Source: the human T2T-CHM13v2.0 reference genome, Homo sapiens
Reading direction: 5' to 3' (one strand)
Assembly: GCF_009914755.1 (NCBI RefSeq)
Contig: NC_060934.1
DNA length: 64,000 nt
Shown here: one piece after another, positions 1-64,000 of the stretch
How the letters are laid out: each line of letters starts with the position of its first letter
How positions within the stretch are numbered: the stretch's first letter is position 1
Translations under genes and position numbers: made by a program
The notes under the pieces: generated by a model
Told to the model about the DNA's origin: nothing
Seen by the model: the letters and a program-made list of their open reading frames with translations, nothing else
Database searches by the model: none

Positions 1-349
1 GGCCAAAGAAAAATGATGGCACAAAGGAGGAATGACATTTGTTTGGGGAGAACGTAGTAGAATCCATAGCAGAAATATTTGAAATTGACTAGAGGTTGCC
101 CACATGGAAAACGGCATTGAAATCATTTTAGGACAAGGATGCAGAAGTGCCAAACTGAAGAGGTGAACAAGAACATAGTGCTTTTTAGAATCTATTAGTA
201 GTTCAATGTAGAGTCATAATTCTCAAACTAGAGATCTCCCAGGGACACACCTAGATGTCAGAGACAGGAGTAAGAAATGTGAAACTGAAGGAATAGAGGG
301 AATGAAGGAGGAAAGTAATACCAGGGTGGGTAATAGAGTGGTGGTGAAG

Positions 350-1128
350 AGGTGATCATTTCAAACTTAATGTGTCCAAATCTCACCTCTGGATTTCCCT
401 TTAATAACTTTTCAGTTTCCTAGTCTTTACCAGCTCATTAAATGGCAAAATAATAACTTCATTGGGCCAGGTGAGAAATCTGCTCATGTCTAAAAACTCC
501 AAGTCTAGCTCATTCTAGCTCTTAAATTTATCTCAAATCTGTCTGCACCCAGGCCATCACTCTAGTCCAAGCGACTGTTAGTTCTCTGCTGTTGACCTGA
601 GTCTCTGCCTTTGACCTGTGTTTATGTGAACCCCTCTAACACATCTTTCTCATAGTTGCCAGGGCAATCTCCTAACAGGCTAAATTGTTTATCATCATTC
701 CACTTATCTCACACAACTCTCGTCCTCATTCTCAATTCTTCAGTAATTTGGCCTACTTTCAGCTCCTCAAACAAGCATCTTCCAAGCTGAGAGTTTTAAG
801 ATCTGTTCCCTGAAATAATTTCCCCACACTCCCCACCCAGCTAGCACCTTCTCATCCTTCAGTTCTCACATTTAAATACTACTTTCTCAAATCATTCTCT
901 GACTATGAAAGCAGTTTCACCTTTTCCTACCTTCTACACTTTAGTCTTTTTGTTCCTGTATTCACCACATTGCCCTTATGTAAGTATCTGTGTGCCAACT
1001 TGTTTAATGTCTGTCATAAGCCACTACACTGTAAACTCTGTAAGGACAGGAAACAGATCTACTTTGGCATGATTTACCTAATATAATGTCTAGAAAACAG
1101 TAGATTCCTGATGAATCAATCAATCAGT
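350..1128 (+). mobile_element. L2 LINE 3' relic
   Basis: L2-type text (tttcaaacttaatgtgtccaaa..., gtaaactctgtaaggacagg) ending gatgaatcaatcaatca. Confidence 0.65.
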
Positions 1129-1129
1129 G

Positions 1130-1295
1130 ATAAAACTGGTGTCACTTGGAGTGCTTATTTACATAAATCCCAGGCCCTAGCCCAGGAAATTTTGATTCAG
1201 CAGGCCTGGAGCTGACTGCAGGTATCTACAATTTTAATTAGCACTTTAGGTGATTCAGAGACATGTGACCCACAGAACACTCTAAGAGAAACATT
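1130..1295. mobile_element. MER5-like DNA transposon relic
   Basis: tcacttggagtgcttatt...tgattcagcaggcctgg...ggtgattc...gagaaacattg. Confidence 0.55.
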
Positions 1296-3844
1296 GAGTT
1301 TGGAGTTTGATGCCATAATGAAGGCAAAATAATGAGGTTTTGAACTAAGGTGGAGGAACTGAATGGAAAGAAGCAGCCAGTGACACAATAGCACCTTTAA
1401 TTCACTAAGAGTTAGGAATGTTACTACCTACATATTGTGATGTCATGGATCTCAGAAATACGCTTCAAATTTATTTCCTGTATCTTTTTTCCTGAATTCT
1501 TCATTTTTGCTGTCACCTCTTTGGAGGTTTTCTTTTTCTTTTTTTTTTTTTTTTAATCTGCAGCAGTAAGGCAAAAACCAGTGTACATATCAGATAAAAT
1601 GCGTTCATGTGATTAAACCAAAATAGCCATTAATACCCAATAGGCTGCAAACCAAAAGCAGAAATTGCCAAAGGCCCAAAGTATATGAAAACACAGAGAA
1701 TGTAAAGGGAGATAGCATTTGTTCTATGGGAGAGTGAGAGAGATGCTACAGAAAGGGAGAGGATGGGGCAGATTCTCCAAAGGTCACTGTGAACACTGGA
1801 ATTAGGGGATAAGAAAAGGTGAACAAGAGAAAGAAACTCAGAAGATCAACTCTGCTTCTTTTATGGTGTCATAAGAACTGCAGCAGAAGGGAAGACATGC
1901 AAGAAAAGAAGATTTGGGGGATCAGACTCAGAGATTCAGTCGAGGAATAGACGCTTTCCCTCTTCTCTTTGTGACATTTGTGTAATATTTTGATGTAGAA
2001 CAGGTAACAAATTGACAAGTTGGCAATAAATTCATCTCTGTAAGAATCGTTTATGGAGCCTTGGATTTAACAACTCAGGTCATTTAGTGGCTGCAGTAGG
2101 CTCAGATGATAGAGCTCATTTTCCTTCTTGCCATTGTCCATTCCTCACAAGAAAAACCCTCCTTCTCAGTCATGTCATCTTTGCTTCAAAACATTTCTAC
2201 TTATTGAAGTTGAACTGTTTACTTGCAGCAAAACTTCAGTTATAAATGTAGTCCCAGATAATTCACCAAAGTCACTGTACTAAATTAGGGCTGATAAAGG
2301 GAGGATATCATTTTTAAGGAGCATAGAAAAATAACAAAATGTAAACACTAAATTTAAATATGAATACTGAAAAACTATACACTTTGGGCATTAGAACAAT
2401 GATTCAGAACTATAGTAATTGCTTTCCAAGTAAAACCATTTATCAAGTTTAAATCAAGTATTTACAAACGATGACCTATGTGTGAAAAATAATACATAAA
2501 AATATTAAATTATTTTGCATCATTTGAAAGAAGGCATTGGTATAATGAAGAGAGAAGTGACTTGGTAGTCACCCCTGAATCTATCAGTAACAAGATTTGT
2601 GACATTTTCACAACTCTGTCAATCTCCTAGAGCCTTAGTTTCCTAGCCTATAATACTTGAGGACCTGAGGCAAACCAGATGATTCTCTTCTACTCTTAAT
2701 ATTTAATTCTAGGTCTTGCAAAAAGAATGGAAAAAGAAGTTAATGCATTGCTTTCCTTTGAAGTACTCACAGCCTAGTTTGGGAGATCACAGAAAACAAG
2801 CCACTCCATTTATAATTGTTCTTTTTTCTTAATCACACTGAATAAACACAAAATCAGTTGCAACTTTTTTTCTATATCTCTCTCTCTCACCTGATTCTGA
2901 GTGCCACAAAAGTAGGGACTATGATTTAATTAGTCCCAGCGATGTGAGCCTGGAAGCTGGAGCACCTTAAATGCTTAGTGAATCTCTATACAAATGAGAA
3001 AATTAAAAAAAGAAAGAAAGAGAGAAAGAAAGAGAGAAAAGAACAAAAAAGGCTCAAAACCAAAAACCATAAAAGTTATCATTAAATCCAGGAAAAACTG
3101 AGTGAGCTCTTCTTGAACTTGGCACTTAATTGTCTCCATGCTCCTGCCTTTTCTGAGTCCTGCCAGTCCCTCTAGAATAATGCACACATGTATGCAAGCA
3201 CACAAACTACAAACAAGGAAATCTGTCAAGCATTGCATATGCCATGAAGATGAGGGAAAATGTCCGGGGAAGGCTTGGGATCAGCTGAAAGGGGGAAGAT
3301 GCTGAGGGCATCTAGCCAAGAACTCCCAGGTCATGAGGTGGGCAGGAGAAGGCTTTCCCCAATAGTTCTCTATGTTCCGTGGGAGGGAAAGTACTCATTA
3401 GTCTCTACTTCTGCACTGTGCCCATAAAGTGAAAATAAAGGAAGTAATCAACCAGACTTAGATTCTTTCAGTACCATGTACCCTCTCCTATTCATAAACT
3501 TGAAGTGTTAAGGTCTCACACTTGCTATGAAACTTCCTGTTGAGATGTCCAAGAGGAAAAAGATCATTAGAACTGGGGCTGCTGGAAAATTCTGATTAGT
3601 CATATAAAGTTGAATTAAGATTGAGGTTAAAGAATCTCCTTCACTCCTTTCACACCACCATTCCCAAGTCTAAAAACTTGCTATTTCCAAACTTTCTGCA
3701 TTTCTTTAGACATTGCCATTGAGTTGTCAGGTACTGAGGGAAACAAGAAGAAGAAAGAGGGGATTCTGAAGAAGTTAAAATATGTTTTCATCTCAGACAT
3801 ACACAACTTTTAAGAATGCAAGTGACTAAAAATGTAAAATTGTG

Positions 3845-4420
3845 TGATTCCTTTAGAAAAACAGTTTAACAGTTTCTTCAAAAGTTAAACATACACTTAC
3901 TATATGACCCAGAAATTTCACTCCTACATATTTACTCAAAAAAATGAAAGGGTATATCATTCCAAAGACTTGTACACAAATGTTTATAGCAGCCTTAACT
4001 CTAATAGCAAAAAAACTGTAAACAAAGTATCAGAGGTAAATAGATAAATTGTGGTATATTCAGACAGTAAATACTACTCAGCAGTATCAAAAAACAAACT
4101 ATTGGCACATGCAACAACATAGATGAATCTCACAGCTGCAATGCTGAATGAAAAAGAGTACATACTGTATGATTTACATTGATTATAGGAAAACAATCTA
4201 TATCAATAGAAATCAGGTTACTGTTTCCTTGGGGAAGGGGATAGAGAATGATTGACTACAATGGAGGAGCTTAAGGGAACTGGGTAGATAGCAATGTTCT
4301 AGAACTTTACTGGCTGGTGGTTACATGGATAAGGAGGTCATCAAACTCATTTAAGTGTTTACTTAAATGGTGTGAATTTTCTTGTATATAAGTTAGACCT
4401 CAATAAAATTAATTTTAACA
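3845..4420 (+). mobile_element. Old L1M 3' fragment
   Basis: tatgacccagaaatttcactccta; gcaacaacatagatgaatctca; ends cctcaataaaatt. Confidence 0.75.
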
Positions 4421-4746
4421 AAATTCAAAATTACTCTAAAGCTGAAGTTTTGTGGTATCCTTTATGGGTATCAGAAATGAAAAGAAAATACTAGATCCAT
4501 ATAGTTAATCACCACCTACCAGCTCTCCCCAACTCTAATCACCTATATAAATCCCAGGGAGAAATCAGTGATTAAAATATGTAATGCTGAAGTCAAAATG
4601 AGAGAAATTGGAGCATAGAGTATGCTGTATAGGATGTAAATTAGGAATATATTTATTTAAACAAAAATAGTACTGACATAAATTTTAGAAGAATAAAGTG
4701 ATCACTCGATCAAAGCATCAATCTGAAAGTTGTTTAATCTAGCAGG

Positions 4747-5054
<308 letters not shown>

Positions 5055-5109
5055 AATCCAGTAGGAAGAAGGTTAATGTTACATATCTTCATGCAGTAAG
5101 AAAAACTTA

Positions 5110-5320
5110 ATAGCTAGGACTGAGGTGGGAGGTTGATCTGAGCCCAGGGAGGTCGAGGCTTCAGTGAGCACTGATTACAACACTGCATTCCAGTCTGAGT
5201 GACAGAGTGAGATCCTGAAGAAAGGAAAAGAAAGAAAGGGAGGGAAGAAAAGGAAGAAAAGGAAGGAAAGGAAGAAAGAAAGAAGGGAGGGTGGTAGGGA
5301 GGGAGGGGGGAGGGAGGGAA
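5110..5320 (+). mobile_element. Partial old Alu arm with purine-rich (GAAA/GGA) tail
   Basis: gaggtgggagg...gagcccagggaggtcgaggct...gacagagtgagatcctg followed by a GA-rich tract. Confidence 0.8.
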
Positions 5321-5689
5321 AATCTTAATAGTGGTCATAATAGTTACCATTAATTGTATGCTTATTGTATGCCAGGTGCTTTACATACACTGTCTCACTG
5401 AATTCTTAATACTTTGCAGTAGGTATTAACAATCTTATTTTAGAGTGAAGAAGTGAATTTATAGTGATTAAATAACTTGCCATGGATCCTACAAATAGTA
5501 AATAACAGAACCAAGATTAGATCCCAAAATGACAGTTGGATATATGGTATTGAAGTTTAGGAGAAAGATTGGGTTAGAGATATTGGAAGTCATATCTGTA
5601 CAAATTAAATGGGCTGGACAAAGAAAGGATGAGAAGAGTGAGAAAACCAACAGGATGATGACAGGATGTTACAGCGTTGGACCTGAATA

Positions 5690-5850
5690 TACATGTAATA
5701 CATATATGTAGGAAATATGTATTATATGTACATATATTAAATATATAAATAGTAGATATGTATTATACGTACATGTAATACATATACGGTAAATATATAT
5801 TATATATACATACATGTATTATGTATATAAAATATATTACACACACATGA
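5690..5850. repeat. (TA)-rich low-complexity repeat
   Basis: Degenerate tatatacatgtaatacatatat units. Confidence 0.75.
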
Positions 5851-8221
5851 AGTTATTTAATTATTTATTTTCTCTTTAAAGAAGAGGGCTTTCTGCATCT
5901 GGGAATTGTGGAGAGAGTGTTGCTATGGGGCTTACTTGGATTTCTAGTCCCCACCCTTCTATTAACTATGAAACACCTTTAGCAAAGTTTTTTGTTACAG
6001 AGCTCCTTTCTTTTTAATGGCTTAGCACCTGTGATTCTTTATTTCCAAATAGCCATAACTTTTTCTTAAATTACTATTTTATCTCTTTATAACATAAACG
6101 TATTCTAAAAAGAAAATAGTTGCATAATAACTATTATATATATTATTGTCTTAATCACATATTTTCAATATGAAGAAAATTTAAAAAATACCAATTTTAT
6201 ACTACTCGAATGATTTTCCCAGAATAATTGAGCTGTATATATCAAAGTCTGGTCAGAATAAAGAAGCCACTCTAAGTATTCCAAGCAGAAAGTGTTCTTA
6301 TATGTGGAATTAGATGCTTACAGAACTGATGGAACTTCTCAAGCAATGAAGATCAAAAAAAAGTCACGGCTAGAAATGAGTGATTTACAGGAACTTTCCT
6401 GGGAGTTGCTGCAAGTGAAGCTCAGGAATAAAAGGGGAGCCATGATGGCAGATTTCAGGTGCCTGCAGCACTGTGTGGGTGATTCCCAGGAGTTCACCCA
6501 GAAGCCACCATAAGTTTCTGTTATCAGCCTGTGCACCTGCTCACAACTGCCCCAATGAATGAAAACCCTTTCATTAAGACAAAAGCAGAAACACATCATA
6601 GGAAAGAGAATTCAAACATGCTCCCCTTCTAAACAGAGGAGAATATAGAAAGGATTATGGGTGATGTCAAACTAATACCATATAAAACAGCACCAGAAAT
6701 GATCAGTTTTTATATTTCGCTCCGGGTAGCTGTATATGAATCAAATCTAGGATTCCCAACAAACATTAATGTATAAATGAAGTGACGTAGATGTGATAGG
6801 ACAAGTTGGACTAATTCTATGATATACATAATGAATTCTTTAATTGATTATGAATATTTTAATAAAGTATAACTTAAAGTACTTTCATAATCATATGAAT
6901 GCATTATTTGTCTTTTATTGCTGTTATTGCAGTAGATTGAATGCAGACACAAATATAAAAATCCAACTGCTTTGTGGAGCCAGACGTGAAAGAGATTTGC
7001 AAAACTATAAAGCACTTGTCTCACTAATTTTATATACATATAACCCACATTTTTTAAAAAAGCTTTTGAAAGTCCTAATAATTTTAAGAGTGTAAAGGGT
7101 CTTGAAAACAAAAAGTGAGAATTACTGAATTAGAAAAGTGAATCCTCAATTGACTTTCTGATAAACATATTTTCTTGGAGCATATCTTCAAACCACAAGT
7201 TAACTGCCATTTTATCTTACACTAAACTTTTTTAAAAATCTCATTGCATTAGAAAAGTTTGCATTGACTGCAGCATTTGCCAAATAGCTTCATGACTCAC
7301 AACTAAAGATAGGTTACACATTGGAAATTCAAGAGACCAAGAAACCAACTAGTAGGTAATGAAGGACCTCATGAACCTTGAGTCCCTTGTTGGGAAATAC
7401 TTTCAAGATAAGTGATTTAGGATAAAAAGTCCAAATGAGATAGCCTTCATTTTTCAAGAGAAAAACAGAATATAATCTGAGCTTTGACTCATTCCACACA
7501 TTATGTTCTAATTTATGTAAAATAGTTTTTGGATTAATCATGACTTTTTCTTGGACTCCTTCACTATTTCTTACTCATCCCTGACATCAGAGGCTGTTTG
7601 GCTTTCTGGAGCCAGAGTACAAAAATGCAGATGGAAGGCAGGAAGCAAAATTACATGGCTGGATTTGGGGGATTTTTCACATGAAAATATGAATCTAAAA
7701 AAACCACAAACTCTGAAATAAGAATTCTGTAAAGCTCCCTACACGTTAAGCACATTTATATACAATTGTATTTTGTAGTTCTAATATCAATATTCAGTTC
7801 TGCCTAAGTTAGTCCTTTACCTCAGTGATCACAATAGTATTTTCTGTTTGTGTTCAATCAGAATTTCTTTCTAAGCTTTATTAGATGTCATCCCATTCTT
7901 GTCCCTTGCTACTTTATGCTGGGATGATCATTTATATTTTGTAGCTGTTAGTGCTCTTGGAAGATTTCCTCAGTTTCTGCTAATGTAATTTCCAAAATTT
8001 ATTCAAATATAGATTATTTTTATTTAATTTTCTCCAGTGCACTCTGAGAAATGCTTGGCACTATTAATCTGTTAACCCAGAGATTGCATCTAGGTTTAAA
8101 ATCTTGAATCTTACTTTCTATTTTTCTCTAACTCCCTGTTGCCCTTCTCCTTAATAATGGGAAACCCTAATTCTTTCCCTTTGGCAGTAACTTCCTGTTT
8201 TGAATAAGAGTAAAAAATTAA

Positions 8222-8593
<372 letters not shown>

Positions 8594-10207
8594 TAGATCA
8601 CACTTTTAACTGCTTCTTTATTTTAATCACAGTATTTAAGCTATATCAAAAATAGTTTACTAAGTAAAAGTTACAGAAAAAAATAAATTGGGGAGGGGAA
8701 AAGATAGAGAATGGAAAATATTGGAGACGATTAGAGAGGCAGATCGATCTGGACTGGGAAACACCTCCTCTTTTACTGTTTGCTTCATTCTTTCTTCATT
8801 TTAGCTCTCTTCCAATGAAATCTTAAAATTTTCAAGCTGATTTTAAGCAGGATGTATCCAATAAAATCAACTATGGTTGAAGATTAAATAAGGATGACTA
8901 ATGAGATTGATGTTTTCAAAAGTATGTTTATCACCAAGTGGAGATTTTTAACTCCAGTGTAGTATCCCTTAAAAGGGATGGAACAGTGAAAATGGGGAAT
9001 AGGAGATAATTAAAGGAAGGTGCCTTGTCCTACTTTTCAATACTGATAAAAGCCCCAAAAAGTCTTAATTGGATCATAGCTGTTTTATAGCCTATGAGGA
9101 GACATCTTTCCTTAGCTTTGCAAGTGGCTTTATATACTACTGAGAGAAATCAAAATAATCTCATTCCTTAAAGAGAATGTGGTTTGGCTTAAAGAAAAAA
9201 TGTTAAAAAGTGCTCAAATTTTGAAGTTGTGTAGCTATGAATACAAGACCTTTTTTTCTTCAAAACTGTGTAGTCGTAGAGTACATGTAAGTTGACTAGG
9301 TCGATAAAAATGGCTTGTGGGTATAGCTGCCTCAAAAGACTCAAATACTGGAAGAGCCTTAGTTAAACTAAACTCTGGTTTATTCATACTTACATCTAAA
9401 AGGTAGACATACTTGTAAATTAAAAAATGTTGTTTTTAACTTTTAGCCAAATCAAGTAAACCTAGAATTAACTATTGAAAACCTTGAAAGTGTAATGTCT
9501 TGGTAGAAATATTGTTTTTCCCAAGATACCAAACCAGGTCATAATATAGTAGTAAAATTTAACTAATAGATGATATTATTTTATTAAATAATCAATTCGA
9601 CTTTACCTGATTACTAATTTTATTTTCTTAAATGAAATATATTTTAATAAGATGTATTTATTACTAAAAGAAGGTACATTTTACTTGTTTTATTGGTATT
9701 TGTTTACATAGTATGCCATGGCTACAGTATGATTAATTTTATAAATCTGTTTGATATGACTGGCCTTCCATATTCTTAAGTACATTGGTCAATGCAAGAG
9801 GTAATTGTGGAATTTTATTTATTTATTTTATTATACTTTAAATTGTGAAATTTTATAATGTTCCCAGAGGATGCCTAAGTTTCAGTGGAACTTTATTCTT
9901 TTCAGTAAATATAAAAGAGAAAGTAGAGATTCTTTCTATTGTGGACAATAATTTCTGAATTTTCTGTTTTGGTTAATTTGATGTCAAGTAACAAAGGAAT
10001 TAGTAAACATCTCATTAAATATGTGCTCTGAAATTGTTTATTTAGTATTGTTTCTAATAGAATGTTTCAGATGGAAAATGTGTCATATATTAAGAATTTT
10101 GCCAATTAAACTTCTAATTACCCCAGGGCATATAGCCATCCTTGGCTTCCCTAAATATTTATCTGGATGTGTGAAGATTCCTCTAAAGCATAGACATTCC
10201 AATCAAG

Positions 10208-10386
10208 TTTTTTTTTTTTATACTTTAAGTTCTAGGGTACATGTGCACAACGTGCAGGTTTGTTACATATGTATACATGTGCCATGTTGGTGTGCTGCAC
10301 CCATTAACTCGTCATTTACATTAGGTATATCTCCTAATGCTTCCCTCCCCCGTCCCCCCACCCCACAACAGGCCCTGGTGTGTGAT
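10208..10386 (-). mobile_element. 5'-truncated L1PA 3' end
   Basis: poly-T + tatactttaagttctagggtacatgtgcacaacgtgcagg...; short TSD atcaagtt. Confidence 0.9.
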
Positions 10387-10979
10387 CAAGTTGTTAACCA
10401 ACTAATTTAAGATCCACAGGCTCTAAATGCAACTCCCCTCAAAGCCACAGATTTCACATAGCTTCTGCAGTCTGGAAGTCTGAGCCAGCATTTCTGATAC
10501 TAAGGAAGCTTCACGGATGTTACATTAGGTCATAAGAAGAAGCAAGTTATATGCTTGCTTGGGGTCTCTTATTTGGGATGGGTCTCTCATTTGCTTTGCC
10601 TTGGAAAATTTCTCAGGAGTCATGGGCTGACAAGTGAACTTTTTACATCTACTAGGTTTACAGCATTATGGAATTACCTAATTTTTAGTTTGCTGAGCTA
10701 ATGTTGTGAAAAATTTCTTAATTGTTGACCTTAATGAAACAAAAGTCCTGAGCCCCACTGTCATTTATTTCTGCTCACAACCAGGAAAACAAACCAAAGA
10801 AAAAACTGTAAAGTTTGGCATGACTAAATTGTTCTAATTGAAGCTAAAAAAGATTCATTTTTGATTTTTAATATTCAAATTTATATTATAAAAAGTGTTT
10901 CAGGTACTGCAAATTTCATTTTATCACACATGATTTATAAATATTAAGTGAATAAGGACATAGTTTTGTTATTGGTGAC

Positions 10980-11366
10980 TCTTATGGTCTGAACCGTATC
11001 ATCCCAAAATTTATATGTTGAAGTCCTAACCTTCCATACATTAGAACGTGACTATTTTTGGATAGAGTCTTTAAAGAGGTAATTAGGTTAAATGAGGTCT
11101 TTTGGATGAGCTCTAACACCATATCACTGGTGTGCTTATAAGGAGAGGAAATCTGGATGCAGCAGGTACAGAGGGAAGATGATGTAAAGACAGAGGGAGA
11201 AAATTGTCATCTACAAGTCGAGGACAGAGGGTCCTCAGAAGACACTAACCCTGGAACGCCTTGATGTTGAACATCCAGCCTCCAAAATTGTGAGAAAATA
11301 AATTTATGTTGTTTAGGCCACCCAGTCTGTAGCATTTTGTTATCGCAGCCCTAGCAAACTAATACA
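10980..11366 (+). mobile_element. MLT1 (A/B-type) MaLR solo LTR
   Basis: tatggtctgaa...tatatgttgaagtcctaac...gcagccctagcaaactaataca; 5-bp TSD GTGAC at 10975 and 11367. Confidence 0.85.
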
Positions 11367-14012
11367 GTGACTTTCAATGGATGCTCCAGAGAATCCCAGT
11401 GTAAACCAGAAGATGAACTAAGTCCATGAGCAGAAACCCTGCTCCTAGCTCCTCCAGTCTCCAGCTGCATGCCATGAGTCCAATGGGCCTACCTGAGCTG
11501 GTGTTCACACTTGTAAACCAATGACATTTAATGGCTACCTCACAGATAGGCTTTGAATATTGCATATAACAACGCAAGTGAAAGCACATATAATGTACAA
11601 AATGTTGTCTAAAACTAATGAAACCTTAATATTCTTGAATCTGTTTAACCTACTCTAGTCATCATATGACACAGCCAATGACAATTTTGTCTTCATGCTT
11701 CTGTCATATTACTTGGGTATTGCCTAGGGCAGCAGATTCTGTCTATAAATTCATAGTCAGAGCATCCAGGGTTTTCTCTCCCCAAAGTAGTTTTTTACAA
11801 TTCTCTCTCTTGGCCAAAGCCTCCTCAGCTTTCTTTCTTGGCTCTCTGCTTGCCTCCTTTGTGTCAGGGACTCCTTGAAAACTTATCTTACCCAAGTAAT
11901 GTTGGGGGTAAGGTGGGAGGCAGACCTAGGCAGGATTAGGGCTAAACCTTGTTCACTCTAAGGGTGTGGTCAACACCCTTATCACTAGACCCAAGGGATC
12001 AACTTAGGATAAATTTGCCAGAGTAGGAGACTAGCCAGCCACCCAGACTGGTCTTTGTCTAGAAATTCTAAAACACACCTATCATAATCCCTTCAGAAAA
12101 GTCAACAAAGCAAATCCGGTTTGATTTTTAACAGTCGATTTTACTGTTGCCTTAAAAGATTAGGAATAAAAATATTGTCCAACCTCTAATCTCAGTCTGT
12201 TCATAGAAGGGCACCAAATAACTTGCCAGGTGTAGTTGAGCTACTCTGATGTGGACCTTTTCCATTTTGCTAATATGCAAGTGGTCTTTCTTCTAGAAGC
12301 TATACATGTTAAGGCCAGCTCACTGTCACCAATAGTAACATAAATAATTAAGATACACATTCTCTTCTAGTAAAATGTGGTTTTACAAAGACCTAATAGT
12401 ACTTTTAAGTGGGATTAATTGTGAAATCTCTTTTCTTTCTTTGTATTCATTTAGCCTACTCCTCTAGAATCCCATGTAACCAACAAAGAAATCCCAGCTG
12501 TACTGTGAATGGGAAAAAAATCTTACTGTCTGACCCTAAAGATGTCAGCAACTTACTCTATCAAATCTCTAACTTCATTCACCTTCTGTTTCTGCCTTCC
12601 TATAATCAATTGGATTTATTCTAAAATCATGGTGCACTTCAGGATATTTACTTTTAAATCATAGAAACAATAAAGAAGGTCTTACTAGATGCAAGGCTCA
12701 GGATTTTTTTCTATTATTGTATTGCCATCACTATTTTTTAAGAAAAATATCAGACTTTGTTGATAATGGGATTTTTCTCTTGATGTTATTATATATATAT
12801 ATATATATATGCCTTTTATATGTTTTCAAAATATTCCTTGTTTCACTGTAATATTTTAGTACTCTAAAATAGTTACAGAAATAATCATTATCACATTTAT
12901 GACCTGTCCTTTAATGCTGACATTGACTTCATAAGGCATATAAAATAACCTTTCGCATGATATTTTTTACCTACAGAAAATCCTTCTATCATCACGAATA
13001 TTCTTCTTTCAGTTTTACATTGTTACTCGATCTCACTCATGCACTTATTGAACATGTTGTAATTGTTATTTGAAAGATTGTTACAGTATTTATAATTCTT
13101 AACCTTTTTATTGGTGAAGGATAAATTTAAGAGTCTAATGGAAGCCATGAAACTACTCACCTTAGAAATTCACACAAATTTACATGAACTTTGGGTTACA
13201 AATGTCTGCTCTTAATAATGTCACTGTCAACTATTCAGAGTGACAAAGGCCACCCTAGGTTTCTAAGAAGAGTTGTGATGACAATGTAATCAGTTGCCCA
13301 CAAATGAGTTAAAAAAAAAAGACTTTGGAAATTAATGAAGACAATCAAATAAACTCATTTGCTAAGCACCTAGAGTTGTCTCATGTATTTGTGAAATGAT
13401 GATGGGAATAATCTAATTTAATATCTAAAATACTAATGTGCTCTGTAGTGATATATACATGTATTCTAATGAAGTTCATTTTCTTGAGCTAATAGGGCAT
13501 GCTCTGAAGTCATTAAGAAGCAATATAAAACTATAGAGATTTAAGGACCAAGATGAGTTTTATAGTTACCAAGGTGCAATGGGAGGTCATAGGAAACAGA
13601 GGGATCAACTGGCGTTGGGAATTTTAGGAATACTCTTATTTCCTGGAATGGAGGGGAGTCTCTAAAAATGCCTATTTGTTGAATGAAGTACATTCTTTGC
13701 TATTTAAACTCTATTCACAGGACAGTGATAGCCATTTCTAATTTTCAAGCCAAAGGTGATACAATTGGACTTGAACTGTAAATTGAGAAACAGTTTGCTA
13801 ATGCACTGAATAATGGAAAATTAGTTTCTAGAATGCCAGTGAAGAGTGACAGCAAAAATCATAGCTGAAGTGTAATAAAAGCCTAGAACAAAAAAAAAAA
13901 GGGAATGAGGAATGAAAGTAATTGAAAAAATAAAAGCATCAAAGATCAGCAGTAGACTTGGGGACTGATTGAATGTAAAGACAAAGGAGGTGAGCTTATA
14001 AAAATGATTCAA

Positions 14013-14290
14013 GGCCAGGCAGGCTGGCTCATGCCTGTAATCCCAGCACTTTGGGAGCTGAGGCGGGAGGATTTCTTGAGTCCAGGAGTTTAAGACCAGC
14101 CTGGACAACACGGTGAAATCCCATCTCTAAAAAATACAAAAATTAGCCAGGGGGCACACAGCTGTCATCCCAGCTACTCAGGAGACTGAAGTGGGAGGAT
14201 CACTTGAGCCCACAAGATTGAGTCTGCAATGAGCCATGATTGCACTTTTGCACTCCAGCCTGAGTCACAGAGTGAGACTCTAGAAAGGGA
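14013..14290 (+). mobile_element. Alu (J-type)
   Basis: ggccaggc...gaggatcacttgagccc. Confidence 0.9.
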
Positions 14291-14739
14291 AACATAATCT
14301 ACATTATAAATGGGTTGATTCCTAAGAGATGGTAGCTCAGCTAGAACAGATATTCTCAACATGCATGGACTTCATGGAATCTGCACAAGCCCTCAGAAAT
14401 CATAGGCAACATTTTGTGTGCATGAGTGTATATGCATTGCTGGGGAGGCCTAAATACAAAAGGTAAAACAATAAAGTTTATAAAGAAAAACATAACTTCA
14501 TGACCTTGATGTAGACAAAGATTTTTACATATGGCATTAAAAGTACCATAAAAGAACTGAGGAATTGGATTTTATTAAAATTAATGTTCTTTCCATCAAA
14601 ATATATCATTAAAAGACTGTAAAAACAAGACACTGAGAAACTAGAAGAAAACATTCACAAGATATGCATCTAACAAATGATCGATATCCAAATTATATAC
14701 AGAATTTCTGCAAATCAACAATTAAAAGAAAAACAAGTT

Positions 14740-15075
14740 GGTCGGTTTTGGTGGCTCATGTCTGTAATTCCAGCATTTGGGAGGCTGAGGCGGGTGGATC
14801 ATTTGAGGCTGGGAATTTGAGACCAGCTTGGCCAACATGGTGAAACCCCATTGCTACTAAGAATACAAAAATTAGCCAGGCATGGTGGTGCATGCCTGTA
14901 ATCGCAGCTACTTAGGAGGCTGAAGCAGGAGAATCACTTGAACCCAAAGAGCAAGAGGTTGAAGTGAGCTAAGGTTGTGCCACTGCACTTCAGCCTGGAC
15001 AACAGAGTAAGTGAGACTCTGTCTGAAAAAAAAAAAAAAAAAAAAAAAAAAAGAAGAATAAAAATAAAGAAAGAA
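14740..15075 (+). mobile_element. Alu (S-type) with long A tail
   Basis: Full dimer; TSD aaaagaaaa(a)yaagt on both sides. Confidence 0.93.
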
Positions 15076-15185
15076 AAAGAAAAATAAGTCAACACAATTG
15101 GCCAAAAGTTTTGAACAGGGACTTCGCTAAGAGGATAACTAAATGCTCAGTAAGTATGTTAAATGTTTCTCATTGTTTCTCACTG

Positions 15186-15412
<227 letters not shown>

Positions 15413-16199
15413 AAGTCTCCCATTATTTATCAAGAAAGGCAAAGTAAAACTACAATGAAATACCACTTCACATCCACCAGAATTGCTACAAATTAAAAGA
15501 ATGATAATATTAAGTGTTGGTGAGTCTATGGAATATTGGAACTCCCATTTATTGCTGGAGGGGGTGTAAGTTTGCATAACCACTCTGGAAAACTGTGTGG
15601 CAAGATCTTCTAAAGGCAGATGTAGACCTATCCTAAGGAACCAGCAATTCCATTCCTAGAAAAATACCCAGTAGAAAAGTAAACGTATGTCCATCAGAAA
15701 CCATGTATAGAATGGTTATAACAGCTTTACCGATAAGTGCCAATAAGCTGGAAGCAACCCAAATATCTATAAATGGAAGACTAGATGAATTGTATTAACT
15801 AAGTTTATGCAATTGAAAATTATGGAGCTACAAAAAAGAATGAACTGTTGATATATGGAATAACATGGATGAAGTTCAGAGAAATAAAGCTGAGCAAAAG
15901 TAGCCAGACACAAGAGTACATATTGTGTAATTCTTTTTATAAGGAGTTTAATACGGGCAAAACTAATCCATGACTATATAATCAGAAAATTGCTTTCTTC
16001 CTGGAGGTGAGGGAGATATGAATCTGGAAGAGAAACAAAAGATCCTTTTAGGGTGTTGGAAAGTTTCATATCTGGATCTGAGTGGCAGTTACTCCAGTGT
16101 CTACAGGTACACAAAGTAATCAAAATGTGCACTTAAGATGTATACAGTACACTTTATTATGTATATATTATGCTTCAAAGAAAAATAAATTTTAAAACA

Positions 16200-17685
16200 C
16201 TACATCTGTCCTCAGCATACTTGACCTCTTAGTAACACTGAAACCAGTTAGCCACACTATTTTAAACCCTTTCCTCTCTTGAGAGTACCAAGTTTGTCTA
16301 TTTTCAGTCTTTTGGGCTGCTCCTTGTCAGTTCTCTTTAGTGGGAATCTTAGTTCTCTAAGTATTGTAGTGTCTCAGAGCTCAATCTAGGGCCACTTTCT
16401 CTTCTCTTTCTAAAATCTCTCCCTGGGTCAGTGGTTCTCAGCACTCAAGAATGGGTCAGAATTAATCTAACGGCTTCTTTTTTAATATTCATGTCCAACT
16501 AACACCCTAGGGCTTCTTATTCAATTGATCAGGGCTGGGATTTGGCATCTGTATTTAAAAGTTCCCCAGGGGAATCTAGTACGTAGTCAAAATTGAGAGC
16601 TACTTCCCTAAGTGATTTTATCCCATTGCAAGGCTTAGATACCATTTGTGTACTAATTACAGTCACATGTGTTTCCAATACAAATGTTTCCTTAAACACA
16701 ATAGTATTATGAAAAATATCTATTTCATATTTTCATCTATGAGTCAAAATATCCAAAATGGATTTCCTGACTTTCTACCTCCCACTCCCATCTGCTCCTT
16801 CCTGAGGCTTCCCTGTGTAATTAACCATCCAATCTACCATCCACCCAGCTGGTTAAAGCAGAAACCTGTGAATCATTCTTATTTCTCCTTTTTTTTCTCC
16901 CACCCTGACCTCTCCTGAATCCAACGTTAGTAAATTCTATCAGACTAACACCCAGAAGATACCTTGAATCAGCTCTTATTACCTTTTCTGCTACGATTCT
17001 GATCAAAGCTGTATCATCTTTCAGCTGAAACACTGAAAAAGCTCCTAACTGCCATTCCTGTTTCCATTCTTTCCTTTCTTTCTTCATCTTTATACAGTCT
17101 CCAGGTTGATTTTTAAAAAAACATACAGCATATCACTACCCTGCTTCAAACCCTTCAGTGCATTCTATTCCTCTTAAAATGAATTCAAAGCTCCTTATCT
17201 TGAGCCTTATGATCTGCACCTGGCTTATTTTCCAACATTACCTTATACCATTCTCACCCTCACTCCCTGTGCCTCAGCCATATCCTGGCCTCTTTTCTGT
17301 TCACTGAAGATGACAAGTCATTTCCCACTTCATGCTCTTTGAACTTGGCCTGGAATGCATTTCACTGGCTCTTCACAAGGCTGGTTCCTTCCTGTCATTT
17401 AGGTCCCAGTTGCTTCCTGAGAGAAGCCTTCCATGGCTACTTCATCCTAAGTGATCCACCTCTGCTTATTCTCTTTCATATAACTCTGTTTCTTCACAGT
17501 GCTTTTCAAGGTCTGTTTAAGATTTTTGTCCCTTTCTTCATTGTTTGTCTCTCTGTACTGTAATATGTAAGCTCCTACAGGACAGGAATCTCTTTTGCCT
17601 TTTTAATAAGTATTTCTACCTTCTGAAACAGTGTTGAACACGCAATAGGCACTTGATAAATATTTGTTCTCAATGAATGAATGAG
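16200..17685 (+). mobile_element. L2 relic with nested MER5A (~16428-16610)
   Basis: L2 3' text ending aatgaatgaatga; cagtggttctcagc...ttgagagctact in the middle. Confidence 0.7.
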
Positions 17686-18494
17686 GTCTTGAGAAATTAG
17701 TAAATTTATTCATAATAAAAATAAAAAGTACCATTTACTGAGCATCTATACTATGCCTTTTGCTAAGTATATTAAGAATTATCTCACTTAATTAATTATC
17801 TCATTTAATTTTTAACAACAACAATCTGAGAGGTAGGCAATGTTATCCCAATCTTATAAAAGAAGGAAGTGAGAGACTGAAGTTGACATAAATTCATACA
17901 GGAAGCAAGTGGTAGTGCAAAAATTTGAGCTTAATCAGTTTAACCCCAGAGCTCATGCTTTTGTGCTTATGCTATTCTTCTCCCTGTCAGAAAAAAAAAG
18001 GTAAATAAATTTTCACAGTATATAAAGGGCAGCATCTGCTTATGAACAGGCTGGGGCACTCTTGTGGATCTTGCTATGTTTCTTCAGTGAGGCCAACATG
18101 AAACACTATTGATAATACTGTCTTATATTTATGTCCCGAGTTCTTTAAATTTTCTAAAGTATGCGCTATTTTATTAACTTCTTTGGTCTCTACTCATGTG
18201 CTAATTTATTATATATAACATATAATATATAAATATATATAATATGTATAATATATATATATATTCTATCCACCCTTTCATTCGTTATACACAGTCTAGA
18301 TAGGAAACAGACAGCTTATATTTAAAGCACAAAAACTGTGAGAAGTGTGGTATGCATGAAGACCTAGGACAACCAGGGGAAGAATGAACTAACTCTGTTG
18401 GACAATTCAGAGAAGTCCTCATCATGGAGATGACATTTGAAGTGAAACTTAAATCTTGAATCATGAGTAAAACGTACCAAGCAAAAAACAGACA

Positions 18495-19760
<1,266 letters not shown>

Positions 19761-19883
19761 ACGAGCAACAGATGCTCATGATGGTTGTAAAGGATCAACT
19801 GTATTTTAAAACATAATTTAATATATACTTTTAATAAACACATTCATATTGTTCAAACTATAACCCATAGATTTTTTTGTTTC

Positions 19884-20001
19884 CTTTTTTTTAACTTTTA
19901 TTTTAAGTTTAGGGGTACAAGTGCAGGTTTGTTACATAGGTAAACCTGTGTCCTGGAGATTTGTTGTACAGATTGTTTCATCGTCCAGGTATTAAGCCTA
20001 G
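19884..20001 (-). mobile_element. Short older L1P 3' end
   Basis: tttttaacttttattttaagtttaggggtacaagtgcaggtttgttacataggtaaac. Confidence 0.85.
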
Positions 20002-20523
20002 ATTTCTTAGAAGGAAAAAGACACCAAAAATATGTTCTTAAAGGTCAAGGGCTGGGTTTTGTATGATAGCTAGACCATTATCTGTAGGATTTGAGACCCT
20101 GGTCAAAGACCATAATAAAATATTAATCTTTGCTGAACACATTCACTTATCTAACCATCTAGTCAAAATAGCTTATGCGCTGCATTTTTAAAGAATAACA
20201 GGTGGCCTTTTGTCATTTTATGCCTCTCTATCTGAGCCAAACTATATAATCATTTGCATTATACCTTTGGCTCAAAAACGTTTATATGTTTAGGCTATCA
20301 AGGATTATTTTTAATGGTTCCTAAATCATTTTAATCCTCAGAACTACTTTGGCCAATATTTGTCTTTGTTAAAAGTTAAAGGTGAGCACTCAGTATTATG
20401 TGAAAATGAATGCAATATTTAATTTTTAGTTTTGTCCTGTTAACATTAGATGATGCCCAGATAGTAAGTCTTTTTGGTAATGTAATCAGTGGATGAGGAA
20501 TCTGACCATTGTTGAAGGTTTTG

Positions 20524-20530
20524 TATATAA
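20524..20530 (+). promoter_or_regulatory. LIPF: TATA box of LIPF promoter
   Basis: TATATAA(G) lies about 30-45 nt upstream of the recognised LIPF mRNA 5' sequence (agagaaacagaatcctaac...). Confidence 0.8.
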
Positions 20531-20554
20531 GAAGTCAATACAACATTGACCAAA

Positions 20555-20602
20555 ATACTAACCAGCCAGAGAAACAGAATCCTAACTATTTCTGAGGAAA
20601 CT
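20555..20602 (+). other. LIPF: LIPF exon 1 (non-coding 5' UTR); start approximate
   Basis: Ends ...gaggaaact|gtaagt (consensus donor at 20603). Joined to 23398 it gives gaggaaactgcaggtccaaaATG, matching my recollection of the gastric lipase cDNA. Confidence 0.88.
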
Positions 20603-21189
20603 GTAAGTAGAACTTCTGCTGAACAAAATTGTTATTTGAATTATTAGATTTTTTCTTTATCCCAAGTGATGCATTTTTAAAGGCTTAGATATTTGTTGCA
20701 TATTCACCTGCATAAATGTATCTGTTTAAATTATGGCTTATTCCTCTAGGATTTGATTTATTTTATTCTTTTTTTTGTATGGACATGAGACTCTTAATTA
20801 TGGAATGACAAATTTGTTTATTATTGCAATTAGTGCCTAATGTGAAAGTCTCATAATTTCTTAACTATTGAATTACAAATTTGTTTATTAAGTTCCTAAT
20901 GTGAAAGTCTAGTCTCTGTGACTCTTCTTTTTGAGAAGGAATAGATCAGTAATCTAGTGACATATAATTGGCTGTATTAATATGCTATGTTTAATATTTA
21001 ATATCATCCAAATCAACTGCTGTTGAATTGATCATTATTAATACGATTGTGAAACCTTATAGGCTATTAAAACATTTATTTAAATTATAAACTTTTCAAA
21101 ACAGAAGTCTAGACCAAATTATATAAATCTCCCTGGGGATGTCCCTATAAAAGCTGGCCCAGGGTCATACTGAAGGAGTATTACAGTGG

Positions 21190-21570
21190 GGAAGAACATA
21201 GCCTTTGGAAATAGACTAGTTTAAAATATGGGCTCCACTACTTTCTATATATTTGGTTGGGCGAGTCCTCTTTTAGCCTTACCTTGCTTATTTGTAAAAT
21301 GGATAATATAATGCTACCTACTTCATAGAGTTGCTATGAGAATTAAATGAGATAATAGTCATAATAACTATATTTAACTAACGTTTATGAGATGCCCAGC
21401 ATGTTAAGAACTTTACTTTTGTTATCATAATGAATTCCCCTAACATAGAGAAATGTACTATTACAGGCCCTGTTTTATAGATGAGAACACTGTCTTAGCA
21501 AGATAGTTCATTTCACGTATACCATGTTGAACACACAGTACAGCACACAGTGAGTCCTCTGTATGTGTTA
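21190..21570. mobile_element. Two MIR relics (opposite orientation)
   Basis: tgtaaaatggataatataatgctacctacttcatagagttgctatgagaattaaatgagataat; ttttatagatgagaacactg. Confidence 0.65.
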
Positions 21571-21589
21571 ATTACTGGTATTTTCCTAG

Positions 21590-21670
21590 GACTTGGCAAC
21601 AAGCATTTTGAGAAATTTATTCTGCCCTTGAACATCTTTGAGCCCATTGAGATGTTCTCCAACGCAAACA
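21590..21670 (+). CDS. LIPF: LIPF optional exon; ATG at 21652 encodes N-terminal extension MFSNANSRSK (408-aa form)
   Basis: Acceptor ttttcctag|g, donor ACA|gtaggt. ATG TTC TCC AAC GCA AAC A + GC AGG TCC AAA ATG is in frame with the main ATG. Matches a recalled LIPF isoform. Confidence 0.75.
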
Positions 21671-21853
21671 GTAGGTTAAGTGTCCTCACTTTACAATGGC
21701 AAATCACTTAATGGAGGTCATGTGGGTTCCTGAAATGTTTGATGAAAGCCTCTGGTTTGAATGTTACAACACTACTGGTTAGTCTTTATATATTAGTTTA
21801 TCTCTTCCTAAAATATCACGGTAAAAACAAGGCTTAGTTAAAAACTGATTTTT

Positions 21854-22147
21854 TTTTTTTTTTTTTTTTTTTGAGACGGAGTCTCACACTGTCTCCTGGG
21901 CTGGAGTGCAATGGTGCGATCTCCGCTCACTGCAACCTCCGCCTCCTCGGTTCAAGGACTCTTGCGTCTCAGCCTCCCAAGTAGCTGAAATTACAGGCGC
22001 GCACACCCGGCTAATTTTTTTGTATTTTTAGTAGAGACGTGGTTTCACCGTGTTAGCCAGGATGGCCTCGATCTCCTGACCTCCTGATCCGCCCGCCTCG
22101 GCCTCCCAAAGTGCTGGGTTTGCAGGCATGAGCTACCGCGCTCTGCC
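21854..22147 (-). mobile_element. Alu (young, CpG-rich, Sc/Y-like)
   Basis: gttagccaggatgg diagnostic; TSD aaaaactgattttt at 21840 and 22148. Confidence 0.95.
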
Positions 22148-22685
22148 AAAAACTGATTTTTAAGAGATACCCTTAAATCTAATCCTATACTAAACCAGTG
22201 GGCAAACTATTAGACCAGAGGGTCAGATTTAGGCCTTGAGAGTTCTGGTCTGGTTTTACTGTAAATCAGGAACTATGCTATGTGCTCTGCATGAATTACT
22301 ATAAACGGGTTTTCTTGAAATATTATCAGCAACTGGGAAGTCACCACTTTTCAAAGAATTCCACTTGAATCCAAAGATCCAAATATTACACATTCTTCAC
22401 TGTATTCAAGTCAAATATTTCTACATATGATCTCGAAGTATTGCTCCTAACATACAATTTCTCAATAAATATTTATTGAATAATTTATTTCTGACACACT
22501 AAAAATGAAGTGATTTAAAACTGTCCTCTACATGGCTTCCCTTCAAATATTTGAGGACAATATCACTTCTCTATTGAAGCTTTTTCACCAGCTTAATATC
22601 TGAAGATTCTCAAACTTATAATCAGTGACTACAACATAGAAGGAAGTTCAGGTGTTGTGGGCCTAATACCAAATATTGTCTATAA

Positions 22686-22880
22686 GGCTAGGTGTGGTGG
22701 CTTATGTCTATAATCCCAGTGCTTTGGGAAGCCCAGGCGGGAAGATACCTTGAGGCCAGGAGTTCGAGACCAGTCTGAGTAATGTAGAAACACCCTATCT
22801 CTAAAAAAAAGAAAAAAAATTAGCCAGATGAACACCTGTAGTCCCAGCTACCCTGGAAGCAGAGGTGGGAAAATCACATA
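22686..22880 (+). mobile_element. Partial AluJ
   Basis: Left arm plus start of right arm. Confidence 0.85.
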
Positions 22881-23408
22881 ATAACCTCAAATCAGTAAAT
22901 GTTTATGGAATAACTATTATAAACAACATTTAAAATCACCATGATTACTTTGAACACACGTTATACAGAGATTGGATATAGAGAAGTCAAAGGCCCACAC
23001 ATCCCTCACCCAAATCTGGGCTCTCAAAATAAGCAGGCAAAAGTCTTAAACACAAAGCATAATAAGGACACATTGTTATGCCAATTAGAGGCTTTTTTTT
23101 TTTGCCAATTAAGATTAATTCAGTATGGCTTGAAACCAAGTGGAAAATGTTCTTAAACAAAAGGAATCAAACAGTGAAAACAAGTTAAGCATTAAAAGCT
23201 TAAACATGTTAAGCATTAAAACATGTTAAGCATTAAGTTACCTGTGCTGACATCCATATGTCTCATTTTATTGCCCAATGGAATATAATCAAACCCAAGC
23301 ATTCCTCTACTTAGCACAAAGGTAAAATTGGCATAAAATATAAGCATTATGAAAGTATAATGGATTAACCATGGCACGGGTTATTCTTTTCTTTCAGGCA
23401 GGTCCAAA

Positions 23409-34790
<11,382 letters not shown>

Positions 34791-34903
34791 TTCTGGATTT
34801 AAAGAATTATCCGTTTGTTTTTCCAAAATACTTTATTCTCTCATACATAGTATTTTCATAATGTTTGACATGCAGTGCTTCTTTCTGTAATTTTGACTTT
34901 AGA

Positions 34904-34909
34904 AATATA
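34904..34909 (+). terminator. LIPF: Probable non-canonical poly(A) signal AATATA of LIPF
   Basis: I saw no AATAAA/ATTAAA shortly after the stop. The variant hexamer AATATA has TGTA upstream (34886) and a U-rich stretch downstream (~34930-34952). Confidence 0.55.
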
Positions 34910-36202
34910 TTGGCATCAACAAACTTCCATTTGTCATTTTGAATTTTTTTAATTTAAAGAAATTTGATTTTTCACCTGGAAATTTATCTAGAAATACTTG
35001 AGAGAATATATTTCTGGGGAGGTGAAACTTCTCATTTTCCCATTCAGTTTCTCTTCTGAACTCACTTATATATGAGCTGTGAGCCATAAGTGTTTCTAAA
35101 GGACAGTGTTGGCTTCATATTCGCTCTGCTTATGTACACTTGATACTGAGTATATTGCTTTCTATTGTTGATGAAGCTAAGTCTTTCCATCTGTGTAGTG
35201 GGGCCTATCACTTGCTATTTTGCATATTTAACCCCATGGAAAGGCCAATTGGGATATAAACTGAATCAACTCACTTTCACTTCCCAGGGAGTGGAGAGCA
35301 AGGGTAGTTTGGGAAGCAGCAGATGAAGTCAACCCTGAGTCAGGAATTTGGGAAGAAAAGGGTATGCTCTATTATTATTATTATTATTATTGTTCTGCCC
35401 TCATGTTTTTGGGTCTTGACCACCAAATAGGCACCAACTAACCAAACTATTTTTGAAATCTCTGCCACAGTGCTGGAAACCACAGGATCCAGAAACATCC
35501 CCATTGATATATCAATTAGGATGTACAACTGCCATCAGTAACAACAAAAAAAAAGGCTCACCCAAACTTTCAAAATTTCTAAACACACACAGCCTTACCT
35601 TGGAAATTTTATTAACCCCACAAATTTGTGACCTCATATTTTATGCAATTAAGTTATTCAGATCACACCTATTATACTATGTTACGGTTTGATGTATAAA
35701 ATATAAATGAGATAAGGAATATCTTGTACCCAGCATAGTGTATAAAACATAGTGAGTATTCACAAAAACCTGTTAACAATGTTTATTATATTGTCACATC
35801 CCTCAACCTTTGTTAGGAAGCCCCAAACTTAATTTGTTTTAAGCAAGAAATTGCTAAAAGAAGATAACTTGGGAGACTTTATTTCAATATTTCAGTGAAC
35901 TTTGTTGTTAGACTTTACTAAACTGACATGAACATGTCGGTGACTAGTTACAAATGTTCATGGTGGTGGAAGCAGTTGAGGACTCAGATGTTTTATCAAC
36001 TCTACTTCCTCGAGAAAAGAACAATCATTAGATTCTTGCAGTCTCCTATGCTATTCCAGCTAACTGCCTTTCTTTTAGTCGGTACTCAGCAGATACAGGA
36101 AGTTTTGGTTTGGATTTTGAACACAATTAAATACTATCTTATTGCTCCTACAGCAGCTTTGCTATCTCCCATTTGTTAATTTGAACTGTCAATTTATCAG
36201 CT

Positions 36203-36282
36203 AATTTTCAAGAGTTTATTTCTATCTGCCTGCTGTAATCACAATTTTCAAGTGTTTATTTCTATCTGCCTGCTGTAATCAC
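36203..36282. repeat. 40-bp tandem duplication
   Basis: aattttcaag(a/t)gtttatttctatctgcctgctgtaatcac x2, one mismatch. Confidence 0.95.
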
Positions 36283-36806
36283 TCCTTGGGCAACCTCCTG
36301 CCATGTCAAACTCAATCATTTCAAACTCAAATTCATCATCCCCACATCTCTGAGCCAAATAAGTGTCAAGTTAATGAAGTTCTCCCAGTAACCAGGGAGT
36401 GAGACTCTGGAATCAACTTTGAATACCGCCTCTCCTCTAGTTATCCTTTCCCTTTGTAAAATAGAAACTGTTAAACATAGATAATTTTAGACAGAACAGT
36501 TTAATAATCCCCTTTGTATGCATTACTCGGTTTCAACTATTATCAATACATAGCCTTCTTTCATAATCTGGTTTTATCTGTATCTCTAGCCACTTCTCTC
36601 ATCTTAATTTGAAGCAAATCTCAAGCATCACATATTTCATCCATGAGGATTTCAGGATGAATTACTAAAAGATAAAGTCTCTGTTTTAACATAATAATAC
36701 TGTTCTTACATCTAAAATTTTAAAAATATCTAGCCAGTGCTCAGATTTCCAATTATTTCATTAATAATGTTTATTTATGAAATGTTTTATAGTTTGTTTA
36801 GATTGA

Positions 36807-37184
<378 letters not shown>

Positions 37185-37294
37185 TTGTTGTTGTTTTTGT
37201 TGTTGAAGAAACTGTGGTTTGTGTTGTAGTTTCATACCATAGGAATTTTGCTGATTATATTCCACATTCCTCGCCTTTCATATTTCCTGTGACT

Positions 37295-37685
37295 CAAGCG
37301 TTCTTAACCTCAACACTATTGATATTTTTGGTAAGGTCATTTTTTCCCTAATTGAATATTCTTTTCTAATTATTTTTATAGATTCAGGGAGTACAAGTGC
37401 AGTTCTGTTACGTGGATATATTATGCAGCAGTGAAGTCTGAGCTTTTAGTGCACCCATCACCCAAATAGTGAACTTTGTACCCAATAGGTGATTTTTCAA
37501 CCTTCAAGGTAATTTTTTTATTATTGGAGTTGTCCTGAGTATTGGAGGATGTTTAGCAGTATCTCTAGCTAGATCCCAGCAGCACACACATCCCAAGTTG
37601 TAACAGTCAACTATGTCTCCTGACATTGCCAAATATCATCTTGATGGCAAAATGCCCACCCTACTAAGTTAAGAACCAGTACTGT
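37295..37685. mobile_element. MER20-like relic interrupted by an antisense L1 3' fragment (~37350-37505)
   Basis: ttcttaacctcaacactattgatattt...ggatgtttagcagtatc...gacattgccaaat...gttaagaaccagt. Confidence 0.65.
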
Positions 37686-39399
37686 AAATTATAACCTTAA
37701 TAAGATTAAGATTTAAAAAAAAAAATATTTTATAGACCGTATGGTGTTCTACTATAATGAGGCTGACAATGCACAGCTGTTTCTCTTTTTTAGAATGTCA
37801 GAGACTACTGCTTTTCAATACACAAACCCAAGAGTTAATTAGGAGATTAAAAATGGTGGCATTCCAATTTGATCAGTTCTTCGTTTATTAACTGAATACT
37901 TCCATAAAGAGGAATTGTTGTCACATATATTTAAGTTATCCAAAATCCATGATTCTTTCCCTTTATTTATGAATTTCCAAAATTGGTTTTTCTTCGTTTA
38001 GTATTATAATAAATATATGGTTCTATGCATATTTGATGTTTCAAATCTGTAAGGATTATTATCCTTACTGATATTAAAATTATACCCTCTGTTTCTTGTG
38101 AGAGCTTCTATAAGTTGGCTCCAAAGTTCTTTTACCAAACCTGTCATCCTGAATGTTTGCTGCTTCTGCTCAGTTATTTCCCTAAGAGGTCCCGATTCCT
38201 TTTTAATGTGGAATTTTACAAGATCATATTCTATAAGTGAGGATGATCATTGTTATTAGGTCGTTATTTGTAGGACTTTTCAATGCAGAGACCTAGGAAA
38301 TTTTTTTGAGATAAGATATGCCAGTACTTCATATTTATTTATTTGTCAGTTAAAAAAAAAAACCTCAGCTCTTCATCTCCTTCTCCATCATGATAGCTGT
38401 CAACACACAATGTTTGAACTGTTAAAGTAGCATCTTAAATGGTCTACCTTTCTCTTGCCTCTGCTTAACATTCCAAATTGATTCCTAAAATCCTCTTCAT
38501 TGTTCCACCTAAGTTCAAATTGGTCAACCTACCATGTAAAATCCTCATAAAGCTGGTTACTTACATATACTATCTCTTTTCCAACTACCTTAACTAGTAG
38601 CCGCCCTTCCAGTCAAGTTTTCTCTTTATTATGCCTCAAATACACCTCTAAACTTGTATCATCATATTGTTGTTCACGTTTCCCTCCAAAATTCTGTCTA
38701 ACACTGTCTTGAGGCTGCAGGTAGTTTTCTATGCTTTTGTGCATAACTCACATGAAAACCAATACATATGAACCGAGAACCGTGTTGCAATCTAAAACCC
38801 ACTAGAAATAACATGACTCATATTTTTAAAAATCATGGTATTTTAGAATTTGAAGAGATCTAAGCAGTTATCTAGTCTAATCCTATTATTTTCCAAGTGA
38901 GGATATTAAAGTTAATAGAAGTTCAGCACTTTGATAAAGGTCATACAGTTGGCAGTGTTAGAGATGGAATCAACATCTCCTAATCCAAGTATTCTTCTCC
39001 TTTTGCTGCACAAGGCTGATATGAAAAGCTCTGTTACAGTGTCAGATATTTCCAGAGTTGTCTGCGGGAGAAAATGGAAGGGGGATTGCTAAGGGTTTTA
39101 GCAAGTATTATTCAGGGTAATACTGAGTATCTCAGCTTCTAGAGTGTACACAGAAATCTGGTGAAAGAAAAATGCCAGTTGAATGTAAGCTTTCTCTGAA
39201 AGTGTGAGAGAAAGTGAGAAGTAGCAGTTAGATATTAGAAGGAAAAAGCAGGAATGGAGGCAAGAAGGAGGTAAAGAAAGGAAGATATTAGAAGACATAG
39301 AAAGGGACTTGAGCTTCCAGGTGCAAACATTACCTGCATATCTCAGTTGGCCATTATCCTAGCCCTACTGGAAAAATTCTAAAAGCTATATATAATCTA

Positions 39400-39828
<429 letters not shown>

Positions 39829-42144
39829 CTATTTGCTGAAATAACCCACCCTGCGAAGTAGTTTACAAGTGGGTTGCTGATGATAACCGTGAGTCCAAAA
39901 TTTCAAGGATTTTAAATTATCACTAAAATAAACTATTAAACAATGCAAAGTATCATAACAAGGTAATCCCATAATAAAATCTATAGTAGGTATGGATAAA
40001 TGAAAGCCTAAAACAGAGTATTCTAGCCAGTGTGAAGGTGGAGAAGAATACATACATTTTCAAGCAACCCGTTTAACAAAATTGTTATAAACACGGAGAG
40101 TCAGAGTGACCTGGATTCGAGTTCCTGGCCAGCCATTTAATAAATGGGAAAAGTTATTAACTTCATGAGCTTTAATTTCCTTCACTGAAAATAGTGAGTG
40201 TATACCTCCCAGAGTTGTGAGGATTTTTGTGTTTATTTCTTGAACAAATATCTATTGAATGGCTTCTTTATATTGAGCATTTTAATATAATTAGCGTATG
40301 ATCCGTGGTATTGCTTAATTAATATTACCCACCATTATTGGTTTTATAACTGCAAGGTATTACTTATTAGGATTATTATTCCTTTGCTCTTACATATTAG
40401 ACAATCTTCTTATAATAACTTATAGGCTATTATAAGTTATTATAACTTATAGTAGGTGAGTCAAGATAGACTCATCTACTAAATGGGAAATTGGTAGAGC
40501 AGCCTATATAAGTATCTGATTACAGAACAATGGATAATTTCTCCGCTCACATAAAACATTGATACTCTGGCTTATCAGGTCTTCTTTGTGGTTTTGGTTC
40601 ATATAAATCAGTTCCTAGAAGTCTGATTACCTTTCAGTAACCTAATAAAAGCATATTCATAAGTGTGCAAAGCAAAGCTTACATACAATTATTGAACCAA
40701 ATAAGGCCAAATCTCAGAAACCAGCCAGCTTCCATTTAATAATTTTATTTTAATATTTACATTTTGTCACTTAGTAAATTATATTTCTCTGAATTTTAAC
40801 CTTCTTGTGTACTTACTTCAAGGTTTGTTTTCAAGACCAAGAGCATGTGAAAAATTTTGTCGTCCTGTATTCATTTGGTTTCTCTGCTCATTCTGCCCAG
40901 GTTCTCTTCTCATCTGTTTATATCATCCAGTTATATCTGTGAGTTTAATATTTAACTTACAGATATGGTTGATCTGGAGAGCCAGCTGGATGATATGAAT
41001 TGCCATATCTGTGAGTTCAATATTTAAGAAAAACATCTATGCTTTTCTAAATTTCCTCAAAGGTCTTCCTATAAGTGCTAAGAATCCCTTGTTCTTTATT
41101 GGAGTAAACCCAATTCATGTGTGCCAGTAGATTACCTGACTTACTATCTTACTGTTCAATTTATGTCACTGTAGCTAAGTCAGTACCTACTAATTGGAAA
41201 GGTATGATCCAAGAACATTTACTGGGAGTTGGGTGGCTCTGCTTTGTGAATCCTTATCTCAAATATTTTAGTTAAGGTTATAAGACACTGAAGATAAAGA
41301 ACATATGCTCATTATGTGAGTGTATATACGTGTGTGTGTATACACTATATATTTGTAAATACACATTTACAAATAAATATACTTCTACTGAGAATGTGTG
41401 TATCCAGATATAGGCACACAGAAAAAGAATTACATTTCTTTCAATAAATATTTTGACAAATAATTTCAATCATCTAAGCTTTAATATTCCTTTTCTGAGA
41501 GCTTCATTAATGTACATTCTAGTGAATTTAGAATTCTGTGCTTCATGCCTTCATTTTGCAGCACCTCACAGCAAGTACTTACTATTCTTTAGAATTCCAA
41601 AAGCTACTTGAATTCAAAACAGGTCAAATCAGCAAAGGAGGTTAAAAGATTAGAAGATCTGCAAATGGTTTGGCTCTAAAGCAAGTTCAAACCAAAAATG
41701 AGCTAAGAAGGCACTGGAAATTGTATATCCTGGGGCTATTTAATATGCCTTCTGCCAGATGCATGTCAAGGCAATGATACAAAATGTGACTGAACTTACT
41801 AACAAAACAGGCCAAAAATTGATCTGATTAAATTTAAAATAAAAAAATGCTTCTTGGCCTATTAAATCTGCACTGCTTGGGAAAGATATATTCATTTGAT
41901 AAATTTAAATCATATATATTATATTGATATTTGTTTAATATTTATGTCTAATGAATATTTATCAAAACAAACAGTGTTCTTTTTGTTCTAGGAACAAAAG
42001 ACAAACCCCTTGACCTGACAGAGCTTACATTTTAGTGGTGGAGGTTGATAATTATAATCAGATATATTATTATATTAGGTAAGAATAATTGCTGATAAAA
42101 TACAGTAGGTTATGGAGTAGAAATGAATGACAAAAGGCACTATT

Positions 42145-42575
42145 TGTTTTTTCTTTTTTGAATTATTATGGGTACATAATAATTGTATATACTTATGGGG
42201 TACATGTGATGTTTTGATACAGGCATAAAATGTGTAATGATTCAAATCAGGGTAATTAGAGTATCTGTCACCCAAGCATTGATCATTTCTCTGTGTTAGT
42301 AACAATCCAGTTCTAATTTTAAAGTTATTTTAAATAGACAGTAGATTATTGTTAATTATATCACCCTATTGTGCTACAGAATATTAGATCTTATTCACTC
42401 TATCGAGCTGTATTTTTGTGCCCATTAACCATTTCCAATGTATCCTTACCTCCCCACTACCCTTCACATCGTCTGGTAACCATCATTGTACTCCCTTCAT
42501 CTCCATGAGTTCAATATTTTTCATTTTTAGCTCCTACAAATAAGTGAAAATGTGAGAAATCCGTTCTTCTGTGCA
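42145..42575 (-). mobile_element. L1MA-type 3' end
   Basis: tatggggtacatgtgatgttttgatacaggcat...tttttagctcctacaaataagtga. Confidence 0.85.
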
Positions 42576-42684
42576 AGATACTATTTTAAATAGAGTGGTC
42601 AGAAAAAGCTCCCCTGGGAAATGACACCTGAGCAGAGAAGTGGCTAAAGTGAGAAAGATCCATTTTAATTGAGTGTTCTGGTCC

Positions 42685-43158
42685 TGTAGTTCTAAACTGC
42701 AAAGGACCCCAAAGAGTCTTATAGGCTAACAAAGTAGCCTGCCACAATTTCACAGATGCTGGCAGGAGACAGGAAACTCTTGGGTCAAAGACAAAGGACT
42801 TGTATCACAGCGGACCTCATCACCTTCACGTTCTCCTTGTTCCACAAGTCCATAGAGAAGATGCAGAAGTGGACCCAGGTGGATGTTGCACATACAATAA
42901 GCCTATGTCACAGTGAAGAATTCCAAGTTTAGGAACCTCCCAATCTTATAAAGGGGCTGCCAGCAAAACTGTCCAATCTTTGCCCCATATGAAGACATCT
43001 TTATTATACTGGTTAGGAACAAATCTACCCTCTACACTGGAGGGAGACGGTCTTCTGTCTTTCAAGGCTTTTCACTAAACACACATCATTGAAAAGATAG
43101 TCTGGGACAAAAACTGATCTGAGATATGAAGAAATGCCCTGGAGAATAGTCTCCTAAC
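42685..43158. mobile_element. Probable ERV-type solo LTR, followed by MER5A-like relic (~43160-43316)
   Basis: TG...CA-bounded LTR-like segment with ttataaag; family not securely identified. Confidence 0.5.
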
Positions 43159-44111
43159 ATCAACTTTTAGCATACACCAGAATCACCTGGAGTTCGCCAT
43201 TCTCCAGTGTTCCTGCTTTAGTAGGTCTAGGCCCTGTCTAAGAATTTGCATTTCAAACAAGTTCCCAGCTAATGCTGATACCACTGGTCAGGAATTTCTA
43301 CTTTGAGAACTACTGTTTTGAGTCTTAAACAGATCACATTTTGTTGCACTATCGTTGATTTGCTTTCATTTGGCTGTGCTTTATAATCAGCAACCCACAA
43401 TTCTAGATTACTTAGGCCTATTATTTTCTTTGATTTCATTAAATATAGTGAATAACATATCTCTTATTAGAGACAACTCTCATATCTTACAATGTGGTTG
43501 AGCTTATTGACACATATATTTCTTCCCCAAACAAACCTTTGCTAGTATCAACTTCAGATTATCCAGATGTGAAACAAAGGAGACAATTGAAATAATAGAG
43601 AAAAAAAATCCTGCTTCTGAGGGTATCATAATAATTGTAATATTAACCTTGTATCTAACGTTAGTATTGATGACATTCTGGTCTATAGCTACAAAATGCA
43701 CCGATTGAAGCACAGATGATGTGTATCATTTAAAGAGTGTTGATAATTTTGTTTTTTCTCTGTCATTATTTTCTATCCCTATAACATATTCAGTTTCTTC
43801 ATCTTTAAAAAGCTTTTGAAGTCAAAATTGAGTTTAAATAACCAAATAGCATTTAGACTTCTCAAATTAACACAGGCCCAGAAATCTATACCATTAATAA
43901 GGAAATTATGCTTTGTGATTACATCAGAATTGCTGCAAATCTAGCAGTGTTTTGTTACCACAGCTCTAAAATTTAACTCCTTTTTGAAATTAGTTCTGTA
44001 AGTGACCAAACAAGGACATGCAGCCAATAACCCTATGAAAAAAAACACTTACTGTTATTTAAAATAACATTTTTACATTCACAATCTATTTTCACAGAAT
44101 TTGATAGAACT

Positions 44112-44144
44112 ATGCAGTTATCCAGATTTGCCACTAGAGGGTAG
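44112..44144 (+). promoter_or_regulatory. CTCF binding motif (core plus upstream motif)
   Basis: atgcagttatccagatt-TGCCACTAGAGGGTAG: the core resembles CCACYAGRGGGC, with a TGCAG-type upstream motif. Confidence 0.65.
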
Positions 44145-46501
44145 GGTAGATTTGGAGGCTGCTTGTGTTTTTCCTCCTAATCCAGGGGCATTTACTCTAT
44201 TTAATCAATAGATGATGCCTGTACTCATTTTACTTAGCATGTCAGCCCCTTTATTAAAAATTGTGAAAAAAAAGACTACCTAAATAAGCAAAACCCAATC
44301 AGGAATTAAATTTTAGAGAAGTTCCCAGATGGAAGATAGGAAAAGCTAACATTCTGCTAAGTACTTTATATATGGAAAAACAATTAATACCCACAAAAGT
44401 ACTATAAAATTGGTAATATTATGCCAATTTTATGTTAATTATACAAATATATACATAATATAAATATATAATATTGGCATAGTGTGCCAATTTTTTATTA
44501 TAACATGTAAAGTAGGGAGATGTAGAATGAATTATATGTGCAAATTCTCATGAAAAATAGTGAATTCAGGTCTTCCTGACTCAAAAATCCAAATCTGTCC
44601 AATATACCACATTAACAGATCAAATCAAGCCTTAATATAAATAAATCTCTCACATGATCCCCTGCTAAACAGTACATTTGTTACCTTTGCTATCAATCTT
44701 ACTTCTTTGTTTTCTATAGTTGGAGTACGTGTGATGTGTTTTTATCATTGCTTCTAGATTTATGAACTCTGTAAATTCGGGTAACCCATGTTGCACCTCA
44801 TGATATGTCCTCTACTGCATGGCAACCATCCACATGGGAGCTCTTCTTTAATTATTGGAGCTTATTATTATGTGCCTATATAATAAATGCCTTATGAGCA
44901 AATAATTTAACAACTAATTGTTTTTCTCTCTGTTGATAATCTGTTTTGTTCTTTACTGTGTCAGATTACTTTTTAAAATTATATTTAAATAGCAAATATA
45001 CTTGAGATTGGCTTAATCATTACAAAATGTAGTCCCAGATCCACGGTTCTAGAAAGGCAGAGCAAGATGGAAAGCCAGAGCAAATAGATGCCTCTACTGA
45101 TTGTCAAAGCAAAAGAACAAATAGAAGCCCCCACCAGTCATCCTCCCCACAAGAACACCAAATTTGACAACTATCTACATAAAAAAGCGCCTTCATCAGG
45201 AGCAAAAATCAGCTTAGGTGCCAACTTGACCACCGTGGGGTAGAGTACCAAACAGGCACTTGAGTCCCCAATTCCAGGCCTTGGGTCTTGGATGGCATTT
45301 CTGGATCTGGGTTGGACCAGAGGAGAGCCCACTCTCCTGAAAGGTGAGTCCCAGGGCTGGAAGCATTCACCACAAGCTGACTGAAGAGCCACTGGGCCTC
45401 GAGTGAGTTTGGCGGTAGCCTGGCAATACTCACCACAGGCCTGGGGTGGTGGTGGCCATGGGGAGAGACTCCTCTGTTTATGGAAGGGTGAAGGGAGAGT
45501 GGGAAGGATTTTGACTTGTGGTTTGGGTGCCAGCTCAGCTGCAGTAGAATAAGGCACCAGGCGGATTCCTAAGATATCCAACTCCAGGCTCTGACTCCTG
45601 GATGACATCGCTGGACCCGCTTGGGGCTGAGGGTAACTCACCACCTTGAAAGGAAGGACACAAGGCTGGCTGGCTTCATCATCTGCTAATCGTAGAGCCC
45701 TAGGGCCATGAATAAACATAGGCGGCAGCCAGGTAGTGGTTACAGCAGGCCTTGGGCGAGACTCAGTGCTGTGCTGGCTTCAGGTCTGACCCAGCACAGT
45801 CCCAGTGGCAGTGGCTACAGGGTAGTGCTTGTATTACCCACCCCTCAACTTCAGGAAGCTCAGCACAGAGACAGACCCTCCATTTGTTTAGGGGAAAGTA
45901 AGGGAAAAGAACAAGATACTCTGCCTGGTAATCCAGAGAATTCTTCTGGATCTTATCCAAAACCACCAAGATGGTACCTCTATAAGTCTGCAAGAGCTAC
46001 AGTGTTACTGGGCTAAGGGTGCCTCCTAACGCAGATATGGCTGCAGTGACCAAGAACTTAGATCACAGCACTCAAGTCCCTTTGAATACCTAGAAAGCCT
46101 TCCAATAAGGGTGGGTACAAACAAGCCCAGACTGTGAAGACTACAACAAATACATAACTCTTAAATGCCCAGACACTGACAAACATCTGCAAACATCAAG
46201 ACCGTCTAGGAAAATATGACCTCACCAAGTAAACTAAATAAGCCACCAGGGACCAACCCCAGAGAGACAGAGAAATGTGACCTTTCAGATATAAACTTCA
46301 GAATAGCTGTTTTGAGGAAACTCACAGAAATTCAAGACAACACAGAGAAGGAATTCAGGACTCTATCAGATAAATTTAACAAAGAGATTGAAATAATTAC
46401 AAAGAATCAAGCAGAAATTCTGGAATTGAAAAATGCAATCGACATACTGAAGAATGCATGAGAGTCTCTTAGCAGAATTGAACAAGCAGTAGAAAGAATT
46501 A

Positions 46502-46881
<380 letters not shown>

Positions 46882-47811
46882 TCAAAGCGCAAATATAAGA
46901 GTCACTGGCCGTAAAAAGGAGGTAGAGAGAGAGATAGGGGTAGAAAGTTTATTCAAAGGGATATCAGAGAACTTCCCAAAGCTAGAGACAGTTATCAATG
47001 TTCATGTACAAGAAGCCTATAGAATACCAAGCAGACTTATCCCAAAGAAGACTTAATAATCAAACTCCCAAAGGTCTAGGATAAAGAAAGGATCCTAAAA
47101 GCAGTAAGAGAGGGAGGGAGAGAGGGAGAGAGAAAGAGAGAGAGAGAGAGAACATTCAAGGGAGCTCCAGTATGTCTGGCAGAAGACTTTTCAGTGGAAA
47201 CCTTTCAGGTCGGGAGAAAGTGGCATGACATATTTAAAGCGCTGAAGGAAAAAAAAAAAAAAAAACACCTTTTACCCTAGAATAGTATATCTGGTGAAAA
47301 TATCCTTCAAACATGTAGGAGAAATAAAGACTTTCCCAGACAAACAAAAGCTGAGGCATTTCATTAACAGCAGACCTGTCCTATAAGAAATGCTAAAGAG
47401 AGTTCTTCAATTTGAAAGAAAAGGACATTAATGAGCAATAAGAAATCTGAAGGTACAAAACTCACTGGTAATAGTAAGTACACAGAAAAACAGAATATTA
47501 TAATACTGTAATTGTGGTGTGTAAACTGTTCACAAGTAGAAAGGCTAAAAGAACCAATCAAAAATAATAACGACAAGTAATTTTCAAGAAATATACAGTA
47601 CAATAAGATATAAATAGAAACAACTAAAAGTTTAAAAGCGGGATGAAGTTAAAGTGTAGAATTTTTGTTAGTTTTCTCTTTGCTTGTTTATGCAATCAGT
47701 GTTAAGTTGTCATCAGTTGAAAATAATGGGTTATATTATTTGCAAGCGTCGTAGAAACCTCAAATAAAAAAACATACAACAGTTCCACAAACAATAAAAA
47801 AGCAATACATT

Positions 47812-48107
47812 GGCTGGGTGTGATGGCTCAATAATCCCAGCACTTTAGGAGGCTGAGGCAGGAGGATTACTTGAGGTCAGAAGTTCAAGATCAGCCTGGC
47901 CAAAATGGTGAAACCTATCTCTACTAAAAATACAAAAATTAGCCAGGTGTGGTGATGAGTGCCTGTAATCCCAGCTACTTGGGAGGCTGAGGCAGGAGAA
48001 TCGATTGAACCTGGGAGGTGGAGGTTGCAGGTTGCAGTGAGTCGAGATGGTGCCACTGCACCACTCAAGCCTGGGTGACAGATTGAGACTCCATCTCAAA
48101 AAAAAAA
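47812..48107 (+). mobile_element. Alu (S-type)
   Basis: TSD aaaaaagcaata(c/g)att. Confidence 0.93.
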
Positions 48108-50840
48108 GCAATAGATTAATACATATCACCAGAGAAAATCATTAAAAGGAAGACAGGAAGGAAGGAAACAAGGAAGAGAAGACCACAAAACAATCAGAAA
48201 ACAACTAACAAAATAGCAGGAGTAAGTCTTCACTTATCAATAATAACATTGAATGTAAATGGACTAGACTCTCCAATCAAAAACAGAGAGTAGCTAATCT
48301 TGTCATTTGCAACAACCTGGATGGAATTGGATGTCATGTCATAAGTGAAATAAGCCAGACACAGAAAGATAAACTTCTCATGTTCTCACTTGTTTGTGGG
48401 AGCTAAAAATTAAAACAACTGAATTCATGGAGATAGAGACTAGAATGTTGGTTACCAGAGTCTGGGAAGGGTTTTTTTTGTGTTGGGGGGGAGGGGAGTG
48501 AAGTGGAGATGCTTACTGGGCACAAATATAGAATAAATAAGATAGAGTATTTGATAGCACAATAGAATTACTAGTCAATGATAATTTAATGTACATTTAA
48601 AAATAACTAAAAGTGTATAGTTGAATTGCTTGTAACACAAAGGATCAATGCTTGAGGGGATAGATACCTCATTTACCCTGATATGATTATTACTCATTTA
48701 TGCCTGCATCAAAATATCTCATGTACTCCATATATACACCTACTATGTACCCACAAAATTAAAAATAAAAAAGTATTCCCAAACTTAATACAAAACTTTT
48801 AGTTCTCTGAGTTTGATTTACTTCATCTTCATTGTTATTTCTTTTGTAAATTTATATTATAAAGATTTTCAAACACACAAGAATTAAGAAAATAGTATAA
48901 CCCGAAGCGCCCATTTTCTAGCCTCAATAATTATTAGCATATGGTCAATTTCATTTTATCTATACCCTAACACAGCTGGCAATAAAATATTTTAAAGAAA
49001 ACTTCCAGACACATATCATTTCCTTTGAAAATATTTTATAAGGTAATTTTAAAACATAGGAGATTTTAAAAATAATCACAATACACAAACATCATGCCTA
49101 AAAACCAAGCAGATCAAAAATCTTTTAATAATATAAAATATGCAGGCAATCGTTCAAATTTCCATGATTATCTCATAAATGTGTGTTTTTTAAAAAACAA
49201 ATTTGTCCAAATCAGGATATAAATAGTGCCAGGCATCATATTTGATTTATAGGTATCACAAGACTCACTCTATACTAGCTCTTTCCTCCTGTTTTATTTT
49301 TAACCATTTATTTATTGATGCTATTCCTCAGTCCTGATAATATGATCCATCTTTGAGAATACTTTACACAAATTTGTTTTTGCCAAGGGCAATTCTTTTG
49401 CTTTAAGACTATCAGTTCTAATTTATATTTCCATTTTAGCTTTTAACATTCAACTTTTTTTCCCAAAAGGGCCTCTTTAAATTCAGTCTATACAAATACT
49501 TACATCCCCAATAAAATTTTACTCCCTCTTTCCATCATCTCCTCCCATATAACATCAAAAGTATAAGGCTCCCATCTTCAACTTTATATATGAGAGCTGG
49601 AATGTCTAAGCCTTAGTGTTGTCGTGCCATCTCTACTCGTCAAATCCAAAACAGTCTCTCACACTTGCAGTTTTTGATTTAACCAAGAGAGGGCTTAATT
49701 CCTAAATTAATATCAAGTTTATTTCTGAGTTTCTCTTAAATGGTCTTTTTCAGTCATGATATGATAGGTTATATGATTATAAATATCCTTATATTTTTAA
49801 GAAGTTGTTATCATTTCCTGGATTTCCACTCTCCTATCAAAATATCAAAGTATGCCTTCAAGAATAATTAGTATGTGATGGGGAGGTTTTTCTTGCTCGA
49901 CTTGTTTGCTTCCTCGTTAACAACTAAAAGCTCTTTCTGAAATCTCTATTATATCCTGTGAATGAGCAGTATGGTGGAATCAGAAAAACATTTGGGTCCA
50001 GAGGAGCTCTGATCACCAAGGACAGAGTAAGGCAGTTGCTTGAGAACCACCAGCACAAAGTCATTCTTATTTGTTCCTAAGATGTTAAAGTTAATCTCTT
50101 TATTCAAAAGAATGTCTTGGAACCTCACTGCAAATGGCTCAAAATATAACTTTCCCTGTATTAGAAACCCAAAGTCAATACACAGCACAGTTAGGGAATT
50201 TATTTAGTCTGATTACTGAGCAATTAATTCAGGTAATTGCACTGTCAGTCTGAAGTAATTGAGATGAAAAAAAATTGAAAATCCTATTAGCACAGCAAAG
50301 ATTTGAAATCATAAAAGAATCCTGATCATTAAAATATTTTAAAATACTTGTTGATCTTAAAGTCTTAGTTTATATAGAAGATATAAATATAGGCTGAATA
50401 AAAGACACCTCCCACCCCCCACCACTTATTCCTTATCTTTTTTTCTCCTGTATTCCAAGGCAGAGTAGTGGAACACAGGCTTTAAATAGAGCTCAGTCTG
50501 AATCCAGTTTGCAATTTATAACTAATGGTGTCAATTTTGAAAATCATCTCAAATTTGAAAATGTTTTATATTTATTCCTTCCTGCTAGATGCAACACATT
50601 TGCTCTAAGACCACAAAAACCTATCAAATTTATTTTCCAATTTAACATTTATCTTTAACATTAGTCTTTTCTCTTCTGCTGATGTATACTCTTTATTATA
50701 TAATATGCGATATATTATATTTTGCTATTTTTTAATTGGTTGTGACCTTTCTTTTTCACTTTTGTAGATCTGTGGTCAATTCTTGCTCTATGACACACTT
50801 TTAAAATGTTTAGCTTTAAAATTCATTTTAAAACTTTATT

Positions 50841-50970
50841 GCCACAAGGTACAGTGGCTCAAGCCTCTTATCCCAGCACTTTGGGAGGCTAAAGCAGGAG
50901 GAGCACTTGAGGTCAGGATTTGAGGCCAGTCTGGGTAACATGGTAAGACCCTGTCTCTACCTTAAAAAAT
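50841..50970 (+). mobile_element. FLAM / Alu left monomer
   Basis: cagtggctcaagcct..atcccagcactttgggagg...agaccctgtctctac, followed by an AT-rich tail. Confidence 0.8.
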
Positions 50971-51711
50971 ATAAATATATATATTATATACTATTATATA
51001 TACAATATATTATATATATATAATTTATTTAGTCAGATTACTGAGCAATTAATTCAGGTAATTGCACTGTCAGTCTGAAGTAATTGAGATGAAAAAAACC
51101 AAAAATCCTATTAACACAGCAAAGATTTGAAATCATAAAAGAATCCTGATCATTAAAATATTTTAAAATACATATTTAATATTAATATTTAAAATATATA
51201 ATATATATAGGGTAAGTAGATAATAGATAAGGTAAGTAGATAGATAAATACACTTACTATATATATACACACACACATATATATTTTATATCTATCTACT
51301 TACCATATATACATAAATATATATATAAAAAATAGTTGGGTAAGCATGTGTGTGTATGTGTATGTGTGTGTGTATACATATATATATATAGTAAGTGTAT
51401 TTATCTATCTACTTACCCTATCTATTTATCTACTTACCCTATATATATAGTAAGTATATATATTTACCCCATATATATATATATATATATATGTATGGTA
51501 AGTAGATATATATATATCCACTTACTACAGATTTATATATATAGGGTAAATATATATACTTACTATATATATATATACGGTATATATATCTGTATATCTC
51601 TATATATCTACTATATATATCTATAATATATATAGGATATATATATAGAGAATATATATATAGGGTAAGTAAATTGATAGTTGGGTGTGTATATATATAG
51701 TAAATTTGTGT

Positions 51712-51743
<32 letters not shown>
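50968..51743. repeat. Complex (TA)n / ggtaagtagata / (TG)n tract containing a 150-bp templated insert
   Basis: AT dinucleotide runs with direct and inverted ggtaagtagata / tatctacttacc units; ends in (TG)n. Confidence 0.9.
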
Positions 51744-51747
<4 letters not shown>

Positions 51748-52210
51748 GGTTAAGTCCTATCTTGTTATTCTGCTTTAAATCAATATTCTTAAATATTTTT
51801 GCCGTTTTCTTCTCAATAAAATTATGTTTTCAACAAGTTTGAAAAAAATTCACCAGAATTTTAATTGAAATTGCATTAAGCCTTTTTAATAATTTAAGAG
51901 TTGAACAATTTTCAAAGCTCATACTCCTTCAAAACATTGAATGGCTTACTTTTTTTTTAATCTATGTCCCTCAGTAAAACTGTGCTGTTTTCTACATATA
52001 GGTCACCCTCATTTTTTATTCAAGGTATTTCTAGAGATTTTGTAATATCGTTGCTAACATAAAGTACATTTTTTAGCATATATCCTAGCTAGTTATTGCT
52101 TGTTTATAACTGTGACTATCAACAGAGGAGTTTCATAATTATCAGTGGGTTTATTCAAACTGTATTCATATCACCCTCAGAGATTCTGATACATCTTCTA
52201 GAAGAGAGCC

Positions 52211-52575
52211 TGTATTAGTTCTCACACTGCTATAAAGAATATCCGAGACTGGGTAATTTGTGAGGAAAAGGTTTAATGGGCTCACAGTTCCACATGGCTG
52301 GGGAGGCCTCAGGAAACTTACAGTCATGGCAGGTGAAAGGGAAGCAAGGCATATCTTCACACGGCAGCAGGAGAGAGACAGAGAGCAAAGGGAGAAGTGC
52401 TACACACTTTCAAACAACCAGATCTCATGAGAACTCACTGACTATCATGAGAACAGCAAGGGGAAAGTCTGCCCCCATGATTCAATAACCTCCCACCAGG
52501 TTGGTCTCTCCTCCAACACATGGGCTTACAATTCGACATGAGGTTTGGGTGGGGACACAGAACCAAACCATATCA
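52211..52575 (-). mobile_element. MST (MaLR) solo LTR
   Basis: tgtattagtt...ggctcacagttccacatggctggggaggcctcagg...ccaaaccatatca; TSD gagc(c/t). Confidence 0.9.
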
Positions 52576-53394
52576 GAGCTGTACCCACCCTTACTGATAA
52601 TATGTCACCCTCAGGATTGGAGAGAAAAGCAATGTTAAGTTGCACTGAAGCAAAACAAGGCTATTGGGTTAAATTTTTTTCATAGAATCATTTTAATATT
52701 TTTATTACCTCTAGGAGTTTCTTTAAAAATACAGAACAATTTGTTTTCTAAAACAAAACTCAAGCATTTCCTTGAAAAGGAAAAAAAATCACCTCTATTA
52801 ATCAATTAGCACTCAATCTACTATGTGCAAAAAACCGTGCCAAAAGCTTTTGGAATACGCAATCCTATAGATCTGAACTTTGCCTTTGGTCAGTCAGGTT
52901 TGGGTAGGAAGTGGCACTTGAGAGTGGGTTAATTGAGCTAAGCTGAAAATAGAGCACAACATACATAAGAATGTGTATTTTTATTAACCTTATCAACAGT
53001 CTGTCCTTCTGAATACAGGCAACATATAAGTGAAAATACGATTGCCGAAGTAGCGTGTTGGGGCAGGAATAAACCTAAATTCTAAAAATTTCAGCCAAAC
53101 TTTAGCTTTTCTGCATAAGTGTACCTTTTTCTGTTCTCACAAATCAGGTGCGTGTGGGAACCTTATGTTGGCCAAGGATGTACAAATGAATCATGGTCTT
53201 AAGGGTGGAAGACACTGGAAAGAGAGGTTTTACTATCTGATGTACTCCTTGGAGACAGTGTCAATAGCCCTCTACTCATTTTCATAAAGTCAGCCATGCC
53301 TGCACTTAATAATGGGTTGTCTATAAATGTGTTAACTTCTAAATTGCTACTCTGAAACTTGCAACACATTTTGCTATGAAAATGGTGCTGTAGG

Positions 53395-53575
53395 TCAGAG
53401 CTTTTCAGACTTTACCATGCCCAGAAATCTCCTGGAGATCTTGGTGAAACACAGAGACCCAAGTCCAGAGACCCTGATTCAGTGTATTTGTAGTGCAACC
53501 CAAGGAAATCGCATTTTAACAAGCTCCTGCTGCTGCTGGTGCTATGTCCACAGACCACAATTTGAGTAGCACTGC
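53395..53575. mobile_element. MER5A-like relic
   Basis: cagaaatctcctggagatcttg...tgattcagt...gcattttaacaagctc...tttgagtagcactg. Confidence 0.7.
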
Positions 53576-55654
53576 TCTATACAATGGCTGAATTTCTACA
53601 TCTCAGCTCACCTAAGTCTATTTAAATCATCATATACTACTATGTCATATTAATGGAATCTAAATCTGCACTAGAACTACAACAGAAAACTCCAGGAACA
53701 TATATCCTTTCCAACTGCAGTCTCAGTTATAATCCCCAATGAAAACACACACTCCTACACCATCACGTGAAGCATTTCCTCCACTTCACAAGGCTTCAAT
53801 CAACTATCAAAAGAGGCAGCAAAGACCCTGATAGTGACGGCTACTGGGCACGAGTAGGAAAAAAGGATTTTGGCAACAGGAGAAGTTTAAGAAATATGTA
53901 TTAGGTGGAGGAGGTGTCAGCAGCTGCCTTACTGAAGGATTAGGCAGGAGAGGAAAGACTCTTGGATTAGGGCTTCTTTTGGTGACTATCAGGTTCCATG
54001 GGACTCTAACGGTGAGAGAATGTGGCCACCAATCACAATGAACCCTCAGACAAGTGAAGTGGACCTAGAAGGAAGGAGAAATATAGGATTTCATGATATT
54101 GGCTTTCCAGAGTACCGCTCTCCCATTTCTTGTCAACTCAGCGTGTCATCTTTTCCTACCATAGTTAAATATGTAACCTAGATCTTGCCTAAAGAGGAAA
54201 GGGGACTGATATTTATTTAATATCTACTAAACATCATGCACTGTGTTAAGCACATTGTATGCATCATCGCATTCACATTTTGTCTACATTTTACAAATGA
54301 AAACCTACTGTGGAAAGAGCAAGAGCAGTTTCCTCCCTGACCTGGATGAGTGACTTTAAATAAAGTGCTTAATCTCTCCAAGCACGGGTTCTTCATTTAT
54401 AAGTGAGGGCAACTATTCATACTTTGTAGGCTTGTACTAAGGACTAAAACATATAGGTCAAATCCTTAGCTCAGTGCCTGGCCCATAGTTGATGTTCAAT
54501 AAATGGTAGCTACATCACTACAATTACCATAATTGTTTTTATTTCAAAAATTGCCAGAGAAGCTTCCAAAAGCTCAACTACTTTGTAAGCAACTGAGTCA
54601 AAATTCAAATCTAGGTGCTTTTTCCCAAACTTCAACTCAAGAATAATCTGCGTATTTGAGTGTGTATGTGTTCACAGTTATATATATATGTGTGTACCTA
54701 TACAAATGCAATGTTCTTTATGACTTTTGGTTAAAGAACACAGTAATGTAGTAAAATTAATACTGGGCAGGAAATCAGTTCTAACCTTAGTTCTGCTACA
54801 AACCTTCAGTCAATCTTAATTTCTTAAAGTGCAAGCTTCCTTTAAATAAAGCAATATGAATACATAATCTCTAAGGACCCCAGGAGCTCTAAAATTCCAT
54901 AATTCTATGAGGAAATTTCATGGAGCAACTGAAGAGATACAGACAAAGAGGGGAATAAGTGAAAATTTAATATAATTATCAACTGAATTCATTGCTTTTG
55001 AAGTGTTCTTATGACACTTATGGAATTGTAAAACTATTGAAAGTTTTATATAGTTTAATCTATTAATGATTTATTGTCATGAATTCTGCCTTAGGTATCA
55101 TATTTAGAAAGCCTTTTCTCATTCTAATATAAAAATATGTACCTACATTTTCTTTGGGTTTTGATATTGTTCTGTTTGATATTTAAATCCTTAATTTACT
55201 TGTAAATTCTTTGGTATTTCAAATGGGGTATTTAGCTTTATTTTGTTTCAAATATTTAGTCAATTTTCTAATGTTATCCAAAAAATAATTCATCCTTTAC
55301 CCACAAATCTTTCATTTAAAAAAAATTTTTTTAAGAGACAGGATCTTGGAGCTTCTATATAGCTGAATATCTGGACGTTCCTAGAGACTGGGGCACAAGG
55401 GAGGGCTTGGAAACTCTGTACCCCTTCTCCCTGCATACCTTTTTATCTTCATGTGATGTGCCAGGCATGGGACACAGTGATTGAAAAGTTGACATAGAGC
55501 TTATATTCAAATAAGGGAGAGAGACCATGAATAAGTAAACTGATGATGTCTGAAATGAAAATCCTATGAATAGCTGACCAGAACTCTTACTGGTCAGCTG
55601 GTCAGGGCCCAAAAGAAATAGGCTTTCTCATCCACCATGCAGGCCCATGTGGAC

Positions 55655-56858
55655 ATGGTAGTGCAAAAGAGAAATAAGGGGCTGGAGTCCCTTGGCAAAG
55701 CAGATAAATACCTGCAAACTACCTTTTCAAAATGGAAGCCAGACTGTGACGGTGCCTTTTTTGAATGTGGAAAAGCAGGGCTTCCAAGCAAGCTGGCATG
55801 ATGTTGAAGGAGATGCAGAAACAACCAGTCTGCGTGATGTATCGAGAAAACAGCACCCCTGACCCAGCAACCTCAGAAGTGGTGGAGCAAGCTGGAAAGC
55901 TCATAGAAAATGTAGATCCAGAAAAGGCTGTACAATTGTATCAATAAACAGCAATGTGTTTGAAAATGTGCAATGCCTCAACAGGCAGTTGAACACTTAG
56001 GAAAAGCTTCAGGACTGCTAGTGTAAAGATGCAGGATTGATGGGGGAGCACTTTCTATTCAGAAAGAAAAATATTTTTAAGGAAATGGAGAATTATTCAA
56101 CTGGTTATAAGAAAAGAGTCGCTCAAGTCTTATTTCACTTACACAGTAATGACTATGCAGCTGGGACAGTGGTGGCAGGAGAGCTCCGGCATAGCAGGAG
56201 TCCATGGAGGTGATGGCTGAGCTGTACTGGATCAGCTCCCAGAAGGGTTTGCCCAGCAAGACCAAGCTGCATTTCAGAGGTCTGCAACTCTCCACTTTTC
56301 AAGCATATTGGCAATGATTATGCTAGCCCCAGCCTGAGTTTAGGGGTTCCAGAATGGGACATCAATAAATCATCAGGAATGGTTTGCACAGCCACATGAA
56401 TGTACTTAATGACACATTAAGTGTACACTTAAAGGGGGTTAAAATGATTTATTTTATGTTGTGTGTATTTTACCATAGTAAAAAAAATTAAGAAGAAGGA
56501 ATAAGAGGAAGAAGAGGAGTTGGAGAGAAGAAGAAGAGGAGGAGGAAAAAGAAGAGTTAGAAGAAAAAAGAGGAGAAACAGAAGGAAAAGAGGAGGAGGA
56601 AAATGGGGGAAAATTAGCAACACCAGTCATGGCTGGTGGCATCACCTCCATGGCTGCTGTTAAGGAAGACAAATATTCAGGACTATGCTAGTATTTTGCT
56701 TTGCAAATAAATAAATAATACATAGATAACAGAAAAAGTATCACATGGCGTTTCAGGGACTTGGAATTTGTTTAAGAGTATTCCATACTTCATTGTAGCC
56801 ACGGTTTGAATGCTAATACTCTAATTTTTAGTTATTAATTCCCCAAATTAAAAAAAAA
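55655..56858 (+). pseudogene. NAPGP1: NAPG (gamma-SNAP) processed pseudogene, probably NAPGP1
   Basis: Intronless. MVVQKRNKGLESLGKADKYLQTTFSKWKPDCDGAFFECGKA ~ NAPG MAAQKINEGLEHLAKAEKYLKTGFLKWKPDYDSAASEYGKA; QAGMMLKEMQK; AGKLIENVDPEKAVQLYQ* (premature stop at 55945); C-terminus KYSGLC* at 56689; frameshifts; A-tail at 56850-56858. The pseudogene symbol is from recall. Confidence 0.9.
56379..56612 (+). mobile_element. Old L1M 3' end plus (GAA/GGA) tail inserted in the NAPG pseudogene
   Basis: ggtttgcacagccacatgaatgtacttaatg...gtacacttaaa...ttttatgttgtgtgtattttaccatagtaaaaaaa; NAPG homology resumes at 56617. Confidence 0.75.
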
Positions 56859-59764
56859 GCCAGAGACAGACCTCACTCTATTACTTATCCTGTAATGCAG
56901 TGGCACCATCATAGTTCACTATAGCCTCCAACTCCTGGGTTTATGCAATCCTCCCACTTTAGCCTCTTGAATAGCTGAGGTTACAGACATGCACCACCAT
57001 GCCATGCACCACCACTCCAAGCCTAGATAACTTTCTTTTTTTGTATCTTTTTTTTTTTTGGTAGAAATGGAGGTCTTGCTATATTGCCCAGGCTAATCTT
57101 GAACACGTGGACTCAAGCAGTTCTCCCATTTTGGCCTTCCAAAGTGCTGGGACTATAGGCATGAGCCACCACACCCGGCCTACCCACAAATCTTAACCAA
57201 CCTTTATTGTGTTCTAAAGTCTTGGCATTAAAACGCATTTTATATTGGAAGATTTCATTATATTATTCTACCTTTGCACAGCTAGAATGAGCCCTACTTG
57301 GTGGATTATATTTGCTAATACTTAGCAATAATGCATCACAATTTATAAGTAAGCATGGTCTGTAGTTGTTTCTAACCTTCTAAATTTTTTAATATCAGGA
57401 TTATTCTAGCCTGTCAGGTGCATTAGAAAATTTCATTTTTAAATCCCCCTGTAATAGATTAGATAGCATAAGAATTGTCTATTCCTTGATGACTTGATAG
57501 AACTATAATCTATAACCCCTTTAAGCATGAATTTTTCATGAAGAGATGTTTTATTGTCTTTTAAACTCAATGATTTCTTCAGGTTTTTTTTATGACCTCT
57601 GGAGTTAATGTTGATCATTTATTATTTCCCAATAAAGCCTTCCATTTCATCCAGAGCGTTTGTAAAGCTGATATGCATTAAGAATCTCTAAGAGCACAAA
57701 GTAGTTTTTTTAAACTTTTTTGTTCAAGAATATGTTGCTGTTTAATTCATTCTTTTGTACAAATATTTTTCTAAGTTAGGCACTTTGAAAAATGCTAACA
57801 CACTGTCTTAAAGCATTCTCTTAAATTTGTTTTCAAATTATCTCTGCACAAAGAATTAAATTCCTTTTCTTAGTCTGAATCTTGTATATTACTTTTTCTG
57901 TTATAATTGTTAGTATTTATCCAAAGAATTATCTCTTGAACATATGTATTAATTCTTCTATTTTCCTAGATATTTTTTCTTTTAAAATATGAATTCTTAA
58001 AGACAGGCATTATAGACAACCAGTCTGTGGAGAAAATATTTTGAGAGGAGGAGGAATTTTATTTTGCCTCCTTCCATTTTATAGGAGGAACAGATTTATA
58101 CCCTGTTTACACATGTAGCTTATTGGATAATAACATGAACGAATAATATTGACTTAGAAACTTTATTTGGACTAAGTTATAAATTGTATTTCTTATTATA
58201 CAATAATGGGAATATAATTTCTACATTCCAAAACATGTACAGGTAGCCATTTGGACTATGAGACCTACAACAAAATATCAAGTATCTACATAGTACGGCA
58301 ACCAGGCATTTGGTGCTCTATGAATTAAAGGTCTCAATGAAGGGCTATACATTATATTATTTAGACTTCATCTGCAGGTTCTCTAAGCATGTTATAATTT
58401 CTATGAATTTCAGTTTCCATACCTGTAAAATGGAGATTATACACCTACTGTGCAAAGTTTGGGTAACAATTAGAGTTAACAGATAACCTGTCTCAAGACC
58501 CTTTTCCCAGTAGCTGTGGCCTCTTAAAGCCCCTACAAAATTTGAAGAAGAGATCTTTGGGCCTTGCAAAATCCTAGGTAATTTCACTTTATCAAAAGCC
58601 AAAGCATGTGAGTGTTTTAACTCATCTGAATCATAAAATAAATCATTACGAAGAGTTAACAGTCCTTGGATTAGAATAAACTACCTTTCATTGATTTCAA
58701 AGTGCATTTTTGTTTTACATTTTTGTATCTCTACTCAGAATGCTCCTTAAAATTGATGATGTCTTAAAAATATAACTGACATTGCTTTTCTTGTCTAGGA
58801 GTATGTAATACAATGGTACATTTTACAAATGAGGACATCTTAGGGTAAAAACATACTGTAATACCTTCCTCAGTTGTTTTCCAATTTACCACCCCCTTCC
58901 TAGGAAAATCCACACGCCTTAATGAATTGCTATAGTCATTAGCAAAGGGAGTAAGTTTTGATGTTTGTCTTGTCTGTGGGCCTTGTTTCCCTCTGACTCA
59001 TAAGCTCTAATATACTCCAGCCATTCAAAATACCAGGTCCACATACATAGGTGCACTTACAAAAGGTCCTCATTGCACACCATTGAAGAATCACATACCC
59101 TAAATTCGAGATTTTAAACCTCAGATACAGATAGCCTAGGTCCCTACCAACAGTCTCACAAAAAATGCAAACCTCAGGGGATGGTACTCCAAAGTAATTA
59201 ACCAAAACAAGAGTAGTTGTTATGCAAATACCAAGGAATTTAATCTCCTTAAGAAAACAATAAATTCCTGGTTCAGACCTAAAGGCACAAATTTTAAAAT
59301 GTGTGTAGATTACAGACTCAGCTCAGCTCCATTCTAAAAGATGCATTCTCTATAAGACCTCCCTAACACCTGGAATACAAGCAGCTGGGTAAACATCCTG
59401 GCCATGCAGTATGGGCAGCATGAGTCAGTTAGAGGGCAAGGTTCTTTCTCTTGATCCGCCCACATACCTTGGGGGTGTTAGAAGCCTTGATGGAAGTAGG
59501 AGATGAAGTGTTTCATGGAAAAACACCTACTTCCGCATGATAAGGCAAGGAGAGGGAGTGAAAGAGAAGATGGGCCCTACCCTTCTGCAGGGCCCTAAAG
59601 CCACTACCAAGACAGGAGAAGGGAAAGCCCCTTTATTTTGTGTCCTGGGATTGGAGAAATAATTTTTTAAAGACCCTAAAATCATAAATATTACTATACA
59701 AGTATGTGTGTAAACAGAGATGGATTTCTGTTCAATGAATTAAATCATAAATGAAAAGAGAAAT

Positions 59765-60084
<320 letters not shown>

Positions 60085-62231
60085 AAAAGAGAAATGACAG
60101 ATTGACAGAAATAGACTAGCAAACTGAGTGGGAAATGAATACTCAGCACTGTTGATGGAAGTGCATAGCCTATTTCTGGAATAATCTGGAAATATATAGT
60201 AAAATTGATCAACCATATGACCTATGACCAAAAAATTCTCATTCCTAGATGTATGGCATGCACACTATTCCATCGTGGGGCATATAAATGCTGACATATT
60301 TAATGGTGCAGAATTTAAGGGAATGAAATTATCGGTCATTGGGGAATAGGACAGTTTAAAGGTGGAGGTTTTACAGTAAGAAGCAACAAACAACATATGC
60401 TTAATGCAACATGTTGGATTCTCACAAGCCAGGCCTGCTTTATAGATGTGTGAAATATGCAACTCTAGAGGATTAGAAGGTGTGGTTAGAAGGCCCTCAC
60501 ACTTAGACACTTTGTTGTCATCATCTTTAAATTATTATTCATAAGAAGTCCCATATTTAAAATTTGGCACTGGGCCCCACAAATTATGGAGACAATCCAG
60601 TTCACAGGCATAATGTACAGTAAGAAAAGTAGGAAACAATGAGATTTATAATAAAATAATATATGAAAATCTCATATATGCTATATACTTTACAGTGATA
60701 TGGTCACTCTTTAGGATAAACTAGAGATTGAATGAAAGTAGGGATCAGGGACAAAGGTCAAAATAAATTAAATAAAATTTATAAAAGAATAAACAAAGCA
60801 GTAAAGGGTCCTTATATGGATGAATAACCCATTCAGTGTAAAAGTGCCCCAAACTACAATGATTTGGATTTCCTGTGGGTAGGAATGCATTGCAGAAAAT
60901 GTTTGGCAAAATAGTTCAAGATCAACTATGTAATAATTGAAAATTCCATCGTTTCTTTTCTTTTTTCCCCAAGAATATCTGTGTTTTCTAGTATAGAAAT
61001 GTTTGTATTTGCTAGCATAGACTAGATTCCAGCAGTTTGTATATTGCCAAAACATGAACTATCTTTCCAGTTGCTATGTTTTATTTCAGAGACTCAAATT
61101 GGCATGCCAGTAGAATGTACTACATTTTAAGTGGAATTATACATTAAAAATATAAGAATATAAAACGTTTCTCATAAATCAAGTAAATCTGTAAATAATT
61201 AAGTGGTTGAAACTATTATAGTAATGGAAGCAAAGCCAATTCCAACTACAATTTCCAATCAAACTGACTCTAATGGAACCTAATTAGTAACTGACACAAT
61301 CCAAAGAAACTTGAAGGTATTTAAACTAACCTCATGCCACTAAGTCCTACCTGACTAAAATGCACGTTCTGATACAAGTGTGTTTGCAATTCTTTCCTAT
61401 GCTCTGCGTGTATATAGACATGTCTGAACCAATGATGAAAATTCAGGAAATAATTCAGGAATACTCTTCCTCTTCAGATTACTTTGAAGCATGGAAAATA
61501 TTAGTTTTGAGATCATTTTAGAAATTTGGTTGTTTTAATTTACCCAAACTGGACTTGTAATTACCCTTGTAATTTTCGATAATATAAATGCCCACTACTG
61601 AAAATAGAGCTCTATGCAGTTCTGGAATTCCAGATTATCTGATTTCAAACTTTCATGGAGTGCAGACACAAGACAGCTTACATGGCAAGAAAGAGATTGG
61701 TTGGAGAGTAGAAAAAAAAAGCCAGTTTTGTTTTTGTTTATTTGCCTTTAGCTAGCTAGAGATCTTGAAAGAATTGGATATACTATTTCCTACCAATTCT
61801 AATGCCCAATTTACATACCAAGGTAAAAGAAATTCAGAAAAGCCAAAGCAATAATTGGCAATGTGGTAGCATTAGAAGTGATGCAGCTGGATGAGGCAGG
61901 AGGATGTGGCATTTTACAGAGATGCTCGTATGACTGGGGTCATTTCATCCACCCTTGGTGGAAATTATTTTCTAAGTAGAGAGTCTCAGATTCTGCTGAG
62001 AATCTTCCAATTCATCTGACCCTTGAGGCATGGAACATGAGGATTGGCTTGGCAGGAGTGAGAATTTTAGTCTCAATCACATTCTTTTTCATCACTGGCT
62101 AAGAACTCACCTAACAAGTTTACCTTAGTAGCATCTGTTATATTTGAAACCATGATTAATCTGCTTCCAGTTGAGAAATTTCTAGTTGCGCCATCTTTTG
62201 AGCTGTTTAAAACAGAGCATGTTCCACTGAC

Positions 62232-62307
62232 AGTTGCCTCTGGAAGGATCTGGAATGCACCTGAAGCTCCCAGGACTTGAAGACAGACCTCCAAAGACTT
62301 GGATCAG
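62232..62307 (+). other. Candidate non-coding first exon of the next lipase gene (LIPK)
   Basis: TTTAAAA at 62206, Inr-like CAGTT at 62231, donor GATCAG|gtaatg at 62308. LIPK is recalled as the next gene on the same strand. Not provable from this window. Confidence 0.4.
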
Positions 62308-64000
62308 GTAATGACTTTTCATCTATTTGCAGAGCCTGGATCATAGTGTATTAGTGAGACATAGGAAACCTTCAGAGGGACAGAACTTTACATGTTGATG
62401 ATGAATATTGTATTTTGATTCTATCAGGTTAAGCAAGATACAGCAAGAGTATAATGTGACAACTTCAGATGGAGAGTCTTCTAGGTATGTTATGACAAGT
62501 TTTCCCTTTCAGAAAGCTGCAGCATCTAGAAAGCAGACATCACTATATTTGAACCTCAGTGAGAGGAGGTATCACAAGTCTACACTTGGAAAAATCTAGC
62601 AATAAATAATTTTATGAACCTCTCTTTTGAGTCTTGCATCTAGGGGTTTGGGAAATAATGTTTGGATAATGTTCTCAAAACCATTTACCATTTTTTAGGA
62701 AGCCCTTTATGTTCTCATTCCAATGGCCTTGAGTATGAATATTCTTTTTTATGATCAGGGTCATCTGCAGGGGAATATGAAGCAAAGTGACTGTCAAGAG
62801 TGACACAACTGCTTATGAAATCAATCATTTGTGGAGGACACACCATTCTCTTTTTCTGCTGCTTTGTAATAAATAGTTTGACTGGGAGAGGAGTGAAAAT
62901 GTGGTTCACATTAATGTAGATGATATTTAAGAGTATCATGCTCCTGTCACCCTTTAAATTGCAGACCTGATTGGAAGCTAGAAAGATGAAGATGAGTCAA
63001 CTGGATGGACTAATATTCCCTCTAGACATAGAGAGATTAAATAATTATTCTTTAATTCTATGTGTCAAAGCCAAACTGTTATTTTTTGTTTGTTTTTACA
63101 AAATAGTTATCCTTTGTTTTCTTTTTCTAGAAATAAGAAAGCAGTTTTTACCAGGCTTTCTTCGTGTCTGAAAACAGAAACCAACTCAAATATATAGCAC
63201 CTTGGCATACTTAGCACTTCAGGCTGTAAATATGAGAGTATGGAACTGAGTTTTGGAATAACAATATGAAGTTAAAGTGCCATTTTACTCTAAAATTACT
63301 TGGTTTCATATTCCTTCACTGGACTATCCTGTCTCTCCCTTACTTTGTAAGGACATTGAGGGAAAAATTATTTCCTTCACTGCTCTTCCTTTGTGGTTTA
63401 TTTTATTTAATTTTTGCCTTTAATTTGAAGGAACAATCTTTCAGACCCTATTTTACCAGGCAGGACAAGTGTTTTGTCCTTCATATTATCGAAGACATGT
63501 GAAATATAATGCTCTTTAAATGTTTGTTATTCATTTTTTTCTGCCTTGGCATTTTATTTCCCATTTATCCCAAGACTCTTGTTCTTTTCTGCTTGCCTCT
63601 AGGCTTAGAGCACAGAGCTACTGGCCTCTTAACCTATTTGAAAATTCCATCAAAGTTGCCTAGTCTTTCTTCCTGATTCAAATGTGCTAGGTGTTTAATT
63701 CTCAAATCTACAATTTTTAGGACTGGATATCCTATTAGGTAAAGATTTCCTTTCATTCACTTGTTAATAGTCTCCTCAGTCTTCCTGATTCATTGTCTTT
63801 CACCCTGTGGGTGGGGGAAAAACAGGGAAGCAATTTAAATCTAGTTTCTGACTAACCTGACCACTAATAGTTGTGAGTCACTCTGTTTTGGTAAGAGGTT
63901 AAAAGTATTAGAGCTTTATGAAGGATGCTGAGGTAGGAGCAAGACAGATCCTAAATCTCTGTAAACACCCAGTGGGTTTTTAGATTTAAAATGTCAGATA

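What the first reader, a model, noticed from the sequence alone, without database searches (positions are those of the whole stretch)
55298..57194. Nested insertion: a chimeric LTR-L2-NAPG transcript retroposed into an old Alu, possibly a retrocopy of a retrocopy
Seen: (1) A perfect 14-bp direct repeat, tacccacaaatctt (55298 and 57181), brackets a minus-strand AluJ-type element. (2) The Alu's T-tail and first bases (ttttttt|aagagacaggatctt, to ~55347) are separated from its body (agagacagacctcactc..., from 56862) by ~1.5 kb. (3) The agagacag.. segment occurs on both sides of the insert, follows a TT|AAGA L1-endonuclease-like site, and is preceded on the right by an A-tail (56850-56858), as expected for L1-mediated retroposition. 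(4) The insert is more than NAPG mRNA: a MER21-like LTR piece (~55348-55440), an L2-like piece (~55455-55545), then a heavily decayed NAPG copy that carries an L1M-type 3' fragment. Established: L2 and L1M families predate AluJ, so they could not have jumped into this Alu on their own. Inference: the template was a transcript from another locus, an older NAPG retrocopy read from an LTR promoter, so this would be a second-generation retrocopy.
Basis: partly seen in the sequence, partly recalled or inferred. Interest (0 to 1): 0.8.

Follow-up and report, generated by a model that had tools for sequence, protein, structure and literature searches.

The report
Retrocopy of a retrocopy inside Alu
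The NAPG pseudogene on chromosome 10 was copied not from the NAPG gene but from an RNA of an older NAPG pseudogene on chromosome 6, and it landed inside an old Alu; this is a clean but ordinary example of secondary retroposition.

Summary
A perfect 14-bp duplication (55298, 57181) brackets a minus-strand, J-like Alu. That Alu is split by a 1.5-kb insert (55348-56858) with an A9 tail, a duplicated Alu end (agagacag...) and a TT|AAGA target.

Both copies share:
- about 125 nt of chr6 flank upstream of the NAPG 5' UTR
- loss of NAPG exon 3
- a 24-27-nt deletion in exon 5
- the same retroposon 3' fragment plus GA repeat inside the last coding exon

The chr6 copy is the primary insertion. It has its own 16-17-bp target duplication at the flank|5'UTR junction and after its A8 tail. 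It also follows the NAPG 3' UTR about 430 nt past the chr10 end. NAPGP1 is therefore a second-generation retrocopy, made after NAPGP2 had already decayed by about 9%.

Still open: the first ~100 nt (55348-55449) are a piece of an LTR family that does not lie next to the chr6 flank. It was joined either by splicing or by reverse-transcriptase template switching.

Secondary retroposition is already in print, so this is a new member of a known kind. RefSeq annotates only about half of NAPGP1.

The parts
55298..55311 (.). Left copy of the 14-bp target-site duplication of the host Alu
   Evidence: perfect repeat, only 2 copies in the window, 0.02 expected by chance.
55312..55332 (-). Decayed A-rich tail of the host Alu (reads tcatttaaaaaaaattttttt on the + strand)
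   Evidence: read directly. It lies between the outer duplication and the Alu 3' end.
55333..55347 (-). Last ~13 nt of the host Alu, which is also the left copy of the inner target duplication (aagagacaggatctt), after TT|AAGA
   Evidence: The Alu 3' end as aligned to the local Alu consensus reappears at 56862.
55348..55449 (+). LTR-family piece at the 5' end of the insert; source locus not identified
   Evidence: It is 63-77 of ~102 identical to 7 genomic copies. Those copies carry a TATA-like cATAAAA about 27 nt upstream of where the piece starts, and an AATAAA downstream of where it ends. The piece is not present next to the chr6 flank.
55450..55574 (+). Copy of the chr6 genomic flank upstream of NAPGP2 (L2-like, name recalled). 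55558-55574 is a copy of NAPGP2's upstream target duplication.
   Evidence: 117/125 identical to chr6 over 55454-55578. In chr6 the same sequence continues further upstream. The duplication match is shown.
55575..55654 (+). Decayed NAPG 5' UTR
   Evidence: weak but collinear match to chr18 just upstream of the ATG at chr18:10688250. The chr7 fragment, which has a clearer NAPG 5' UTR, backs the assignment.
55655..56377 (+). NAPG coding sequence, exons 1, 2 and 4 to last, without introns. Exon 3 is missing at 55778|55779, and there is a 24-27-nt deletion after about 55827.
   Evidence: 10 collinear exon matches to chr18, with AG/GT at every chr18 boundary. RefSeq NAPGP1 covers 55655-56375 only.
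56378..56487 (+). 5'-truncated 3' end of a poly(A) retroposon (L1M-like, name recalled) with an A8 run. It was inserted into the first-generation copy.
   Evidence: 391 first-look candidates, 40 scored at 77-85% identity; in 6 of 6 fetched copies the match runs into an A-rich tail. It sits at the same position in chr6 (83/103 identical). It is absent from the NAPG exon on chr18.
56488..56617 (+). GA-rich simple repeat, followed by the decayed right copy (about 56591-56617) of the ~27-nt duplication made by the retroposon fragment
   Evidence: (families D1, D2). It is shared with chr6.
56618..56849 (+). End of the NAPG coding sequence (stop codon at 56689-56691) and the proximal 3' UTR
   Evidence: matches chr18:10712256-10712520 and chr6.
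56850..56861 (+). A9 tail of the second-generation retrocopy, plus gcc
   Evidence: The tail starts 33 nt after the position of an AATAAA that is kept in NAPG and in chr6. Chr6 and NAPG have no A-run here and continue as 3' UTR.
56862..57180 (-). Body of the host Alu (J-like). 56862 to about 56875 is the right copy of the inner target duplication.
   Evidence: 207/277 identical to a local J-like consensus. It is the most diverged of 74 Alus compared.
57181..57194 (.). Right copy of the 14-bp target-site duplication of the host Alu

Best explanation
There were three successive L1-type retropositions. (1) An exon-3-less NAPG mRNA, polyadenylated at a site about 700 nt into the last exon, was inserted on chr6. 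This is today's NAPGP2, T2T chr6:30824186-30827273, minus strand. It landed in an old L2-like repeat and made a 16-17-bp target duplication. (2) While that copy decayed, a short 5'-truncated retroposon 3' end with its A-tail inserted into its last coding exon, and a GA repeat grew beside it. (3) A Pol II transcript of this dead locus was then copied. The transcript carried about 125 nt of chr6 flank upstream of the retrocopy. It was cleaved at a more proximal NAPG AATAAA. It was reverse-transcribed by L1 at a TT|AAGA site in the 3' end of an old J-like Alu on chr10, giving NAPGP1 (55348-56858). Later events were two S-like Alu insertions into the shared part of the chr6 copy and ordinary neutral decay of both copies. 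The first ~100 nt of the chr10 insert come from the start of an LTR-initiated RNA. I think it most likely was a first exon spliced onto the NAPGP2 transcript (about 45%). The alternative is that L1 reverse transcriptase switched template onto it (about 35%). Shown: the parent-daughter relation and its direction, the retroposition hallmarks and the order of events. Inferred: the dates and how the LTR piece was joined.
For: The second locus is unique. The leader query hit only chr6:30827089-30827273 at 82% over query 107-304. The reverse query with the chr6 flank hit only itself and chr10, at 94% over 124 nt. Shared derived characters appear in the 3-way alignment (HSPs). These are the flank, the exon-3 loss at an exact exon2|exon4 junction, the 24-27-nt exon-5 deletion and a 3-nt insertion. 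The retroposon fragment plus GA repeat is also shared, at the same site; one HSP covers 55784-56818 at 819/1042. Of 691 coding-part sites, 72 are shared by both copies against NAPG, 48 are chr10-only and 54 are chr6-only. None of this is in the NAPG gene: chr10 versus 36 kb of chr18 gives 11 collinear exon HSPs, the first starting at 55648. For direction, chr6 follows the NAPG 3' UTR to chr18:10712949, against 10712520 for chr10. Chr6 ends with CCAATAAAAG...A8 and is flanked by aaaa(a/t)cctatg(c/a)atagc upstream and aaaatctatgaattgc right after the A8. The chr6 flank also runs on upstream of the shared part. For RNA-mediated insertion at chr10, there is an A9 tail where chr6 and NAPG have none, 33 nt after a conserved AATAAA. 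The Alu end is duplicated, and the target is TT|AAGA. Decay is neutral: chr10-only changes are 7.0, 6.7 and 7.1% at codon positions 1, 2 and 3. Shared changes are 8.9 and 9.1% at positions 1 and 2. For the LTR piece, its start lies about 27 nt after a TATA-like motif in family copies, and it ends where 4 of 7 copies read GT.
Against: The LTR piece is not found upstream of NAPGP2 at useful identity. The only same-strand copy in the 44 kb examined upstream (chr6:30840914-30841150) is 63/102 identical and lacks the first ~20 nt. The best genomic copy (chr6:30669609-30669709, 77/102) lies on the wrong, downstream side. Chr6 has no AG at the flank boundary. The flank is much less diverged between the two loci than the rest (8/125 versus 181/1014 mismatches, Fisher p 5e-4), which a single copying event does not predict. 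The host Alu is 25% diverged from its local consensus against about 7% for the insert's own branch, which is an uneven clock. That the flank is L2 and continues past the chr6 duplication rests on recall only (searches found no relatives). No other species could be examined.
Confidence: 0.9

Rival explanations
1. The LTR piece was added by template switching. L1 reverse transcriptase reached the 5' end of an NAPGP2 transcript that started in the chr6 flank near chr6:30827273. It then jumped onto an unrelated LTR-initiated RNA and copied it to its cap, giving a bipartite chimeric retrocopy.
For: There is no AG acceptor at the chr6 boundary. No adequately similar LTR was found upstream of NAPGP2. 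Family copies elsewhere are as close as the syntenic ones (73-77 of ~102). The piece starts at the predicted LTR start site, which copying to the RNA 5' end would also give. Chimeras made by L1 template switching are documented (search listing; abstracts only of 10.1101/2025.02.02.635956 and PMC4476161).
Against: The piece ends exactly where 4 of 7 family copies have GT, which fits a splice donor. About 40 Myr of decay could have erased an acceptor. The switch point would have to be an arbitrary internal site 100 nt into the LTR RNA.
Confidence: 0.35
2. Both the chr6 and chr10 copies are daughters of a third, now lost or undetected, master retrocopy that carried the flank and the retroposon fragment.
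For: The two copies are about equally far from NAPG (547/691 and 553/691). The LTR piece has no source at chr6.
Against: The chr6 copy has its own target duplication placed exactly at the flank|5'UTR junction and after its A-tail. A daughter of a flank-containing transcript would instead have its duplication outside the flank. The flank continues upstream in chr6. Genome searches with the leader, the NAPG part and the chr6 flank found no third locus.
Confidence: 0.05
3. The chr10 copy arose by DNA-level duplication or gene conversion from chr6, not through RNA.
For: Non-genic flank is shared, as in segmental duplications.
Against: Homology ends 3' at an A9 tail that is absent from chr6, 33 nt after an AATAAA. 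The insert is bounded by a short duplication of the Alu end at a TT|AAGA site. The two Alus inside the shared part of chr6 are absent from chr10.
Confidence: 0.02

Closest known systems
L1-mediated processed pseudogenes (retrocopies) of mRNAs
   Same: No introns, a 3' A-tail after an AATAAA, a short target-site duplication, a TT|AAAA-like target and neutral decay at all three codon positions.
   Different: The template was not the parental gene's mRNA. It was a transcript of an already dead retrocopy, so the copy carries foreign flank, a retroposon fragment and a GA repeat.
Secondary retroposition of retrogenes (e.g. RNF113B history, PMC3002245 abstract; LTR-mediated cases, PMC5131818 passages)
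   Same: A retroposed copy itself serves as template for a further retroposition.
   Different: Here the template was a non-coding, frame-broken pseudogene rather than a functional retrogene. The case is proven by carried-over flank and internal insertions rather than by phylogeny alone. The chr10 insertion has L1 hallmarks, not LTR ones.
Chimeric retrocopies formed by L1 template switching (U6/L1 and mRNA chimeras; listing, abstracts only)
   Same: Two unrelated RNA-derived parts in the same orientation within one target duplication, with a single 3' A-tail.
   Different: The 5' partner is the first ~100 nt of an LTR-initiated RNA, not a small nuclear RNA. A spliced origin is not excluded.
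LTR-promoted chimeric transcripts of retrocopies (retrocopies recruiting new 5' exons; review PMC5470649, passages)
   Same: A retrocopy acquires an upstream non-coding first exon and a foreign promoter. The LTR piece starts about 27 nt after a TATA-like motif.
   Different: The promoter LTR cannot be located upstream of NAPGP2 in the present human genome.

Membership tests
L1-mediated processed pseudogene | Exons of the parent joined without introns | tested here: met
   10 collinear exon matches to chr18, with AG/GT at all chr18 boundaries and exact junctions in chr10.
L1-mediated processed pseudogene | A-tail at the 3' end downstream of a polyadenylation signal | tested here: met
   A9 at 56850-56858, 33 nt after the position of an AATAAA kept in NAPG and chr6. 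The hexamer itself is damaged in chr10.
L1-mediated processed pseudogene | Target-site duplication flanking the insert, and an L1 endonuclease-type target | tested here: met
   agagacag is perfect on both sides and reaches about 13-15 nt allowing decay. Both copies are the 3' end of one Alu. The target is TT|AAGA. 3 nt (gcc) between tail and duplication are unexplained.
Second-generation (secondary) retrocopy | Carries sequence that flanks the first-generation copy and is not in the parental gene | tested here: met
   55450-55574 matches the chr6 flank (117/125 over 55454-55578). There is no match in 36 kb of the NAPG locus.
Second-generation (secondary) retrocopy | Shares post-insertion lesions of the first copy (indels, TE insertions, substitutions) | tested here: met
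   same retroposon fragment plus GA repeat, same exon-5 deletion, and 72 shared substitutions in 691 sites.
Second-generation (secondary) retrocopy | The first copy is a primary insertion with its own tail and duplication, and holds parental sequence that the daughter lacks | tested here: met
   chr6 runs about 430 nt further along the NAPG 3' UTR, ends with AATAAA plus A8, and has a 16-17-nt duplication (15 of 17 against the chr10-preserved version).
Second-generation (secondary) retrocopy | Presence and absence across species: parent older than daughter, and an empty daughter site with an intact Alu | not testable with these tools
   Only this human assembly is held. No other primate or mammal genome is available.
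Alu (host), J-type | 7SL-derived dimer with A-rich linker and tail and its own target duplication | tested here: met
   7SL model hits on both arms, below gathering; end-to-end alignment; 14-bp duplication.
Alu (host), J-type | Subfamily-diagnostic positions of AluJ | tested here: inconclusive
   the host agrees better with a consensus of the 7 most diverged local Alus than with the all-Alu consensus, but is only 207/277 identical to it. No curated subfamily consensus is on hand.
LTR-promoted spliced chimeric transcript | LTR exon from the start site to a GT donor, joined to an AG acceptor at the source locus, with the LTR upstream on the same strand | tested here: inconclusive
   The start lies about 27 nt after a TATA-like motif, and GT is present at the end in 4 of 7 copies. 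There is no AG at the chr6 boundary. The upstream LTR is only 63/102 identical.
   No repeat library is held. blastn and nhmmer against about 300 kb of held DNA found no relatives of the flank. Pfam scans of 14 ORFs upstream of 6 copies of the retroposon fragment found no L1 domain; the one weak hit, XTBD, was below its cut-off.

The most novel reading that the evidence does not exclude
The LTR first exon really came from chr6:30669609-30669709. This is the best genomic match to 55348-55449. It is on the same strand as NAPGP2 but 157 kb on its downstream side. If so, the template RNA joined exons in an order the present genome cannot give by cis-splicing. It would then be a fossil of trans-splicing or exon scrambling, or of a since-collapsed tandem duplication of this MHC class I segment, preserved only because L1 copied it to chr10. 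The best of about 6 scored family hits falling within 160 kb of the parent locus is unlikely by chance: roughly 6 x 1e-4 if copies are spread evenly, an assumption I did not test.
Probability: 0.1. Interest if true: 0.5.

Novelty: new member of a known kind. Interest (0 to 1): 0.3.

Why it matters
The locus is an unusually well-documented case of a dead processed pseudogene that was still transcribed and copied again. The daughter preserves a snapshot of the parent locus from tens of millions of years ago. That snapshot includes the flank, the parent's upstream target duplication, a retroposon fragment and a microsatellite. It can therefore be used to polarise changes at NAPGP2.

It also shows that retrocopy catalogues which assign every copy to the intron-containing gene can mis-assign parents and ages.

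In practice, the RefSeq span of NAPGP1 (55655-56375) covers only about half of the element (55348-56858). The NAPGP1-NAPGP2 parent-daughter relation appears in no paper found by my searches: NAPGP1 0 papers, NAPGP2 1 GWAS paper.

Nothing suggests a present function.

Tried and rejected
- **Genuine NAPG upstream region as source of the leader: rejected.** No match of 55348-55647 in chr18:10684001-10720000. Only 55575-55654 is 5' UTR.
- **chr10 as parent of chr6: rejected.** Chr6 has more NAPG 3' UTR and its own duplication.
- **LTR at chr6:30840914-30841150 (13.7 kb upstream, same strand) as the promoter: not supported.** It is 63/102 identical and its first ~20 nt are missing. Only 44 kb upstream of NAPGP2 were examined.
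- **Naming the flank as L2, or showing it continues past the chr6 insertion: failed.** Genome searches with the chr6 flanks found only themselves and chr10. blastn and nhmmer on held DNA found nothing.
- **Naming the retroposon fragment as L1 through ORF2 domains upstream of 6 other copies: failed.** 14 ORFs gave no L1 domain, and one sub-threshold XTBD hit.
- **APOBEC-type editing as the reason for the host Alu's high divergence: rejected.** G>A 19 and C>T 18 are symmetric between strands.
- **Editing or a long chr10 branch as the reason for the divergent NAPG part: rejected.** The chr10-only and chr6-only branches are similar (48 versus 54) with an ordinary spectrum.
- **Other Rfam families in 54500-58000:** only chance-level hits.
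- **Earlier findings of this scan:** not open.
- **Literature phrases for 'retrocopy of a retrocopy' and variants:** 0 papers. 'Secondary retroposition' found 3.
Full report
**Observation.** The window is T2T chr10:89528001-89592000.
- The 14-mer TACCCACAAATCTT occurs at 55298 and 57181 and nowhere else in the window. Chance expectation is 0.02, and 0 of 100 shuffles gave two matches.
- The two copies bracket a minus-strand Alu. The 7SL model matches both arms: 57063-57179 at 44.2 bits and 56854-57007 at 17.8 bits, both below the gathering score.
- The body 56862-57180 aligns end to end with 73 other near-full-length Alus from the window and fetched loci.
- After the left duplication come a decayed A-tail (55312-55332) and the last ~13 nt of the Alu (aagagacaggatctt, 55333-55347). 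The Alu end then starts again at 56862, preceded by A9 plus gcc.
- So a ~1.5-kb insert (55348-56858) sits inside the Alu 3' end. It has a tail, a duplicated target (8 perfect bases, about 13-15 allowing decay) and a TT|AAGA site.

**The source locus.** The human assembly itself could be searched.
- The leader (55348-55654) hit one place at 82% over query 107-304: chr6:30827089-30827273, minus strand. It also hit six 75-82% matches to its first ~87 nt.
- The NAPG part hit the same chr6 place at 84% and 80%, the NAPG exons on chr18 at 78-86%, and a short chr7 fragment. The 3' part behaved likewise.
- A GWAS paper places the annotated pseudogene NAPGP2 at chr6:30961632 in its coordinates (passages read). 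That fits this locus.
- I fetched chr6:30821001-30831000 (L020) and chr18:10684001-10720000. I then aligned chr10, chr6 and the chr18 exons.

**What the two copies share against NAPG**.
- About 125 nt upstream of the NAPG 5' UTR (55450-55574).
- An exact exon2|exon4 junction, meaning exon 3 is missing. This shifts the frame.
- A 24-27-nt deletion in exon 5 and a 3-nt insertion.
- A ~110-nt retroposon 3' end with an A-run, followed by a GA repeat and a decayed ~27-nt duplication of the NAPG sequence around the insertion point. All of this sits inside the last coding exon.
- The chr18 exon is uninterrupted at that point, and the leader has no match in 36 kb of the NAPG locus.
- Among 691 three-way coding-part sites: 499 are identical in all, 72 are shared by the two copies against NAPG, 48 are chr10-only, 54 are chr6-only and 18 differ in all three.

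**Direction.**
- The chr6 copy follows the NAPG 3' UTR to chr18:10712949, whereas chr10 stops at about 10712520.
- Chr6 ends with CCAATAAAAG...A8. It is followed by aaaatctatgaattgc. This repeats the sequence lying exactly at the flank|5'UTR junction, which reads aaaaacctatgcatagc in chr6 and aaaatcctatgaatagc as preserved in chr10. The match is 15 of 17.
- The chr6 flank also continues upstream of the shared part.
- Chr6 is therefore a primary NAPG retrocopy. Chr10 carries a copy of its flank, including its upstream target duplication.
- At the chr10 3' end an A9 tail begins 33 nt after an AATAAA conserved in NAPG and chr6. Both of those continue there as 3' UTR without an A-run.
- This is RNA-mediated copying of a chr6 transcript that used a proximal polyadenylation signal.
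- Two S-like Alus inside the shared part of chr6 (L020 5648-5940 and 4351-4664) are absent from chr10. A J-like Alu lies in the chr6-only 3' UTR part.

**Timing (inference).**
- Chr10-only changes are 7.0, 6.7 and 7.1% at codon positions 1, 2 and 3. Chr6-only changes are 5.4, 10.2 and 9.8%. Shared changes are 8.9, 9.1 and 14.6%.
- Both copies have therefore decayed neutrally. The first copy had already accumulated about 9% change before it was copied.
- With a recalled neutral rate of about 2.2e-9 per site per year, the second event falls roughly 35-45 Myr ago and the first roughly 75-90 Myr ago. These are rough figures.
The old repeats did not jump into the Alu; they travelled inside the template.

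**The first ~100 nt (55348-55449).**
- This piece is not at the chr6 locus. It belongs to a dispersed family.
- Seven copies were aligned. They are 63-77 of ~102 identical to the piece, which is no closer than they are to each other.
- These copies have a TATA-like cATAAAA about 27 nt upstream of where the chr10 piece starts. They have an AATAAA shortly after where it ends, which is LTR-like. 4 of 7 read GT exactly at its end.
- That pattern fits a first exon running from an LTR start site to a donor.
- Against this, chr6 has no AG at the boundary. The only same-strand copy found in the 44 kb upstream is 63/102 identical with its first ~20 nt missing. A focused genome search gave the same six hits and no closer one.
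- The best copy (77/102) is chr6:30669609-30669709, 157 kb away on the downstream side.
- Splicing and L1 template switching both remain possible.

**Other checks.**
- The retroposon fragment (56378-56487) is highly repeated: 391 first-look candidates, 40 scored at 77-85%. In 6 of 6 fetched copies the match runs into an A-rich tail.
- Its L1 identity is recalled, because Pfam on 14 upstream ORFs found no L1 domain.
- The L2 name for the flank is also recalled (searches found nothing).
- The host Alu is the most diverged of 74 Alus (25.1% at non-CpG columns). It is 207/277 identical to a consensus of the 7 most diverged others, which are themselves 82-90% identical to it.
- Its changes are GC>AT on both strands, so strand-specific editing is not indicated.

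**Unexplained.** The flank differs between chr10 and chr6 at 8 of 125 sites, against 181 of 1014 for the rest (Fisher p 5e-4). The lowest count in any 125-site window elsewhere is 13. Within the 17-nt duplication, both differences are chr6-specific as judged by the downstream duplication copy, so simple constraint on chr6 does not obviously explain it.

**Literature.**
- NAPGP1: 0 papers. NAPGP2: 1 GWAS paper.
- Six phrases for 'retrocopy of a retrocopy' and six variants: 0 papers.
- 'Secondary retroposition' appears in 3 papers. These include the RNF113B history (PMC3002245, abstract read) and LTR-mediated retrocopies (PMC5131818, passages read).
- The review PMC5470649 (passages read) covers chimeric retrogenes and new 5' exons.
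- The kind is therefore known; this instance appears undescribed in the searched library.

**Verdict.** It is a tidy, well-supported example of secondary retroposition nested in an Alu. One open detail remains (the origin of the LTR piece), and there is no sign of function. Interest is modest.

Noticed in passing
L014 1455-1617 (chr7:44660327-44660489): A third NAPG-derived fragment: 5' UTR plus exons 1 and 2 joined without the intron, then unrelated sequence. It is closer to NAPG (81% and 89%) than to the chr10 copy (71%), so it is an independent event. It is truncated at the 3' side, which is unusual for a retrocopy.
   Followed up: partly
window 55454-55578 vs L020 6273-6150: The carried-over chr6 flank is far less diverged between the two loci (8/125) than the NAPG, retroposon and 3' UTR parts (181/1014; Fisher p 5e-4). 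No explanation was found.
   Followed up: partly
window 56862-57180: The host Alu is the most diverged of 74 Alus compared (25% at non-CpG columns). It has a 15-nt tandem duplication (56988-57017) and an expanded T-rich linker (57032-57060). Its excess changes are GC>AT on both strands.
   Followed up: partly
L025 / chr6:30669609-30669709 (-): The best genomic match to the LTR piece lies only 157 kb from NAPGP2 on the same strand, but on its downstream side. This is either a coincidence or a trace of rearrangement or unusual RNA joining.
   Followed up: partly
window 55655-56375 (RefSeq NAPGP1 span): The annotated pseudogene span covers only the part up to the retroposon fragment. The element runs 55348-56858 and includes the end of the coding sequence and the 3' UTR after the GA repeat.
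   Followed up: yes
window 56488-56600 and L020 4960-4860: The GA-rich simple repeat is present at both loci. It therefore predates the second retroposition and has persisted, with length changes, in both copies.
   Followed up: partly
window 56202-56215 and 56640-56653: There is a perfect 14-nt inverted repeat inside the NAPG-derived part (I12). From the aligned NAPG row, read by eye, NAPG seems to hold a shorter complementary core at the same two places, so this is probably a chance extension.
   Followed up: no
L020 6440-6690 (chr6:30827440-30827690): A long CT/CCTT-rich low-complexity tract lies just upstream of the chr6 flank repeat.
   Followed up: no
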